DNA of 64,000 bases, from the NCBI GenBank assembly GCA_002816455.1, contig MUCR01000019.1, forward strand, positions 107 through 64,106, given 5' to 3'. A model generated the notes under the pieces. The model was not told the origin of the DNA and ran no database searches. It was given only the letters and a program-made list of their open reading frames with translations. The stretch is from SAR202 cluster bacterium Io17-Chloro-G4 (GTDB lineage: Bacteria > Chloroflexota > Dehalococcoidia > Lucifugimonadales > UBA3495). Each line of letters opens with the position of its first letter. Position 1 is the stretch's first letter. The position numbers were made by a program, and so were the translations under genes. Shown here piece by piece: positions 1 through 64,000 of the stretch.

Positions 1-153
1 CTCGTTGATCTGCTCGACCACTTTCCGGCTCTCGTCTTCCAGCACATCGCCAATGGACACGCAGGCGCCCTCCGCAGCGAACATGCGAGCTTCCACGGCA
101 CCCATGCCCCTACCGCCGCCGCTGATAAAAGCAACCTTACCTTCCAGTCTCAT
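1..153 (-). CDS. SDR family oxidoreductase, N-terminal part (runs off the window edge)
   Basis: Manual translation from the ATG at 153: MRLEGKVAFISGGGRGMGAVEARMFAAEGACVSIGDV, with a Rossmann GxxxGxG motif. Not in the ORF track. Confidence 0.9.
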   Translation of the reverse strand, partial: MRLEGKVAFISGGGRGMGAVEARMFAAEGACVSIGDVLEDESRKVVEQINE

Positions 154-200
154 CGTAATTCCCCACTTCTGAAGTTCTTTAGGAGGGGTCTTAGTCTCCG

Positions 201-1016
201 TTAATACCGGGTCTGCTGTTGCATGGGACTGTATGTGGCCGGGGTTACGGCCAAAAGCCCAGCGTCCACCGGCAAGACGATTCCAGTGATCCAACGTGCC
301 TCGTCGCTGGCCAGGAACAGGGCGGCATTGCCAATGTCCCAGCCGGTGCCCTCGGTGCCCAGCGGCCCGGAGTTCCGGCGGTGCTCCCTGAGATCTTCGT
401 CCATCCTCGGCGCCACCATGGGCGTGTAAACGAGGCCGGGGGCAATTGCGTTTACCCTGATGTTGTCCTTGGCGTGGTCTGCGGCCATGGACAGCGTTAA
501 GCCTATGACCGCTGCTTTCGAGGTGGTGTAGGGCGTGCTGCTGTGGGCCCGCAGCCCAGCAATCGACGATATGTTGATGATGGCGCCTCCGCCGGTTTCA
601 ATCATCTTGGGTATAGCCGCCTTGCTGGCCAAAACCATGGTCTTGACGTTGATGTTCATCACCTTGTCCCAATCTTCTTCGGTGACCTCCACAACTGTCC
701 CGCGCTGAGAAACGCCCACGTTGTTGTCCAGAATGTCCAGGCGGCCATATCGGTCAATGGCCGCGTCCACCATCAGACGGCAGTCCTCAGCGCTGGTGGC
801 GTCGGCCTGAAAAACCGAGGCCACGCCGTTCTCCTCCTGGATCATCGCCAGGGTTTCTTCAGCCCGGTCCTTGGCAAAGTCCACCAGCAGGACTTTGGCC
901 CCTTCCCTTGCGAATAATACGGCCGTGGCTTTGCCGTTGCCGATGCCAGCGCCGCTGGACCCCGCTCCGGTCACTATGGCTACTTTCCCTTCCAATCTGG
1001 GACGTCGTTCAGGCAT
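201..1016 (-). CDS. SDR family NAD(P)-dependent oxidoreductase
   Basis: TGAG..GIGNG, NNVG, YTTSK (YxxxK) and IRVNAIAPG motifs. Confidence 0.93.
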   Translation of the reverse strand: MPERRPRLEGKVAIVTGAGSSGAGIGNGKATAVLFAREGAKVLLVDFAKDRAEETLAMIQEENGVASVFQADATSAEDCRLMVDAAIDRYGRLDILDNNVGVSQRGTVVEVTEEDWDKVMNINVKTMVLASKAAIPKMIETGGGAIINISSIAGLRAHSSTPYTTSKAAVIGLTLSMAADHAKDNIRVNAIAPGLVYTPMVAPRMDEDLREHRRNSGPLGTEGTGWDIGNAALFLASDEARWITGIVLPVDAGLLAVTPATYSPMQQQTRY

Positions 1017-1111
1017 AGCTGCTACCCCCTGGGATATTTAGACAAAAGTAGGACTAGGCAAGGGTACCATCTATAAATTGGAAGCGGTTGTCAAGTTCTG
1101 GATTATCCAAC

Positions 1112-2395
1112 CTACGAGTTTGCCCAACCGAAGATCTGCTTTAGCCACCTCCTGCCGGTGATCCCCAAGAGCAGAAGCCCGCCTAACACCGCCACGACCG
1201 GAATCCACCACAACGTTGTCCCGCCATCCACCGGCGTTGCTTGGGGCTGATTGGAAGTCTGCGTGGTTGTCTCATCCCGCGGTGGCGCATCCCCTGTGAT
1301 GAACCCGAGTTCTGAGGACAAGCGTCCCGTGGCGCCGTAGTAAACCTCCGCGATGAAAATGTGATTCCCCGGCTCCAATCTTCCGCTTAGGCTAAATGTC
1401 ATCTCACCGGTCGCTCCCGGCAAAAGCAGGTTTGGGCCACCGGTGAGCCTTGCGCCCATGGTTTCTCCTCTTTGGGAACGCACCGAAGCCTGCATCCTGG
1501 GCCGTAGAGCTAAATCTCCTTCGTTAACCAGCAACATCACGAACTGCCGTTCCTCGTCCGGACCTGCTTTTACCTGTAGCTCTTTGAGGATCAATGACGG
1601 TCGGTCGGCAAAGGAGATTTCCTTGGTTACCGGCTGGTCCCCGCCAAAGGAGATGCTGGCCCTGGCCGTGTATGTTTCGCCGGCAGTCAATGCCAACCCC
1701 GGCTCGGCGGTATAGCTTAGCTGCTCTCCGGGGAGCGCTAATTCGGCCACGGGGAATGCCGGGTTTTCAGGCACCTCTCCCTGCGGCCCGATGACTTGGA
1801 CCGCTCCTTCTGTGGAAAAATGCAGATTGCCGGTGTTGGTCAACCTCAAATTGAACCCTATCAGACCGTTGGGCTCCAAAACCGGCAGAAACTCTGTAAC
1901 CTCCGCCAATCGAGTCAACGGCTGCCGACCCTGAACATTTACCACCACCGGCAGGTCGGACTGGGCATCAGTCACTCCAAAGTCCTGGGTGGAGTCCACC
2001 GATTTAACCTCAAATCCTACCAGTGCGTATCGGCCACCGGAATCCAGGTCTTGGTCCGGTACCTGGGCTGTAACCTCGACGGTTATTTCTTCAAAACCCG
2101 CCATCAGGAACCTGGAAGGTTCGAGCTTTATCCATTCAGTGGCTGATAGACCAGCCTCCCCGGCCAAGTCCACCACGAAGGAATTAACTTGGACCGGATG
2201 GCGGGCTATATTGGACACGGTGATCAACTGGCTGGAAGACTCACCCGCCGCCAAGTTAATCTCAACGACGGATGGCACTACGAAAACACCCACATCGTCG
2301 GCCCGGGCCAACGGAGCAGGCTGGATGCTCAACGCCGCCCATGAAACTACCGCCAAAACCAGTAGGACTAGAAGTCTGCCGCTGAAACCGCTCAT
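1112..2395 (-). CDS. Secreted, C-terminally membrane-anchored protein with tandem Ig-like domains
   Basis: Signal peptide (LARA|D), repeated NxGN/D-type beta-sandwich motifs (LTNTGNL, LVNEGDL), T/Q/P linker, C-terminal TM helix followed by RRW. Confidence 0.7.
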   Translation of the reverse strand: MSGFSGRLLVLLVLAVVSWAALSIQPAPLARADDVGVFVVPSVVEINLAAGESSSQLITVSNIARHPVQVNSFVVDLAGEAGLSATEWIKLEPSRFLMAGFEEITVEVTAQVPDQDLDSGGRYALVGFEVKSVDSTQDFGVTDAQSDLPVVVNVQGRQPLTRLAEVTEFLPVLEPNGLIGFNLRLTNTGNLHFSTEGAVQVIGPQGEVPENPAFPVAELALPGEQLSYTAEPGLALTAGETYTARASISFGGDQPVTKEISFADRPSLILKELQVKAGPDEERQFVMLLVNEGDLALRPRMQASVRSQRGETMGARLTGGPNLLLPGATGEMTFSLSGRLEPGNHIFIAEVYYGATGRLSSELGFITGDAPPRDETTTQTSNQPQATPVDGGTTLWWIPVVAVLGGLLLLGITGRRWLKQIFGWANS

Positions 2396-2431
2396 ACGTC
2401 CTCGTGACTAAAAGAACTGATTGCCCATGGC

Positions 2432-3994
2432 TTACTCCACGATTGGCCGGGAAACTATCCATAAGCTAACGATGGTGTAGAGGACCATCAAGCCCAGCAT
2501 GGGTAGCTGGCTTTTAACCACCAAATCGCGATTGCCGAACAGCACGATGGCCCGAATGTGGGATAGGAATACGGCTATCATGTGACCGACGACTATCACG
2601 ATAATGGAGAAAAACCAGATGAACCGGGCGTTGGTTATCCCGATGTTTATTAGATAGTCCCGAGTACCGAACAGGTCCCAACCGAAGCCAAATGGGTCGG
2701 AGATCAGCGGGATGATCAGCTGTCCCTGGATTAGCAGGAAGCTCAGGAAGTGAGCAAAGTTATAGGCAAGGGCAATCGGTATCAGGGAAAAAACAAAGGC
2801 TTTAGCCAATGCGCTGGCAGTATCTTGATTGCCCGTCACCCGGCGCATAACATAAGTGAAGGTGAAATAGACTGCAGCAAAGGCCAGCGGGAAACCGATT
2901 AGGCCCATTGTGTTGGCGATTGTGACTCCATTGAGCCAATCTTTGGTCAAACTGGGAAACCAGTCAAAGAACTGACTCTGTACTTCCACCCACTCGGGGG
3001 TTGCGCCGAATCCGTCAAAAGTGACGGTGGACAACATGAGCAACACCATGGCCATAACGTCGCCGCCGATGTTGCCGGCGGTGTGCAAACCCACTGCGGG
3101 GGGCCGCAGATTGAACTGGACGTCCTCAGCGAACTCGGCACACTCGTAGCAGTCCACACATCCTTCGAATCGGTTCCCAGCTTGACCTTCTGGGTGGCAC
3201 GATTCGGATCCGCAATCCTCGCACACCTGGCTCTCCACTACCCGGACCTCCGTGATGGAGAAGCGTGCCAAGTAGCCGAACACGACAGAGAACGCCTCCC
3301 CGTGCCGCAACCACCTGTGTTTACCGAATAGAAACATTCCGACGAATGTGATGGCGCTGTAGGTCAGAGCCATGGCTGCTAATCTTCGCGGCTCGGCGCT
3401 GCCGCCAAAGGAGTTCTCCGCCCAAGCAAAAGCGAAGAAAAGGGCCACCGCAGGCCAAATGCCCAGCCTCTCTGGATAGTGCCACCCTAGCGTCAAATCG
3501 CGGTCAGGACGGATTATGTCGTAGATGCCTTCAGCCCATCCGTAAATCGCCTTCCAAGGATTGACCAGGGCCCATAGGTTGCCGAACAAGGCAATAAAAA
3601 AGCCCATGCCCACCCACCAGATGACCCAAATGAAGGTGGGAGCGAGGTTGTCCGATGGCGGAGTCTCGCCGAACACCCCCACTGCCACAATCAAGCCTAA
3701 GCCAAATACCGCAAACACCTTTATGGGCAAAAGCACCGGCCCGGCCAGAACCAAGCGAAGCACGGTGTTTTGGATCAGGTTTATGCGGGGATACGCAAAC
3801 CGCCGGAATTCACCCTCTACCGCTACGCCTATAAGGACAAAGGAGAGGACCACAGCTGCGCCGCCGCCCACCACGAAGAACGTGAGGGGCACTGGCAGGT
3901 CGTATCGCTCGCCAAAACCATGAGCATAGGCCGTCTGGGCCAGCAAAGCGGTAACGATGGCCAGCAACACAAAGAGAAATTTTGGTCGAAGCAT
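2432..3994 (-). CDS. Polytopic membrane protein of the FedB ('fenitrothion hydrolase')-like family, related to polyferredoxin membrane domains, with a Cys-rich loop
   Basis: AHGFGERYDLPVP start, NLAPTFIWVIWW..GNLWALVNPW, SLIPIALAYNFAH, SDPFGFGWDLFG, SQLPMLGLMVLYT; loop CEDC-x4-C...CVDCYEC. Start uncertain (3994, 4033 or 4069). Confidence 0.75.
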   Translation of the reverse strand: MLRPKFLFVLLAIVTALLAQTAYAHGFGERYDLPVPLTFFVVGGGAAVVLSFVLIGVAVEGEFRRFAYPRINLIQNTVLRLVLAGPVLLPIKVFAVFGLGLIVAVGVFGETPPSDNLAPTFIWVIWWVGMGFFIALFGNLWALVNPWKAIYGWAEGIYDIIRPDRDLTLGWHYPERLGIWPAVALFFAFAWAENSFGGSAEPRRLAAMALTYSAITFVGMFLFGKHRWLRHGEAFSVVFGYLARFSITEVRVVESQVCEDCGSESCHPEGQAGNRFEGCVDCYECAEFAEDVQFNLRPPAVGLHTAGNIGGDVMAMVLLMLSTVTFDGFGATPEWVEVQSQFFDWFPSLTKDWLNGVTIANTMGLIGFPLAFAAVYFTFTYVMRRVTGNQDTASALAKAFVFSLIPIALAYNFAHFLSFLLIQGQLIIPLISDPFGFGWDLFGTRDYLINIGITNARFIWFFSIIVIVVGHMIAVFLSHIRAIVLFGNRDLVVKSQLPMLGLMVLYTIVSLWIVSRPIVE

Positions 3995-4102
3995 AAGGTT
4001 ACCTTTGGCGAATCTGGCGGCGGCCCGTTTCATGCTAATCCAAACATGCTGGAGGCCATCGCCGTTCAAGCCTATTTGCGTATTCGTCGGGGTTAAGGCT
4101 GG

Positions 4103-4519
4103 TTACCGAGGCCTCACCTCCAATATTCCTATCTCCAATTCCCCTTCTTCATTTTCACCGCCTTCGTCGTGCTCTTCTTCGCCTTCGTGTTCTTCCTCAG
4201 CAGCGTGGAAGGTGATCTTGAATCTGCCGGTGATATCCGCGAGGACGAAGAAATCCGTGGGCACGCCTGCTTCCACGTCCATTTCTACATCGTAGCCGTG
4301 AAGATGGAATTCCCCGGCCTCCTCCGTCTCTATCATTAGCGTAACCATGTCGCCTTGTTTCACCTGAATCGTCCCTGGGGTCAGGCTTCCGCCTTCCAAC
4401 TTTATGGGAATATCCAGTTCCTCCGGTTCGCCGCCGCCGCAAGCGGCGATCAACATGAGTAAAATTCCCCCAAGAATGAGTAAAATTATCGGGTTTTTAA
4501 AGCAAATTGGTGTCTTCAT
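4103..4519 (-). CDS. Cupredoxin-fold lipoprotein with an acidic/His loop
   Basis: Lipobox IAAC, PGTIQVKQGDMVTL, EFHLHGY, GRFKITFH, EEEHEGEEEHDE; AGGAG SD upstream. Confidence 0.8.
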   Translation of the reverse strand: MKTPICFKNPIILLILGGILLMLIAACGGGEPEELDIPIKLEGGSLTPGTIQVKQGDMVTLMIETEEAGEFHLHGYDVEMDVEAGVPTDFFVLADITGRFKITFHAAEEEHEGEEEHDEGGENEEGELEIGILEVRPR

Positions 4520-4520
4520 G

Positions 4521-4625
4521 TCTAGCTCCTTTCATGATTGGCAGGCAGCAACCCAAACGAACGCCCAGTTTCCGAACAACCAGGCATGCCGGGCCAACAG
4601 GTATTGGTAGAGGAGAGGAGCTAGA
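4521..4625 (-). promoter_or_regulatory. Anti-Shine-Dalgarno / SD duplex linking the leader ORF stop to the cupredoxin RBS
   Basis: + strand tctagctcct (4521-4530) is the exact reverse complement of aggagctaga (4616-4625). On the mRNA, UCUAGCUCCU (containing the leader stop UAG) pairs with AGGAGCUAGA, 1 nt before the cupredoxin AUG. Confidence 0.7.
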
Positions 4626-5040
4626 GTTGCGGGGGCTTCTCGAGAGGTGGGGTTTTCCAGCTATCGGGGACCTGGTTTCCACCGATGAAAGCGAACTCGT
4701 GGATCCCCGAGGAGGGTTCCGGGAAAGCCCATGAGGCAGGGTCAATGGTCAGCGCCATTGGGGAATAACTTTGCCCCAAGCTTTCATCTGGCGTTAAATA
4801 TAAGACTCCGTCGGTGCCTGAGAACGACCTTCTCTGCGTATCCTGCACGACTGCATGGGCAAGCATATCGTCGTGGATGTGAACCGCCTCGAAAGGATGC
4901 TCGTGTTCGAGATGGAATGATCCAACAAACGCATGGGCATGATGGGGTAATCTCTCGGCGAAGTGGTGGTCTAGGACTGGCCCCAAGGCGGAAAACATCA
5001 GAAGGGCAAGTGACACTATCACCAAGAAACGGGCCGCCAT
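4621..5040 (-). CDS. His-rich membrane-targeted small protein with a C-terminal Pro-rich motif; candidate metal-sensing leader/arrest peptide (DUF2946-like architecture)
   Basis: N-terminal hydrophobic helix FLVIVSLALLMFSALG, DHHFAERLPHHAH..HLEHEHPFEAVHIH, C-terminus KTPPLEKPPQL*; alternative start 5121. Confidence 0.65.
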   Translation of the reverse strand: MAARFLVIVSLALLMFSALGPVLDHHFAERLPHHAHAFVGSFHLEHEHPFEAVHIHDDMLAHAVVQDTQRRSFSGTDGVLYLTPDESLGQSYSPMALTIDPASWAFPEPSSGIHEFAFIGGNQVPDSWKTPPLEKPPQL

Positions 5041-5195
5041 ACGAGGTCCGGCCTGAGAAGCAGTATCCTCTAGACTGGCGTTTTTTTCAGGACCACGAAA
5101 TCCGCCGATTGTTTCCATCACTCCATTTTACTCCGGTGCTTGTGGTGACCAATAGGTCGGGTTGAGTGAGGTATCGGTGCTTGAGCGCCCTTTTA

Positions 5196-5768
5196 TCAGC
5201 CTGCCTCGGGCTTCCCTTTGCCTGGGAACTTTCCCCAAACAAATATGCCCACAGCCAGCGTAACGACTACAACGGCCGCTATCAAAACAATTTTGAGTCC
5301 GTCGCCGCCTTCTTTAACTTCCACTGGCACTATGGCGGTGGTTTGCCCCAAGTCCGATGAAACGGCCAAGAGAATTCGCCAACTCCCCACAATATCGAAG
5401 GGGAGGTCGGTTTCAAAAAAGCTGGGCGTGTAGCTGTTCGGCGCTGAAATATTCTCGAATGGCGTCGAGCCTTCGGGGCCGGTCGCGGACACATCTACGG
5501 TAGCCGTGGTCAATATCTCGCCGGTGTCCAATGCGCGCAATAGTACGCTAATGTGGGTATTGCCCACCACCGCCTGTCCAGGCAACAGACTGATATCGAT
5601 AATGTATGGTCCGGATTCTTGGGAAGAGATTAGCTTGGCTCGTCCGTTGGCCTGGATTGTGCTGGGGAACAAGCCCACGAGGACTAAGAAAATAGCGAGA
5701 GCCGACGAGAGCGCCGTTATGCTTAGGTCGGAGTTATGCTTAGGAAATTTTGAGGGCCAAGTCCGCAT
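5196..5768 (-). CDS. YtkA/FixH-like Ig-fold exported protein with a C-terminal TM anchor
   Basis: Signal-like segment, GPYIIDISLLPGQAVVGNTHI, FDIVGSWRILL, C-terminal TM plus basic tail; start uncertain (ORF extends to 5894). Confidence 0.6.
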   Translation of the reverse strand: MRTWPSKFPKHNSDLSITALSSALAIFLVLVGLFPSTIQANGRAKLISSQESGPYIIDISLLPGQAVVGNTHISVLLRALDTGEILTTATVDVSATGPEGSTPFENISAPNSYTPSFFETDLPFDIVGSWRILLAVSSDLGQTTAIVPVEVKEGGDGLKIVLIAAVVVVTLAVGIFVWGKFPGKGKPEAG

Positions 5769-5996
5769 TAATAATAAATGGTAACACCGGTTTTTTGCGA
5801 GCGGCAACCGGAAGTCTCGAATTATGCATCCTTTCGGCTCTGAACCCGGATTCGTGTATTCAGAAAAATATCCGTGCCTTGCCATAGCTATCATTTAAAG
5901 ATATCTATGGGTACCGGTAATGTATGTTCTTGACTCCCAGTTAGGTGCGGCTTACACTGAAATCGTTAATAACCCCAATATGGATGTAAGGCCTGC

Positions 5997-7889
5997 ATGA
6001 CTGGACCCTTAGCACCGGGCGAAGACGTCGCCCTATTTATCGACTGGGAAAACTTTAAAATCAGCTTGGCTACCGGGCGCCGCCACCCAAACGTTTCGGC
6101 GCTGAAAGAAGAAGTATCCAATTTAGGCCGCGTTGTAGTGGCCAAAGCTTACGCCGACTGGGTAACCCGGGCCCCCGAACTTAGGGGCGCCAGCCAGTTC
6201 ATTAACGACCCCCCTGCCCTCTACGCCGCTGGCATCGAGCCGGTCTACGTCCCCACTCGCCTATCTTGGGGCGGGGCGAACCCCGAATCTGTCCGTCACA
6301 CCAGGGTTAAAAACAGTGTCGACGTGAAGATGACGGCTGACTGCATCGAGTGCGCCCACTCCTACCCCAACATCGGCACTTTTGTATTGGTATCTGGTGA
6401 CTCCGACTTCATCCATGTGATGAACACCCTTCGTACTATGGGCAAGCGGGTAGTGATTATCGGCGTGTCCTGGGCCACCTCCAGACGGTTGGTCGACCAA
6501 TCGGACGGCCTGATTCTCTACGACGTGGACGTAGACCCGGTAGTGCCTGCCTTGGAACCGGCGTCGGAACCGGTCCCAATAGGAAATGGCCGAGCGCCGA
6601 CTACACCCGCCGCTCCAACTCCAGTAAACTCCGGTCGCCAACCGCGGCCTGAACTAAGCGAAGTCATCAAGGAGATCGAAGAGATTGTCCGTAGCGAGAG
6701 AGCGGCCGGGGGCAATCCCTTATTGACTTCTATCAAGCAAAGGGTCATGCGCCGCTTCCCCAATTTCGACGAGAAACAACTTGGCTTTTCCGGGTTCAAG
6801 AAGCTTATGGCTCGGGCCGCTCAGGAAGGGAATATCAAGCTGGTCACCGCCGGTCTCGTCGATTGGGCAACCATGGCCGACGAAGATGTGGATGCGCACG
6901 GTCAAGTGCCGTCAGACAGCCGTTCAGCTACAATCGAAGAGCCGGTTGAAATCCAAGAGCCCAAACCGCGTCGGCGTTTTCCCTTCCGGTTTGGCACGGG
7001 ACGAACTAAGAATGAGGAACCAGCACCAACCGAGTCAATACTCGATGATGATGAAGATTCCGAGGCAGTAGAGGCGCCTACGGAAGAGGTTGAGGAGATT
7101 GTCCGTAGCGAGAGAGCAGCCGTGGAGCTTCCAGAAGAAACGGCGGTTGAAGTAACGGGACTTGCCGCGACTGAATATGCGCCAGCAGTGACCGGTTTTA
7201 TGCCTACCGAATCTGCTCCAATCGAATCTCAAGAAGAAGAATTTGCGGCGTTCGAGACTGTAGCGGCAATGTCGCCGGAATTAGAAACCATGCTGGCCGA
7301 AGGTATCGCCGAATTGAACCTGCCGGAAGGCCCCGGCGACGGCCAAGATCCCCAGCGAATTTCAGACCTTATTATCATGGCCGACACTCTTGAGCATCGT
7401 GAAGGAATCAGCCATGTGGCGTTCAACTTCTTGGTCGGAGAAGTCTGCCAAGCCTTGGAAGAGGGACTAAAGGCCGAGTACGGGGAAATAACCCAGCGGT
7501 GGGCCAGCGTCTACTCGCGGGGTTACGTAAGCAAAATGTTCCGGGAACTCAGTTCCGGTAACGTTTTCACCCGTGGCTGGCATTCGTGGCGCGACGAAAC
7601 CTCCGGCCACAACCGGCGGCGGCGCACCTTTAACCTCCAGCGCAGCCATCCAATCGTGGTGCAGGTCTTGAAGGACCATTGGGCCTCTGGGGAAGGCGGG
7701 GAAGGCAATGAGTCCGCTGCCACCGAGACCGGCGTCATCACGAATTCGCAAGCTGGGCAATGGGACAACGGGTTCTCCGAGGACGCTCACACTATTGCCG
7801 GACCGGTCGCTGACAGCGAGATTGATGGCGAAGAAGGTGAAGAGTCCGGCAACGGATTTTTCTCCCGTTTGTTTAGCCCCAAGTCCTAA
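5997..7889 (+). CDS. NYN (LabA/DUF88) domain protein with OST-HTH/LOTUS domain and acidic C-terminal region
   Basis: FIDWEN, KAYADW, KNSVDVKM, LVSGDSDF, GKRVVIIG; LOTUS motif FPNFDEKQLGFSGFKKL. Confidence 0.88.
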   Translation: MTGPLAPGEDVALFIDWENFKISLATGRRHPNVSALKEEVSNLGRVVVAKAYADWVTRAPELRGASQFINDPPALYAAGIEPVYVPTRLSWGGANPESVRHTRVKNSVDVKMTADCIECAHSYPNIGTFVLVSGDSDFIHVMNTLRTMGKRVVIIGVSWATSRRLVDQSDGLILYDVDVDPVVPALEPASEPVPIGNGRAPTTPAAPTPVNSGRQPRPELSEVIKEIEEIVRSERAAGGNPLLTSIKQRVMRRFPNFDEKQLGFSGFKKLMARAAQEGNIKLVTAGLVDWATMADEDVDAHGQVPSDSRSATIEEPVEIQEPKPRRRFPFRFGTGRTKNEEPAPTESILDDDEDSEAVEAPTEEVEEIVRSERAAVELPEETAVEVTGLAATEYAPAVTGFMPTESAPIESQEEEFAAFETVAAMSPELETMLAEGIAELNLPEGPGDGQDPQRISDLIIMADTLEHREGISHVAFNFLVGEVCQALEEGLKAEYGEITQRWASVYSRGYVSKMFRELSSGNVFTRGWHSWRDETSGHNRRRRTFNLQRSHPIVVQVLKDHWASGEGGEGNESAATETGVITNSQAGQWDNGFSEDAHTIAGPVADSEIDGEEGEESGNGFFSRLFSPKS

Positions 7890-7958
7890 GGCAATTAGCC
7901 GGACCGGATATCCCTATCGCAACGGTGCGATTCCGCATCGCCAGGCGATTTTAAACCC

Positions 7959-8300
7959 TCAAAATTCCAACCCCAGGCTTCGATGGATAGCGACATCTAC
8001 TTCCGCTAGCTTTGGGTCCCGTAGCTCACCAACCAGCCGCCCAAGCCGAGATTGATCGATAGTCTGAATATGTTCGCACTTGACTATGCTAGCCCTCGGT
8101 AAGCCGCTTTCTTGAGACTCGATTAAAACCTGGAACGGATAGTTGCTTCCCTCGCTTGTGGAAATCGCAGCGATTATAGTAGTAGGGCTGAATTGATTTC
8201 CTATGTCGTTTTGAATGATTAGCGCAGGCCGCGTTCCCGCCTGCTCAGACCCACGCCCACCGGACCAATCCACGTAGTAAATCTCTCCCCGCTTAACCAT
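7959..8300 (-). CDS. mazF: Type II toxin, PemK/MazF family endoribonuclease
   Basis: MVKRGEIYYVD..GSEQAGTRPALIIQNDIGN..SGLPRASIVKCEHIQTID; ATG at 8300 overlaps the antitoxin 3' end by 8 nt. Confidence 0.92.
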   Translation of the reverse strand: MVKRGEIYYVDWSGGRGSEQAGTRPALIIQNDIGNQFSPTTIIAAISTSEGSNYPFQVLIESQESGLPRASIVKCEHIQTIDQSRLGRLVGELRDPKLAEVDVAIHRSLGLEF

Positions 8301-8541
8301 CCCGCAGGACCACATCGCCGGTGAGCCTCGTGGCCTCCTCAGCCTCACGCAAGTTTTCTTCTCCCCACTCCCGGTACCCTTGGGCCATCAGTTCCTCAGT
8401 ATTGGCCTTGCTTTCTTTCCTGAGCAAATCGGCGATGACGCCGCTTCTGGTCGTTGACCATTCTTTGGCGAGGCGGTCAGTCACATCAAGGAGCGAGGAC
8501 GGAAGGCTAATTGTAATTTTGCTTGATTTCTTTTCTTTCAT
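8293..8541 (-). CDS. Ribbon-helix-helix antitoxin (CopG/NdoAI-like)
   Basis: KITISLPSSLL..TRSGVIADLL..ELMAQGYREW; directly upstream of mazF. Confidence 0.88.
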   Translation of the reverse strand: MKEKKSSKITISLPSSLLDVTDRLAKEWSTTRSGVIADLLRKESKANTEELMAQGYREWGEENLREAEEATRLTGDVVLRDG

Positions 8542-8562
8542 ACTCTTTTGCCACCAATAATA

Positions 8563-8579
8563 TCATACCGGAAGTGTGA
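8563..8579. promoter_or_regulatory. Putative TA autoregulatory operator overlapping a -10 element
   Basis: Inverted repeat tcatac-N5-gtgtga just upstream of the antitoxin start; reads TATGAT on the minus strand. Confidence 0.5.
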
Positions 8580-8584
8580 CCATA

Positions 8585-9814
8585 TTACATGTCCAAAATC
8601 AAGCTGGACCAGCCGAAGTCGCGGGCGCCCAGCCCTTCTGCTGTGTAGGGATGGTAATACTCCCTAAAGCCTGATTTGGCGATGCACTCCTGACTTTTGG
8701 AAACGATGGTGTCTGCCAACTCAGCATAGCCGTGCCGCCGCAAGGCATGGGAGAGAAACCAGTTGGTGTTGATCCAACTTGGCCCTCGCCAGATAAAGCC
8801 CCGGGGGTTGCCCGGCATGAACTTGGGGTCGGAGGCGGGAACCGAAGGCAGAGGATAAGGCGTCCAAAAATGGTCCGGCGAGGTGACCCATTTGTCCACC
8901 AACCGCTCCACAATGGGCCTGGGCAAGTCATCCAAAATTAAAGGCATCAGCGAACTAATGCTCACAACCTTGACCGGCGTTTCCGCCACGCCCGACAGGT
9001 CGAAGAATGCTCCGGCCTCTTCATCCCAGCACTTGGACAAAAGGGCATCCCGGGTCTTATCCGCCTCCCTTTCGAACTCAGCCGCTTCATCTGAACCGGC
9101 CAGGAGGCGCGCCAAAGATCGCAGGCCCATGGCATAGATGGAATTAACTAGCACGTCTTCGAAATGGAAAATATCGGCGGCCAGAATACGGCGGTCGTCT
9201 CCCCGCATTGGCTCGTAAGCTGCGTAGACCTTGCTGAGGGCAGCGATAAATCCTTGGTTGCTCAACTCTTCCAGACCCAGAGCTTCGTCGTACTTGGGAG
9301 AACAATCGGTGCCCGCCTCCTCCGGCTGAATCACGGCGATCAAGCCGTCGTTATCCGGGTCCCGGTTCAAGCGAAGCCACCGGTAAAAGGCCGTCAACAC
9401 GGGCAGGGCAGCGGCCCGAAACTCCTCATCCCCGGTAGCCTGGTAAATCCGCTCCACGGTGTAGGCAATGATGGGCGGCTGCATGGTAGCGCTGTAAAAC
9501 TCGGACGTCCGGCCAACGATGTTGCGGCTGAGAAAGTCCGGCTGCTTTTCCATCTCCCAGAAAATGATGTGGGGAATAAACCCGTCAGGCAGCGCGCCGC
9601 TCATCAAAGTCCTCATTTCAGCCTTAGCTTGCTCCTGGTCCAAGTGAAGTAGAGCGATGGCGTGGAAACAAGAGTCCCAGAACCACTGGAAGGGGTATCC
9701 GGTCAAGGACGGGCAGACAAAGTTGAACTCTTTTCCATTCCAATCGGCCACACCCCGGCGCAAATTGCCAAGCAGTATCGTGCGGGCCGCTTCTTCCAAT
9801 TCCGTTCGTTGCAT
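8585..9814 (-). CDS. MGH1-like glycoside hydrolase (GH63/trehalase-like (alpha/alpha)6 barrel)
   Basis: YPFQWFWDSCFHA, QPPI, EAGTDCSP, WRGPSWINTNW, FREYY..G.GARDFGWS. Confidence 0.85.
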   Translation of the reverse strand: MQRTELEEAARTILLGNLRRGVADWNGKEFNFVCPSLTGYPFQWFWDSCFHAIALLHLDQEQAKAEMRTLMSGALPDGFIPHIIFWEMEKQPDFLSRNIVGRTSEFYSATMQPPIIAYTVERIYQATGDEEFRAAALPVLTAFYRWLRLNRDPDNDGLIAVIQPEEAGTDCSPKYDEALGLEELSNQGFIAALSKVYAAYEPMRGDDRRILAADIFHFEDVLVNSIYAMGLRSLARLLAGSDEAAEFEREADKTRDALLSKCWDEEAGAFFDLSGVAETPVKVVSISSLMPLILDDLPRPIVERLVDKWVTSPDHFWTPYPLPSVPASDPKFMPGNPRGFIWRGPSWINTNWFLSHALRRHGYAELADTIVSKSQECIAKSGFREYYHPYTAEGLGARDFGWSSLILDM

Positions 9815-9858
9815 TTGCTACTCCGTCACCGAGGTTTTGCCCCGGTAGGTGAATTAAT

Positions 9859-10041
9859 CGTGTCACCGGTGTTCAGGCGCCGGGTTGCTTTCACGACTTC
9901 CGGATTCCGGCTTTCGCCGGAATGACGAAGATGTATCGCCAGAGCTTTCAGCAGAACCGAACCGTCTCACCCGCGAAGGCGGGTGTCCAGGAAGTCACGA
10001 GTTGAGACATTTCCTGGATTCCGACCTACGCCGGAAAGGCG
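9859..10041. repeat. Two copies of palindromic repeat family A (dRS3/RPE-like)
   Basis: cgtctcacc(c/g)gcg-aggc..gtgtccagg ... ggattccggc-t-cgccggaatgacg at 9859-9927 and 9963-10041. Confidence 0.75.
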
Positions 10042-10058
10042 GGGCCTTTGCCCGCCTT

Positions 10059-11288
10059 TCACGTCGTCGATTTATATTCTGAAATGTACTTATCGGCTGT
10101 GGCCGCCCAGGTAAATTCGGACAAGGCGTATTTCTGAGCATCTTCGCCTAATTCTGCCCGGTATTTATCATCGTTCACCAACCGCACCAGAGCCTCCAGC
10201 GCCGCCGCACGGTCAAAGGTGGGAACGACCTCGGCACCTCGCACCAGAAGCTCCCGGTTCGCCCCAACGTCGTGGGTGAGCAGCGGGAGGCCGTGGGCCA
10301 TGGCCTCAAAAAAGACCAAACCGAAGGCTTCGTAATGGGAAAACAGAGCGAAGATGTCCGATTGGGCGTACCACTGGTTTAACTCCGAGTCGGACAGCTC
10401 TCCGGTCAGGATCACCTGTCCCTCCAATCCCATTTCCTGCACAGCACGAGTCAGGATTGCCTCGTCTCCTTCGTCCCGGCCAATCAAGACCAGCCGGGCC
10501 GGCTTGTGGAACCTAGCGGTGGCTTCCTGATAAACGCTCAGCAGCCACATCTGGCCTTTGTGCTGGCCCAGACGGCCCACGCATAAAACGGTTATAGCGC
10601 CGTCGGAATTAGCCGGGCCGGTAACGACGATATTGTCTGTGGCCGGCGTCGAATCGGGGCTGCTTTTGTCGCTCGGTTCTGCTGCGCTCCAGGCTTCGGG
10701 GTCGGGAGGGGTAGCGCCCCAGCCAATTACGGATTGTTTGCTTTTCGGCACCATATAGGCCCGGCGGACCCGGCCACCCTCGAGGCGGGTTAACGCCACC
10801 ACCCGGTCCACCACATTGCACAAGAACATGTTGAAGGGACGTAGCCACCAACGGCTGATGGGCAGGGTATGAAACGACGGCGTGAAAACGAACCTGGCCC
10901 TGCGCCGGAACCAAAACCAAGCCCAAATATGGCCCCAAAACCAACCGTCGCCCACGAAGTGAATAACATTGGGATTGAACTCATTCAAGTAATGGCGGAG
11001 CCGGAATGGAGAAAACCAGACCAGCGGCACCGAATACAACGGAATCGAGCGCCTTGGGTATCCGCTCAAACGGAAGATATCGATGCCCTCATCTGTGGTT
11101 TCCCGATCGGCCCAATCGGGTTGAGCGACCCGGGGAAAGGAGTACTTGGTGGTGAGAACTCCGACAGCCTCCACTTCCCCGGATTTTTGTATCTGGAAGG
11201 TGAGTTGCTCGATAGCCCGTTCTATGCCACCCAGATAAGGGCGAAAGTAGGGGGTCAAAAACAAAACGCGAACTGGCGAATCTTCCAC
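10059..11288 (-). CDS. Glycosyltransferase family 4
   Basis: GGIER, VGRLGQHKG, YEAFGLVFFEAMAHGLP (EX7E). Confidence 0.92.
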   Translation of the reverse strand: MEDSPVRVLFLTPYFRPYLGGIERAIEQLTFQIQKSGEVEAVGVLTTKYSFPRVAQPDWADRETTDEGIDIFRLSGYPRRSIPLYSVPLVWFSPFRLRHYLNEFNPNVIHFVGDGWFWGHIWAWFWFRRRARFVFTPSFHTLPISRWWLRPFNMFLCNVVDRVVALTRLEGGRVRRAYMVPKSKQSVIGWGATPPDPEAWSAAEPSDKSSPDSTPATDNIVVTGPANSDGAITVLCVGRLGQHKGQMWLLSVYQEATARFHKPARLVLIGRDEGDEAILTRAVQEMGLEGQVILTGELSDSELNQWYAQSDIFALFSHYEAFGLVFFEAMAHGLPLLTHDVGANRELLVRGAEVVPTFDRAAALEALVRLVNDDKYRAELGEDAQKYALSEFTWAATADKYISEYKSTT

Positions 11289-11339
11289 TAAGTGACTCCG
11301 GTGAATGACTCCGGTTAGCCAGCCTGCAAAGCAAGCGCA

Positions 11340-11368
11340 ATGCTACCTTCACCCTCAAATGGTGTCAA
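11340..11368 (-). promoter_or_regulatory. sigma70-type promoter for the GT4 gene
   Basis: Minus strand TTGACA-N17-TAGCAT. Confidence 0.55.
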
Positions 11369-11495
11369 CGGCCGACTAAAACCTCGCGGCAAATGGGGTT
11401 GTGGAACCCTTGTGGGAATCAACGGCATATTCAGAAGCCCCAGCGGCCACTGCACCCAGCCAGCCTCGAGCCAAAGTCAATTGAAAAGAAGTGGC

Positions 11496-13721
11496 TTAAA
11501 CCACGTTTAAGCCACTTCGCCAAGCATCAGCCAGATCCCCGACCGCCAAGTCGAATTGGGAACCCCACACGAAATGGTTTCCACCGGTGGTCCCTAACCT
11601 TAGGGTGGGCACACCGGACCGGCCAGCCAACCGTTCCAGCTTGGGCCAGTGATCGGGAGACAGCGATATAACGATGCGCGATTGGCCTTCGCCAAACATG
11701 GTCATGTCCCACCTTCGGGGCAATGCAGTACTGCCGGTAAAACCCACGTTGTTCTGAATGCACGACTCAGCCAGTGCCACCGCCAACCCACCCTCGGAGC
11801 AATCATGGGCGGAGGCTGCTACACCCGCGCTGATTAACTGCCGGCACAGTTCTTGAACCCTCCGTTCCAGGGATAGGTCCAAAACCGGCCGTCCCGCCAC
11901 CAAGCCCTGGATGACCTGAAGGTACTCGCTGCCCGCCAGGTCCGTTTTTCGCGGCCGCAAAGCGTCTCTGCCCAGCAATGCCACTACAAGTCCTTCATTT
12001 GGGAAACCCGATTGGCAATGTTGGGATGCGTCCTCCAGCAACCCCAAGCCACCCACCACCGGGGTTGGATAGATCGCCTGGCCTTTAGACTCGTTGTACA
12101 GGCTCACGTTGCCGCTGACTACTGGTAACCCCAGATGCCTGCAGGCCCTGGCCATGCCCCTAATGCACCATTCCAACTGGAAGTAAACATCGGGGCGCTC
12201 CGGGTTGCCGAAGTTTAAGCAGTCGGTCAAGGCTACAGGCTCAGCACCGGCACAGGACAAATTCCGGCAGACCTCAGCCACGGCTATTTGTCCTCCACGG
12301 TATGGGTCCAAGTAGCAATAACGGCTGTTGCCGTCGATACTAAGCGCAATGGCCTTCCCAGTTCCTTTGATCCGCAACACGGCTGCGTCGCTGCCCGGTC
12401 CCACCACGGTGTTGGTCTGCACTTGATGGTCGTACTGGCGGTAGACGCTCTCTTTGCTGGCAACATTCGGTGAGGACAGCAGTTTCAACAGCGTGGCTGC
12501 TGGACCTTCCGGCGGCAAGGGTATTTGGTCCGCGGATAATGTTTGCCTTTGTTTGTACTCCCGGTCCGGCCTTCCCTTTAGGCGGTATCTGGGCGCCGAA
12601 ACCAAGTCTTTAATCGGCAGATTGACAATTTCGCGAGGGCCGTCCGACACCAATGCCGCTTGCGGAGAAATCACCTCGCCAATTAGCTGGCAGGGGACGT
12701 CCCATTTTTCGAAGATTTTCCTCACCCGCTCCGTCTTGTCCGGAGGCGTCACCAGAATCATTCGCTCTTGGGACTCGGAGAGCATCACCTCGTATCCGGT
12801 CATGCCGGCCTCCCGGCGATGTACTTGGGCAATGTTCAGGGACACCCCACGGCCAGCACGGTAGGCCGACTCTATCGTCGCGCTGGTTAGCCCGGCGGCG
12901 CCCAAGTCCTGGATTGCCAGCACATCGCCGGTTTCCAGTGCCTCTAGACAAGCTTCAATCAGGACTTTCTCCAGAAACGGGTTGCCCACCTGGACCGTGG
13001 GTCTCAGTTCTTGCTCTTCCTCAAAGGTCCGGGAAGCCAAGCCGGATGCGCCGTGAATACCGTCGCGGCCCGTGCCTGCGCCCACTAGCAACAGCACGTT
13101 GCCCGCCTTGCCCGCAGCGGCGGTGGCCAGGGCGTCTTTCCGCACCAATCCTACACACATGGCGTTTACCAACGGGTTTTGGGCATAGGACTCGTCGAAG
13201 TAGATCTCCCCGGCTACGTCGGGCACGCCTATGCAATTACCGTACCAAGAAATGCCGCCGACTACCCCGTTAAATAGTTGTCGGCTCTGCGGGTCGGAAA
13301 GTGGACCGAAACGAAGGGAATTGAGGAGGGCGATGGGCCGGGCGCCCATGGCCAAGATGTCCCGGACGATGCCGCCTACTCCAGTGGCTGCGCCTTGGTG
13401 GGGCTCCACAGCCGAAGGGTGGTTATGGGATTCGACTTTAAATACCACGGCAAAACCGTCGCCGATGTCCACCGCCCCGGCGTTCTCGGCCCCCTGTTGG
13501 GACAGCACCCTGGGAGACTGGCTGGGAAAGAATTTCAGAAGTGGGCGGGAGTGCTTGTAGCCGCAGTGCTCGCTCCAAAGGGCGCCAAACATCCCCAGTT
13601 CCACCGGGTTGGGTTCCCGGTCCAGCAAGTCCAGAATACGGTCGTACTCGGCCCGGCTCAGCGCTATCTCGTCCAGCGCATCTTGGGTAATTCCCCCGTT
13701 CACTCCCGCATTCACTGCCAT
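11496..13721 (-). CDS. purL: Phosphoribosylformylglycinamidine synthase subunit PurL
   Basis: WSEHCGYK, KVESHNHPS, GRDGIHGA, QDLGAAGL, MLSESQERM, QYDHQV, LNFGNPE, SGNVSLYNE. Confidence 0.97.
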   Translation of the reverse strand: MAVNAGVNGGITQDALDEIALSRAEYDRILDLLDREPNPVELGMFGALWSEHCGYKHSRPLLKFFPSQSPRVLSQQGAENAGAVDIGDGFAVVFKVESHNHPSAVEPHQGAATGVGGIVRDILAMGARPIALLNSLRFGPLSDPQSRQLFNGVVGGISWYGNCIGVPDVAGEIYFDESYAQNPLVNAMCVGLVRKDALATAAAGKAGNVLLLVGAGTGRDGIHGASGLASRTFEEEQELRPTVQVGNPFLEKVLIEACLEALETGDVLAIQDLGAAGLTSATIESAYRAGRGVSLNIAQVHRREAGMTGYEVMLSESQERMILVTPPDKTERVRKIFEKWDVPCQLIGEVISPQAALVSDGPREIVNLPIKDLVSAPRYRLKGRPDREYKQRQTLSADQIPLPPEGPAATLLKLLSSPNVASKESVYRQYDHQVQTNTVVGPGSDAAVLRIKGTGKAIALSIDGNSRYCYLDPYRGGQIAVAEVCRNLSCAGAEPVALTDCLNFGNPERPDVYFQLEWCIRGMARACRHLGLPVVSGNVSLYNESKGQAIYPTPVVGGLGLLEDASQHCQSGFPNEGLVVALLGRDALRPRKTDLAGSEYLQVIQGLVAGRPVLDLSLERRVQELCRQLISAGVAASAHDCSEGGLAVALAESCIQNNVGFTGSTALPRRWDMTMFGEGQSRIVISLSPDHWPKLERLAGRSGVPTLRLGTTGGNHFVWGSQFDLAVGDLADAWRSGLNVV

Positions 13722-14893
13722 CGCTGAACTCCGCCATCGGCTACCCGGAAGTAGGTTGCCGCCTGTCCGAAAAATTCCTTCATCGGCTCGATGTCGGTGG
13801 TGGTTATCAACGTTTGCTGATACTGGGTGGCCTTTTCCAGCACCCGTCGCCTCCGCTCTCCGTCCATCTCAGATAGCACATCGTCCAGCAAAACGATGGG
13901 CCCTTCTCCTCGGACCGAGGCCAAGTAGGAAGCCTCGGCCAACCGCAGTGACAACCCCAAAGTGCGGGCTTGTCCTCGGGAAGCAAAGGTTCCCATATCT
14001 ACCTCATTTATCAGCAGGTCGAAGTCGTCCCGATGGGGACCTACGACGGTACTGGCGGTGGCCCTCTCCCGTCGAGAAGCCGCCGCCAGCGACTGGCGAA
14101 ATCGGTCCTCAGTATCATGCATAGATTCACCCAATGGCACGCTGGGTTGATAGGCAACTTGGAAATCTTCCCCCGGCGACGCCAGCTGGGAGTGGTGTTC
14201 AGCACAGTCCCGGGCAAGTTCCTTCATGACTTCCCGACGCCGCCAGGTAATCCAGGCCCCTTCCCGGACCAACTCATCGTCCCAAAAAGCGAGTTCTTCG
14301 GCGTTCGCCCGGCCATCGTTAATCATCCGGAGCAACTGGTTCCTTTGCTGTACCACTTTCTGGTAGCGTTGGAGACCCTTTATATACAAGGGATCGGCCT
14401 GAGAAATCAAAACGTCGAGAAATCGGCGCCGGCCTGACGGCGGTCCCATCACCAGTTCAATATCGTCGGCACTGAAAAGAACGGCATTGACCGTACCTAC
14501 CAACTCGGTGGCCGTGCGCCTTACGCGACTGACCCGTATCTGCTTCCGAACGGAAACGGCACCGGGTCTCGGATCTCCGGTCAACCCACCACCGTTTCTC
14601 CGGGTCTCCACCGGCTCGTACCCGACAATTACTTGGACACGCTCACCTTTTTTCTCTACCGTGCCGCTAACCAGGCCCTGTTCACCTTGTGCCGCTGCTT
14701 GGAAGTTCAGAACTTCCCGTTCGTTTTCGGCGCGGAAGGACCGGGCGATGGCCAGTAAGTAGACCGCCTCCAGGAAGGCCGTCTTGCCCTGGGCATTGGG
14801 TCCGGAAAAGACTACCACGCCTTCGGGCAGGTCCAGTTCGAGTTCAACCAAGTTGCGAAAGTTGGTAAGACTGAGGTGGGAGAGGTAGGCCAA
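13712..14893 (-). CDS. recF: DNA replication/repair protein RecF
   Basis: LTNFRN, GPNAQGKT, RRRFLD, GPHRDD, SRGQAR, LLDDVLSEMD. Confidence 0.96.
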   Translation of the reverse strand: MAYLSHLSLTNFRNLVELELDLPEGVVVFSGPNAQGKTAFLEAVYLLAIARSFRAENEREVLNFQAAAQGEQGLVSGTVEKKGERVQVIVGYEPVETRRNGGGLTGDPRPGAVSVRKQIRVSRVRRTATELVGTVNAVLFSADDIELVMGPPSGRRRFLDVLISQADPLYIKGLQRYQKVVQQRNQLLRMINDGRANAEELAFWDDELVREGAWITWRRREVMKELARDCAEHHSQLASPGEDFQVAYQPSVPLGESMHDTEDRFRQSLAAASRRERATASTVVGPHRDDFDLLINEVDMGTFASRGQARTLGLSLRLAEASYLASVRGEGPIVLLDDVLSEMDGERRRRVLEKATQYQQTLITTTDIEPMKEFFGQAATYFRVADGGVQRWQ

Positions 14894-15072
14894 GCGCTAC
14901 GTCCCTCCAGGCGTGGGGTGTCATGACACATGGTTAACGCGGCTTCGGGCGGTAATTGTACCAGGTTGAGAAACCCGGAGGACATGGCTCCAGCCAGAAT
15001 TATCTTGACTTTCCCAGCTCATGGTGAGACCCGGAACGGTTCAATGGGCTCGCCATTAACTGGGATCTACTG

Positions 15073-15252
15073 CCGTTCGTCCTGAGACCGTCGAAGGATT
15101 TCCATATTCGGGGATGCGTAGGTAGATCTCACCACCTACGCAGCAACCAGATATCGATCGTCTGTGGCGCTTAAATGACCTAACTCATCTTAACCACGGC
15201 AGTGTTTCGACAAGCCTGTCCTGAGCGAGGCCGAAGGACTCACCATGAGCGG
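15073..15252. repeat. Cluster of palindromic repeat family B plus a GTAG-type hairpin
   Basis: ccgttcgtcctgagaccgtcgaagga (15073-15098); ttcgacaagcctgtcctgagcg..gaaggactcaccatgagcgg (15206-15252); cgtaggt-N10-acctacg (15117-15140). Confidence 0.7.
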
Positions 15253-15277
15253 ATAAGCGTAATCACAAAGCTGAGAC

Positions 15278-16108
15278 CTAGCCGCCCTCTTTAATGGACT
15301 GGATTTGCTGGTCCAAATCAGCGGCGCTGTTTGTGTCGCCATCAGACAGCCGGAAGCAACGGTCCAAGTAAAGCTGGGCCAGGCGTGATGCCTGCTGGGT
15401 CGTCTCTCTCGCAACAGCCAACAGGCTAGGGACTTGGAAATTCTCCGGCAAATGGCGGCCCAAGGTGCTGATTTCTCCAGACACTTCTTCCGCCTCGTTA
15501 GAATCGTTCCCTTCCACGGCGAACCGCAGCTTGCCCAGAAGCCGGGACAACTCGCCAAGTTTGTCCCTTTCGCTCATCAGACCAAACAAGACCTCGTTGA
15601 CATCATAAGAGCTGTCCAAAACTTCATCGTTGGCAGGCGCCTGGCCACTTAGAGGGATACTTCCCGAGGCTTCTAGGACTGGGCCGTCCTCCGCCTCTGT
15701 CGTTCCTGTACCAATGGTAACCGAGCCGCCAGATTGGTTGGCGTATAGCTCGGCGTAGGATTGAACGGCCTCGGTCACAGCTTCCATCATCCGCGGAAGG
15801 TCATAAGAAAACATGCTGTCGCCGAAAACCAAATCGTCGTCCCGCATCCGGCTCATACGCTCCAGTTCCTCGTAGCTATCTAGTGCTTCAGGCACGGGCG
15901 GCATTGCGAAGGCGGAGAAGTCGCTCAACGGTAGGCTGCCAAGGTGGGAGGCCAGGAAGGGCGGCACATACTTGGTCAAGTCGGACTTAACCGGCAAAGT
16001 GACCACGTAGGTAGCATATACTTTGTCCGGCTCAGTGCTGACCCGGAAATATAGTAGAGCGTGCCCTTTGGGGTGCTGAGGGTCGCCTTTTTCGAATGTA
16101 ATGTCCAT
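15278..16108 (-). CDS. Hypothetical protein
   Basis: 276-aa acidic ORF with normal composition and a helical C-terminal region; no recognised motif. Confidence 0.75.
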   Translation of the reverse strand: MDITFEKGDPQHPKGHALLYFRVSTEPDKVYATYVVTLPVKSDLTKYVPPFLASHLGSLPLSDFSAFAMPPVPEALDSYEELERMSRMRDDDLVFGDSMFSYDLPRMMEAVTEAVQSYAELYANQSGGSVTIGTGTTEAEDGPVLEASGSIPLSGQAPANDEVLDSSYDVNEVLFGLMSERDKLGELSRLLGKLRFAVEGNDSNEAEEVSGEISTLGRHLPENFQVPSLLAVARETTQQASRLAQLYLDRCFRLSDGDTNSAADLDQQIQSIKEGG

Positions 16109-16282
16109 ATGCCAATTCCCAAGACCGGGATTGTTTCCCAGGATTGTTTCAATTAGTCCATTATAGGCGATTGAAATTGCATAGGCCAGACAGGGAAAAC
16201 TATTGCGCCCTCAAGTGAACGCGACGAGCCCGTTACCGTGAGCTTCTTTAGGCCTCCTATCAAACTTCCACGGAAGGATGTC

Positions 16283-16362
16283 CGCCTCACCGGCGTAGGC
16301 CGGTGTCCAGGAAATATCGCGGCTCAGGCACTGGCTAGATTCCGGCCTACGCCGGAATGACG
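16283..16362. repeat. Palindromic repeat family A copy
   Basis: cgcctcaccggcgtaggccggtgtccagg...ctagattccggcctacgccggaatgacg. Confidence 0.75.
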
Positions 16363-16477
16363 CATAATTGACTGGCCCAGCGCCAGCTGTGCTCAACCCC
16401 GATATAGGATGATGTATAGTATATTTAGCCACAAATCGGGGCTCCTCGCCCCCCAGTTGAGAATGAGGAGGCGGCCC

Positions 16478-16897
16478 ATGGCCAGTCAGGGAATAAGAGA
16501 ATTCGATTACGACAAGCTGGAAATCGGTGAGGAACTGGGTTCCTACGAGTACGTGTTGACCCAGGAGATGCTGGATAATTTTCGACTGGCAGTGGATGAC
16601 CCTGACGCATCCTTTCCCACCCTGGCGGTAAAACACGACGCCACCGCCTTCGCCATGGTGTACGAGGACAATACCGGTGGCGTGAACGCAGGAAACGAGG
16701 TGGAGTTTTTTAACCCGCCCATCCCGGGAAAAACCATCCGGGTGACCGGCCGGGTGGCCGACAAATACCTTCGCCGGGACAAGCCCTATATGGTCATCGA
16801 AGCCACGGCCGTGGATGAAGACGGCCGGTTGCTGGAGAAGCTACGGACCTACCAAATGAAAAAGCCGGACGAGGTTGGAAAGAAATGGAAGAAGTAA
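16478..16897 (+). CDS. MaoC/hotdog-fold dehydratase-like protein
   Basis: VNAGNEVEFFNPPIPGKTIRVTGRVADKYLRRDKPY; GAGGAGG SD before the ATG at 16478. Confidence 0.8.
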   Translation: MASQGIREFDYDKLEIGEELGSYEYVLTQEMLDNFRLAVDDPDASFPTLAVKHDATAFAMVYEDNTGGVNAGNEVEFFNPPIPGKTIRVTGRVADKYLRRDKPYMVIEATAVDEDGRLLEKLRTYQMKKPDEVGKKWKK

Positions 16898-16899
16898 AG

Positions 16900-17304
16900 A
16901 TGGATCTTAACCAGGAAATCCCCAGCGTCTCTAAGAAAATCACCCAGGAAAGCATCAACCAGTTTGAGTCCTGCGGAATCCTAGACCGGCAGAACATCCA
17001 CAACAACCCCGAACTGGCCAAGCAACGTTTGGGTTTCGCCCATCCTCTTGCTTCCGGGCGAATGTCGGTGGCCTTTGCCGCCGAAAGCCTGCGCAAGTTC
17101 TTCGGCCCCGAGGTTTTCAACCATACTGGCACCGTAAACCTGAAGTTCCTGCGTCCGGTAAAAAACGGCGACACCATTACGGTCACCGGGAATGTCAGCC
17201 ACCAGCAAGAAATCGACAAGGGCACTTTGGTTACCGTCGCCCTGTTCTGCGAAAACCAAGACCAGGACAGGACAGCCATCGGTAACGGCACAGCTATTAT
17301 TTAG
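16900..17304 (+). CDS. MaoC family dehydratase
   Basis: NIHNNPELAK..GFAHPLASG, KFLRPVKNGDTI. Confidence 0.85.
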   Translation: MDLNQEIPSVSKKITQESINQFESCGILDRQNIHNNPELAKQRLGFAHPLASGRMSVAFAAESLRKFFGPEVFNHTGTVNLKFLRPVKNGDTITVTGNVSHQQEIDKGTLVTVALFCENQDQDRTAIGNGTAII

Positions 17305-17331
17305 GGCAGCTGTTTATGCTGGGTAAGCAAA

Positions 17332-17411
17332 CGTCTCACCGGCGTAGGCCGGTGTCTAGGAAATCGTGAGGCTCCGATGCTGTCTAGATTCGGGCCTGCG
17401 CCGGAATGACG
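17332..17411. repeat. Palindromic repeat family A copy
   Basis: cgtctcaccggcgtaggccggtgtctagg...ctagattcgggcctgcgccggaatgacg. Confidence 0.75.
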
Positions 17412-17449
17412 AATTCCTTCTTCAACCACTAACGCCTTATATAGTTCTC

Positions 17450-17478
17450 TTGCAATTCCCAAGGGGATTATTTACACT
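17450..17478 (+). promoter_or_regulatory. sigma70-type promoter for the selenoprotein gene
   Basis: TTGCAA-N17-TACACT. Confidence 0.5.
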
Positions 17479-17511
17479 CGAATAATCAAACCATGGCTAT
17501 CGAGGAGAAAT

Positions 17512-17808
17512 ATGACCGGCGGCGAACACGGAAAAGTTGAAGTAGAGATCTTATATTGCGTTTCTTGAGGGTACTTCCCCGTCGCCACGTGGTTGGCGTC
17601 AGAGTTCTTCCGCTCGGATGCGCCCGGTGACATAGCGTTGAAGCTAACCCCCGACGGCAGAGGGCGGTTGGAAGTGTATGTTGACGGGGAAAAAATCTTC
17701 GATCGTAAAGAGGATGGCGGGTTCCCCGACTTGGGCAAGGTCAACGAACTTAAGATGACCATCGCCGAGAAGCTTTTTGAAATTGAGGACGCTCTAACCG
17801 CCGATTAG
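17512..17808 (+). CDS. Rdx family (SelW/SelT/SelH-like) selenoprotein, 98 aa, CxxU motif
   Basis: GAGGAG SD, ATG at 17512, MTGGEHGKVEVEILYCVS-TGA(17566-17568)-GYFPVATWLASEF..GRLEVYVDGEKIFDRKEDGGFPD; in frame with the 71-aa ORF at 17593. Confidence 0.88.
17574..17606 (+). promoter_or_regulatory. Candidate bacterial SECIS hairpin
   Basis: cgcca-cgtggt-tggcg stem-loop (17583-17598) about 15 nt after the in-frame UGA. Confidence 0.5.
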
Positions 17809-17837
17809 AGGCGCTCACTTCCCGGAATGTCCGGACC

Positions 17838-17880
17838 GAAAAGATGCAGTCCCGTGAAATTCAGCGGTCTGCATCTTTTC
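17838..17880 (+). terminator. Intrinsic terminator-like hairpin
   Basis: 12-bp inverted repeat gaaaagatgcag...ctgcatcttttc after the selenoprotein gene. Confidence 0.6.
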
Positions 17881-17942
17881 TGTGCCGCATCTTTTCTGTG
17901 GATTTAGGCTCGATATATTACCGGTTGCGGTTTGGAGAAACA

Positions 17943-18644
17943 TTGGCCAACTCGGAGCACCTAAAAATCGCCAAATCCGGCCCCGAAGCTTTCGCTAAGT
18001 GGCGGGAAGAGAACCCGGACACCGATTTAGACCTGGTTGGGGCCGACTTGGCTGGCGTGGACCTGAAAGGGGCTAAGATACGCAGGGCCAACCTCAAAGG
18101 CGCCGACCTATCCGGGGCAACCTTGAGCCGTGCCAGCCTGGCCGGAGCTAATCTAGACGGGGCCAATCTGGAAGCCGCCGATTTGGGGCATGCGGTCTTA
18201 ACCGGGGCCAATTGTTCAGGCGCATCGCTGCTTAACGTCAACTTTTTTTGGGCCGACCTGAATAACTGCAACCTTACTGGCGCATCCCTGCGGTCCTGCC
18301 GCATGGGCCGGGCTTCGCTCATCGGTGCGAACTTAAATCGAGCGGACTTTAGTCAAGCCAACATGATTGAAGCCGATTTGCGAAACGCGAACTTGGAAGG
18401 GGCGAAGTTTCACTCTTCCAACATGAACGGCGCCGACTTGGGCCGGGCCTTCATGCATGGCGCTGATTTCACTTTGGCGATGATACGAGATTCCATGTTT
18501 GTGGCGGCGGACCTGCGGGGAGCCAATTTCCAGCAGGCCAGCCTGCACCGCTCGGATATGACCATGGCCAGGTACGACGAGTCTACCCAGTTCCCTGAGG
18601 GATTCGACCCCAATGACACCGGACAAAAGGACGTCGACGGTTAG
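17943..18644 (+). CDS. Pentapeptide repeat protein
   Basis: Tandem A(D/N)LxG repeats; N-cap (M)ANSEHLKIAK and C-cap ARYDESTQFPEGFDP; TTG start inferred. Confidence 0.9.
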   Translation: MANSEHLKIAKSGPEAFAKWREENPDTDLDLVGADLAGVDLKGAKIRRANLKGADLSGATLSRASLAGANLDGANLEAADLGHAVLTGANCSGASLLNVNFFWADLNNCNLTGASLRSCRMGRASLIGANLNRADFSQANMIEADLRNANLEGAKFHSSNMNGADLGRAFMHGADFTLAMIRDSMFVAADLRGANFQQASLHRSDMTMARYDESTQFPEGFDPNDTGQKDVDG

Positions 18645-18707
18645 GTCTTCTCCACACTCCCGTATGGTAAAATGGCCGCTCTCAAGAACTGATTAATTGG
18701 GGGCTAA

Positions 18708-19739
18708 TTGGCAATCTTGCAGATAGCGGCGGACCGCCCCGGTTCCGGAAAATCCAGCCTGGCCGGCGCTTTGCTGCTTCACCTGACTTCCGCAGGCAAG
18801 CGGACAGCCTACTATAAGCCCCTGTCTCCTCTTGGTGGCGACGACCCCGACGTTAGCTTCTTCTCCCAGTCTCTACTGGCTGACTCATCTTTGCCTCCGG
18901 CGCCGCCTTCCAACACCTTGCCAAGGGAAGGGGACAGCCTGGAAGGGGCTCTCTCGTCCCAAATCGAAACCCAAGCAAGCCAGCTCAAAAGCCAATCTGA
19001 TGCGGTTCTCCTGGAAGGCCCCGATCTAGCGAATGCGGACGGCTCCGTTTCCTCCCTGGCCCTTGATTTGGCAAATGCGACTGATTCCAAAGTCTTGGCC
19101 GTAATCTGGTACAGCAAAGGATTGGCGGCGGAATTTGTGGCACGCGCTTGCCAGCCGTTGGGAGAACGCTTGGCCGGTGTGCTGATTAACGGCGTAACCC
19201 CTTATCGAAGCCAGCAGGCAAAGGCTGTATTGGGAGCGGAATTGGCGGCCAAGGGAATCCCGCTACTGGGCGTTGTGCCCGAAGACCGGACGATGCTTGG
19301 CGTATCGGTGCAGCAAATCGCGGATTACTTGAATGGCCGCTGGGTACAAGAACCGGAAAATGTGGATGCTCGGGTGGAGCGGTTCTTGATCGGCGGCAAC
19401 ATCATGGACTCGGGGCCGTCTTACTTCGGCCGCTACTCCAATCAAGCGGTGATCACCCGCGGGGCCCGGCCGGACATTCAAATGGCCAGCCTAACCTGCG
19501 ACCCGTGCTGCCTAGTGTTGACCGGTGGCGATGAGCCTGCCGAATATGTTAAATCCGAGGCTTCGCAAAAGGGCGTGCCATTGATTCTGGTTGATACCAA
19601 CACGATTGATACCGCCGACTCCTTGGGCGGACTCCTAGATTTGGCCACATCCCGCAGCCTACAAAAAATCCAGCGCTTCCAGCATCTGCTGGAGGAACAC
19701 GCCGACATGGATGCGCTTGCGTCTCTGGCATTGAGTTGA
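18708..19739 (+). CDS. BioD-like/DRTGG domain protein (stand-alone Pta N-terminal family)
   Basis: P-loop PGSGKS, YYKPL, VLLEG, AVITRGARPDIQMASL, CLVLTGG; no PTA catalytic domain. Confidence 0.85.
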   Translation: MAILQIAADRPGSGKSSLAGALLLHLTSAGKRTAYYKPLSPLGGDDPDVSFFSQSLLADSSLPPAPPSNTLPREGDSLEGALSSQIETQASQLKSQSDAVLLEGPDLANADGSVSSLALDLANATDSKVLAVIWYSKGLAAEFVARACQPLGERLAGVLINGVTPYRSQQAKAVLGAELAAKGIPLLGVVPEDRTMLGVSVQQIADYLNGRWVQEPENVDARVERFLIGGNIMDSGPSYFGRYSNQAVITRGARPDIQMASLTCDPCCLVLTGGDEPAEYVKSEASQKGVPLILVDTNTIDTADSLGGLLDLATSRSLQKIQRFQHLLEEHADMDALASLALS

Positions 19740-19783
19740 TTGCCTAACTGGCGATATTTAAGACGGGACCGGCCCAAGTGTTC

Positions 19784-19813
19784 TTGACTCTGGTCCAATC
19801 GTTGCCATAGAAT
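19784..19813 (+). promoter_or_regulatory. sigma70-type promoter upstream of the iscA-like gene
   Basis: TTGACT-N18-TAGAAT. Confidence 0.5.
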
Positions 19814-19894
19814 GGTGTGTACGGCTTAATTCCGAATATCTGCTATCTGATCGATATTGTCCCCTTAGATCGCTTCAATAGGCATGGAGAGTTT

Positions 19895-20251
19895 ATGGCT
19901 ATAACACAAGACGGCGTAGAACTTACTGTCGCCATCAGCGAAAAGGCAGCGGAAAAAATAAAATACTTTGCCGAGAAAGACGGTATTACCGACAACGTCG
20001 GTGTCCGCGTGGCTGTTAAAGGCGGCGGGTGTTCCGGTCTCACCTACGATCTCATCATTACAGACAAAGAATTCGAAAGCGACAAGATTGTGGAGCAACA
20101 CGGCGTCAAAGTGATGGTGGACAAAAAGAGCTACATCTACCTTGTGGGGACCGAGTTGGAGTTCTCCGACGGGTTGAATGGCAAGGGCTTTATTTTCCAG
20201 AATCCCAACGCCACTAAGACCTGTGGCTGCGGTACTTCCTTCTCCGTTTAG
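19895..20251 (+). CDS. iscA: A-type iron-sulfur cluster carrier (IscA/ErpA/HesB)
   Basis: GGGCSGLTY and NPNATKTCGCGTSF; GGAG SD before the ATG at 19895. Confidence 0.93.
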   Translation: MAITQDGVELTVAISEKAAEKIKYFAEKDGITDNVGVRVAVKGGGCSGLTYDLIITDKEFESDKIVEQHGVKVMVDKKSYIYLVGTELEFSDGLNGKGFIFQNPNATKTCGCGTSFSV

Positions 20252-20287
20252 CTCTCAACTACTCTGTCTTAAGGTCCGAATATCCAG

Positions 20288-20325
20288 AAGCGCCGTCTCA
20301 TAGAATAATTGAGCGGCGCTTTTTC
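20288..20325 (+). terminator. Intrinsic terminator between iscA and ygfZ
   Basis: aagcgccg..tca-loop-tgag-cggcgctt followed by a T-run. Confidence 0.65.
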
Positions 20326-20339
20326 TTTAGTAAAACTTT

Positions 20340-21437
20340 TTGGAGCACGTAATGGGACTACATCGTTCTGTTTTGCACTCAACCGGCGCCGTTACAGCCG
20401 CTGACCTCGTTGAAAAATACGGGTGGGAACTGCCGACGGTCTACACCGACGTGGCCTCGGAATATGAGTCGGCTACCACTGCCGCCGCAGTCCACGATGC
20501 ATCCTACATGGGCCGACTCAAGGCCACCGGCGTTGACGCCCTCGACTTGCTCAACCGACTTTCCACCAACGAAGTGATTGACCTAGAAGCCGGGCAAGGC
20601 GCGCCCACCATTTTGACCACGGACCGGGGCCGGATCCTAGACGTAATTATCGTGCTGAATACCGGGGAGCACGTTTTACTTTTAACCAGTCCCCAGATGC
20701 AGGACCCGGTGATACAGTTTCTGGACAAATACACCATCATGGAAGACCTGACGGTTGAGGACGTGTCCTCTTCCACGTCCATGTTGGCGGTTTGGGGGCC
20801 TAAGTCCTCAGAATGTTTAGCAAAGGCCACCAATACTAATCTGGACGGGCTAGCGCCCTATGGTTCTCTTTCCGCCGATATTGGTGGCTGTTCGGTCCGG
20901 CTACTCTCCTGTACGCTTTCCGATCTGCCGGGTTACTACTTGATCTGTTCCACCGAGGACGCATCGGCGGTGTGGCAAGGAATCACTAACTCCGGCGCGA
21001 CTCCCATGGGCACATCTGCATCCGAAACGGCGCGCGTCTTCCAGGGCACGCCCGCTCAGGGCAGCGAGATGGGGGACGATTTCAATCCGCTGGAAGCCGG
21101 GCTGATAGGCGCCATCGACTTCACCAAAGGGTGCTACATCGGCCAAGAAGTCATAGCCCGGTTAGACACCTACAAAAAGGTGCAGAAATACTTAGTGAAG
21201 CTAGCCTTCGGCGAGGGCTCCGGCGTCACAGCCGGCTCCACTCTCACGCTGGAAGGCAAAACGGTGGGCAAAGTAACCTCGGTGGTCAGCGACCCTTCCA
21301 CGGGCCAGGACATCGGTCTTGCCTACGTGCGCACGGCGCAAGCAGAGGTGGGAATTCGGCTGGAATTGGAGCCTCCCGGATCAGGTTGGGCGGAGATTCT
21401 CAGCCTCCCCCAGATGTTCGGTCCCGAACGAAGTTAA
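20340..21437 (+). CDS. ygfZ: Folate-binding YgfZ/Iba57 family (GcvT-like) protein
   Basis: Signature DFTKGCYIGQEVIAR; GcvT-fold N-terminus; adjacent to iscA. Confidence 0.85.
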   Translation: MEHVMGLHRSVLHSTGAVTAADLVEKYGWELPTVYTDVASEYESATTAAAVHDASYMGRLKATGVDALDLLNRLSTNEVIDLEAGQGAPTILTTDRGRILDVIIVLNTGEHVLLLTSPQMQDPVIQFLDKYTIMEDLTVEDVSSSTSMLAVWGPKSSECLAKATNTNLDGLAPYGSLSADIGGCSVRLLSCTLSDLPGYYLICSTEDASAVWQGITNSGATPMGTSASETARVFQGTPAQGSEMGDDFNPLEAGLIGAIDFTKGCYIGQEVIARLDTYKKVQKYLVKLAFGEGSGVTAGSTLTLEGKTVGKVTSVVSDPSTGQDIGLAYVRTAQAEVGIRLELEPPGSGWAEILSLPQMFGPERS

Positions 21438-21460
21438 CGGAGATATCCGACCCTCCCATT

Positions 21461-21510
21461 GTGAGACCTGGGTGAGACCTGGGTGAGACCTGGGTGAGAC
21501 CTGCTCTCAC
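21461..21510. repeat. Tandem 11-bp repeat (GTGAGACCTGG) x4 followed by the complementary TCTCAC
   Basis: gtgagacctgg x3 plus gtgagacctgc-tctcac, between convergent genes. Confidence 0.9.
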
Positions 21511-21604
21511 GAAACGGGACAAGATCCGGATGTAAGCTTCATCTGAGCGGCAAGCAATAATTCCCCGCTATTACATATGTTGGGGTAGTTATTCCGATAC
21601 GTTG

Positions 21605-22720
21605 TCATGCGCCTAAAGCGACCGTATTGGACTCTTTGAAATTGGGGAGGACCTTGGAACCTAGCAAATCCAAGGCCCGCATTATGTCCGCGTGCGGAGT
21701 ATTGCCTGCTTGGATCATAAACATTAGCTGGTCTAAGCCTAGATCCGCCCACTTTTCAATTCCCCGGCAGACTGAGTCTGCGTCACCACCAATCACCAAA
21801 CCGTCTCGGATCAATTCTTCGTTATCCCGCCGAAGGACAGATTCTCGAACGCCTGGGCGCCGGCCTTCTGCGGCCTTCTCTTTGTAGTACTCTCCGGTGA
21901 GGCTGCTGAAACGGACCTGTTGTAGCGGAGCATTATTGTCCCCCGCATACCACCGTGCCGCTGCACAGGCTTTATCGCGGCCAACCGTGTAATCAGCGTC
22001 AATGTTGCAAATGGTGAAGCACGCCACCTGGTGGTTGGGATATCCGCCTACAGGTTCGCATTCGGCCATGGCTTCCCGGTAGGCGCGGATAGACGGGACT
22101 ATTTCGTCCGGCTCCGTAGCGTTAAATCCTAGTATTCCCAGGCCCTTTCTCGCAGCCTCAGCGTAGGTAGAGGGCTGGGTTCCGGCTACCCATAGCGGAG
22201 GATGCGGCTTTTGCACCGGCTTGGGCACCAAAGACCGCTCGATCAGATTCGGATACCATTTGCCTTGCCAACCTGGAAACGGATCGTTGACGAACATGGA
22301 ACAGATCACTTCGAGGGACTCTTCCCAGAGCTCTTTAGAATCGTCCGGTGAGACCCCAAAGGCTTCAATATGGTAGGCAGACGCTCCTCTGCCGGTTCCG
22401 AACTCGACCCTACCGTCAGAGAGAATGTCGAGGGTCGATATGTACTCGACAACTCGGTATGGATGGTTGCAGGGTAACACCACGACTGCCAGCCCGAGCC
22501 TGATCTTGGAGGTGCGTTGAGACAGAGCCGCCAGGAATAACTCTGGAGCCGAGCTATGGCCGATTTCCGTGTAGAAATGGTGCTCCGTCTGCCAGTAGTA
22601 GTCAAAGCCGACAGCTTCGGCATACACCGCCTGCTCCATGGCTTCTTTGTACAACAAAACTTCCTCGTTTTCCCGCCATGGTTTGGGCGTTTGGAGTTGG
22701 GTAAAGTAGCCAAACTTCAT
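21605..22720 (-). CDS. LLM class flavin-dependent oxidoreductase (luciferase-like monooxygenase)
   Basis: MKFGYF, GFDYYWQTEHHF, TLDILSDGRVEFGTGRG, PKPVQKPHPPLWVA. Confidence 0.93.
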   Translation of the reverse strand: MKFGYFTQLQTPKPWRENEEVLLYKEAMEQAVYAEAVGFDYYWQTEHHFYTEIGHSSAPELFLAALSQRTSKIRLGLAVVVLPCNHPYRVVEYISTLDILSDGRVEFGTGRGASAYHIEAFGVSPDDSKELWEESLEVICSMFVNDPFPGWQGKWYPNLIERSLVPKPVQKPHPPLWVAGTQPSTYAEAARKGLGILGFNATEPDEIVPSIRAYREAMAECEPVGGYPNHQVACFTICNIDADYTVGRDKACAAARWYAGDNNAPLQQVRFSSLTGEYYKEKAAEGRRPGVRESVLRRDNEELIRDGLVIGGDADSVCRGIEKWADLGLDQLMFMIQAGNTPHADIMRALDLLGSKVLPNFKESNTVALGA

Positions 22721-22837
22721 AGAAATCCCCTCAATAAATCGGAACAATGACTTACTAAAATGCCTTACTTAAATGGATCTCGGTGGCGTGCGCTCAACCC
22801 TGGACGAGCGGGTGACCGTTGCCGTATTCCCCAGGCA

Positions 22838-24040
22838 CTAGCTTGGTTGGACCACCTGGATTTGGCCATCGGGGCTGGCTGACAGCAAGGCGAAGAAGTC
22901 GTATCCCCGCCTGGTCAGTTCCTCCGAGCCGCCTTCTTTCCGGTCTAGGATTGCCGCAACCTTAACCACGGTGCAGCCAACCGCCTCGGCAGCCTCTATG
23001 GCTTGAAACAACGAGCCGGCAGTGGTGCAAACGTCGTCAACAATCGCCACCTTGCTCTTCGGCGGCAAAGGCCCCTCTATCCCTTGCCCGGTACCATGCA
23101 CTTTGGCCTCTTTCCGTACAATAAATCCGGGTATATTCTCCCCTCGCAGGCGGCTGGCAAAGGCAATGCTCGAGACCATGGGGTCTGCGCCTAACGTTAG
23201 CCCTCCAACCGCTTCTGCTCCAGCTTGCAATAAGACAGGCAGCATAGCCTCAGCGATGAGTTGGGCGCCTTCGGGGTCCAAACTCAGCAGCCGTCCGTCG
23301 AAATAATAGCTGCTTTCTTTCCCAGAGGTCAGGGTAAACTTCCCATACTTGAGTGCGCCCCGCTCCAGCGCCACTTCTAGCAGCCGTCCGCGGGTAGGCG
23401 GCGCCGTCCCGACTGTGACCTTGTCCGAGGTCTCACCGTCCGCTTGGTAGAGGTGGTGTCGCTGCACATACTCGGACACGCCTCCCGGGAGGTAATACCT
23501 GAGGGACATGCCTGCCTGGGCCCGTCGGCGAATTTCACTGGCGCTGATTCCCATGAGGGGCATGGAGAGCAAAGTAATTTTGCCAGCGGAACCGGGATAA
23601 TCAGCCAAGAAACTGGCTTGGTCGAAGCCTTGATGGCCCGGCCTTTCCACCACAACCCAATGACACAAGTCAACAAGGGTTTCAGGATCCTTCCACCCAC
23701 TAAAGTGCTCCATAGCATCCAGACCCAAGATGAAGAACAACTCTGTGCCTGAACCTAAACTGCCCTTCATTGCTTTCAACGTATCGACGGTATAGGTCGG
23801 ACCGGACCTCTCTACCTCATCAACGGACACTTGAAAGTGGGGATTGGAGGCGACTGCCAGGCGAACCATTTCCATCCGGTGGTGGGCCGAGCTTAGCGGC
23901 GTCCCGTCTTTTAGCCACGGCTGTCCCGCAGGCATAAATAAAACTTGGTCGAGGCCCAACTGTAGCCGGGCTTCTTCCGCCAGGGTCAGGTGGCCTAAAT
24001 GCACCGGGTCGAATGTTCCCCCCAGTATCCCTATCCTCAT
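22838..24040 (-). CDS. nadD: Fused nicotinate-nucleotide adenylyltransferase / orotate phosphoribosyltransferase (NadD-PyrE)
   Basis: N-half GGTFDPVHLGH, YTVDT, ISASEIR; C-half LTSGKESSYYFD, RKEAKVHG, IVDDVCTTAGS; one open frame. Confidence 0.92.
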   Translation of the reverse strand: MRIGILGGTFDPVHLGHLTLAEEARLQLGLDQVLFMPAGQPWLKDGTPLSSAHHRMEMVRLAVASNPHFQVSVDEVERSGPTYTVDTLKAMKGSLGSGTELFFILGLDAMEHFSGWKDPETLVDLCHWVVVERPGHQGFDQASFLADYPGSAGKITLLSMPLMGISASEIRRRAQAGMSLRYYLPGGVSEYVQRHHLYQADGETSDKVTVGTAPPTRGRLLEVALERGALKYGKFTLTSGKESSYYFDGRLLSLDPEGAQLIAEAMLPVLLQAGAEAVGGLTLGADPMVSSIAFASRLRGENIPGFIVRKEAKVHGTGQGIEGPLPPKSKVAIVDDVCTTAGSLFQAIEAAEAVGCTVVKVAAILDRKEGGSEELTRRGYDFFALLSASPDGQIQVVQPS

Positions 24041-24041
24041 C

Positions 24042-25331
24042 TCAGAACCACTCGACCTCGTACCGCCCGATTTGAATAGTGTCGCCCGCTTCAATGCCCA
24101 GGTCGGCCAAACGGCGGGCCAAGCCTTTCTTCGTCATCTCCCGCCATAGCTGGAGGATCACACGTTGGTCTCGTAGGTCTACCATGGCAGCCATGCGTTC
24201 AAGTTCTTCTGACTCAATTCTGTAAACGCCGAGGTCTTTATAGACCAATTCCTGGGCTGCCGGACGGAGTGGCCTATGGACGGGCTCAGTAATATTATCT
24301 ACCGCGTCCATTTCTTCAACTTCGATGGAAAGATACTCGACAATCTTTCCTAATAACTCGGGTATGCCTTCCCCTGTGACTGCGGAGATAAACAGGATGG
24401 GCACATCAGTTCCGGCCTCCCCTTCGTCCAGCGCCTCTCTTAAAAAGAATTCTATCTCTTCTCGCTTGTCACGGACTTCTGTGACGTCAATTTTATTAAC
24501 GGCTATCACTTGCCGTTTGTTGGAAAGGACATCGCTGAACATGCGCAGCTCGTTGTTCAGCATTTTCAAGTCAGCAACGGGGTCTTCCGCTAAGCCGTCG
24601 ATAACGTGGGCATAGATACGCGCTCGCTCCGCATGACGCAAGAACTCGTGCCCTAACCCAATTCCTTTATGCGCGCCCTCCAACAGCCCGGGGACTTCCA
24701 TCATCACAAAGTCTTTTCCGTGACTAGACACAGCCCCCAGAACCGGCTCCACTGTGGTGAATGGATAATCGGCAATTTTAGGCTTCGCTCCTGAGCATCG
24801 AGAGATCAGCGTAGACTTGCCCGCGTTTGGACGGGCAAGCAATCCCACATCCGCAAGTAACTTTAGTTCCAGGAAAAGGACTTTAGCTTCGCCCTTTTCA
24901 CCTCTTTGAGCCAATACGGGTTCTTGGTTGGTGGAGGACAAGTACCGCGTATTTCCCCAGCCCCCTTGCCCCCCTTGGGCCACCAGGTGGGGCGTGGGAT
25001 CAATGACATCCGCTAGGAATGTCCTTTCGCCATGTTCGTCTTGTGTATAAATCTGAGTACCTAGTGGAACTTTGACGTAGAGGTCAGGCCCATTACGGCC
25101 CCGTTGATCTTTTCCTTTACCATGCGCTCCAGCTTCCCCGTACATCGTGCTGTTAAACTTCAAATGGAGGAGCGTGTTGTAAGAAGCGTCACCATAAATG
25201 TAGGCGCTACCCCCATTCCCACCGTCACCGCCATTGGGGCCACCCATGGGCTTATACTTTTCCCGCAGAAAACTTATGCACCCGTTACCTCCGCTACCGG
25301 CTCTTATGTTTAATCTAACTGTATCAATCAA
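24042..25331 (-). CDS. obgE: GTPase ObgE/CgtA
   Basis: Gly-rich Obg fold GGPNGGDGGNGG, ELKLLADVGL, PNAGKST, KIADYPFTT, GLGHEFLRHAER, NKID, C-terminal LGIEAGDTIQIG. Confidence 0.95.
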   Translation of the reverse strand: MIDTVRLNIRAGSGGNGCISFLREKYKPMGGPNGGDGGNGGSAYIYGDASYNTLLHLKFNSTMYGEAGAHGKGKDQRGRNGPDLYVKVPLGTQIYTQDEHGERTFLADVIDPTPHLVAQGGQGGWGNTRYLSSTNQEPVLAQRGEKGEAKVLFLELKLLADVGLLARPNAGKSTLISRCSGAKPKIADYPFTTVEPVLGAVSSHGKDFVMMEVPGLLEGAHKGIGLGHEFLRHAERARIYAHVIDGLAEDPVADLKMLNNELRMFSDVLSNKRQVIAVNKIDVTEVRDKREEIEFFLREALDEGEAGTDVPILFISAVTGEGIPELLGKIVEYLSIEVEEMDAVDNITEPVHRPLRPAAQELVYKDLGVYRIESEELERMAAMVDLRDQRVILQLWREMTKKGLARRLADLGIEAGDTIQIGRYEVEWF

Positions 25332-25750
25332 AATAGATGGACTTTAAATAATAATCATAATAATGGAGTGGATACTGGGAATAACTTGAGATTTGTGAGG
25401 CGGCAGAAGCGGTCTGCCGAACGTAGATTAGCTTTATTCTAACACGGAGAAAACCGTGGGGGCCGTGGATAGTGGGTTATCTGACGTTAATAATTTATGC
25501 AAAGCCGGAAAGCGTGCGGAGCCGCGAACGCAATTTGCTCTGGAAAAAGGTTGCTTCTTAAACAACAGACAATGAGTTATCAACATGAGAACTACAAGTT
25601 ATGCACCGCAACGGCGACGCCCGGAAACGGAATTATTAAGGAAGACTGCCAATCAGCGTTGCTGCTTGCGAATTGCTGGCTGCTTTTAGAGAATGTTATC
25701 CTTGGGCTATAAACGGCTATTCCTGCTATGAAGTGAAGTGGCGGCTCTGG
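25332..25750. other. Probable chromosomal replication origin (oriC)
   Basis: Minus strand 25384->25342 reads TTATTCCCA GTATCCACT CCA TTA TTA TGA TTA TTA TTTAAAG (tandem DnaA boxes, short spacer, DnaA-trios, AT tract). Further box-like 9-mers at 25464-72, 25495-503, 25577-85 and 25599-607. Confidence 0.72.
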
Positions 25751-27205
25751 ATGAGCGTGGATTATCGACACGGGAAAGGCGCATTGCGCAAGGCCGTTCT
25801 CCCCATTATTATTTTTGCCCTTATGATGCTAGTTGCCTGTCAAGGCACTGACAGCGCCACAAGCGCTCCCGGTGAGATACTAACGGCGAAGCCGGAGCGT
25901 GCCACGGCAACGAAGACAGCCGAAGCTCAAAGAGAAAATAAGCCAGGCCCAACGACCCCCAATTCAGCAACGCCCGCACCGACTGGACAGGAAATGACCT
26001 TGGACCGAATAGCCTACATAAATTCAAACGGTGACCTCCTCACAATCAACCCTGACGGCAGCGACATCAAGGCGTTGACCGCAGGAGTCCAGGCTTCGAC
26101 TGGGTCAACTGGCCGGGCGATTGCGCAGCCCCTGAACCTGGATCGTTTCTATGCCTGGCCCACGTGGTCGCCAGACGGCTCCCAGATAGCCGTCTCGCGG
26201 GTACAAGCGGCCAGCGGCGGCTCTCAAATATCGCTGGAAATTGTGAACACTACTACGGTGAGAGAGAGAACCGCCTACGTGAATACCGCGGGCGGGCTCG
26301 TCGCTCAAGGCGCCCCCCACTATATTTATTGGTCGCCCAGCAGCAGGTACCTATCTTTTCTAGCCTCCACCGCCGATGGTCTTACCCTGTTTGTAAAGGA
26401 CACCGAAGCCGACGCAGAAGCAGTTGAAGTGTCTGTGGGAGCGCCTTTGTACTGGCATTGGCGTCAAGACGACTCCGCCTTATTGTTGCACAATGGCACA
26501 GAGATCGAGCTTGCCGAGGCGCCGTTTCAGCAAGAACCGCGAAAGCTAATCTCCTCTCCCTCTCCCTTTCGTGTCCCCGCAATCTCTCCCGATGGCGCTC
26601 GGTTCGCCTATATTAACGTGGACCAGGAAGGCTCATCACTGGTGGTGGCGTCCCTGGATTCACCGGAGAATGGAATCAAGTTATTGGGCGTGGGGGCAAT
26701 ATCCGCTTTTGCCTGGTCCCCAGACGGGACCGAGATAGCGGTGGCCGACCAGCAGAACACAAGAACGCCGGTGTACCAGAAGCTCCAGGTGGTGTCGGCG
26801 ACCGATGCGAATCAGGTACGGACTATTACCGAAGAGCCGGTCCTGTCCTTCTTTTGGTCGCCTCAAGGGGACACCTTTGCTTGGGTTGGGTTTGACGTGG
26901 AGAATAGCTCCTTTGAATGGACCGTGGCAGATCGGAGTGGCGACTCGGTAAAGAGGCTGTTTAAGTTCCAACCCTCCAACGACATTTTTACCATGCTCAG
27001 CTTTTTCGACCAATACGCTTACTCCAACTCCCCGTGGTCTCCCGACGGAGCCCATCTGGTCGTAGCGGGCACTCCCGAAGGAGTCACCAGGTCTGGCAAT
27101 GGGCAGTCGCCCACACGGGACCGCATATATGTGCTGGACGCCACTGGAGAGCAGCCTCCCTTGGATATCGCCGGTGGAACCGTGGCCTTCTGGTCGTGGA
27201 ACTGA
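25751..27205 (+). CDS. TolB-like (PD40/WD40) beta-propeller lipoprotein
   Basis: Lipobox LVAC, repeated WSPDG motifs, T/P-rich linker. Confidence 0.85.
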   Translation: MSVDYRHGKGALRKAVLPIIIFALMMLVACQGTDSATSAPGEILTAKPERATATKTAEAQRENKPGPTTPNSATPAPTGQEMTLDRIAYINSNGDLLTINPDGSDIKALTAGVQASTGSTGRAIAQPLNLDRFYAWPTWSPDGSQIAVSRVQAASGGSQISLEIVNTTTVRERTAYVNTAGGLVAQGAPHYIYWSPSSRYLSFLASTADGLTLFVKDTEADAEAVEVSVGAPLYWHWRQDDSALLLHNGTEIELAEAPFQQEPRKLISSPSPFRVPAISPDGARFAYINVDQEGSSLVVASLDSPENGIKLLGVGAISAFAWSPDGTEIAVADQQNTRTPVYQKLQVVSATDANQVRTITEEPVLSFFWSPQGDTFAWVGFDVENSSFEWTVADRSGDSVKRLFKFQPSNDIFTMLSFFDQYAYSNSPWSPDGAHLVVAGTPEGVTRSGNGQSPTRDRIYVLDATGEQPPLDIAGGTVAFWSWN

Positions 27206-27216
27206 TCGACACATCT

Positions 27217-27975
27217 ATGCCCATTAGAGTTGGCAAAGTGTGGCCGCCGATCCGCAGTTGGCGGATGTCCGCGGTTGCGGCGCTGCTCATAACTGCGGTC
27301 TTAGCCTTGGGCTGCGGCGCCGATACCACCTCCCAACCAGAACGGACTCTCGATGCAAGAGTCGCGCTGCGGGAGGCTGTCACGGAGCTTTTGGCTTTGG
27401 AGACGGCGGCATTCACTTTGGAACACATCTCGGGGTCTACCGCCTTAATACCGGGGTTTTTGGAGATGTTCAAAGTATCAGGAGTAGTGGAGATCCCCGA
27501 CCGTTTCGAACTAACGGTTGAAGCCGAGAGTATCCAGCCCCGCTCTTTCGTAGAAGTCAGGGTCGTGACTATCGACGACCTAGCATATATGACGGATATC
27601 ATCAGCGGCAAGTGGCTGGAAGTTGAGCCCGAATCGTTGCCGTTCACTTTTGCTAATTTCGCCCGAACGTTGGCGGAAATTATTGAGGCGGTGGACTCCC
27701 CTGCCGTTGTGGGCACCGAGCGGATAGGCGACGTCGAAACCAATCAGATTCGGGGCCAGATAATGTCGGAAGACTTGGGAGGTCTGGTGCCAAGGGCCGC
27801 TGATGGACTGGAGGTGAGCCTGGACCTGTGGCTGGAGCAGTCCACCAACATGCTGCAACAAGTCCTCATCTCCGGCAGGGTGATTGCCACGGACGAGCCG
27901 GACACGGTGCGCAAACTGACCTTGGACGATATCAACCTGCCGGTGGAAATATCCGCACCGAAATTGGGGCGGTGA
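27217..27975 (+). CDS. LppX/LprAFG family lipoprotein
   Basis: Lipobox ALGC; LolA-like pattern SGVVEIPDR..YMTDIISGKW..VGTERIGDVETNQIRG..LDDINLPVEISAP; start 27217 or 27265. Confidence 0.75.
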   Translation: MPIRVGKVWPPIRSWRMSAVAALLITAVLALGCGADTTSQPERTLDARVALREAVTELLALETAAFTLEHISGSTALIPGFLEMFKVSGVVEIPDRFELTVEAESIQPRSFVEVRVVTIDDLAYMTDIISGKWLEVEPESLPFTFANFARTLAEIIEAVDSPAVVGTERIGDVETNQIRGQIMSEDLGGLVPRAADGLEVSLDLWLEQSTNMLQQVLISGRVIATDEPDTVRKLTLDDINLPVEISAPKLGR

Positions 27976-28017
27976 ACCCCGGCTATTTACGCTAAGGCTA
28001 ACTGCCTGCCTAACTTA

Positions 28018-29505
28018 ATGAAATTTCCGCCTCGAACACCAGCGGCGCCATTTGTGCTGACATTGGTTGGTTTGGGCGCCTTTGCCACGGCGCTGGACCA
28101 GACCGTGGTGGTGACGGCCCTTCCCGCCGTCATGCTAGACCTCAAGATCCCCTTTATAGAACTTGACCGCGTTTCCTGGATAGTTACCGCTTACCTGCTT
28201 GGATATACGGTGGCCATGCCACTGATCGGCCGGATTGGGGACGTGTATGGCTACACACGGGTCTACCAAGCGGGCTTGGTGGTATTCACCATTGGCACCT
28301 GCCTGGTGGCGGTCTCCCCGAACTTAGAGTGGATGGTGGGCGCCCGGGTGGTTCAGGCGATAGGCGGCGGCGCTACCGTGCCCATCGGCCTGGCCTTGGC
28401 CAGTAACGCACTGCCCGAACAACACAGGGGACTGGCCTTAGGAATAGTCATCGCCGCCGCTGAGGCCGGCTCCATGCTGGGCCCCGCTTATGGTGGCGCC
28501 ATCGTCGAGTTTTTTGATTGGCGGTGGATATTCTGGCTAAACGCACCCCAGAGCGCCATCTTGTTCCTGGCATTGTTTCGGCTACCCAACATGCCGAAGC
28601 GGGAAGGAAAGGTCGACTACATGGGCGGGGCGCTGTTGGTGGCGGCCCTGCTGGTCTTGTCACTGGCCTTCTCCAGAGAGGGGTTGTTCACAGCCTCATC
28701 GCCAACACCGTTCATTATTGGCATCCCGGGACTCGCTCTTGTGGGAGTATTGGTTCTGGTGGAGCGGCGGACCATCCAGCCCCTGCTGAGCAAGATACTG
28801 TTCCGGTCCCGCGCCTTCGTGTCGGCCAACCTAACCCAGCTAATGGAAGGCGTGGCCTTAATCATAGCCATGGTGTCCGTGCCCTTGATGGCCGACACCG
28901 TCATGGGTAAAGACCCCTTTACTGGCGCCATGTGGCTTTTGCGAATGACTGTCGCGATTCCTGTGGGCGCCGTATTGGGCGGTCGCTTGCTGGCTCTTAT
29001 GGGTATTCGCCCGGTAGCCATCGCCGGCTTAGGCCTCACCGCCTTGGGGCTCTTCTTAGTCAGCACATGGGACTTGGACGTGGCGGAGCCGTGGCTGACT
29101 ATTCACTTAGTGATAGCCGGGTTTGGGTTTGGGTTGAACAACACGCCCATAATGACCGGCGCGCTGAACGCGGCGGGGAAGGATTACCAGGCAACGGCCG
29201 CGTCACTGGTGGTGGTCGCCCGGATGATGGGCATGACCCTAGGTCTGGCGGCTTTGGCGGCGTGGGGCGTAGAGCACTTCCAGGTGCTCACGCAAGGTCT
29301 GGAATTTCCTTTGGCACAAGCTGGTGAGGCGGCAGCGGAGGTAGAAGAGCGAGTGATCGAATACAACACTGGGCTGAGCGACGCCGGAGTGGCGTTATTC
29401 AACAAGTTCTTCCAGGTGGCCGGTGCTGTTGCATTGGCGGCTACCCTGCCTGCCTTGGCCATGGGGGCGGGCCGAAGCTATAAGAGTGGGCATACAGCCA
29501 GGTGA
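28018..29505 (+). CDS. DHA2 (14-TM) MFS transporter resembling mycobacterial P55/Rv1410c
   Basis: LDQTVVVTAL..IPFIELDRVSWIVTAYLLGYTVAMPLIGRIGDVYG and VVVARMMGMTLGLAALAAWG. Confidence 0.85.
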   Translation: MKFPPRTPAAPFVLTLVGLGAFATALDQTVVVTALPAVMLDLKIPFIELDRVSWIVTAYLLGYTVAMPLIGRIGDVYGYTRVYQAGLVVFTIGTCLVAVSPNLEWMVGARVVQAIGGGATVPIGLALASNALPEQHRGLALGIVIAAAEAGSMLGPAYGGAIVEFFDWRWIFWLNAPQSAILFLALFRLPNMPKREGKVDYMGGALLVAALLVLSLAFSREGLFTASSPTPFIIGIPGLALVGVLVLVERRTIQPLLSKILFRSRAFVSANLTQLMEGVALIIAMVSVPLMADTVMGKDPFTGAMWLLRMTVAIPVGAVLGGRLLALMGIRPVAIAGLGLTALGLFLVSTWDLDVAEPWLTIHLVIAGFGFGLNNTPIMTGALNAAGKDYQATAASLVVVARMMGMTLGLAALAAWGVEHFQVLTQGLEFPLAQAGEAAAEVEERVIEYNTGLSDAGVALFNKFFQVAGAVALAATLPALAMGAGRSYKSGHTAR

Positions 29506-29687
29506 CACCAAAGTTGACGATTGACCGCATCTTGGTATAGGGTTGTCAGGGCTTTACGCAAGACACCAGGATTTGCCTAGACAGCGAGAGAAAACATGCC
29601 TCGTTCACATGCTGGGTTTAATTGAAATGCGGGGCTTTACGGGGCCAATGTCTAGGTGGTTCTAATTCAACCAATGGAGGTACAGGA

Positions 29688-30932
29688 ATGGATATCAGCC
29701 TAATGCGGCTTAAGCCGGTAATTCTTTTATTGATGGTTGTGGGCCTGTTTGCCCTCACCATCGCCTGCGGCGATGCGAAAGAAATAATCAAGGAAAAAAT
29801 CGTTGAGAAGGTTGTCGAAGTAGAGAAGATAGTACCGGGCCCGACACAGATCGTCGAGAAGATAGTACCGGGCCCGACACAGATCATCGAGAAGATAGTA
29901 CCGGGCCCGACACAGATCATCGAGAAGATAGTCCAGGTTGCTCCGCCTGAAAAAGAAAAACGGGAATTGGTCTTTGCGGGTCTGAGCTGGGATAGTGCGA
30001 TGGATCAAAATGGCGTGGCGAGGTACATCGTCGAACATGGGTATGGATACCCGACCTCTCATATAGAGGGGGATACGGTACCGCTGTTCCAAGGGTTGCG
30101 TGAAGGTAGCATAGATATCACTATGGAGATTTGGCTTCCTAATCAGAATGCCGCTTGGGAAGATGCCATCGCAATGGGCCAGGTGATTGGGGTTGGTAAG
30201 AGCTTAGAAGATAACTGGCAAAACTCCTTTTTGATCCCGGGCTATTTGGCCGATGCGCATCCCGGGCTGGTACATGTAGACGACCTGAAAAAAGATGAAT
30301 ACAAGTCTCTCTTCACGGCTGCTGACAGTGGAGGAAAAGCGGTCTTGGTAGGCTGTCTCGTGGGTTGGGCTTGCCTGGGAGTTCAACAAGGAGTTACCGA
30401 CGATGACGGTAACGTGGTAGGCGTGGGTCAGATTGAAGCTTATGGGCTGTCGGATCATGTCTTCCTACAGATCCCGGGGAGTTTTGGAGCCCTGAATGCG
30501 ACTATTGAGGGAGCGTATACAAAAGAAAATGCGATTCTTCACTATTATTGGGGCCCTACAGCCTTGGCCCATAAACTAGACATGCGTCCTCTTGAACAAC
30601 CAGCTCCCGCGTCGTGCCCAGACGAAGACCCCGTACATGGTTGCGGTTGGGGGCCAGCAAGCATCTTAATCGCCATTAACCCAGTAGTTGCAGTGGATGC
30701 CCCAGAATTGATTCCCTTCTTAGCAAATTGGGATTGGAATGCTGGCAACCAACTAGCAGCAGAGGGTTGGCGCACGGACAACAAGGAAGCGCTAGAGAAT
30801 GCAGGAGCCAGTTCCGAAGAGATATATTCTGCTACTGGTGTCTGGTACCTAAAGAACCACGAAGTTTGGAAAGAATGGATTCCCGCGGAGGTAGTTGCTA
30901 AAGTAGAAGCGGCTCTTGCTAAAGAGGACTGA
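29688..30932 (+). CDS. proX: Glycine betaine/proline-type ABC substrate-binding lipoprotein (ProX/OpuAC)
   Basis: Lipobox TIAC, LSWDS, DITMEIWLPN, GCLVGWAC, YYWGPT; GGAGG SD. Confidence 0.88.
   Translation: MDISLMRLKPVILLLMVVGLFALTIACGDAKEIIKEKIVEKVVEVEKIVPGPTQIVEKIVPGPTQIIEKIVPGPTQIIEKIVQVAPPEKEKRELVFAGLSWDSAMDQNGVARYIVEHGYGYPTSHIEGDTVPLFQGLREGSIDITMEIWLPNQNAAWEDAIAMGQVIGVGKSLEDNWQNSFLIPGYLADAHPGLVHVDDLKKDEYKSLFTAADSGGKAVLVGCLVGWACLGVQQGVTDDDGNVVGVGQIEAYGLSDHVFLQIPGSFGALNATIEGAYTKENAILHYYWGPTALAHKLDMRPLEQPAPASCPDEDPVHGCGWGPASILIAINPVVAVDAPELIPFLANWDWNAGNQLAAEGWRTDNKEALENAGASSEEIYSATGVWYLKNHEVWKEWIPAEVVAKVEAALAKED
29823..29932 (+). repeat. Coding tandem repeat, 33 bp x3.3 (EKIVPGPTQI[V/I])
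   Basis: gagaagatagtaccgggcccgacacagatc(g/a)tc units at 29823, 29856 and 29889. Confidence 0.92.
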
Positions 30933-30976
30933 CGCGAATCTTGGTTCTGATGCCATCCTATGCATAAGCCTTGTCA

Positions 30977-31984
30977 TTAGTCATTGCGCGATAAGACATA
31001 CCCCTGTGATATCCGGTCAAATATGATGGCCATTAGAACAATGGCCGTGCCAGCTACAAATGCTTTTCCTTCTTCTAGCTGGCCCATTGACCTAAGTACT
31101 TCTATCCCTAAACCACCAGCACCGACCATCGCGGCGATAGTTGACATGGCTAATGCCATCATAACGGTCTGGTTGATTCCAGCCATGATAGTGGGTATGG
31201 CCATGGGAATTTGCACTTTATAAAGTAACTGCAACGGGGTGGATCCAAATGACCGACCGGCTTCTACCGCCGAAGGATCTACTTGTCGGATTCCTAAATT
31301 GGTTAACCGGATACAAGGTGGGATAGCATATAGTACCGTAGCTAGGATGGCACCTACGTTGCCTAAGCCAAATAACATTATGCCAGGTACCAGATACACG
31401 AAACTAGGCATGGTCTGCATTGCGTCCAGGACCGGGCGCATCAAGCTTTCTACGAAGTTGCTGCGGGCCATGATTATTCCGGCGGATATGCCGAAAACGA
31501 TTGCAATGGATACGGAAACGGCCATGAGAGCAATAGTGATCATTGCCGGTTCCCATAGATTAACCAAACCGATGGCCATCACACCGAGTGCGGAGAAAGC
31601 CCCAACTCGGAATGTAGACATCCGCCAACCCAAGAGGAATATGATCGCAACCATTACGGGCCACGGGATCCAGATGAGAACATCCCGTAGTTTTCCCAGA
31701 GTGATCTGGATCGCATCGCGAATCCCGTCAAAGAACCATTCTCCGTTTATCACGACCCACTGAATCGTCGAGTCTATACCCCGAGTAATTTCTGGCCCTA
31801 AATTCGTAGGATACTTCAGAGTTTCGTTTTCATTGGTCCAATGAATAATGAAAGATACTAGGATAACGACGCAGACGGCTAAGGTGAACAGGATAAACGT
31901 GAGGACTCTCCGACGATGTTCATTGTGAACTGTCTCTGGATCACCGCGAATGACTTTGGTGATTGTTCGAAGTTTTTCTATCAT
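30977..31984 (-). CDS. proW: Glycine betaine/proline ABC permease
   Basis: LDAMQTMPSFVYLVP, IRLTNLGIRQV, EAGRSFG, GINQTVMMAL. Confidence 0.93.
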   Translation of the reverse strand: MIEKLRTITKVIRGDPETVHNEHRRRVLTFILFTLAVCVVILVSFIIHWTNENETLKYPTNLGPEITRGIDSTIQWVVINGEWFFDGIRDAIQITLGKLRDVLIWIPWPVMVAIIFLLGWRMSTFRVGAFSALGVMAIGLVNLWEPAMITIALMAVSVSIAIVFGISAGIIMARSNFVESLMRPVLDAMQTMPSFVYLVPGIMLFGLGNVGAILATVLYAIPPCIRLTNLGIRQVDPSAVEAGRSFGSTPLQLLYKVQIPMAIPTIMAGINQTVMMALAMSTIAAMVGAGGLGIEVLRSMGQLEEGKAFVAGTAIVLMAIIFDRISQGYVLSRND

Positions 31985-32034
31985 TTGTTCACAGGATGTT
32001 GTGAGGTGCAAAAGTTACGATAACCGAAGTCGAT

Positions 32035-33291
32035 CTATTTACTACCAGCGAGTATCTTAAGGAGATTATGATGTGTTGCAACTCCGATGAAAGTGTTATT
32101 TTGGTCAACGACAGGGATCGGTAGATTCTGATTACTTAAAGAATGTAATGCCTCGTCTAATGTCGTGTTTGGATAGACAGGAACTAAGGTTGAATCTATG
32201 AGGCGATGGACGCTATCCGAATCACTTTCCAATCTGTTACTAAGACCCTCTCGACAGATAACCCCCAAGTACTTAGCCTCGTTGTCAATCCCTATAGCGT
32301 AATCGGACCCGGCTTGATCCATCATCGCCCGTGTGTTCTCGATGGAACTTGATGGAGAGACCACAACTGGTTTGGTGATGATGTTTTCTATGTTTATGAC
32401 TTTGCTTTTGGGAATACCCTGTGTGAATTCTTCCACGAAATCGTCCGCGGGATTGGTAATAATCTCCTTTGGCGTTCCGATTTGGATAATCACGCCATCT
32501 CGCATTATAGCTATTCTATCCCCCACGGTTATCGCTTCGTCCAGATCGTGAGTAATGAATACGAGGGTTTTTTGTATCTCTTGTTGAAGGGTGGCAAGTT
32601 CCTCGCGCATCTGACGTCGTATCAAGGGATCCAGTCCACTGAAGGGCTCGTCCATCAACAAAATAGAAGGATCAACCGCAAGGGCTCGGGCTAATCCGAC
32701 TCTTTGCTGCATCCCACCACTTAGTTCCCGTTGGTTTGCATTTTCCCAGCCGTTCAACCCGACTTTGTTGAGCACCTCCCGAGCGATTGAGTAGCGCTCC
32801 TCCTTTTGCATTCCCTTGACTTCGAGCCCATACGCCGCATTGTCCAGAACGTTTTTATGAGGTAGGAGTCCAAAATTTTGAAACACCATAGCTACTTTCG
32901 AGCGGCGAAACTCGAGGAGCTTTTTGGCGTTGAAATCGGTTACGTCTTCGCCATCGACTATGATTTTGCCAGCAGTGGCCTGTATTAAACGAATAAGGCA
33001 GCGCACCAAGGTCGATTTTCCGCTGCCGGAAAGGCCCATGACCACAAAGGTTTCACCCGGGGATACATTGAAAGAAACGTCCCGGAGAGCCACGACGAGG
33101 TTCATCTCCCTTTGAATATCAGTCCGGCTCTTGGACTCGTGTTGTTCCTCCAGTGCCCTTTCCGGGTTCTTTCCGAACACCTTCCACAGGGAGCGAACGG
33201 AGATTCTGGGTGCATCCTCTTCTTGGGACATCCCGGAAATCGCGGGGTTGCCATAGTCTTCAATTGGTGCCAACACGCTTTCGGTAGTCAT
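32035..33291 (-). CDS. proV: Glycine betaine/proline ABC ATP-binding protein with CBS domains
   Basis: VMGLSGSGKST, LSGGMQQRVGLARAL, LMDEPFSGLDPLIR, C-terminal CBS pair. Confidence 0.94.
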   Translation of the reverse strand: MTTESVLAPIEDYGNPAISGMSQEEDAPRISVRSLWKVFGKNPERALEEQHESKSRTDIQREMNLVVALRDVSFNVSPGETFVVMGLSGSGKSTLVRCLIRLIQATAGKIIVDGEDVTDFNAKKLLEFRRSKVAMVFQNFGLLPHKNVLDNAAYGLEVKGMQKEERYSIAREVLNKVGLNGWENANQRELSGGMQQRVGLARALAVDPSILLMDEPFSGLDPLIRRQMREELATLQQEIQKTLVFITHDLDEAITVGDRIAIMRDGVIIQIGTPKEIITNPADDFVEEFTQGIPKSKVINIENIITKPVVVSPSSSIENTRAMMDQAGSDYAIGIDNEAKYLGVICREGLSNRLESDSDSVHRLIDSTLVPVYPNTTLDEALHSLSNQNLPIPVVDQNNTFIGVATHHNLLKILAGSK

Positions 33292-33719
33292 GTCTGACCC
33301 TCCTGAGGCCCGCCAAACCAAGCAGGGAAATAGATACTATGGTTGTTTTACCGCACCATTGCCGGGGTTCATTGCCGACTATAGTCGCCAGCCCCTCTCC
33401 GGTGTCCGCCGTAAAGGAATCGGTAGCCAAGCCGCTACTCTCATGACTGCTCATACGGGCCCGTTAACCACTTGTAACACCGGCGGCCCGGTGATTCGAA
33501 GCCGAAATAGCTGCATAAATAGCTGGGCCAGTGTGCTGGCTGGTGACAAACTCGGCCACTTTCAAAGGCTATTCCTAAATCTTCCAGGGCAAACCGTTTG
33601 GTAACCTACATTATCAGGCAATGATTGTCAATTTCTAAAGAACCTAAACCGGGCCACATATCCTCGCTCAAGACCCTCATAAAAGCCGTCCCGGTTTATA
33701 TCGGCGGGCTCGCCGAGCA

Positions 33720-34526
33720 TCAAGAAAGGAAGGCTTTCTCCAGCGCTGCGATTTGCTCCGGAGACAGCCGCCATCCGGAGGCGCCGCAGTTTTCCACCGT
33801 ACGGTCAACGCTATTAGACTTGGGAATGACAATCACGTTGGGGTGTGACGTGCACCAATTCAGCGCTACCTGGGCCATTGTCTTTCCAGTTTCGGTGGCC
33901 ACCTGTTCCAGGGCTTGTAAACCTTCGTCTCGCCTCATCCGGGGTTTGGTGGCCAACGAGCCGTCGGCCAAGGGAGTGTAGGCCATGACCGTCACACTAT
34001 GCTCTTGGCAGTAAGGTAAAAGTTCCCGCTCGATTTCTCGGCGTTTGAGGTGATACAGCACTTGGTTGGACACGATGGGGACGTTGGGCATGGCTCCTTG
34101 AGCTTCTTGGAGTTGCCTCTTGGAGAAATTGCTAACGCCTACGTGCTTGACCGAGCCGGCATCCACCAGTTTGGCCATGGTTCCCATTGTTTCCTTGATG
34201 GGCACGCTGGAATTGGGCCAATGAATCTGATACAGGTCGATGCAGTCCACATTAAGCAAGCGCAGGCTGGTTTCTGCGGCCCGCAGCACTTGATCGTGGC
34301 GTAGGTTGCTGCCCAATACCTTTGTTGCCAAGAACACTTGGTCTCGCAGTCCCTTTATGGCTTGGCCTACCCGGTCCTCGTTGCGGTACATTTCCGCCGT
34401 GTCGATCAAGAAAGCGCCTAACTCGATACCCCGTCGTAACGGCGCTTCTCCGCCAGAGTATTTCCAGGTGCCCAATCCCACTTCGGGAATCATAACGCCG
34501 GTTTTTCCCAATTCAATCATTTCCAT
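33720..34526 (-). CDS. Aldo/keto reductase
   Basis: GLGTW, IDTAEMY, IDLYQIHWP, VGVSNF, IPKS. Confidence 0.93.
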   Translation of the reverse strand: MEMIELGKTGVMIPEVGLGTWKYSGGEAPLRRGIELGAFLIDTAEMYRNEDRVGQAIKGLRDQVFLATKVLGSNLRHDQVLRAAETSLRLLNVDCIDLYQIHWPNSSVPIKETMGTMAKLVDAGSVKHVGVSNFSKRQLQEAQGAMPNVPIVSNQVLYHLKRREIERELLPYCQEHSVTVMAYTPLADGSLATKPRMRRDEGLQALEQVATETGKTMAQVALNWCTSHPNVIVIPKSNSVDRTVENCGASGWRLSPEQIAALEKAFLS

Positions 34527-34869
34527 TGCGGCTTCCCCAAGAGCTTTTTAGTTGATTTTCGGCTTATATTCCCGGCAGCTGATTATCGGCCCATATTTGC
34601 CCTGCCACAGCTAGTCATATGAGTATACCTTGTGAGCTTGGAGAGGCGGGTGTCATGGGGGAAATCGCCTCTGTGCCAGCTAGGGAGACTATCGGCGCAT
34701 AACTGCCAACGAATATTGCGAGTTTCCATGACTGAAGTTCCGGTTGTTGGTTGGAGACAGTATAATATGTGCGAAGCCAGTTCTCAGAGCCAAAGGCACT
34801 ATATTGGATACCAACGAATATGCTGGCGCGGCATGCCAAAGTGGGCACGTCAATAATTGAGGTGATGAA

Positions 34870-35292
34870 ATGAAATTTGAAGATGCTCGTCCATTCATGG
34901 AAAAAAACCACCGTGCAGTAATTTCCACATACCAAGCTAACGGAGCAATGCAGACCAGTATCGTGGTTTCCGGGGCGTATCAAGGGAATGCGGCATTTGT
35001 TATCGTCCGCGGAGACTCAGCCAAGACCCGTAACCTGCGGCGGGATCCCCGTTGCACCGTGATGGCTGTGGATAATGACTGGCGTGACTACACCGTGGTG
35101 GAGGGACAGGCCCAACTGAAGGACTACCACAACACCCCGGCCGAGGAGTTCAGAGTGCTGCTACGGGAGGTTTTCCGGGCCTGCGGAGATAAAGACCACC
35201 CGGATTGGGAAGAGTACGACCAAGCCATGGTGAAACAAGATGCAGTGGTGGTTTTTGTGACGCCAGAGCGGGTCTACGGTAAGCTTCGGTAG
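34870..35292 (+). CDS. PPOX class (probably F420-dependent) oxidoreductase
   Basis: AKTRNLRRDPRCT, YTVVEG, HPDWEEYDQAM. Confidence 0.88.
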   Translation: MKFEDARPFMEKNHRAVISTYQANGAMQTSIVVSGAYQGNAAFVIVRGDSAKTRNLRRDPRCTVMAVDNDWRDYTVVEGQAQLKDYHNTPAEEFRVLLREVFRACGDKDHPDWEEYDQAMVKQDAVVVFVTPERVYGKLR

Positions 35293-35414
35293 TTATGACC
35301 TAGAGACTCGACAAGCGGGTGTGAAGAAGCAACTAAGTAAACATAACCGGTTAGCTAGCATGATGTTAGTGCCTGGGGCATTAAAAACGCAGGCAGGGGT
35401 GTCGGAGGCGGATC

Positions 35415-35618
35415 TTGCTTAAAGTTCGGGACGCAATTCGCTTGATCGAAAGGGATGGCTGGATTCTAGTGCGGACCAAAGGGAGCCACCGTCAATACAA
35501 ACACTCGACCAAACGGGGTACTGTAACCATAGCAGGAAACCCAAACCGGGACTTAGCACCTTGTACTTGGAACAGTATATTGAAGCAGGCCTCCTTGAGA
35601 GATTTGGAGGGAGAATGA
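35415..35618 (+). CDS. hicA: Type II toxin HicA
   Basis: DGWILVRTKGSHRQYKH..VTIAG..DLAPCTWNSILKQA. Confidence 0.9.
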   Translation: MLKVRDAIRLIERDGWILVRTKGSHRQYKHSTKRGTVTIAGNPNRDLAPCTWNSILKQASLRDLEGE

Positions 35619-35827
35619 AATACGTGGTGGTCTATGAGCAGACACCCACCGGTTGGTCAGCATATGTGCCCGATCTGCCAGGCTGCGTAGCAGCCGGTAA
35701 GGAAAGGACGGAGACTGAGCGTATTATCCGCGAGGCCATCGTTTTTCACTTAGAAGGGTTAAGGGAGAATGATGTACCCATACCAGAGCCGGGCACTTGG
35801 ACGGAGACAGTGGAGGTTGCAGGGTAA
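35615..35827 (+). CDS. hicB: HicB family antitoxin (short, no DNA-binding domain)
   Basis: MKYVVVYEQ..SAYVPDLPGCVAAG..IREAIVFHLEGL..IPEP; ATGA overlap with hicA. Confidence 0.9.
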   Translation: MKYVVVYEQTPTGWSAYVPDLPGCVAAGKERTETERIIREAIVFHLEGLRENDVPIPEPGTWTETVEVAG

Positions 35828-35852
35828 TGCTTGCAATTCAGGAGTCTATGAA

Positions 35853-36092
35853 ATGAAGGACAGTGCCAAGTACGTAAAAATCGTAGAGTGGTCAGAAGAA
35901 GACCAGTGCTACGTCGGAAGCGCTCCAGGCTTTATGTTTGGAGGCGGCGACGGAAGTGACCACAAGCAAGTCTTCGATGAGCTATGCCAGGCCGTCGAGG
36001 TGGCGATTGAACTGTATAGACATGACCGCGAGCCTTTGCCACCGATAACGGCGGTGCGCGATTTTGCGACTAGGCTGCAGGATGTTGCTTGA
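35853..36092 (+). CDS. Second HicB-like protein
   Basis: YVKIVEWSEEDQCYVGSAPG..ELCQAVEVAIELY..EPLP. Confidence 0.7.
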   Translation: MKDSAKYVKIVEWSEEDQCYVGSAPGFMFGGGDGSDHKQVFDELCQAVEVAIELYRHDREPLPPITAVRDFATRLQDVA

Positions 36093-36106
36093 ACTGTCGG
36101 ACCCAC

Positions 36107-37114
36107 CTACTCAGGCATCACCAAAGTAGCGTCGGCTAGGCAGACCAAATCGCCCCTCTGGTTCAGGCCCTTTACCTGGCAGGTGACGATCTGCCGGTCA
36201 TCCTCCAGTCTCTTATCGGTTATTTCCCCTCCGAACGTGACCATGTCTGTAGTGCGGAAGGGTTCTATTGCCCTCATCAGTAGGCTTCCGCCACCGTAGA
36301 ACGCCTCCAAGGGGAAGGATAGCTGCAGCATCTGGTCCACATAGGACATGGTGGCGGGACCGGAATTGACCGTGCCACCGAAAATGTTCTGTTTGGCGAA
36401 CTCCTCGTCCGTGTGAATATTGCTTTCACGGGGCGTTCCCGCCATACGGAAGTCGTTTTTGCGGTTGATTATCTCCTGGCTTTCGGCCATCGTCAGCGTT
36501 GCCAACTTGTCGCCCACGGAAATATCGTCGAAACCCAATAAGCGCTGAACGGGCTTTTCAGCCGGAATCGGGGGCGGCTCTACGTCTCCTTTACTGGAGC
36601 CCTTTTTAGCTTTGGGCGTTTGCTTCTGGCCCTTGGCATATTCGAAGATGCAGGTGTAGTCGTACTCGGCCACCAATTGGCGGAGTTGGTTGACCGCGCG
36701 TACTCCAAAGGTCACGAACTTACTTCCGCGGCGCTCGTACTTCTCCAAGACTCGGCGGGTGCCGGTAATGGTGTCTCCGGCCCTTGCCGGTCGGTGACAG
36801 CGTATCTCGCACTTGGCAAACGGGGTCTGCCGTCTCGCCGTAACGGAATCCTCCAGCGCAATGAAACCGTTGTTTTCGGCGATGTTCTCTCGCAGAAGGG
36901 GCGCATAGGTCAGGACCATGGTGGGCATGGCCACCAGCGGCTCCCCAGGGTCCGCGTCTCCGCCTGCCGGCTTGTAGCGAGGGTCCGGATTTTGGGCGAC
37001 TTCCGCATATTTCGCTATGCTCTTGTCCGTTAGCTCGACCAGAGTTGTGGCGCCAGCCTGTCCAGTAATTACGGCTTTGTAGTCCCACAGCTTTTCGCGC
37101 ACTTTCGCAGTCAT
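36107..37114 (-). CDS. Double hotdog-fold MaoC-like dehydratase
   Basis: HRPARAGDTITG..EKYERRG, Lys/Pro linker, NIHTDEEFAK..FGG. Confidence 0.82.
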   Translation of the reverse strand: MTAKVREKLWDYKAVITGQAGATTLVELTDKSIAKYAEVAQNPDPRYKPAGGDADPGEPLVAMPTMVLTYAPLLRENIAENNGFIALEDSVTARRQTPFAKCEIRCHRPARAGDTITGTRRVLEKYERRGSKFVTFGVRAVNQLRQLVAEYDYTCIFEYAKGQKQTPKAKKGSSKGDVEPPPIPAEKPVQRLLGFDDISVGDKLATLTMAESQEIINRKNDFRMAGTPRESNIHTDEEFAKQNIFGGTVNSGPATMSYVDQMLQLSFPLEAFYGGGSLLMRAIEPFRTTDMVTFGGEITDKRLEDDRQIVTCQVKGLNQRGDLVCLADATLVMPE

Positions 37115-37327
37115 GATTTTTCCGCCCTCGCAAGTTGTTTGGCTAAGCTTCCCAGCCTTATGTTATGTTCACTACCCGAATTTTCGTTGACTATATTAAC
37201 TCAACATTGACGGCGAGGAAATAGGTCAAGGAAATTAGGACCAACGCTTGCGGCGCATCGAAGGCTACTCGATAATGGGGCGATAAAACTCAGGCGGTTG
37301 GCCGCCTGCGCAAAGTCAGGAGGAAAA

Positions 37328-38260
37328 ATGAAAGTAGGATTCATTGGGTTAGGCACAATGGGCGGCAGCATGGCCTACAACGCCCTGCAAGGCGGACACG
37401 AACTAGTGGTCCACGACATTCGGCGGGAGTCGGCAACGCGCCACCTAGAAGCGGGCGCCGTATGGGCCGACACTCCAAGAGAAGTGGCCGAGGCCAGCGA
37501 CATTGTCCTCACGTCTTTGCCCGGACCCGTCGAGGTGGAGGCCGTAGTTTTGGGGGAAGACGGCATTGGACAAGGCCTGACTGCCGGCAAGGTGTATTTG
37601 GACCTAAGCACCAGCACTCCTGGGCTAATCCGGAAGATTCACCAAGAACTCGGCGCAAGGGGTATAGACGTTCTCGACGCCCCGGTTAGCGGCGGGCCAA
37701 AGGGCGCTGCATCCCGAAATCTAGCCATCTGGGTTGGCGGCGACAAAGCGGTTTTTGAACGCTGCAAACCGGTGCTGGATGCCATAGGAGACAAGGCTTA
37801 TTACGTGGGCGAAGTTGGAAGCGGCTCTATTGCCAAACTGGTGCATAACTGCGCTGGTTACGTGATCCAGGCGGCCTTAGGCGAAGTATTTACCATGGGC
37901 GTGAAAGCTGGGGTAGAGCCATTGGCCCTGTGGCAGGCGGTACGAAAGGGCGCCACGGGTCGCAGGGGCCCTTTTGAAGGATTGGCAGAGCATCTGCTGC
38001 CGGGCAAATTTGACCCGCCAGATTTCGCTCTGCGCTTGGCCCGAAAAGACGTAGACCTGGCTGTGGCAGTGGGCCGGGAATTCGATGTTCCCATGCGCTT
38101 GGCCAACCTGACCCTGATGGAGATGACAGAAGCCTTAAACAGGGGCTGGGGAGACAGAGACTCCCGAGTGGCCATGCTCCTTCAGGAGGAAAGAGCCGGA
38201 GTGGAAGTCAGGGTCGACCCGGAAGTCCTGGCGAAAGTGTTGGAGGAGGAACAAGGATAA
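37328..38260 (+). CDS. 3-hydroxyisobutyrate dehydrogenase family NAD(P)-dependent oxidoreductase
   Basis: GFIGLGTMG, LDAPVSGG, AKLVHN, FALRLARKD. Confidence 0.92.
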   Translation: MKVGFIGLGTMGGSMAYNALQGGHELVVHDIRRESATRHLEAGAVWADTPREVAEASDIVLTSLPGPVEVEAVVLGEDGIGQGLTAGKVYLDLSTSTPGLIRKIHQELGARGIDVLDAPVSGGPKGAASRNLAIWVGGDKAVFERCKPVLDAIGDKAYYVGEVGSGSIAKLVHNCAGYVIQAALGEVFTMGVKAGVEPLALWQAVRKGATGRRGPFEGLAEHLLPGKFDPPDFALRLARKDVDLAVAVGREFDVPMRLANLTLMEMTEALNRGWGDRDSRVAMLLQEERAGVEVRVDPEVLAKVLEEEQG

Positions 38261-38264
38261 AAGT

Positions 38265-38300
38265 TTGGGGAACCCTTTCTAACAAGAAGAGGTTCCCCAA
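38265..38300. terminator. Hairpin between convergent genes
   Basis: ttggggaacc-ctttct-aaca-agaaga-ggttccccaa. Confidence 0.65.
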
Positions 38301-38305
38301 GAGGC

Positions 38306-39799
38306 TCAGCTTGTCTGCCGCTTCCACCTCAAGTCCGGCTGGCGGGCGGCTGTGGCCTCGTCTAACCGCGAAACCGGGGTGGTGTGTGGCGCATGGCGCA
38401 CCAAATCAGGGTTTTCTGTGACCTCCCGATCAATGTCCCGCATCGCTTGGATAAACGAGTCCAGCGTCTCCAAGGTTTCCGACTCGGTGGGCTCGATCAT
38501 CAAGGCCTCAGGGACGATCATGGGGAAATATAGCGTCGGGGAGTGGAACCCATAGTCCAAAAGCCGCTTGGCTATCTCCAGACCGCTGACGCCCCTGCTT
38601 TTTTGCCAATCCGCCGAAAAAACCGCCTCGTGCATGCAGGTACGGTCGTAGGGCAGATGGTAGGCGTCTTTAAGCCCCTGCATAACATAGTTGGCGTTTA
38701 GCACGGCGTTGCCGCTGATTTCCCGCATCCCATCGGCGCCCAGCGTGCGAATGTAGGTGTAGGCCCGGACTAAAACGCCAAAGTTGCCGTGGAACCCGCT
38801 CATCTTGCCAATAGTATTTTCCGGCTCTGCTAGTGCGTAGGTCGTGTTATCGTCGGTCCCACCGTTGTTACCGGGGATATCGCTAACGACCACCGGCGCA
38901 GGCAGGAAAGGGGCCAGGGTGTCTCCGACACATACGGGCCCGGCCCCCGGGCCGCCGCCGCCGTGTGGTGTGCTGAACGTCTTGTGCAAGTTCAGATGGG
39001 CAACATCGAAACCCAATTCTCCCAGCTTTACCCGACCCAGCAAGGCGTTCATGTTGGCGCCGTCGCCGTACACCAGCCCACCGGCTTCATGCACCACAGC
39101 GCACACGTCCACGATATTGGTGTCAAAAAGGCCTAGAGTGCTGGGCAAGGTGATCATTACGCCTGCCAAATCCGGCCCGGCAACCTCTTGCAAAGCCTCC
39201 ATGTCCACGTTGCCGTTCTCGTCCGATGCTAACTCGACGACCTCAAATCCGGCCATAGCGGCGGAGGCTGGATTGGTGCCGTGGGCGCTATCGGGGATGG
39301 CCACCTTGCGGCGAGCAGTATCGCCCTTGGCTAGGTGGTAAGCCCGGATCATCAGCATTCCGGCGAACTCGCCGTGGGCGCCAGCCAAAGTGGCTAAACT
39401 GACGGCGTTTAGACCAGTAATCTCACCGAGAAACCCCTGCAACCTGTATAGGAGTTCCAAAGCTCCCTGGGACTGTTCGGCGGGTTGCAACGGATGAATC
39501 CCGGCGAAGCCGGGCAAAAAGGCCACTTCGTCGTTAATCTTGGGGTTGTACTTCATCGTGCAACTACCCAGGGGGTAGAAGTTGGTGTCGATGGAAAAGT
39601 TGAGCTGGCTCAGAGCGGTGAAGTAATTGACCACTTCGGGCTCGGACACCTCCGGTAGGTCCAACTCGGCCCGCAGCAGGGACCCGTCAGGCAACTGTTG
39701 AAAGGGCACGTCGCTTTCGGGTAAGACCACGCCCACCCGACCGGGCACGCTTTGGTCCATGAGCAAACGGGAGGTATCTCGCGTCGGTCTATTCGCCAT
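38306..39799 (-). CDS. gcvPB: Glycine dehydrogenase (decarboxylating) subunit 2
   Basis: YPLGSCTMKYNPK, SAHGTNPASA, HLNLHKTFSTPHGGGGPG, IEPTESE. Confidence 0.97.
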   Translation of the reverse strand: MANRPTRDTSRLLMDQSVPGRVGVVLPESDVPFQQLPDGSLLRAELDLPEVSEPEVVNYFTALSQLNFSIDTNFYPLGSCTMKYNPKINDEVAFLPGFAGIHPLQPAEQSQGALELLYRLQGFLGEITGLNAVSLATLAGAHGEFAGMLMIRAYHLAKGDTARRKVAIPDSAHGTNPASAAMAGFEVVELASDENGNVDMEALQEVAGPDLAGVMITLPSTLGLFDTNIVDVCAVVHEAGGLVYGDGANMNALLGRVKLGELGFDVAHLNLHKTFSTPHGGGGPGAGPVCVGDTLAPFLPAPVVVSDIPGNNGGTDDNTTYALAEPENTIGKMSGFHGNFGVLVRAYTYIRTLGADGMREISGNAVLNANYVMQGLKDAYHLPYDRTCMHEAVFSADWQKSRGVSGLEIAKRLLDYGFHSPTLYFPMIVPEALMIEPTESETLETLDSFIQAMRDIDREVTENPDLVRHAPHTTPVSRLDEATAARQPDLRWKRQTS

Positions 39800-41196
39800 T
39801 ATGAAACTTCCGACAACGCCGACACCAAGGCGTCAATATTGTCCCGGGAGTTCATCTCGGTCACACAAAGCAGCAAGCCACTGGGGATCTTGTCGCTCAC
39901 GTCCAGACCGCCCAAGATACCGCGTTCCAGCAACCTGCGGTTGACCTCCACCGGCGACGTCGGGCACTTCACAAGGAACTCTTGGAAGAATGTGCCATTG
40001 ATGGCCAAGGAATAGCCAGGTAGTTCAGCAATCTTGGCGGCGGCGTAGTGGGCCTTTTGGTAGCATAACTCCGCTACCTGCCGCATCCCTTGTTTCCCCA
40101 TGGCCGCCAAGTAAACCGTGGCCGCCAGGGCATAAAGAGCTTCGTTGGTACAGATATTGCTGGTGGCCCGCTCCCGGCGTATGTGCTGCTCTCGAGTTTG
40201 CAAAGTCAGCACGTATCCGGTGTTCCCGTTGCTGTCAACAGTGCGCCCGGAAAGGCGGCTGGGCATTTGCCGTATGTACTCTTCTTTGGTGGCGAAAAGT
40301 CCCACGTATGGTCCGCCGAAACTGGCCGGAATCCCCAGCGGCTGTCCTTCGGCGGTAACGATGTCTACCCCAAAATGGCCGGGCGGATTGAACATTCCCA
40401 ACGCGGTAGTGTCGGTTGATACGACAATAAGGGCGCCGTGGTCGTGGGCTGTCTCTGATTGTGCGCCCAAGTCCTCAATATATCCGAAGAAGTTGGGGTA
40501 CTGGACCACGAGACAGGCCGCTTCATCGTCAATGTTTAAGTATTCCGGCGACGCAGTTGTGGTTTCGATCCCTTGAGCCTGGCAGTAGGTGCGAATCACC
40601 TGCTCGTAGGCGGGGGAAAGAGTCTGGGAAAGGACTACTTTGTTGCGCTTGGTCACCCGGCAGGCCATCAGCGCACCCTCGGCCAAGGCGGTGGCGTTGT
40701 CGTACATCCCTGCGTTGGCGACTTCCATGCCAAACAGGTTGCAGACCAGGGACTGGAACTCGAAAATGACTTGTAAAGTACCCTGGCTGGCCTCGGCTTG
40801 GTAAGGAGTGTAAGCCGTTAGAAACTCTCCCCGGGTCACTAAGGCTTTGACGATGGCAGGAATAAAATGATGGTAAGACCCTGCGCCCAAAAATGAAGGC
40901 CCGGAATTTAAGGAGCGGTTTCGGGAGGCCAGAGCAGTCAATTCCTGCTGGATTTCCAGCTCAGAGAGAGGGCCAGGCAGGTTTAAAGATGGGTTGCGGA
41001 AGGATTCGGGAATATCATGGAACAACTCGTCAATCGAGCTTAGCCCAATGGCCGAGAGTACTTTCTTTTGCTCGTCCAGAGTGTTGGGGATGTAGTGAGA
41101 CTGGAAGTGAGCTTTCCCGGTCACAGTCAGACCGGATCCACTCGTGCCGGTTTCACTTTGGCCGGTCTGTGGGTGAAGTTGGCGTGAAATGGTCAC
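39799..41196 (-). CDS. gcvPA: Glycine dehydrogenase (decarboxylating) subunit 1
   Basis: FLGAGSY, TAYTPYQAEASQG, LQTREQHIRRERATSNICTN. Confidence 0.97.
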   Translation of the reverse strand: MTISRQLHPQTGQSETGTSGSGLTVTGKAHFQSHYIPNTLDEQKKVLSAIGLSSIDELFHDIPESFRNPSLNLPGPLSELEIQQELTALASRNRSLNSGPSFLGAGSYHHFIPAIVKALVTRGEFLTAYTPYQAEASQGTLQVIFEFQSLVCNLFGMEVANAGMYDNATALAEGALMACRVTKRNKVVLSQTLSPAYEQVIRTYCQAQGIETTTASPEYLNIDDEAACLVVQYPNFFGYIEDLGAQSETAHDHGALIVVSTDTTALGMFNPPGHFGVDIVTAEGQPLGIPASFGGPYVGLFATKEEYIRQMPSRLSGRTVDSNGNTGYVLTLQTREQHIRRERATSNICTNEALYALAATVYLAAMGKQGMRQVAELCYQKAHYAAAKIAELPGYSLAINGTFFQEFLVKCPTSPVEVNRRLLERGILGGLDVSDKIPSGLLLCVTEMNSRDNIDALVSALSEVS

Positions 41197-41585
41197 GACA
41201 AACCGCTGGTGAACGCCTCATACTCCTCGGCGGTCATGAGGTTATCAATCTCCGAGGCGTCGCTCATGGCCACCCGGATCAGCCAGCCCTCGCCAAACGG
41301 ATCCTGGTTGGCGATCTCAGGATGATCCAATAAACGCTCGTTGATTTCTATTACTTCACCGCTTACGGGAGAAAACAGGTCGGAAACGGATTTTACGGAT
41401 TCGATCTCGCCCATTTTCCCCATAAACTTCACCGCTGCGCCGAGCTTGGGCAATTCAACGAAAACGACGTCGCCCAACTGGTCTTGAGCGTAATGGGTGA
41501 TGCCTGCGGTCGCCTTCCCTGCCGCAGCGTCATCTACCAAGACCCATTCGTGTTCTTTGCTGTATCTCCGGTCATTGGGATTCAA
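41193..41585 (-). CDS. gcvH: Glycine cleavage system H protein
   Basis: YSKEHEW, GITHYAQDQLGDVV, lipoyl-Lys motif IESVKSVSD. Confidence 0.97.
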   Translation of the reverse strand: MNPNDRRYSKEHEWVLVDDAAAGKATAGITHYAQDQLGDVVFVELPKLGAAVKFMGKMGEIESVKSVSDLFSPVSGEVIEINERLLDHPEIANQDPFGEGWLIRVAMSDASEIDNLMTAEEYEAFTSGLS

Positions 41586-41713
41586 TTTGCTCCGTACCTC
41601 CTGTCCCTTTCGGCTTGCCCAGCCTGCCTGGATTTATTCCAGTTCCGAGGCGATCCTTACCCGGTGGTTCACATAACCTAACGATTTTTACCCTAATTGT
41701 CGTAGAGATGGGT

Positions 41714-42832
41714 TTATTTAGCTCGGGTATAAAAGGGCAGAGGCACCACTTCCCCTTGGATGACTCGTCCTCTTATGTCGATGGCCAATGTCTGGCCGGG
41801 TGTGGCGTAACGCTCCAAAACGTAGCCCATGGCGATGCTGGTGTCAAGGGTGGGAGAATAGCTGCCGCTGGTGACCCGGCCGACCTCTTCTACTTGGACT
41901 CGGCCCTCGCCTAATATTGCATATCCCTCTCTAGGAGCGCTGCGGCCCGAAATGGTCAAGCCCACGAGGGTTCGCTGGACGCCTTCCTCCCGCTGCTGGC
42001 GCAGGACCTGCGCGCCGACGTATTCTTTGTCAAAACGGACAAAACGTTGCAGTCCGGCCTCAATTGGACTGGTTTCTTCGTCAATCTCATGCCCGTGAAG
42101 AGGGAAGCCGGCTTCCAACCGAAGCACATCTCTGGCGCCCAGGCCGCAGGGCAACGCGCCGCCGTCCACTAAGGCTTCCCACACGGAAACGGCATTAGAA
42201 GCTGGCACAACCAATTCGAACCCGTCTTCCCCGGTATAGCCGGTACGACCCACAAAGAACTTTTTCCCTTTTAGAAGGCCCTCTCCCCAAGAAAATGGGC
42301 GGAGGCTGGAAGTCGGGGAGCCGTCACTTAACCGGCCTAACCGGTCGACTAGCTTCGCTGCCTGAGGCCCTTGGACCGCAATCAAGGCCGTGTCCATGGT
42401 ACGGTCGCCAATCTCGCAACCGCTGGGAAATTTTTCCGCTAGCCAACGTTGGAACCAGGTGACTACAGTATTCCGGTTGCCTGCATTGGGAATTAACAGA
42501 TAGCGGTCTTGCTCCAGACGATAGAAAATCGTGTCGTCGATGACGCCGCCGGTTTCGTTGCAGATGAAGCAGTACCGGGCCCGGCCCACTGCCAAGCTAT
42601 GCGCCGACCCTGTGAGCACCCAGTCCAAGAACTCGGTGGCTTTGGGCCCGGTTATATAGAGGCGGCCCATGTGGGAAACATCGAAAATGCCGACTGCCGT
42701 CCGAACAGCGTTAATTTCCGCCAGCACGCCTGAATACTGCACCGGCATATCCCAGCCGCCAAAGGGGACGGTGCGAGCGCCCATGGCCAGGTGTGTGGTG
42801 TATAGGGATGTTTTTAGGAGGTCCTGAGCCAA
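41714..42832 (-). CDS. gcvT: Glycine cleavage system aminomethyltransferase T
   Basis: [41 protein letters not shown]; TTG start at 42832 inferred. Confidence 0.96.
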
Positions 42833-42878
42833 AACTGCCCCTTTCGGAAATGCCTGGAACGGCGGTGGCGGGTGCGAC

Positions 42879-42952
42879 GGCTGCCGGAAACGCGGATTGG
42901 ATGATAACTCTAGCCCAGTCTCGGCGCAAGGGGAAAACATTTTCGGGCAGCC
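42879..42952 (-). promoter_or_regulatory. gcv promoter bracketed by a 12-bp inverted repeat
   Basis: Minus strand TTGCGC-N17-TATCAT (42929-42901); arms ggctgccggaaa (42879-90) and tttcgggcagcc (42941-52). Confidence 0.5.
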
Positions 42953-42956
42953 TCTC

Positions 42957-43108
42957 CCGTTCGTGATGAGCCATGCGGCTCCGCTTAGGATAAGCTTGTC
43001 TAAACACCGTTGTGCGCCCGACCTAAGTGATGACAGTGATGGAGATCCTTCGACAGGCTCAGGACGAACGGACGCCGCCACCCCGTTGGTGGTGAGCTTG
43101 TCGAACCA
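42957..43108. repeat. Palindromic repeat family B cluster
   Basis: tccttcgacaggctcaggacgaacgg (43046-71) is the reverse complement of 15073-98 with 2 mismatches; cccgttggtggtgagcttgtcgaacca (43082-108). Confidence 0.75.
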
Positions 43109-43287
43109 TCACCAAACCCGTGCTCCAGGTTAGGTTCTTGTTGCAGCATAGGTGACAAACGGATGGTGAACAGCCCATGCGAGGGCGTGTCTCAGGAATG
43201 AAACGGGTTTTTGCTGTGCTATAATCCCGGCGGCTGGCAGGCGTGCGCCGGGCTTGGATTCAAGAAACGGAGCGGGCAGAGGGTGTC

Positions 43288-44052
43288 ATGTCAGGCATGC
43301 TGGAAAATAAGGTGGCTATTGTGACCGGCGGCGGCTCCGGCATTGGCCGGGCCACTTGCCTGCGGTTCTTCCAGGAAGGTGCGAAAGTTGTAGTGGCAGA
43401 CCGCAACATGGCGGGCGCCGAGGAAACATGCCAGTTGATGGAGGGAACAGATCGGGATTGCACCGCTAGATCGGTGGACGTCTCCAAGACCATTCAGATA
43501 GAAAAACTGGTGAGTGACACTGTGGCCAAGTTCGGCAAGCTGGACGTTCTGGTTAATGGAGCAGCTATCCTAATCCGCACTCCGTCCTTGGCTGAGGTCG
43601 ACGAACTGGACTGGGACCTCACCATGGACACCAACATCAAAGGGCTGTTTCTCTGCTGCAAGTACGCCATTCCAGCCATGCTGGCCAGCGGCTCTGGGTC
43701 GATAGTGAACATTGCCTCAATGTCCGGAGTCAGGGGCGCCGCCTACTCGGTGCCATACGCCGTGAGCAAGGCCGGCGTGATCCACTTGAGCAAGGTGGCC
43801 TCGGCCCAGTACGCATCCAAGGGCATTAGGGTTAACAGCATCTCACCCGGCGGAGTAGACACGCCCCAGATGCGGGGCAGCACCGCCAGCGCCGAGGTAT
43901 TTCAGGCGCGAAATGAAGGGCAACCTATGGGACGAGTTGGCACGCCCGATGAAATCGCCAACCTAATTACTTGGCTCTCCTCCGATCAAGCGTCATATGT
44001 CAGTGGGATAAACTACATCATCGACGGTGGCGCATGGGCTGCGGTGGAGTAA
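43288..44052 (+). CDS. SDR family oxidoreductase
   Basis: TGGGSGIG, YAVSK, IRVNSISPG. Confidence 0.93.
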   Translation: MSGMLENKVAIVTGGGSGIGRATCLRFFQEGAKVVVADRNMAGAEETCQLMEGTDRDCTARSVDVSKTIQIEKLVSDTVAKFGKLDVLVNGAAILIRTPSLAEVDELDWDLTMDTNIKGLFLCCKYAIPAMLASGSGSIVNIASMSGVRGAAYSVPYAVSKAGVIHLSKVASAQYASKGIRVNSISPGGVDTPQMRGSTASAEVFQARNEGQPMGRVGTPDEIANLITWLSSDQASYVSGINYIIDGGAWAAVE

Positions 44053-44085
44053 GTATCTAGGCCAAGGACTGTAACACCACCGCCA

Positions 44086-44157
44086 TGTCATTCTGAGGAG
44101 CGTAGCGAAGAAGCTCCGACTCCGTCGCGAGTCCTCGACAGTGTCGGGAAATCTCAT
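44086..44157 (+). repeat. Repeat family C copy (72 bp)
   Basis: tgtcattctgaggagcgtagcgaagaagctccgactccgtcgcgagtcctcgacagtgtcgggaaatctcat; near-identical inverted copy at 49735-49806. Confidence 0.85.
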
Positions 44158-44235
44158 TGACAGGCTGAAAGAGACGTTGGCTTCACCCGGAATTGCGCCG
44201 AGGGCCTGTAATCCGCTCTCCATAGTTGAGGACCT

Positions 44236-44475
44236 ATGCAAAAGCTGATTGACATCGCAAACCGAGCAGTGGCCGACTACGGATTCCGGCAGACTGTCTT
44301 GTACGGCGCCGAAGACATTGCCCAACGGGCCGGGTTTTCCCAGCAGGAACAGGAAATACTTGCGGCCACGGTGCTGGAGTTCTTAGCGGCATTGCCCATT
44401 CCGGTCCAGCCCGATGACATTCCCGGCGAGCAGCAGAGGATGGAGGCGGCGATTAAGGCGGTTGCCCGCGGGTAG
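44236..44475 (+). CDS. Small hypothetical protein, weakly NHLP/Os1348-leader-like
   Basis: GAGGA SD; IANRAVADYGFRQ..GFSQQEQ. Confidence 0.6.
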   Translation: MQKLIDIANRAVADYGFRQTVLYGAEDIAQRAGFSQQEQEILAATVLEFLAALPIPVQPDDIPGEQQRMEAAIKAVARG

Positions 44476-44545
44476 ATAGCTATAGAACCGTGAGCGGCTG
44501 GTATGCTTGGCTCTGAGTGGTGCCGGACGGCGGAAATCCCCCAAA

Positions 44546-44570
44546 CCCCCTTTACGAAAGGGGGCTTTTC
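44546..44570 (+). terminator. Terminator-like hairpin
   Basis: cccccttt-acg-aaaggggg followed by cttttc, between convergent genes. Confidence 0.6.
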
Positions 44571-44592
44571 TTGAGTGAGCTAATTCTGTCCT

Positions 44593-45681
44593 CTACTCGC
44601 TCCGGTAGCCGACCAACTCCACAAAACCCTTGCCGGTGACCGGCGCTCCGTCAACGGCGCCCTCCAGGGATACTGCTCCTTCCCAGTAGCCGGGAGGCCC
44701 GTAGCGGCTCCTAGGGTATTCTGCGCCCAATTGGGCCGGTGTTAGCGTCAGGTCCAACGCCAAAGGCTCCACATTGAGTTCCCAGCCCATGGGATAGGCG
44801 ACGTTGGTTGCCGGGCTGGTCCAAGAACCGGTGGGCTTGAGAATTATATCGCCGTCTTCTAGGTGGCGAACAGCGCCATCCATTGCTATGAATGTCCCGT
44901 AGCTGGTAAACGGTTGACGCCCTTCCGGGTCCCACACCAATACCGCCATCAGCTCCGAACCGTCGTCCAACTGGAGGCTCATCCAGTCCCAGCCCACTTG
45001 CCGGGATACAAACTCGCCCCATTGATGGTCCATCCAGCCTGTGCCAGCCACCGGCCGAGGAATGCCGTCGATGGCCAGCGTTCCAGATACTTCCAAACGG
45101 GGACGAGTGTAATAGAAAGTGTCCCCGGCGGGCCCTAAGTCTACCAACCCGGTCCTTTGGTGAAGGACGGCCGGTTTCAAAGACAGGGCCGAGAGGGTCG
45201 CCGAGTATGGGCCGATATCGAAGGCCAAAGCATATTCTTCGCCGTCCCCCGACATTAGCCAACCGCCGAGGTCCACGTCAAAGCTGCCTGGGGTCGCTTC
45301 AGGAATATCTAAACTCACTTTTTCGCCTGTTAGAAAGACCTGCTTGCGATGGTCACCCCAACTCAATTGCATTAGCTGTCCGGCCTGGCTGATGTCGTTC
45401 CCGTACTGGTTGGAACTAATCTGGAATGTCACAAAGTGAAAGCTGTAATCCCGGTCCGCATCATCAGTCAAGTGGCCGTTGAAGTACCACCACTCGATGC
45501 CTGCCGGGTGTGCCCCTTCATCCGCTGGCAGATTAATAAGCAGGCCTTGCTCAGCATCGGTGCCGCTTCCGCACGCCACTTCCGACAGCAGCAGTAAAAC
45601 CAGCCCGATCCCCATAACCGGAGCCCAAGCGAGACCCGAGGGCAGCATATTACGGATTTTGGACGCTGGATTCACGAACAT
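44593..45681 (-). CDS. Lipocalin-like AttH/CrtC family lipoprotein
   Basis: EWWYFNGHL, YYTRPRL, GWMDHQW, GWDWMSLQLDDG, YWEGAV, GFVELVGY; lipobox EVAC. Confidence 0.88.
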   Translation of the reverse strand: MFVNPASKIRNMLPSGLAWAPVMGIGLVLLLLSEVACGSGTDAEQGLLINLPADEGAHPAGIEWWYFNGHLTDDADRDYSFHFVTFQISSNQYGNDISQAGQLMQLSWGDHRKQVFLTGEKVSLDIPEATPGSFDVDLGGWLMSGDGEEYALAFDIGPYSATLSALSLKPAVLHQRTGLVDLGPAGDTFYYTRPRLEVSGTLAIDGIPRPVAGTGWMDHQWGEFVSRQVGWDWMSLQLDDGSELMAVLVWDPEGRQPFTSYGTFIAMDGAVRHLEDGDIILKPTGSWTSPATNVAYPMGWELNVEPLALDLTLTPAQLGAEYPRSRYGPPGYWEGAVSLEGAVDGAPVTGKGFVELVGYRSE

Positions 45682-45869
45682 ATTCTACAGCAGGGAGTTG
45701 ACTAGCCGGGCCCGTCGCGCCAGCGACTTACGCTTGCAGATACGGAGGTGGAACAGCTCCAGATGCGCCACACAGAGCCTGGGCGTGCAGGGAGCATTGG
45801 CACGAAGTCCGCTGTGATATATTGGGATGCGCCGCATGTGACGGCTAGCGCTTGACGGAGAAGACAACG

Positions 45870-46286
45870 ATGGCTGACATGACCCAGCAGGAAATCGCCG
45901 GATACCTGGCTGAAGCTCACGTGGGTCACTTGGTAACCATACGCCCCAACGGCCGGCCTCAAGTTGCGCCGGTGTGGTTTTTGGAAGATGACGGACAGGC
46001 CTACGTGATGGCCGATGCCAACGCCATGAAAGTGCGGAACGTAAGCCGTAATCCGGCAGTCACCTTGTCCATCGCCACAGACCAAAGGCCCCTTAAGTAC
46101 GTGGTCTTGAACGGCAATGCTCAAGTAGCGGAAGGGGATATCACAAACATGGTCGAGCGAATTTGCGTGCGCTATGACGGTCCGGTCCGGGGAGTCGAAT
46201 ACGCCAAGGAATTGCTGGCGGAAATGCGGATGAAGGTAATCGAGATTCAGGTGACCAGGGTGGTCGGCTGGAAGGACGAAGATTAA
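45870..46286 (+). CDS. PPOX class (probably F420-dependent) oxidoreductase
   Basis: LVTIRPNGRPQVAPVWF, KVRNVSRNPAV. Confidence 0.88.
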   Translation: MADMTQQEIAGYLAEAHVGHLVTIRPNGRPQVAPVWFLEDDGQAYVMADANAMKVRNVSRNPAVTLSIATDQRPLKYVVLNGNAQVAEGDITNMVERICVRYDGPVRGVEYAKELLAEMRMKVIEIQVTRVVGWKDED

Positions 46287-46293
46287 TCGCCGG

Positions 46294-46989
46294 CTATTCG
46301 TTACGCATATTATCCAACGGCGGCAGTACTTCGGTCATCCAAGGAACCAAATCCCGCAATACCTCCCCGCTAATCTCATGGGCCATGACGTACTCGTGGT
46401 ACTCCGGGCTGTAACCAGCCCCTTCCAGAAACGCCTTGGCTTCTTGGGCCGTTTCGGTGGGAATTAACGGGTCGGAGAGACCGTGGGCGATAAATATAGA
46501 CTGGGTACGGGCCTGGGGCAACCGCTCCTCCAATGTCTCTGAGTTGGGAAGCATGGAGCTCAGGGCCACCAACCCGGCAAAGGTCTGGGGGCGGGCCAGG
46601 CCGCAGCGGTAGGTCATACCGCCGCCTTGAGAAAACCCCAGTAATAGAGCATTCGAGGGCCCCACAAAAAATCTTTGTGTCATTTCTTCGAAAAAATCGC
46701 CCAGCAACCGCTCGGCAGTGGCGTATTCTTCCGAAGTAGCTTCTCCTCTGGGAGAAGCCCAGCCATACCCTGCTTGGCCCAAGCCCAAATCAAAAGCGAT
46801 CGGTCCATTAGGGCAGGCGTAAACGTAACCTTTGCTGTTGATGACCGGCGCCAAACCAGCCAAGTCCTGCATGTTTGCCCCGAAGCCGTGGAGCATAATC
46901 ACCAAGGGATAGCGTCGCGCCTCGTCGTATTCATCGGGCAGCAGCGTCAAATACTGTAAGCCCTTCCCTTGATGTTTCTCTGATTGCAT
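46294..46989 (-). CDS. Phospholipase/carboxylesterase (alpha/beta hydrolase)
   Basis: MLHGFGA, GFSQGG, HGLSDP, MAHEI. Confidence 0.9.
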   Translation of the reverse strand: MQSEKHQGKGLQYLTLLPDEYDEARRYPLVIMLHGFGANMQDLAGLAPVINSKGYVYACPNGPIAFDLGLGQAGYGWASPRGEATSEEYATAERLLGDFFEEMTQRFFVGPSNALLLGFSQGGGMTYRCGLARPQTFAGLVALSSMLPNSETLEERLPQARTQSIFIAHGLSDPLIPTETAQEAKAFLEGAGYSPEYHEYVMAHEISGEVLRDLVPWMTEVLPPLDNMRNE

Positions 46990-47104
46990 TGTCGTCGCTC
47001 CTAATTTGTTGCCCCAGGGTAGCCATTCTAACGCTGGCTATTGGAATGTACAATTCGTCGACAGGATATTAATAAGATAGAGCGATAGCCAGCGAGGGAA
47101 CATT

Positions 47105-47443
47105 ATGGCCACAATTTTCCACCTTATTCAGAAAGCGGATTGGGATGCGGCAGTCAGCGCGGGTGAGGTGAGACCGGAAAGCTTAGCTGAAGAGGGCTTT
47201 ATTCACTGTTCCGAGGATGAGCAGCAAGCCTTGGCCGTGGCCAGAAGGCTCTACTCCGGACGAGATGGAATGCTCTTGCTTGAAGTGGACACCGAATTGC
47301 TTAATGCTCCGATAAAGCGCGAACCAAGCCGCTCAGGCCAGATGTATCCCCACATTTACGGCCCGTTAAATGTCAGAGCAGTGACTTTGGTGCGGGCTAT
47401 GGAAGGGGACGCAAGCGGAGGCTTTAGGCTTACAGGGGAGTGA
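47105..47443 (+). CDS. DUF952 domain protein
   Basis: IFHL..W, SLAEEGFIHCS, YPHIYGPLN. Confidence 0.9.
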   Translation: MATIFHLIQKADWDAAVSAGEVRPESLAEEGFIHCSEDEQQALAVARRLYSGRDGMLLLEVDTELLNAPIKREPSRSGQMYPHIYGPLNVRAVTLVRAMEGDASGGFRLTGE

Positions 47444-47469
47444 CGAAGTGCGTTGTGCGGGAACCTAGC

Positions 47470-48387
47470 TCAGTAATACAGCTTACTATCCACGATCATA
47501 ACGAGGAATAGCAAAGCCAAGTACAGGAGAGAATAGAGGTAGAGGGACCGGGCTCGGTGGGTGGAGATATCCGCTTTTAACTGCCAGGCTAATGCCACGA
47601 AGATGCCCCCGAGGACAGCCGCTGCGCCCACGTACACCCAGCCAACGGCGGATGTGGTAGCGAACACCAAACTCATGGCCACCAAGACCAGGGAGTACGT
47701 AAAGATGCTCTGGACCGTTTGCTCCCTTCCTGCCACCACAGGAAGCATGGGGATGTTGGCGGCTTCATAGTCCTTTTGGATAAGCATGGCCAAAGCCCAA
47801 AAATGAGGAGGAGTCCACAAGAAAATCACCGCAAAGAGGTACACGGCGGGCAAATCCAAGCTCCCGGTGATTGCCACCCAACCCACCACTGGCGGTATCG
47901 ATCCAGCCGCGCCGCCGATCACGATATTTTGAGTGGTGGTCCGCTTCAACCAGCGTGTGTAGACCAGAACGTAGAAAAGCGTCGCCGCCAGGGTTAGAAC
48001 CGCAGCCAGAAGGTTAACCCACGTGGCCAAAACCAAGAAAGACAATATATTCAGCATTATGCCGAAGGCCAAAGCCTTTACTGGGGAAATCCGATCGTTA
48101 GCCACCGGGCGCCGCATGGTGCGGGACATAAGTTTGTCGATGTCTTTGTCCAAGTAGTGGTTTAGAGCGTTGGCGCCCCCGGCGCCCAAGGCGCCACCGG
48201 CGCAGACCAGCAGAATTATCGATACTGATGGACCGCCCCGAGCGGCTAAAAACATGCCGCCAATGGCGGTAATGAGCAGCAGTAGGACGATTGGCGGTTT
48301 CGTTAACGCCACGTAATCGGAAATGACCCGCAGCGCCGTACTGGAGCGGTTGATTCCAGGCAGCGCTAGGCGAATTTGTTCAAGCAT
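47470..48387 (-). CDS. ctaB: Heme O synthase (protoheme IX farnesyltransferase)
   Basis: LTKP, DKDIDKLMSRTMRRP, NIVIGGAAG, WTPPHFWAL. Confidence 0.95.
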   Translation of the reverse strand: MLEQIRLALPGINRSSTALRVISDYVALTKPPIVLLLLITAIGGMFLAARGGPSVSIILLVCAGGALGAGGANALNHYLDKDIDKLMSRTMRRPVANDRISPVKALAFGIMLNILSFLVLATWVNLLAAVLTLAATLFYVLVYTRWLKRTTTQNIVIGGAAGSIPPVVGWVAITGSLDLPAVYLFAVIFLWTPPHFWALAMLIQKDYEAANIPMLPVVAGREQTVQSIFTYSLVLVAMSLVFATTSAVGWVYVGAAAVLGGIFVALAWQLKADISTHRARSLYLYSLLYLALLFLVMIVDSKLYY

Positions 48388-49375
48388 GGGCCGGTTCCTC
48401 GTTGGCTTGCCCCGAACTGGAATATGCGCCGGAAGAGGGGCTCGGTGTAAAGATTAACAGTGTTAACAGCGTGATGCTACCCCACACGGCTGTTCCCGCC
48501 CCTAGATGTAGCGCTCGGAACTCTTGGGGAAAGGTTAGCCAAATCGTGCCAGCCCCGATCATCACCTGAGCGATGAACAGAGCCCCTACGGCCATGGACG
48601 TCATTCTGATGTGTTTTGGCCAACGCCCTTTCCGGCTACCTCTTATCAGCGTAAATAGCACGAACAAACCGACAATGGCTACCAAGAACCGGTGGCCCAT
48701 GTGGATGTTGGGCAGCCGATTTTCCGGGAACAACTCCCCTTGGCACAGCGGCCACTCCGCACAAGCGAAAGTGGCGCCGGTTATTGTAACGTACGACCCG
48801 GACATGAGCAGGGCATAAACGCCCACGGCGGCAGCCAGAATAAGCAAAGGAAACCGGTCCTTGCGTCCGCCGATGCTTCTTGAGAGAGTAGTGACAAGTG
48901 GACCCCTAAAGGCAACCACCGCAAGTAATATCAAGCAGGCGAGCAAAACTTCACCCACGGCCAGGTGGGCTGACACCACCGCCCCGGGCAGTTCGTTGAG
49001 CACCGTCGACCCGCCCAACAACGCTTGTGTCACAAGCAAGACGAGAGCCACGGTGGCTGGGACCACGACCCAAGGCACCCGCCGGTAGGCGACCCAAGCT
49101 ATGATTACTGTCGCCAAAATTAAAGGGCCGACCAACAAAGAGGCGACTATCCGGTGGGAATATTCGACAATGGCTTTAGTTTCCAGGGGAGGGAAAATGC
49201 CGCCGTGGCAAAGGGGCCAATCCGGACAGCCCAATCCCGATTCGGTGACCCGGACCACGCCGCCCAAGATCACCAAAGCGAAGGCTGAGATTGCGGTGGC
49301 TAGCGTGAGACCCCGGAACCAAGGGAGAGCTCTGCCGGGGTTTGCCAGAAGCGTCTTAGGTTCGGCTAACGCCAT
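48380..49375 (-). CDS. ctaA: Heme A synthase (COX15/CtaA)
   Basis: GGVVRVTESGLGCPDWPLCHG, EYSHR, second CAEWPLC..HMGHR. Confidence 0.93.
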   Translation of the reverse strand: MALAEPKTLLANPGRALPWFRGLTLATAISAFALVILGGVVRVTESGLGCPDWPLCHGGIFPPLETKAIVEYSHRIVASLLVGPLILATVIIAWVAYRRVPWVVVPATVALVLLVTQALLGGSTVLNELPGAVVSAHLAVGEVLLACLILLAVVAFRGPLVTTLSRSIGGRKDRFPLLILAAAVGVYALLMSGSYVTITGATFACAEWPLCQGELFPENRLPNIHMGHRFLVAIVGLFVLFTLIRGSRKGRWPKHIRMTSMAVGALFIAQVMIGAGTIWLTFPQEFRALHLGAGTAVWGSITLLTLLIFTPSPSSGAYSSSGQANEEPAHA

Positions 49376-49531
49376 CTGGACTTAGGTATCCGCCGGTCAC
49401 CATTCATATTGGCGCGTATGGAATGCGCTAGGGCAGCGGAGGAAGGGTTGGAAATATTCATGTAGAAGGTGATTATCAGGCTTGATTTGAGTCGTGGTGG
49501 CAACCCAAATTGGGGCATTAGCCCGTCGAGA

Positions 49532-49560
49532 AACGTAACATAGGGGTTTCTCCTTGTCAA
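49532..49560 (-). promoter_or_regulatory. sigma70-type promoter for ctaAB
   Basis: Minus strand TTGACA-N17-TACGTT with TG before the -10. Confidence 0.55.
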
Positions 49561-49734
49561 CGAAATCCTGCGCCTGAAGACGAGTGTTTGGTGCGTCAAT
49601 TTCGAACCGTCTCACCGGTGAAGACGGGATTCTTTTATGCCCAGATGCAATCGGGGCACCGCGGCCGACGAAAATCAACCATTGATGCCACTCCGAGCAC
49701 AGCGAGGAGTCTCTTAACTAAGGTGAGCCCACGC

Positions 49735-49806
49735 ATGAGATTTCCCGACCCTGTCGAGGACTCGCGACGGAGTCGGAGCCTCGTCGCTTCGCTCTTCGGA
49801 ATGACA
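49735..49806 (-). repeat. Repeat family C copy (inverted relative to 44086-44157)
   Basis: Reverse complement matches 44086-44157 with about 6 mismatches; a partial family A copy lies at 49608-49629. Confidence 0.85.
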
Positions 49807-49909
49807 GGTTTTGATTTCTAATTTCGAAGCAATGACGAATATGTAATTAAAGCCCTGCATCGAATTCTAACGTCAAGCGGGACTAAGACCGCTAGGGCAA
49901 CTGCCGGCT

Positions 49910-50899
49910 GTGGCGACTCAGTCGCACCGGCTTGCGTCTGGTGTTATTCTGGATACTGTCATGCTGGATACGGATGCGGACCAAGCGGTCCGAGTGGGTG
50001 GTCTGGTCAAACAATTTGGGTCATTAACCGCCGTAGACAATATCTCGTTCAACGTTAAAAGCGGTGAAATTTTCGGCATACTGGGACCCAACGGCGCAGG
50101 CAAGACCACAACGCTGGAAATAATCGAAGGGCTCCTGAAGCCAACCCAAGGCAGCGTTAGCGTGCTGGGGTTGAACGTCTTCAAGGAGCCAAATCGAGTT
50201 AAGGCCAGAATCGGGGTTCAGCTTCAATCTTCCGCTTACCACGATTACCTTAAACTCAACGAAATACTAAGCCTGTTGGGCTCTTTTTACCCAAAACGCG
50301 TGTCACCTGAAAATTTGCTGGAACAGGTCGGGTTGACCGACAAAGCCGATAGCCGGGTCAACCAGCTTTCCGGAGGTCAGAAGCAAAGATTCACCGTGGC
50401 CGCCAGCCTGGTCAACGACCCGGAACTGGTCATACTGGACGAGCCCACCACCGGCTTGGACCCTCAAGCTCGCCGCAACTTGTGGTCTTTGGTTCAAGAA
50501 ATTCACCAGCGCGGGGTCACTGTGGTAATGACGACCCACTACATGGAAGAAGCCGAGGCATTGTGCCAACGCTTGGCCATCATGGACCATGGTCGGATCT
50601 TGACCATCGATACTCCAAGAAATTTGATCAACAAGTTGGACGCCGCCTACACGGTGAAACTAGTGGTGGCGAATCCTTTGACCGAGGAGCAAGTTGCATC
50701 ATTCAACGGCAGCATTGAGGTGGTCCAGGCGGCCGAAGGAAACGCATATCTGCTGCGAATGCAAAACTCGCCCAAAGCCCTAGGGACGGTTCTGGAAGAG
50801 ATCAACCGCAGCGGCATTAGCCTGGAGCACCTGGAAGTAACGCCGGTGACTCTGGAGGACGTTTTCTTGGAGTTGACCGGCAACGAGCTTCGGGACTGA
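49910..50899 (+). CDS. ABC-2 type exporter ATP-binding protein
   Basis: GPNGAGKTT, LSGGQKQR, LDEPTTGLDPQARR; alternative start 49961. Confidence 0.93.
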   Translation: MATQSHRLASGVILDTVMLDTDADQAVRVGGLVKQFGSLTAVDNISFNVKSGEIFGILGPNGAGKTTTLEIIEGLLKPTQGSVSVLGLNVFKEPNRVKARIGVQLQSSAYHDYLKLNEILSLLGSFYPKRVSPENLLEQVGLTDKADSRVNQLSGGQKQRFTVAASLVNDPELVILDEPTTGLDPQARRNLWSLVQEIHQRGVTVVMTTHYMEEAEALCQRLAIMDHGRILTIDTPRNLINKLDAAYTVKLVVANPLTEEQVASFNGSIEVVQAAEGNAYLLRMQNSPKALGTVLEEINRSGISLEHLEVTPVTLEDVFLELTGNELRD

Positions 50900-50901
50900 C
50901 C

Positions 50902-51987
50902 ATGCTCACTCTGGTTATCTCCAACCTCAAAATGCTGGCCCGTAACCGGCAAGCAACCTTCTGGGCGATTTTCTTCCCATTGCTCTTGGTGGTCGCCTTC
51001 GGCCTTTTCGATATTAACGGCGTGGGCACCGGCAACTTGACGGTGGTGGACCAGGACGGCGGACTTCGCGCCAAGCTTCTGCTGCAAAATCTGGAGCAGG
51101 TCGAGATTCTGGATTTGGAATCCCCGAACACGGAACCCCCAAACTCAGAATCCGAAGCGCGACGGGAAATAGCCGAAAAGGACTTGGATTACCTGATCAT
51201 CATTCCCCAAGGCTTTGAGAACGCCGATGCAGAAGCTGGAACCGTTACTCTGGTGTACAACTCCAGAAACCAGCAGCGGAATCAGCTAGTTGACGCCTTG
51301 GTGCGCAGCCTGGTATCGGAAAGCCAGCCCCCCGAACGTCCCCTGGCCTTGTCCCAATTGGTGGCTACTGAGGTGATTGAGGTCACCGAAGTGGACTACT
51401 TCGATGAAGTGCTTATGGGGTTGATCGGCTTGGGAATCATGACCAACTCCATCATTTCCATCGCTGTTCGAGTTAGTACCTTCCGAAACCAGTCCATCTT
51501 GAAACGGTTACTTGTGACTCCCCTGCCCATATGGAAGTACTTTGCCGGAGAAGTACTCGCCCACCTAGTGCTGGCGGCAATCCAGGTGGCGATAATTCTG
51601 GTTGTAGGGGTATTCGTTTTTGGAGCCAGCATCCACGGTAACGTTGGCTGGATTTTCGTGATTGCGTTGCTGGGGACCCTGGTGTTCCTGAACATCGGAT
51701 TTATCCTGTCGGCCTGGGCTCGGAGCCCAGCGGCAGCGTCTGGATTGGGGAATGCCGTTGCGCTGCCCATGATGTTCTTCGCCGGAGCGTTCTTCTCCAC
51801 GGCCACACTCCCTTGGGTCTTGCCCCAAGCCGCCCGGGTGCTGCCTTTAACGCCCATGTTGGAAGCTTTGCGTGACGTGGCCATAGACAGCGCTCCCTTG
51901 TGGGAGACCTGGCCTGAACTGGGCGCCCTGGGAATCTGGGTTGCGGTAACGGCTCTGGTTGCCAGTCGAGTATTCCGGTTTAGCTGA
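50902..51987 (+). CDS. ABC-2 type exporter permease
   Basis: FWAIFFPLL, extracellular loop, ILKRLLVTPL, six TM helices. Confidence 0.92.
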   Translation: MLTLVISNLKMLARNRQATFWAIFFPLLLVVAFGLFDINGVGTGNLTVVDQDGGLRAKLLLQNLEQVEILDLESPNTEPPNSESEARREIAEKDLDYLIIIPQGFENADAEAGTVTLVYNSRNQQRNQLVDALVRSLVSESQPPERPLALSQLVATEVIEVTEVDYFDEVLMGLIGLGIMTNSIISIAVRVSTFRNQSILKRLLVTPLPIWKYFAGEVLAHLVLAAIQVAIILVVGVFVFGASIHGNVGWIFVIALLGTLVFLNIGFILSAWARSPAAASGLGNAVALPMMFFAGAFFSTATLPWVLPQAARVLPLTPMLEALRDVAIDSAPLWETWPELGALGIWVAVTALVASRVFRFS

Positions 51988-52030
51988 TGAAATAATCTGT
52001 ATGCGAAGGCACTTGGCTGTGGACAAGGCA

Positions 52031-52384
52031 ATGAGTCCTACTGCTCGCCGCCTTTGGCGTGTAGGGTTCCTGGCCTTGGCCTTAATGCTGGCCCTGGTAG
52101 TCGCTTGCGGAGCTGGCTCTTCGGATGCGGGGAACATCGAAACGGACCCCCAAAGCTCTCAAGTCCGGGGCAGAGTGCTGGAGGTCGTGGGCCGCAACAT
52201 CGTCGAGTTGGAAACCTTGCGCATTCGCGACGAATCCGGCAAAGAGTGGACCTTCGGTGCAGCAGAGGGCTTTATTGGTCTCAGTCCTTCCCACCTGCGG
52301 GAGCACAAATTGCTGGGCGAATCCGTCTTGGTTACTTACGTCATCCAAGGCAACGAATTGATCGCTGTGGATATTACCGATTAA
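52031..52384 (+). CDS. Small lipoprotein, possible OB-fold with an HxxxH motif
   Basis: Lipobox VVAC; VRGRVLEV..PSHLREH..VLVTY. Confidence 0.65.
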   Translation: MSPTARRLWRVGFLALALMLALVVACGAGSSDAGNIETDPQSSQVRGRVLEVVGRNIVELETLRIRDESGKEWTFGAAEGFIGLSPSHLREHKLLGESVLVTYVIQGNELIAVDITD

Positions 52385-52393
52385 TCCGCAAGC

Positions 52394-53350
52394 CTATCCG
52401 GAAATCAGCTCCCTCAATGATTCTTCGAGCTCCTCCAAAGTGGCGAACGCCTCGAACTTGCTGTGCATCAAACCGTCTTTGTTGATAATGAAAGTCCAAG
52501 GCTCCGTGGGCAGGTTCCATTCGGTCACCGAGGCGACAAAGCCACCGGATGGGCGGCTACCTTCGATTAAATGAGGGTCGGCGAACACCTCTACGTGTAT
52601 GAAGTTGGCATCATCGGAGTAGAGCTCTTTCAGTTGTGAAATAATCTCGACTTGCGGTCCGCACGCAGCCGAAACACAGAATGCAGGTGTGGCAAAGACC
52701 ACAACCAGCGGTTCGTCTTCCGCCAAGGCTTCGTCAATCGACAGCCGGTACAAGTCCGGGTCCGGGACTGCCGAGCTGGTAATGGTGGATAGGTCTTCCA
52801 CATCCTCCCCTTTTAAGGTCACGCTGGCTGGAACGGGATTACCGATTCCGGGAGTGTTGGATTGGGCCCGGACAGCAAAGTTGGCAATGGCCGTAACCGG
52901 AGCGCCGTCGGGGCCTGTTGTTCTCACGCGGAGGGCCCAACATTCGGCGGATTGCACCGTGCATTCGCCGACCTGATTGAAGTTCAGCGTGGCTGCAAAC
53001 ACTCCCTGTTGGCCCACCGGCCACTGTATGAATCGGGCATTAGCCTCATCTTGCACAGTGCCTTGGGTCTGGCTGCTTGGTATGAAAATAGCTTCCACCG
53101 CGGCTTCCTCGGCGCGCAGCGGCATACCTTTACGGTCGAGCAGTCCAAATACCACCCGGTTTTCTCCCAACGATAAGTCCGTGGTCACGATTAGCGCACT
53201 GAATTCCGGTCCGGCGGGAAGGGGTGTGCTTGTCGGAGAAGAAGAGCAGGCTAGGGCCACCGCCAACACCAGCATTGCCACAATGGGCCAAAGCCGCCGC
53301 GCCCTAATTAGGACCGTCGTAACTGCTGCTGTGCTCATGAGTTTTCGCAT
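52394..53350 (-). CDS. Lipoprotein with an Ig-like N-domain and a thioredoxin-like C-domain
   Basis: Lipobox ALAC; VVVFATPAFCVSAACGP, FIHVEV, WNLPTEPWTFIINKDG. Confidence 0.8.
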   Translation of the reverse strand: MRKLMSTAAVTTVLIRARRLWPIVAMLVLAVALACSSSPTSTPLPAGPEFSALIVTTDLSLGENRVVFGLLDRKGMPLRAEEAAVEAIFIPSSQTQGTVQDEANARFIQWPVGQQGVFAATLNFNQVGECTVQSAECWALRVRTTGPDGAPVTAIANFAVRAQSNTPGIGNPVPASVTLKGEDVEDLSTITSSAVPDPDLYRLSIDEALAEDEPLVVVFATPAFCVSAACGPQVEIISQLKELYSDDANFIHVEVFADPHLIEGSRPSGGFVASVTEWNLPTEPWTFIINKDGLMHSKFEAFATLEELEESLRELISG

Positions 53351-53401
53351 GGACTTTGATACTCCGGTTTATCTGGTTCTGAATGGGTTACGCTGCCTAG
53401 T

Positions 53402-54196
53402 CTAATAGTGGATGCCCCGGCCAGCCCCTCCCTCCACGGCGATGGTCTGCCCCGTGATGGCGCTGGCTCTAACGGACACCAGGAATAACACCAAATCGGC
53501 GATGTCTTCCGGCTCCACCATCCGTCCGATGGGAATTCCAGCCACGGCCCGCCGCTCGGCTTCTTCAATGGTCACGCTGGCGTCCTTGGCCTGCCTCTGC
53601 AAAATCATATCCTGCCGGGGTGTTCTGGTTGTGCCTGGGTGGATGCAATTAACCAATATCCCGTCTTTGGCCACTTGGTCCGACAGGTTCTTGGCGATGT
53701 TGGACACGGCGGAATTGGTGACGCCGTTGCTGTTGGTGATGGCGTTAACGTTTCTGGCGGCAATGCCACCTATGTTGATAATCCGGCCACCGCCACGGTT
53801 GATCATGTGGGGAATCGCTTCCCGGGAGCAGCGGACGTAACCCATCACTTTTACGTTGATGTGGTTTAGCCAGTCCTCGTCGGCCAGTTCCATAAAGGGA
53901 GCCGCTACCGAGTTAACAGCATTGTTGATTAAGATGTCCACGCCGCCCAATTCGGCCACGGTGGATGAAATCAGGTTCTTAATGTCGTCCGCATTGCCCA
54001 TGTCGGCGCGAACGGCCAATACTTTCCTGCCGGTTTGAGCGCGAATCTTGGTCGCCGCATGCTCCAATTCTTCCATCCCCCGGGCGCATATAGCGACGTC
54101 AGAGCCCTCACGGGCCAAAGCCAGGGCTGTGGTCCGGCCAATGCCTTTACTGCCGCCGGTGACTATTGAAATCTTGCCGCTCAGACCCAATTCCAT
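53402..54196 (-). CDS. SDR family oxidoreductase (catalytic Tyr/Lys not evident)
   Basis: TGGSKGIG, INNA, ILVNCIHPG; NGVTN where YxxxK is expected. Confidence 0.9.
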   Translation of the reverse strand: MELGLSGKISIVTGGSKGIGRTTALALAREGSDVAICARGMEELEHAATKIRAQTGRKVLAVRADMGNADDIKNLISSTVAELGGVDILINNAVNSVAAPFMELADEDWLNHINVKVMGYVRCSREAIPHMINRGGGRIINIGGIAARNVNAITNSNGVTNSAVSNIAKNLSDQVAKDGILVNCIHPGTTRTPRQDMILQRQAKDASVTIEEAERRAVAGIPIGRMVEPEDIADLVLFLVSVRASAITGQTIAVEGGAGRGIHY

Positions 54197-54245
54197 GCTG
54201 ATATGCTCCTGCGGTTCTTGTCCCGCTTAACGCTAGTTAGCGCTG

Positions 54246-55583
54246 TTAAGGTTTGGTCCCCACCGCACAATGAAAAGGCAAGGCGATAAAAAAAGTTCCC
54301 TCAGCCTGAGCCCGCGTCACCGCCGACCGCCACTCTTCAGCTTCTTCTGGGTTGAGGCTGGGGAGTATGCCCGTCTGCAACATTTGCAAACGAGGACCGC
54401 CGTCAAACGACCCAACGTAGGGGAACATCTTGATATTGGAGAGCCCTAAACGGTTGAAACGCCGGTAGAGGTCCGAATCGTCGCATCCCTCTGGATGGCC
54501 TCTGTCCGTCACCCAAGGGGGAGACTCGATCTTGGTTTTTAGCGCCTCCCCCAGGGGCAGGTTAATCCATCTATGCATGTCGTGGGCGTGGCCCAGAACC
54601 GCCACCCGGCCTCCGGGCTTGGTGACCCGGACCATTTCAGCGAGCAGCTTTTCCGCATTCAGGCGTTGGATCACGGTGCTGGAAATGGCCAAGTCAAAAC
54701 TGGCGTCAGGAAAGGGCAATGCTTCGCCGCTGCCCTCTTTGAATTCCACTAAGTCTCCCATACCCTCTTTGGCCACCAGCGCCGCCGCCTCTTTGAGGAA
54801 ATAGGGATTGACGTCCACGCCCACGATCTTGTTGCGTCCTTCCGTCCGCTGGGCCATCCAGCGGTCAAGCACCCCTGTGCCGCAACCCACTTCCAGAATC
54901 GACTCGCCGGGCCGCAACTCGGCTTCTTCCAAGAGGCTGCGCAGACCGCCCAAGTAGCCGGGCGTTCGTCCTCGGCCCTCCAAGCTGCCGACCATACCCA
55001 GCTCAGCGCCGCCCAAGGCGATGACGCAATAGCTACCGGTGAGTCTGGCCATGACGGGCTCCCACTGGGAGGGAGCGGCGCTCAGCGGAAAGAGAACCAA
55101 GGGAGGGCCGGTACCCCGAATTTGGTAGCTGATTCCTGCTACCTCCCCACAGCCTTCGTCTAATTCCACGGTTGGAGTTTGATGCAACCGGCCCATTTGG
55201 TCCAAGAATTCAATCAGTCCGGAGGCGATGTCCTCCGGGCGCTCGGCGGCCACATCGGCGTATGTGTTGGGGCTGGGATACCCGGATAGAGTGATGCTCT
55301 TAAGATCTCTAATCCCAGATATAGTCTGTCCCACCGTTTCGGCGTCTCCGCCGCTATCGCCTAAAAACACTAAAAGCCCGGAAGCCACTGAACTTACAAC
55401 CGCCGGGTCGAAACCCAACGGGCATACCAGAGCTAAGGACGAAATAAATTCGGGAAAAGTCTCCGCCAGCCCTGTCCAATCCGGAGCGTTCCTGGCGCCA
55501 AAGTGGGCTTTGGATATACCCAAGTGGAGTAGAAGCTGAGAAACACGTTCTTCTGTTGAGGGTTCTGCTTTAAAGATTGTCAT
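54246..55583 (-). CDS. Class I SAM methyltransferase with an N-terminal degenerate alpha/beta-hydrolase-like region
   Basis: ILEVGCGTG, ALPFPDASFD, EMVRVTKPGG; N-part ISYQIRGTGPPLVL. Confidence 0.8.
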   Translation of the reverse strand: MTIFKAEPSTEERVSQLLLHLGISKAHFGARNAPDWTGLAETFPEFISSLALVCPLGFDPAVVSSVASGLLVFLGDSGGDAETVGQTISGIRDLKSITLSGYPSPNTYADVAAERPEDIASGLIEFLDQMGRLHQTPTVELDEGCGEVAGISYQIRGTGPPLVLFPLSAAPSQWEPVMARLTGSYCVIALGGAELGMVGSLEGRGRTPGYLGGLRSLLEEAELRPGESILEVGCGTGVLDRWMAQRTEGRNKIVGVDVNPYFLKEAAALVAKEGMGDLVEFKEGSGEALPFPDASFDLAISSTVIQRLNAEKLLAEMVRVTKPGGRVAVLGHAHDMHRWINLPLGEALKTKIESPPWVTDRGHPEGCDDSDLYRRFNRLGLSNIKMFPYVGSFDGGPRLQMLQTGILPSLNPEEAEEWRSAVTRAQAEGTFFIALPFHCAVGTKP

Positions 55584-55596
55584 AACCGTAAGCGAC

Positions 55597-57000
55597 CTAG
55601 GGGCCTACGCAAGCTTTTATCAACGTTTTAGCGGTCGGCTGGGATTCCAAGCCAGCAACCCCATCTACGATGGATTCCAGCCGGCCCACAGGCCAGTTCA
55701 GGCCGCCGAACAAGTCTCGGATGCGCTCGGTTTCGGTGGCCATGTCCCACTTCAGTTCGTCTCCACCGAATTCTCCTTGATGCTGGGCGCCGTCTCGCAT
55801 TACCACGGTAATTCGCGGGGCGAAGGAACCCCGGTCCTTTTCGCCCACCACCTTGACCCTCTGCATCAAGTCGGCAACCTGCTGGTCTTCGGGAGACGTA
55901 GGGTCGCCGGGGTCTATCCGGTCCCTCAATGGTGGGTAGCCGCCGTGGACACAGGTGTAGGCGGTGAAATAATGGGTGCTGCCAACGCCGGGCGCTCCCC
56001 TCTGAGGGTTGGGGAAAGCCGGCGAAGGATAGAGGGTTTCCAGCCAGTTCATGTCCACCGTGATGCTTTCGATCTCAGCGGTCGGCATGTCGTGGGAGGC
56101 TCGTAACTGGGTCATGAGCTCGATGACCGGGCAATTGTAACCAGCTGTCGGATATATCTTGGGCGTAACGTGCATGAGTTCCCAGCGCTCTCCCAATTCC
56201 GACACCACGTTATCAAAGTTAGTCTGTAGCGGGCCGCCGAATGAGTAAGTCAGCTCGCCCTTGTTATTCCCGGTAAAGGCGTTGTAAAAGCCGGCTTCGC
56301 CCTCCAATGCCATCTCCGACCCGCGCAGGTTTTCCTTGGCCAGCAGGGCTGCCATGATGCCGTTGCGGGTGGCGTTGGGCTCGTGGTACATCATCTCCCG
56401 GCCACCGCCCCTGGGACCCTCGGTAGTGCCGCCGGTGAAGGTACAAGCGAGAGCCAGGGCAGTCACCATCTGGTCTTCGTCCAGGCCGGTCAGCATCCCG
56501 GTGGCCACGGCCGCGCCCAATGTCCCGTAAACCGGGCTGGAGCGGAAGCCTCTCGCTTGGGTGGTGGGAATAAAATCTCCGGCTATCCGGGCCTCGACCT
56601 CATAGGCTGCGGCCAAGGCCGTGATTAGTTGCCGGCCATCCGCGCCGCCCAATTCGGCTGCCGCCAAGGCAGCCGGAATCACGCAAGGGCCGGGGTGAAT
56701 CAACATCCGGTAGGAATCGGTCTGATTGGTGGCGTGCATGAGCTTGCTGTTGGCGAAGGCTGCGCCCGAGCGGGTCACCTTCGCGCCGTCCACCAAAATC
56801 GTCGCCCCGTCGGCCTTGGCCTCCTCTTCCTTGACCAATGCGATGGCCGCCTTTCCGTGACTGGTGTTGGCCCCTACGATGGAAATAATCAAGGCATGGA
56901 GCAATGACGCCTTAATCTTGTCCACCACGGCAGGCGGCAAGTCACCATAAACCAGAGGGCAAATGTACTTGGCAAAAGTTCTAGTTAGAGAATCGGCCAC
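55597..57000 (-). CDS. MmgE/PrpD family protein
   Basis: YGDLPPAVVDK, HPGPCVIPAALA, AYEVEARI, LEGEAGF, KIYPT. Confidence 0.88.
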   Translation of the reverse strand: MADSLTRTFAKYICPLVYGDLPPAVVDKIKASLLHALIISIVGANTSHGKAAIALVKEEEAKADGATILVDGAKVTRSGAAFANSKLMHATNQTDSYRMLIHPGPCVIPAALAAAELGGADGRQLITALAAAYEVEARIAGDFIPTTQARGFRSSPVYGTLGAAVATGMLTGLDEDQMVTALALACTFTGGTTEGPRGGGREMMYHEPNATRNGIMAALLAKENLRGSEMALEGEAGFYNAFTGNNKGELTYSFGGPLQTNFDNVVSELGERWELMHVTPKIYPTAGYNCPVIELMTQLRASHDMPTAEIESITVDMNWLETLYPSPAFPNPQRGAPGVGSTHYFTAYTCVHGGYPPLRDRIDPGDPTSPEDQQVADLMQRVKVVGEKDRGSFAPRITVVMRDGAQHQGEFGGDELKWDMATETERIRDLFGGLNWPVGRLESIVDGVAGLESQPTAKTLIKACVGP

Positions 57001-57131
57001 GTTCGTACTCCAGATGGGGCTCGGGCATCAGAGACCATGGAAACCCACTGGTGGGAGAGTTTTCCATCTTGGTTTTGCCGGATATTGCGGGAGCAATATT
57101 CCGGCGGTTGAGGCTGAGTCAGTCAGGGGAG

Positions 57132-57160
57132 ATTGTATGCGTAAGGCGTGGCCGGGTCAA
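57132..57160 (-). promoter_or_regulatory. sigma70-type promoter for the PrpD-family operon
   Basis: Minus strand TTGACC-N17-TACAAT. Confidence 0.6.
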
Positions 57161-57252
57161 TGTGGGGGGATGGCACGCGCTCGACGGCTTGCCGTTGTTT
57201 GGCTATGGCAGTCCATGCCGTTGACCGCCCCACCTCTTCTTGGCGCATACGT

Positions 57253-57963
57253 TTAGTGGAGCAATGCCCACCCGGGCAGGTAACCGTTTGCTTTCCTGAC
57301 CTCAGATTCCAGATGCTGGCAGTCAGGTTCTAGCCGGCTGAAAAGCTTCCAAAATTCAGGTGCGTGGTTTGGCTCCTTTATATGGCAGAGTTCGTGCAAG
57401 AACACGTGCCGAACAAGCCGCTTTGGGAGGAACAGAAGGCTCCTATTTAGGCTTATGTTCCCAGTCTGGGAGCAGCTGGCCCACCGTGTGGCCTGTCCTC
57501 TAACAGTAGAATTCCGAAATGAAATGCCAACTTCACGGCTGACTTCTTTAATCCATGGAATCAGATGCGCTTGGGCCTTCTGGTGGAGCCACTTAGTTAA
57601 CACCGAAGAAACTCCTTTAATATCGTTGGCGTCGCCTTCTACCAATAGTTGGTTTGGAGAATTTTCTTTGACCGACGATTTAGCACTCGAAGGAGAAAGT
57701 GGTTGGTAATCGATTTTCCAGAGATCGCCAATTGAGATTAGGTTGATGTAATCAGGAGCGACTATGGGAGGAGATTCCTCTATTTCTCGTAATTCTTTCT
57801 CGATCCATTCTCGGTTGGCTTGGATTATTTCTGGCAGCCTCCGTTTACCGAACCGCGTGGGAATAACAACCTCTAGACCGTTCACTCCCACTCTTAGAAT
57901 GACTCGTTTGGCTCGGCGGCTTTCCCGCAGCGTGTAGTCGATCTTGCTTTCCCGCATCTTCAT
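57253..57963 (-). CDS. YgjP/DUF45 (M48-like) zinc metallopeptidase family protein
   Basis: RESRRAKR, TRWASCS..GNISLN, HELCH..NHAPEFW. Confidence 0.9.
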   Translation of the reverse strand: MKMRESKIDYTLRESRRAKRVILRVGVNGLEVVIPTRFGKRRLPEIIQANREWIEKELREIEESPPIVAPDYINLISIGDLWKIDYQPLSPSSAKSSVKENSPNQLLVEGDANDIKGVSSVLTKWLHQKAQAHLIPWIKEVSREVGISFRNSTVRGQATRWASCSQTGNISLNRSLLFLPKRLVRHVFLHELCHIKEPNHAPEFWKLFSRLEPDCQHLESEVRKANGYLPGWALLH

Positions 57964-57981
57964 CTCGTTATACTAATCGGT

Positions 57982-59166
57982 ATGTCCGCGCGAATAGTGA
58001 TTAAGGCCCCAGTAGTTGCGGTTATTATCTTTGCCGCCCTCGCCTGCGGCACATCGGCGACCGCATCCCCGTTGTTTGACACCGTGGCGCCCACGGCAAC
58101 GGCGGAGCCGACGGAGACTCCGGTTACGCCTAATACCGTCACTCCAACACCCATCGTATACTCCATAGCGCCCAGGGATACGCCCCGTCCACGGCCTGAC
58201 CGGACAGTAAACCCAGTCATTGTAATCCCAACGTCCACGCCCACTCGAGTTCCTCCCCCAACGCCAGCGCCAACACCTACTCCTACCGCCACACCAACAC
58301 CTACACCCACGCCCACACCTACTCCGGCACCGCCGCCCACTCAAACCCCTACTGTGCAGGAGCTGACCCTCACTCCGACGGCTCCACCAATTGCGACGCC
58401 CACACCTGCACCCACGCCAAATCTCAAACCGGTGATAAATGTCACGGATTCAATAATCACCGGTAACACAACGTGGAATTCATCGTATCAATATGCTGTT
58501 GCCGAAGACCTGCAGATTGCGGTCGGGAGCTCTCTAACTATACTGCCGGGGGCCACGGTGATTTTTACTGACTCCACAATGTTCGTGTTCGGCACACTTA
58601 ATGCGGTAGGCACCGCCGATGAACCCATTGTCTTCACATCCGAGACAAGGTGGCAGGGGATCAGGATTCTAAATCCCTTTGACAATTCGGTGATTGTGAA
58701 CGGGATTATCGAGAAGGTAAACGGCACCGCACTGGATATAAATAGGGGTTTACTCAACTTAAGCGATAGTATTGTTCGCTCATCGACACAGGGTATCCGG
58801 GTGAGAAGCAATGGCGCGACCATCGTCTACAACGAGATTTATTCCAACGACATCGGGGTATTAGGCGGAGGGGAGATGTCGTTTAATCTCTCGGGCAACA
58901 CGATCCGAGACAACGTTGTGGGCATTTCGATCGATGGTCCATTGGGCACACTAACGTTCAGCGGCAATAACATTGTGCACAACGTGGGTGCGAACTTAGA
59001 AGTTACAGGCGTGGGTGATTCGATTGTAGACGCCTTTAGCAACTGGTGGGGTACAGCCGATGCCGTGCTAGTTGAAGGAACGATTCGCCACCAATTCGAC
59101 TATGCTTCTCTGCCATTGGTGGTGTACGAACCGGTGGCTACAGCTCCGATATTAGATGTCCGTTAG
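57982..59166 (+). CDS. Lipoprotein with a Pro/Thr-rich stalk and right-handed beta-helix domain
   Basis: Lipobox ALAC, (TP)n tract, SLTILPGATV, GTADEPIVFTS..WQGI, DAFSNWWGT. Confidence 0.82.
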   Translation: MSARIVIKAPVVAVIIFAALACGTSATASPLFDTVAPTATAEPTETPVTPNTVTPTPIVYSIAPRDTPRPRPDRTVNPVIVIPTSTPTRVPPPTPAPTPTPTATPTPTPTPTPTPAPPPTQTPTVQELTLTPTAPPIATPTPAPTPNLKPVINVTDSIITGNTTWNSSYQYAVAEDLQIAVGSSLTILPGATVIFTDSTMFVFGTLNAVGTADEPIVFTSETRWQGIRILNPFDNSVIVNGIIEKVNGTALDINRGLLNLSDSIVRSSTQGIRVRSNGATIVYNEIYSNDIGVLGGGEMSFNLSGNTIRDNVVGISIDGPLGTLTFSGNNIVHNVGANLEVTGVGDSIVDAFSNWWGTADAVLVEGTIRHQFDYASLPLVVYEPVATAPILDVR

Positions 59167-59270
59167 CTGATTCCGCAGCCACCGCAACCTGATGCGGTTC
59201 CATAATGCAGTTCGATGACCGTTAGCCCTTCAAAAACCCCTTTTCGCTATAGTCAATTCCGTAACTAGAC

Positions 59271-60446
59271 TCAGCCACCTTCCTCCGCCAAACGCTTGAT
59301 CCCTTGGACCGTCAGGTTCATGTTGGCGCGGTGCTGTTCCTGGCGGCTGGCCAGTATTTGGGCCGCTTTGTCGGGGTTTTCCACCATGGCGGTGCCTGTG
59401 GCGGACAACCTTGGCCCGATGACCAGGCTCTGGCGCAGCCGGGTGCCTCCGGGGATTTTTTCCAAGTCAAACCGCCACTGGGCGCTGGGGTCCTCCCTGT
59501 CGTTTACGTTCCAAGCAAATGCTTTGGGCGGGTCGCAAGCAACGACCCACGAAGTTGTCTGCCATTTCCGGTCCACGTCGGTCCGTTCGTTCCTGCCAAT
59601 GAATGATGCGCCTACTTTCGGACCACCGGAGGGGCCGTCGGCGTCTATCCATTCTGCGCCTTGGAACTCCTTGCTGAATTGAGCTCCGATGTTGATATCG
59701 CTGACCAGTTCCCACACACGCTCAGGCGAAGCCGAAATGTCCACCTCGACTGCCACGCCGGGCAATCCGTCAAGAAGGGAACTTCCATGATCCGAGTCGG
59801 CGGCCATTCGTTGTTTGGTGAACCCCCACCGGTCGAACCACATAATTTCCGAGGCGGGCCTCCGGGAAGCGGGCTTAAAATCCGTGCCGATAGTCCAAGC
59901 CACCGGGAGCAGCACGATTTGGGTCACGCCATCGGGAATACCCAGCAGCTCGGCGAACTCTTTGGATTTACTAAGGTGAATGGTGGTCCAAGCGGAACCC
60001 AGCCCTCGGGCGCGTAGGGCAAGACAGAAGCTCCAAGCCGATTGGATGACGGAGTCGAAAAGACCCGGCCGGCCGCTACCGTCATGGGATCCCAATACCG
60101 TGACCAAGACAATTGCGGGAACTCGTTCCAGGTTTGCGGCTAAATGGGCCGCCGATTCCACTACGGCTTCTTTGGGGTGGCCGGAGCCTCGGCGATCCTC
60201 GGCCCTTTTAATTGTCTCGCTACCGCCGGCAGCCCGGTAGAGCTCTGCTATCTTTGCCTTGGTCTCCGGGTCTTTAACGACAATCCAGCGTCGGCTGGTA
60301 ATGTCTCCTCCAGACGGCGCCTGTTCCGCCAGCTCGATACAGCGGCGCAACAGTTCATCGGGAACGTCCCGGTCAAAGTCCAGCCGGCGGCGGACCGCCC
60401 GCGTCGTGCTCAATAGTTCGTCGGTTTGGTTAAGGTCAAAGGCCAT
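59271..60446 (-). CDS. Nitroreductase family protein fused to an SRPBCC/polyketide cyclase domain
   Basis: STTRAVRRRLDF, AEQAPSG, WSFCLALRARGLGSAWTT; then ISASPERVWELVSD..VGASFIGRN. Confidence 0.87.
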   Translation of the reverse strand: MAFDLNQTDELLSTTRAVRRRLDFDRDVPDELLRRCIELAEQAPSGGDITSRRWIVVKDPETKAKIAELYRAAGGSETIKRAEDRRGSGHPKEAVVESAAHLAANLERVPAIVLVTVLGSHDGSGRPGLFDSVIQSAWSFCLALRARGLGSAWTTIHLSKSKEFAELLGIPDGVTQIVLLPVAWTIGTDFKPASRRPASEIMWFDRWGFTKQRMAADSDHGSSLLDGLPGVAVEVDISASPERVWELVSDINIGAQFSKEFQGAEWIDADGPSGGPKVGASFIGRNERTDVDRKWQTTSWVVACDPPKAFAWNVNDREDPSAQWRFDLEKIPGGTRLRQSLVIGPRLSATGTAMVENPDKAAQILASRQEQHRANMNLTVQGIKRLAEEGG

Positions 60447-60622
60447 GGAGCACCTCATTGTTGGTTGAATGGGGCATAAGTGGACAACAGCTCTGGAAGG
60501 GGCCGGATATAAGAGTTCCTTCCAACCCGCAAGTTCTCTAATGTAGCGTCAGTCCTTTGTTGGACTTTGATGCGGGAGGAGGCAGAGAAGGTGTTAGGCG
60601 AGCGGATGTGCTGCCGAAATAG

Positions 60623-61024
60623 TTATTCCCTGAGAGCAGCGCCGACGGTGTGCCACTCAGCCCCTTCCTCGCCCGGCTCGGGGAGGATGACGCCTTCTTC
60701 CATGAAGTGGGACGCTGGAATTTCGCCGATTCTTCCGGAAATTTCCGACAATGGAACACCGGCCACTTCGCTGAACGTGGCCTTCAATCCGTCAAGGATC
60801 TGGTGTTTTACTTCGGCGGACCTACCTGCCCGGTTGATGCCGTCGATAAAATAGGGAGCGCCATCCTCTGAACCGGCCTTGGAGGCGTCAAAGAACATCA
60901 CGTGCACGAAGTGCCTGGGCGCCCCGGTTATCCCGCAGTGGACGTCCGTAAAGCCTTCGGCAATCTGAGCCTTGGCATCAGAGGGTATTGAGTTTTTGGG
61001 GATATGGCACTTGTAAAGCGGCAT
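60623..61024 (-). CDS. Tautomerase superfamily protein, cis-CaaD/Cg10062-like
   Basis: Pro-1 (MPLY), TDVH, NRAGRS, FMEEGVILPEPGEE. Confidence 0.82.
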   Translation of the reverse strand: MPLYKCHIPKNSIPSDAKAQIAEGFTDVHCGITGAPRHFVHVMFFDASKAGSEDGAPYFIDGINRAGRSAEVKHQILDGLKATFSEVAGVPLSEISGRIGEIPASHFMEEGVILPEPGEEGAEWHTVGAALRE

Positions 61025-61056
61025 GAGGTTTTCCTCCTTGACGGACTAATTATAGG

Positions 61057-61383
61057 CTAATTGGGGTGGTCAGTGGCGGCCACTACGACTTCGTCAACGG
61101 CGCACCCGGTCGTTCGCCTCCACATGTCCTCAATGTCTTTCAAGAGTTGGGTTCTTAATTGGGATTCACATCCAGGCGGTATGGTGCCCATAACCAGAGA
61201 GGTCCTGGATGGTTCCCCGCCTTTGAATCCCGATCCCTCCGGCACCTCCGTGAAGGATACCCGCACAGATTCGGCAGGCTCTCCCAGCAGAGACGTACAG
61301 ACGGCGACCGGTCCGGTGGTCAAGCCAGGGCGAAGGTCGGCTGCGATGACCCCTTCTTGGACGATGCATTCAAAATCTATCAT
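61057..61383 (-). CDS. Tautomerase-fold protein lacking Pro-1
   Basis: VRVSFTEVPEGSGFKGG..RTQLLKDIEDMW..TGCAVDEVVV; AGGA SD. Confidence 0.6.
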   Translation of the reverse strand: MIDFECIVQEGVIAADLRPGLTTGPVAVCTSLLGEPAESVRVSFTEVPEGSGFKGGEPSRTSLVMGTIPPGCESQLRTQLLKDIEDMWRRTTGCAVDEVVVAATDHPN

Positions 61384-61434
61384 AATTTCCTCAGTTCGGT
61401 CCCGGTCGAATTACCGAGGAAAGAATCCAGTCCC

Positions 61435-62451
61435 CTACTTCTCCAACTTTATAAACCGGCCGCCGATGAGCCACTCGGCGACGTAGAGGTTGCCCTGAGC
61501 GTCGACAGCCATGCCATGGGGGCTGTTGAACTTGCCGGCTTCCAGCATGGCCGTGGGCACCAAGTCGCCGGTGGCGTTGCGGTTGTTGGGCCAGCCGTCC
61601 ACCGTGCATACCTGCTCGTTGTCGCCCAAGTAGCAGAGTAGGTTGTCGTCCTTGTCCAGCACCGCCAGGCGGGCTCGAAGCTCAGCCACCACCATCAAGT
61701 CTCCGTGGGTGACGAACCCGCTGGGGCTGGAGAGAAACTCCGAGCCGAAGACCCGGTTGAATCGGCCCTCAAGGTCGTAGACTTGTACCCGGTGGTTCGT
61801 TCGGTCAGCCACGTACAACTCTCCGTCGCTCCGGCGCCGGTCAATAAAGATACCGTGAGGACAAGCGAACCTGCCAGCCTGGCCTTCATCGCCGTTTATG
61901 CTGCTCAAGTATTCGCCAGCTGTGCTGAACCGGTGAATGTAGCTCTCGCCATAGCCGTCGGTGACCCAGATATCGCCGTTGCCACCATGACGCTTCTCGT
62001 TTACCGCCACGAAGGTGGGCGAATAATTGCCCTCTCGATAGATGGGCAGGTCCGGTTTGGGCAGTGTGGCTATTATTTCTCCGTTCAAAGTAGTCTTGAT
62101 GACTTTGCCCGAGTAGGGGCCGGTGCTAGGCGGGTAATCATAGCCTAGCTGAAACTGACGCTTGCGACCGTTGTCCGCAATCCACAGGTACTCCGTTGCG
62201 CCCTCTTTTACCAACGTTATTCCGTGGGCGTCGGCCACCGACAGGTCCCACGTTCGGCGGACGCTACCGGCGCTGTCTAAGACCAGGATTGTGGAGTCGC
62301 CGGGATGATAGGTAATCACGTCCCCAGACTCGGTCACCACCACGCCGTGATGCGCCCAACCGTTCCTGGCGTTCTCGGAATCCGGTAGGGCGGCCCAATC
62401 TTCGTTCCACCCGTATGTGTTATCGCCAATGCCAACACGCATTTTCAACAC
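61435..62451 (-). CDS. NHL-repeat beta-propeller (peptidylglycine lyase-like)
   Basis: AHGITL, IWVTDGYG, FACPHGI, YVADRTNHRVQ, FNSPHGMAVD..LYVAEW. Confidence 0.87.
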   Translation of the reverse strand: MLKMRVGIGDNTYGWNEDWAALPDSENARNGWAHHGVVVTESGDVITYHPGDSTILVLDSAGSVRRTWDLSVADAHGITLVKEGATEYLWIADNGRKRQFQLGYDYPPSTGPYSGKVIKTTLNGEIIATLPKPDLPIYREGNYSPTFVAVNEKRHGGNGDIWVTDGYGESYIHRFSTAGEYLSSINGDEGQAGRFACPHGIFIDRRRSDGELYVADRTNHRVQVYDLEGRFNRVFGSEFLSSPSGFVTHGDLMVVAELRARLAVLDKDDNLLCYLGDNEQVCTVDGWPNNRNATGDLVPTAMLEAGKFNSPHGMAVDAQGNLYVAEWLIGGRFIKLEK

Positions 62452-62478
62452 CGCCTTAATATGGTCCTAGACTAATTT

Positions 62479-63219
62479 TCAGTCAGCGATCACCAAGCGG
62501 TAGCCCAAATCGCACTCTGTAAGCGAGCGGAGGTGGCCGTATCGGGCATCCCAGGCCCCAGACTTGAGGTCTTGCTCCAAATGCGCCACGCCACGGGCGG
62601 TAGCTTTCGGTGACAGTTGGGCCAGGCTGGAAATGCTAGCGCGTACTGAAGGGTCAAGGTATGCCTTGGGCCTCCGCCAATAGGCGCCAGCGAAACCGTC
62701 GGTGCAGTCGGACGGGATGGGCAAGGGCGTCACAGACCGAACTCTCAGGTGGGCTCCCACTTCCTCGACACCCGGCGCACCGACCTCCGCTGGTAACGAT
62801 AATATTTCCGGGAAGTAATCGACCAACCAGAACTCGTGGCTCATTGCCGGTTCAAACAAGACGATGACCTGCTTTCTGGCTACCCGGCGCATTTCCGACA
62901 ATCCGACAGCACAGTCGCTCCAATGATGAAGGGCAAAGGTGGCCAGCGCAGCGTCAAACGCACGGTCTGAGAAAGGCAACGCCTCCGCGACTGCCCGCAC
63001 CGCTGGATGGGCACTGGCGGGACGTTGGTAGAGCATCTCCGAGGCCGGTTCTACGGCTACCATTTGGCGGTTAACCGGTTCATAGTTCCCGGTGCCGGCG
63101 CCCATGTTCACCACAGTTCGGGCGTCACCCAATGCCACGGAGATGGCCCGAGCAATGCGGGTGTCCGGTCTTCGCGCCCGAGCGTACCCAATACCGATAG
63201 CTTCGTAGACTTGCTTCAT
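62479..63219 (-). CDS. Class I SAM-dependent methyltransferase
   Basis: VVNMGAGTGNYEP, AEALPFSDRAFD, HHWSD, DGFAGAYWRRP. Confidence 0.9.
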   Translation of the reverse strand: MKQVYEAIGIGYARARRPDTRIARAISVALGDARTVVNMGAGTGNYEPVNRQMVAVEPASEMLYQRPASAHPAVRAVAEALPFSDRAFDAALATFALHHWSDCAVGLSEMRRVARKQVIVLFEPAMSHEFWLVDYFPEILSLPAEVGAPGVEEVGAHLRVRSVTPLPIPSDCTDGFAGAYWRRPKAYLDPSVRASISSLAQLSPKATARGVAHLEQDLKSGAWDARYGHLRSLTECDLGYRLVIAD

Positions 63220-63302
63220 TCAACGTGACCCCGTGAGCTCGATCCCTTACCTCGATTCTTCACTAAGTGGGGCGTCGGGGAGTAGCAGAACGCCACGCGA
63301 GA

Positions 63303-64000
63303 TTAGGGCGTCAAAATAACTTTGGTGTAGCCGTCGATTCGCTTGTCGAACTTTACGTAAGCGTCGGTGGCATCGTCCAGTGGCACGGTGTGGGAGACGA
63401 CAAAGCCGGGTTTGGCCTTGCCTGCCACTATCATGTCGCGAAGGTAGGCATTATAGCGTTTCACGTTACATTGGCCGGTGCCCAGCCTCAGACCCTTCTC
63501 GAACAGCTTCCCAAAATTGATCGAAAGGGCGCCCTTCTTGGCATTCTCGTCCACTCCCCCCGGGTCTGTAGGCACGTACAGTCCGGGAATACCCAGTGCC
63601 CCCGTCGGGTTGACCACGTCGATTAACTGGTTCAGCACAATGTTAGGGACTTCTTCCTGCTCGCCGCCAGCTGCCGAAGAGCCTGCGGCGGCAGCCTGGT
63701 AGCCAACAGCGTCGATGGCCTTGTCCACGCCTTCGCCGCCTCGCCTGTCCTTGATTTGCTGGACCGGGTCGCCTTGGTCGAAGTTGATGGGAATGCCACC
63801 CAACTCGCTGGCTTTGTTCAGGCGTTCTTGAACGTGGTCGACCACGTAAATCTCGGCGGCGCCCCTTATTACGCAGCTATAGGCAGCCATGATCCCAACC
63901 GGACCGGCGCCGAAGACCGCCACGCTCTCGCCGGGGCTGACGTCGGCCAATACCGCGCCGTGATATCCCGTGGGGAAAATGTCGGCCAGCAAGGCGAAGT
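63303..64000 (-). CDS. fdhA: Glutathione-independent formaldehyde dehydrogenase-like Zn-dependent dehydrogenase (5' end outside the window)
   Basis: LADIFPTGYHG, GAGPVG, IDAVGYQA, GIPGLYV..DPG, GQCNVKRYN. Confidence 0.85.
   Translation of the reverse strand, partial: FALLADIFPTGYHGAVLADVSPGESVAVFGAGPVGIMAAYSCVIRGAAEIYVVDHVQERLNKASELGGIPINFDQGDPVQQIKDRRGGEGVDKAIDAVGYQAAAAGSSAAGGEQEEVPNIVLNQLIDVVNPTGALGIPGLYVPTDPGGVDENAKKGALSINFGKLFEKGLRLGTGQCNVKRYNAYLRDMIVAGKAKPGFVVSHTVPLDDATDAYVKFDKRIDGYTKVILTP

Follow-up and report, generated by a model that had tools for sequence, protein, structure and literature searches.

A conserved anti-Shine-Dalgarno element at the stop codon of a gene for a His-rich predicted membrane protein in Dehalococcoidia and its possible role in metal-dependent translation

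In the window, which denotes the whole stretch of 64,000 nucleotides analyzed here, a gene for a His-rich predicted membrane protein precedes a cupredoxin-like lipoprotein gene on the minus strand, and the bases following its stop codon pair with the second gene's Shine-Dalgarno (SD) sequence. The conserved helix and its position, the conservation of the C-terminal motif at the peptide level, the predicted topology and the copper-type neighboring genes are directly supported. By analogy with known systems it is proposed, with slightly less than even confidence, that translation of the ORF end opens the downstream ribosome binding site (RBS), that a pause at the diprolyl motif would prolong this opening and that a metal, probably copper, bound to the exported His cluster would tune the pause.

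The His-rich protein family and its genomic neighbors

A preliminary description of the locus had reported a small ORF with an N-terminal hydrophobic helix, a His cluster (DHHFAERLPHHAHAFVGSFHLEHEHPFEAVHIH in the window protein), no Cys and the ending KTPPLEKPPQL, and all of these features were recovered (Table 1). The ORF is matched by a gene call of 165 aa (P0001, 99% identity), and the N-terminal extension of its GTG-start form is partly conserved in another locus (L002).

Table 1. Features of the locus in window coordinates.
Feature	Position	Strand	Remarks
His-rich family ORF	4621..5121	(-)	stop included; start GTG 5121 gives the longest form, 166 aa; GGAG 9 nt upstream
His-rich ORF, shorter form	ATG 5040 to TAG 4623-4621	(-)	139 aa; form used in the preliminary description
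Single hydrophobic helix	4984..5028	(-)	near residues 5-19 in the 139-aa form; signal anchor by prediction, N-in/C-out
His cluster D24-H25-H26 ... H34-x-H36 ... H46-x-H48 ... H54-x-H56	4873..4971	(-)	predicted extracytoplasmic; no Cys
C-terminal motif PPLEKPPQL	4624..4650	(-)	diprolyl codons at 4630-4635
Anti-SD arm	4613..4625	(-)	last 2 nt of the final codon, stop UAG and CUCCUCUC; core CUCCU 4616-4620
Spacer inside the long-range helix	4534..4612	(-)	contains local hairpins, of which one (4562-4578) is weak and terminator-like
SD arm GAAAGGAGCUAGA of the downstream gene	4521..4533	(-)	ends 1 nt before AUG 4519-4517
Cupredoxin-like lipoprotein gene, proposed regulated gene	4103..4519	(-)	lipobox AAC; invariant H72, H74, H105
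545-aa polytopic membrane protein gene, next in the same direction	2432..4069	(-)	Cys-rich loop; no family match
Upstream gene, 'ANG...GPY' type	5196..5894	(-)	same strand as the family ORF

Sequence comparison places the His-rich ORF in an unnamed family that is nearly restricted to Dehalococcoidia. Homologs were detected in 38 of 61 related genomes, the family comprises 538 cluster representatives (E<=1e-3), and 451 clusters at 90% identity carry 'hypothetical protein' as their sole name. Scans of five operon proteins against Pfam and NCBIfam gave no match for the His-rich ORF, sequence and profile searches of the PDB yielded no meaningful match for the family, and no Rfam model matched positions 3900-5300 at E<=1. 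Literature searches on arrest peptides in Chloroflexi, ribosome stalling in Dehalococcoidia and CutF/DUF2946 yielded no description of the family.

Judged from its sequence, an ORF of 139-166 aa that is conserved throughout is a real protein and not a short leader. The residues D24, H25, H26, H34, H36, H46 and H48 are invariant in 111 sequences and likewise in a set of 19, and conservation in the 19-sequence alignment spans the whole protein, including a mid-protein motif IVYLTxxDGxG. The best-conserved parts are the last eight residues and the His cluster. Such conservation over the whole length fits a stable functional protein better than a disposable sensor. The family proteins contain a median of 11 His and 0 Cys (151 proteins). 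Clusters of His also bind Ni, Co and Zn.

A single-pass, N-in/C-out membrane topology with an exported His cluster is predicted for the family. The 20 residues preceding the DHH motif have a median Kyte-Doolittle value of 1.73, the net charge is +2 ahead of this helix and -1 behind it, in line with a positive-inside bias, and 96 of 111 members are without a second hydrophobic segment. By eye, no AXA-type cleavage site is evident in the N-terminal segment. His cluster and diprolyl motif are separated by a median of 73 residues, so that the cluster can be past the membrane once the ribosome reaches the prolines.

The C-terminal consensus of the family is PPx[KR]PPR[A/V/S]-stop. Conservation of the diprolyl among homologs, which the preliminary description had named as a check, was confirmed: P136 and P137 are invariant in the 19 aligned homologs, and PP-x-x-stop ends the protein in 63 of 86 loci from genomes, in 21 of 33 from metagenomes and in 103 of the 150 listed cluster representatives. 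Among these 103 members the residue directly before PP is K in 38, R in 32 and P in 13, giving a basic residue in 70, and the one before that is K (37), T (13), D (9) or R (9). Across 47 representatives below about 60% identity, positions 1 and 2 of the Pro codons carry 2.0 bits and the third positions 0.17-0.28 bits (0.1-0.3 bits over the C-terminal motif); the codons thus vary synonymously and selection acts on the peptide. RPP was reported as non-stalling in an E. coli XPP assay (Starosta 2014), which together with the prevalence of K or R before PP suggests that any intrinsic pause may be weak. The diprolyl was also retained in loci devoid of the anti-SD element described below (14 of the 63 genome and 9 of the 21 metagenome loci with PP-x-x-stop), and a second clade entirely without this element keeps PP 4-12 residues from the stop. 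The motif therefore has a role independent of the SD helix.

The cupredoxin gene starts at 4519, 101 nt past the ORF stop, in agreement with the distance of about 100 nt in the preliminary description. Its product matched Pfam PF13473 at E = 0.004, below the cut-off, while a profile built from five orthologs matched Cu nitrite reductase and nitrosocyanin in the PDB at 1.5e-4, with further matches to multicopper oxidases and CuA domains. In other loci the family ORF is followed by a secreted N-terminal-His protein or by SCO1 (SCO1/SenC at 8.4e-40 in L003), so that three unrelated downstream gene types stand behind one type of upstream ORF and helix. Some of the N-terminal-His proteins carry a cupredoxin-like insert, and a PDB search with the N-terminal-His downstream protein gave no match. 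YtkA-like genes are present in family clusters; the 'ANG...GPY'-type gene, which lies upstream in the window, follows the family ORF in other loci and has a YtkA-like match there (PF13115 at E = 3.5e-5, just below the cut-off, for the ortholog in L083). Often, the family ORF makes up a unit of two genes with the gene following it, amid unrelated housekeeping genes. A Pfam census of 43 same-strand neighboring ORFs from 17 loci retrieved housekeeping functions only (RecG-type helicase, D-Glu cyclase, glyoxalase). Additional metal genes were not among them, and it is therefore the genes directly behind the family ORF that carry the copper link. A look for RNA and ribosome-profiling runs covering the window locus gave none.

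The anti-Shine-Dalgarno element and its long-range helix

Of 119 distinct loci, 62 have a CTCC beginning at +1 to +3 after the stop codon (50 of 86 from genomes and 12 of 33 from metagenomes), compared with 33 of 2397 open frames (1.4%) as background in the genome of the window itself. The element CUCC(UUU) is a copy of the 16S rRNA tail, the organism's own 16S rRNA ending in ...CACCUCCUUU. Non-coding conservation is limited to +1 to +8 after the stop and falls to about 0.1 bit beyond +8; the conserved bases are exactly the anti-SD. Gain and loss of CTCC on the family tree required 9 changes, compared with 27.5 for shuffled labels (0 of 500 shuffles as low), on branches of 0.3-1 change per site, and the stop-adjacent CUCC and the helix recur across proteins of 25-35% identity. 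In the clade with the SD helix, no more than two residues separate PP from the protein end in 61 of 62 tree rows. CTCC accompanies PP-x-x-stop in 49 genome and 12 metagenome loci, as opposed to 1 and 0 loci without this ending, an association that is confounded by phylogeny, as it rests on about three tree changes and leaves an independent-pairs test powerless. The possibility that the reverse-strand AAGGAG serves an antisense ORF as SD was rejected, since by eye no start codon lies at a workable distance behind it in other loci, and readthrough or frameshifting at the stop was set aside, there being no conservation beyond +8.

At the window locus, the 10-nt complementarity noted in the preliminary description between the mRNA sequences UCUAGCUCCU (4625-4616) and AGGAGCUAGA (4530-4521) was confirmed as perfect. 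The arms extend to 13 nt at 92% (4613-4625 and 4521-4533), and folding of 4500-4660 (minus strand), likewise suggested there, returned the pairing in both the MFE and the centroid structure. The region has an ordinary fold energy (z = 0.57), and perfect 10-nt inverted repeats 20-150 nt apart number 17 in the window against 9.3 (range 2-18) in 20 block shuffles, so that the pairing judged in the window alone lies within the reach of chance. Its significance derives from its position, joining stop codon and SD, and from its conservation in homologous loci.

In ensemble predictions for 49 CTCC loci, the post-stop and SD windows share a median of 9.56 expected pairs, with at least 7 in 41 loci, whereas control junctions (150 of 293 from the window's own genome) gave a median of 0.22 and reached at least 7 in 6 cases. 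Of the 10.4 pairs expected for the SD window, about 9.6 have their partner in the post-stop window. Recurrence of the anti-SD/SD pairing in homologs, a further point raised in the preliminary description, was thus observed, over spacers of 48-309 nt among loci with a predicted stem, and spacer length and sequence are not conserved among relatives. In a register table of 48 loci, CTCC and GGAG are paired in every one and the third base of the stop codon in 39; one helix position reads T-A in 26, C-G in 8 and T-G in 6 loci, which includes two-sided changes, and L002 keeps the 10-bp helix of the window through a U.G change. In a short-spacer clade the helix also includes the AUG, giving 14 pairs by RNAalifold, which recovered it from 8 short-spacer loci with 0 compensatory pairs. 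As the 16S/SD rule constrains the two arms, covariation is precluded for much of the conserved pairing.

Proposed mechanism and alternative explanations

In the proposed mechanism, the exported juxtamembrane His cluster would act as a metal-binding site. Behind the ORF, (UAG)CUCCUUU, an internal copy of the 16S rRNA 3' tail, would pair over the spacer with the SD of the next gene, which would thus be translationally closed by default. A ribosome on the last codons of the ORF would physically unwind this helix and expose the downstream RBS. Exactly two codons separate the diprolyl from the stop, so that a ribosome with Pro-Pro in its P site would, when paused, hold the stop codon and the CUCC in its mRNA channel, and the pause would prolong the open state of the RBS. 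By analogy with CutF-CutO, its length may depend on the fate of the His cluster on the already exported part of the nascent chain, where bound metal (most likely copper) would alter folding or pulling force. In this way, extracytoplasmic metal would set the output of secreted copper-handling proteins, namely the cupredoxin-like lipoprotein in the window and, in other loci, the N-terminal-His protein or SCO1. The pause, the metal binding and the direction and ligand of the regulation are what we infer. The switch envisaged in the preliminary description is supported in part: the conservation of PP and of the anti-SD/SD pairing in homologs held, as did the non-RAPP nature of the motif; its stalling component is weakened by [KR]PP not being a strong staller in E. 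coli and by the occurrence of PP also where the anti-SD is missing. Tentatively, and with well under even confidence, the family may be viewed as a second, independently evolved group of transmembrane metal-sensing arrest peptides, in which a signal-anchored nascent chain of Dehalococcoidia would sense extracytoplasmic copper, or another metal bound by His, with its His cluster and act through a non-RAPP diprolyl pause on the unmasking of an SD, with sister clades wired to a terminator-like hairpin behind the stop.

The same data might reflect constitutive translational coupling, in which a stable copper-handling membrane protein (e.g. a chaperone or partner of the secreted protein encoded downstream) is encoded, the helix only couples translation, PP is structural or serves an interaction, and no metal-regulated pause occurs. 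This is a doubtful but substantial possibility. Any ribosome that terminates opens a helix beginning at the stop codon, be there a regulated pause or not; the protein is conserved throughout, its mid-protein motif included, PP persists in loci and clades without anti-SD, [KR]PP is no strong staller in E. coli assays, and ORF and downstream gene often stand as an isolated pair among housekeeping genes. Yet conservation peaks in the last eight residues and the His cluster, the helix-bearing clade never places the protein end more than two residues from PP in 61 of 62 tree rows, the sharing of one upstream ORF and helix by three unrelated types of downstream gene points to a regulator more than to a dedicated partner, and the architecture matches that of CutF and CruR point by point.

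Control at the level of transcription, with a ribosome paused at PP shielding the transcript from Rho or blocking a spacer terminator and SD pairing being secondary, is improbable. It corresponds to the mode of action given for CruR (PMC9426467), and both the weak terminator-like hairpin in the window spacer and a sister clade (HxPPxLxx-stop), which has a conserved hairpin and then a U-run just past the stop but no anti-SD, are compatible with it. But the spacer is unconserved and in some loci only 48-50 nt long and wholly occupied by the SD helix, the conserved non-coding bases are precisely the anti-SD, and terminator-like sites in the region are fewer (5) than expected from shuffles (7.1). 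Chance complementarity of an ordinary SD with an ordinary stop context, next to an unremarkable hypothetical protein, is scarcely credible: the inverted-repeat count and fold energy of the window would allow it, but it is refuted by the recurrence of the stop-adjacent CUCC far above background, by the frequency of the predicted helix compared with control junctions across such divergent proteins, and by non-coding conservation being limited to the anti-SD.

Sensing of extracellular metal by a nascent chain is known to have been worked out so far for two proteobacterial DUF2946 proteins. Here an unrelated, unnamed family from a different phylum has the same four-part layout of targeting helix, exported metal-type motif, C-terminal diprolyl and SD-sequestering helix, each as predicted or read from the sequence, and its regulatory RNA element is unusually clean, a 16S-tail copy exactly at the stop codon. 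Should the proposed mechanism be true, it would represent convergent evolution of co-translational transmembrane signaling, provide a His-based sensor and a non-RAPP motif for comparison with RAPP and PPP, offer a first handle on copper homeostasis of uncultured marine Dehalococcoidia and give a role both to several hundred proteins now called 'hypothetical' and to the unnamed N-terminal-His secreted proteins encoded behind them. If the family is indeed a second one of its kind, CutF-like 'transmembrane stalling' would be a convergent, modular strategy and not a peculiarity of proteobacterial DUF2946. Were constitutive coupling alone true, the loci would still be a well-defined family-wide case of long-range SD masking.

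Comparison with known systems

The background on CutF and CruR in the preliminary description is accurate by Ozturk et al. 2023 (PMC9973294) and Roy et al. 2022 (PMC9426467), on which the statements below also draw. CutF of Rhodobacter capsulatus combines a signal sequence with a Cu motif and a C-terminal PPP, the SD of cutO being shielded by a stem-loop; in the model, the intergenic helix is melted by a ribosome that has reached the upstream ORF's end (PMC9973294; 10.1101/2025.02.05.636593). Like CutF, the family consists of small upstream proteins with a predicted N-terminal targeting segment, an exported metal-binding-type motif (as predicted) and a C-terminal proline motif, and as in cutF-cutO, an mRNA helix between the genes, predicted in our case, shields the SD of a downstream copper-type protein. 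It differs from CutF, as described, in having a His cluster without Cys in place of CxxxC, an uncleaved-looking signal anchor in place of a cleavable Sec signal and PPx[KR]PP-x-x-stop in place of PPP; moreover, its anti-SD begins right at the stop codon, with a helix that bridges up to about 300 nt. Unlike that of CutF, the host belongs to a monoderm-type Chloroflexota lineage.

CruR-BfrG of Bordetella pertussis, another DUF2946 system, resembles the family in that a uORF-like protein of about 145 aa heads a copper operon, with a metal motif in the N-terminal half and a diprolyl-containing motif 2-3 residues from the C-terminus, which in CruR is the arrest motif. CruR carries CXXC and, three residues before its C-terminus, RAPP, and its arrest relieves Rho-dependent termination, copper relieving the arrest (PMC9426467), whereas the conserved RNA element of our family is an SD-sequestering helix. 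The family motif matches the DUF2946-type proline motif in position (PP two residues from the stop, 103 of 150) but reads x-[K/R]-PP, with no R-A and no PPP, and does not conform to the RAPP core (R-A-P-P/G) of the ApdA, ApdP and CruR type. A CXXC or CxxxC metal motif is absent, the window protein being without Cys and the family median being 0. As is typical of DUF2946 proteins, the family ORF lies directly upstream of metal-homeostasis genes, here cupredoxin-like, SCO1/SenC and N-terminal-His neighbors.

In SecM-secA, MifM-yidC2 and VemP-secDF2, as summarized in the CutF papers, C-terminal arrest of an exported or inserted nascent chain unmasks a downstream SD. The switch proposed here would likewise combine a co-translationally exported chain, C-terminal arrest and SD unmasking. 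Those proteins, in the same accounts, sense translocation and regulate Sec or YidC parts, whereas the present family has a sensor-like His cluster and downstream genes that are cupredoxin-like, SCO1 or unnamed secreted; no protein-localization component was found among them.

By the Pfam model the family does not appear to belong to DUF2946 (PF11162), a model that is insensitive to divergent members, as CzcI of pMOL30 reaches only E = 0.026 against it. None of 19 family members matched PF11162 at E<=10, the window protein matched no Pfam model at E<=1, PF11162 gave no match in the window's own genome at E<=1, and it exceeded the cut-off in 1 of 301 Chloroflexota genomes, with a match containing an internal stop. 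CzcI-like proteins (Pfam 38.1 PF28244; CzcI of pMOL30) are, like our family, small, N-terminally anchored and encoded upstream of metal genes; CzcI is described as being without a C-terminal proline motif (Ozturk 2023, PMC9973294). One family member (P0207) scored 0.96 against two CzcI-like clusters by protein-language-model features (Atlas), with 150-160 shared features, below the 170 typical of true family members. Kinship with CzcI was not supported by hhalign, in which the 111-sequence family profile reached a probability of 0.5% against pMOL30 CzcI, and the relation is a lead only.

Phage MS2 coat-replicase represents classical coupling, in which upstream translation opens a long-range SD-sequestering helix. 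The window locus resembles it in that, by prediction, downstream initiation would need ribosomes of the upstream cistron to open the helix. Unlike in MS2-type coupling, the 5' arm is a mimic of the 16S tail located exactly at the stop, and this anti-SD arm sits behind the conserved diprolyl C-terminus of a metal-binding-type membrane protein.

The His-rich ORF, its family and the genes it precedes

The His-rich ORF is one of five minus-strand genes in the window that share one direction in the ORF list. Its earlier description was exact: the Cys-free product carries a single hydrophobic helix near its N-terminus and the cluster DHHFAERLPHHAHAFVGSFHLEHEHPFEAVHIH, and ends in KTPPLEKPPQL. No match was obtained in Pfam, NCBIfam or PDB. 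Homologs are carried by 38 of 61 related genomes, and a pattern scan that covered a single genome for each prokaryotic species returned 112 relatives, the best 80 of which are titled Dehalococcoidia, Chloroflexota or Chloroflexi (79) or 'uncultured bacterium' (1). Among 1.84 billion cluster representatives, a profile search identified 538 family proteins at E<=1e-3 (245 at E<=1e-10), and none of the 451 in a 90%-identity collection has a precomputed Pfam domain, their sole name being 'hypothetical protein'. The ORF belongs to a genuine, unnamed protein family.

Features in the window and examples of downstream genes in homologous loci
Feature	Source	Coordinates	Strand
Two small overlapping ORFs, 82 aa and 129 aa (ORF list only)	window	7959-8541	minus
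232-aa protein, 'ANG...GPY' type, C-terminal membrane helix	window	5894-5196	minus
His-rich ORF	window	GTG 5121 or ATG 5040 to TAG 4623-4621	minus
First Pro codon of the C-terminal PP	window	4633-4635	minus
Weak terminator-like hairpin	window	4562-4578	minus
138-aa lipoprotein (cupredoxin-like)	window	4519-4103	minus
545-aa polytopic membrane protein	window	4069-2432	minus
427-aa protein	window	2395-1112	minus
N-terminal-His protein	L022	4537-5634	
N-terminal-His protein	L027	4527-5261	
N-terminal-His protein	L028	4528-6456	

Alignments of 19 and of 111 sequences revealed three conserved modules, namely a helix followed by GPxLDHHFAERxPxHxHxYLG...HxHxYE..HxH (D24, H25, H26, H34, H36, H46 and H48 invariant), a mid motif IVYLTxxDGxG and the C-terminus PPx[KR]PPRx. 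The family medians are 11 His and 0 Cys. Net charge is +2 before and -1 after the helix, a second hydrophobic segment is absent in 96 of 111 members, and by the positive-inside rule the helix is predicted to be an N-in/C-out anchor. Because of this topology and the median of 73 residues between His cluster and PP, the cluster would, given the lengths of the ribosomal tunnel and the translocon, already be outside the membrane once the ribosome stands at the PP codons.

Downstream genes with a strong SD fall into three kinds. Cupredoxin-like lipoproteins (window, L002, L004, L013, L016, L019) have weak Pfam support; a five-ortholog profile matches Cu nitrite reductase and nitrosocyanin at 1.5e-4, followed by laccases and CuA domains, and H72, H74 and H105 are invariant. 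The commonest kind, found by a regular expression 38 times among 75 loci, comprises unnamed, secreted, C-terminally anchored proteins whose predicted mature N-terminus is His (HEGRxVGxYxFxVGW..EPAYEG after ...ALA). They carry acidic or His-rich inserts that differ widely in length, and some have a cupredoxin-like insert. Pfam and PDB gave no match. These proteins are a candidate new copper-binding family. The third kind is SCO1/SenC (L003, 8.4e-40). At loci without the anti-SD the next gene is mostly of the YtkA-like 'ANG' type, which in the window lies upstream of the His-rich ORF, and its SD is weak or absent. Wider neighbourhoods hold housekeeping genes. Judged from the downstream gene types only, the metal is most likely copper.

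The 545-aa membrane protein, for which Pfam and NCBIfam gave no family match, has a predicted N-terminal His after its signal (HGFGERYDLP after AYA) and a Cys-rich loop CEDCGSESCHPEG...CVDCYEC. Elsewhere in the window, the 129-aa small ORF starts ...VKRGEIYYVDW...GSEQAGTRPALIIQND and presumably resembles a MazF/PemK-type toxin, preceded by a small antitoxin-like ORF.

Pairing of the ORF end with the downstream SD

The preliminary description had claimed that 10 nt around the ORF stop, UCUAGCUCCU, are perfectly complementary to AGGAGCUAGA at the SD of the next gene, and this was verified. AGGAGCUAGA stops one base short of the AUG, the arms lengthen to 13 nt at 92%, and when 4500-4660 is folded, the proposed stop/SD pairing appears in the MFE as well as the centroid structure. 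The window has 17 perfect inverted repeats of 10 nt with arms 20-150 nt apart, versus 9.3 (range 2-18) in block shuffles, and the region folds no better than its own shuffles (z = 0.57); therefore, the window pairing by itself is not beyond chance.

Across the family, chance complementarity is very improbable. Of the 86 genome loci, 50 have CTCC starting at most 3 nt past the stop, as do 12 of the 33 from metagenomes, usually in the form (TAG)CTCCTTT; in the window's own genome this applies to 33 of 2397 long open frames (1.4%). Outside the coding sequence, only +1..+8 is conserved (0.5-1.3 bits, against ~0.1 bit further on). The element is identical to the 3' end of this genome's 16S rRNA, ...CACCUCCUUU, and the typical downstream SD is GAAAGGAG[C/U]. 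Partition-function folds from stop to next start were used to count expected pairs between the post-stop and SD windows. CTCC loci, with spacers of 48 to 309 nt, gave a median of 9.56 (at least 7 in 41 of 49), whereas controls, 150 of the 293 own-genome junctions that likewise have a GGAG-type SD, gave 0.22 (at least 7 in 6). In these six junctions the 12 nt past the upstream stop are predicted to pair with the downstream SD; other operons of the genome may use stop-adjacent SD masking, and the family's own junction may be one of the six.

Recurrence of the pairing in relatives, as had been anticipated, was likewise observed. When 48 loci were tabulated by register, every one had the core paired, and the stop's third base pairs with the base following GGAG in 39. 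The seventh anti-SD position (offset +6 from the first C) is T-A in 26, C-G in 8, T-G in 6 and unpaired in 8; the C-G cases, few and partly non-independent, show direct mRNA-mRNA complementarity, more than a common likeness to 16S. L002, at 52% protein identity, retains the window's 10-bp helix with one U.G. In a clade with 48-50 nt from stop to next start (L045, L051, L060, L064, L065, L076, L079, L098), RNAalifold gave 14 pairs and 0 compensatory changes. Here the helix resumes beyond a 3-nt bulge: UAUGC is paired with GCA, the final sense codon, together with the UA of the stop, which would mask the start codon along with the SD. The window spacer also holds the weak terminator-like hairpin (7 pairs, 3 of them G-C, then UUCGUUUGGG), which is not kept in these short-spacer relatives.

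The C-terminal proline motif and its distribution

The C-terminal PP was expected to be conserved among relatives, and P136 and P137 are indeed invariant in the 19-sequence alignment. PP two residues before the stop (PP-x-x-stop) is shared by 63 of the 86 distinct genome loci, by 21 of 33 additional metagenome loci and by 103 of 150 cluster representatives listed; among the latter, PP is preceded by K (38), R (32) or P (13) and followed by R (76), then A, V or S. In 47 representatives below ~60% identity, the information content in both Pro codons is 2.0 bits at positions 1+2 and 0.17-0.28 bits at third positions, and therefore selection on PP works at the peptide level. Of these 47, 24 use CCU as the first Pro codon, versus 16% of 1398 other Pro codons, yielding a second CCUCC within the coding end in half of the loci; the window itself has CCC-CCG. 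This excess could reflect a second anti-SD, a slow codon or phylogeny.

A tree of 85 family proteins, with the last eight residues excluded, separates 23 from 62 rows. The smaller group lacks the anti-SD and has PP 3-18 residues from the stop except in L086 and L095; the larger has PP-x-x-stop in 61 and CTCC in 49. CTCC changes 9 times versus 27.5 with shuffled labels (0/500 as low), across long branches, which argues for maintenance of the anti-SD by selection. Both features occur in 49 genome loci, PP-x-x-stop only in 14, CTCC only in 1 and neither in 22 (metagenome loci: 12, 9, 0 and 12), counts that are not readable as independent co-evolution of register and anti-SD because PP-x-x-stop changes only ~3 times and the independent-pairs test is without power.

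One sister clade (L009, L036, L039-L042, L044, L052) ends in HxPP[R/L]Lxx-stop, mostly TGA, with no anti-SD and no SD visible at the next gene. The stretch from the stop to ~+60 has conserved bases past the stop (GCCATCTA-ACAGGC) and a G+C-rich hairpin then a T-rich run, resembling an intrinsic terminator. It may combine the same kind of sensor with a different, transcriptional output.

Proposed coupling and regulation, and known systems

Counted from the first base in the P site, a ribosome covers ~12-15 nt of mRNA in the 3' direction, and helices are unwound at its mRNA entry. When the second Pro codon occupies the P site, Arg-Ala-stop would lie at +3..+11 and CUCC at +12..+15; when the A site contains the stop codon, the entire CUCCUUUC would be within the ribosome. 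Either way the 5' arm would be unable to pair, so that the downstream SD would be free. The helix and its position directly imply that downstream translation depends on translation of the ORF end. By analogy with CutF and CruR, a pause at PP would lengthen the open state, and metal on the exported His cluster might tune that pause.

A regulated switch of this kind is our tentative preference. Its main rival, which we regard as somewhat doubtful, is plain constitutive coupling, the ORF product being a stable membrane protein that handles copper. RPP, in an assay cited in Starosta 2014, caused no stalling in E. coli, which counts against strong intrinsic arrest, and the CutF motif on its own is likewise no strong staller according to PMC9973294. 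A transcriptional variant is unlikely. The original observation is confirmed, and all testable comparative predictions attached to it held; its interpretation as a regulated switch is partly supported, with the pause, its metal tuning and the direction of control suggested by analogy.

The proposed working resembles that of CutF-CutO, which like CruR is a DUF2946 (PF11162) copper leader system. Whereas CruR, according to PMC9426467, combines CXXC with a RAPP motif located three residues before its C-terminus, the family described here has no Cys motif, RAPP or PPP. No test run placed the family in DUF2946: none of 19 members matches PF11162 at E<=10, the own genome has no match, and only 1 of 301 sampled Chloroflexota genomes has one above cut-off, with a stop inside it. 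A very remote homology is possible, since divergent members are poorly detected by the model (CzcI of pMOL30 itself reaches only E = 0.026). CzcI-like clusters came up as a language-model lead, with 150-160 shared features and a score of 0.96, which hhalign did not support (probability 0.5%).
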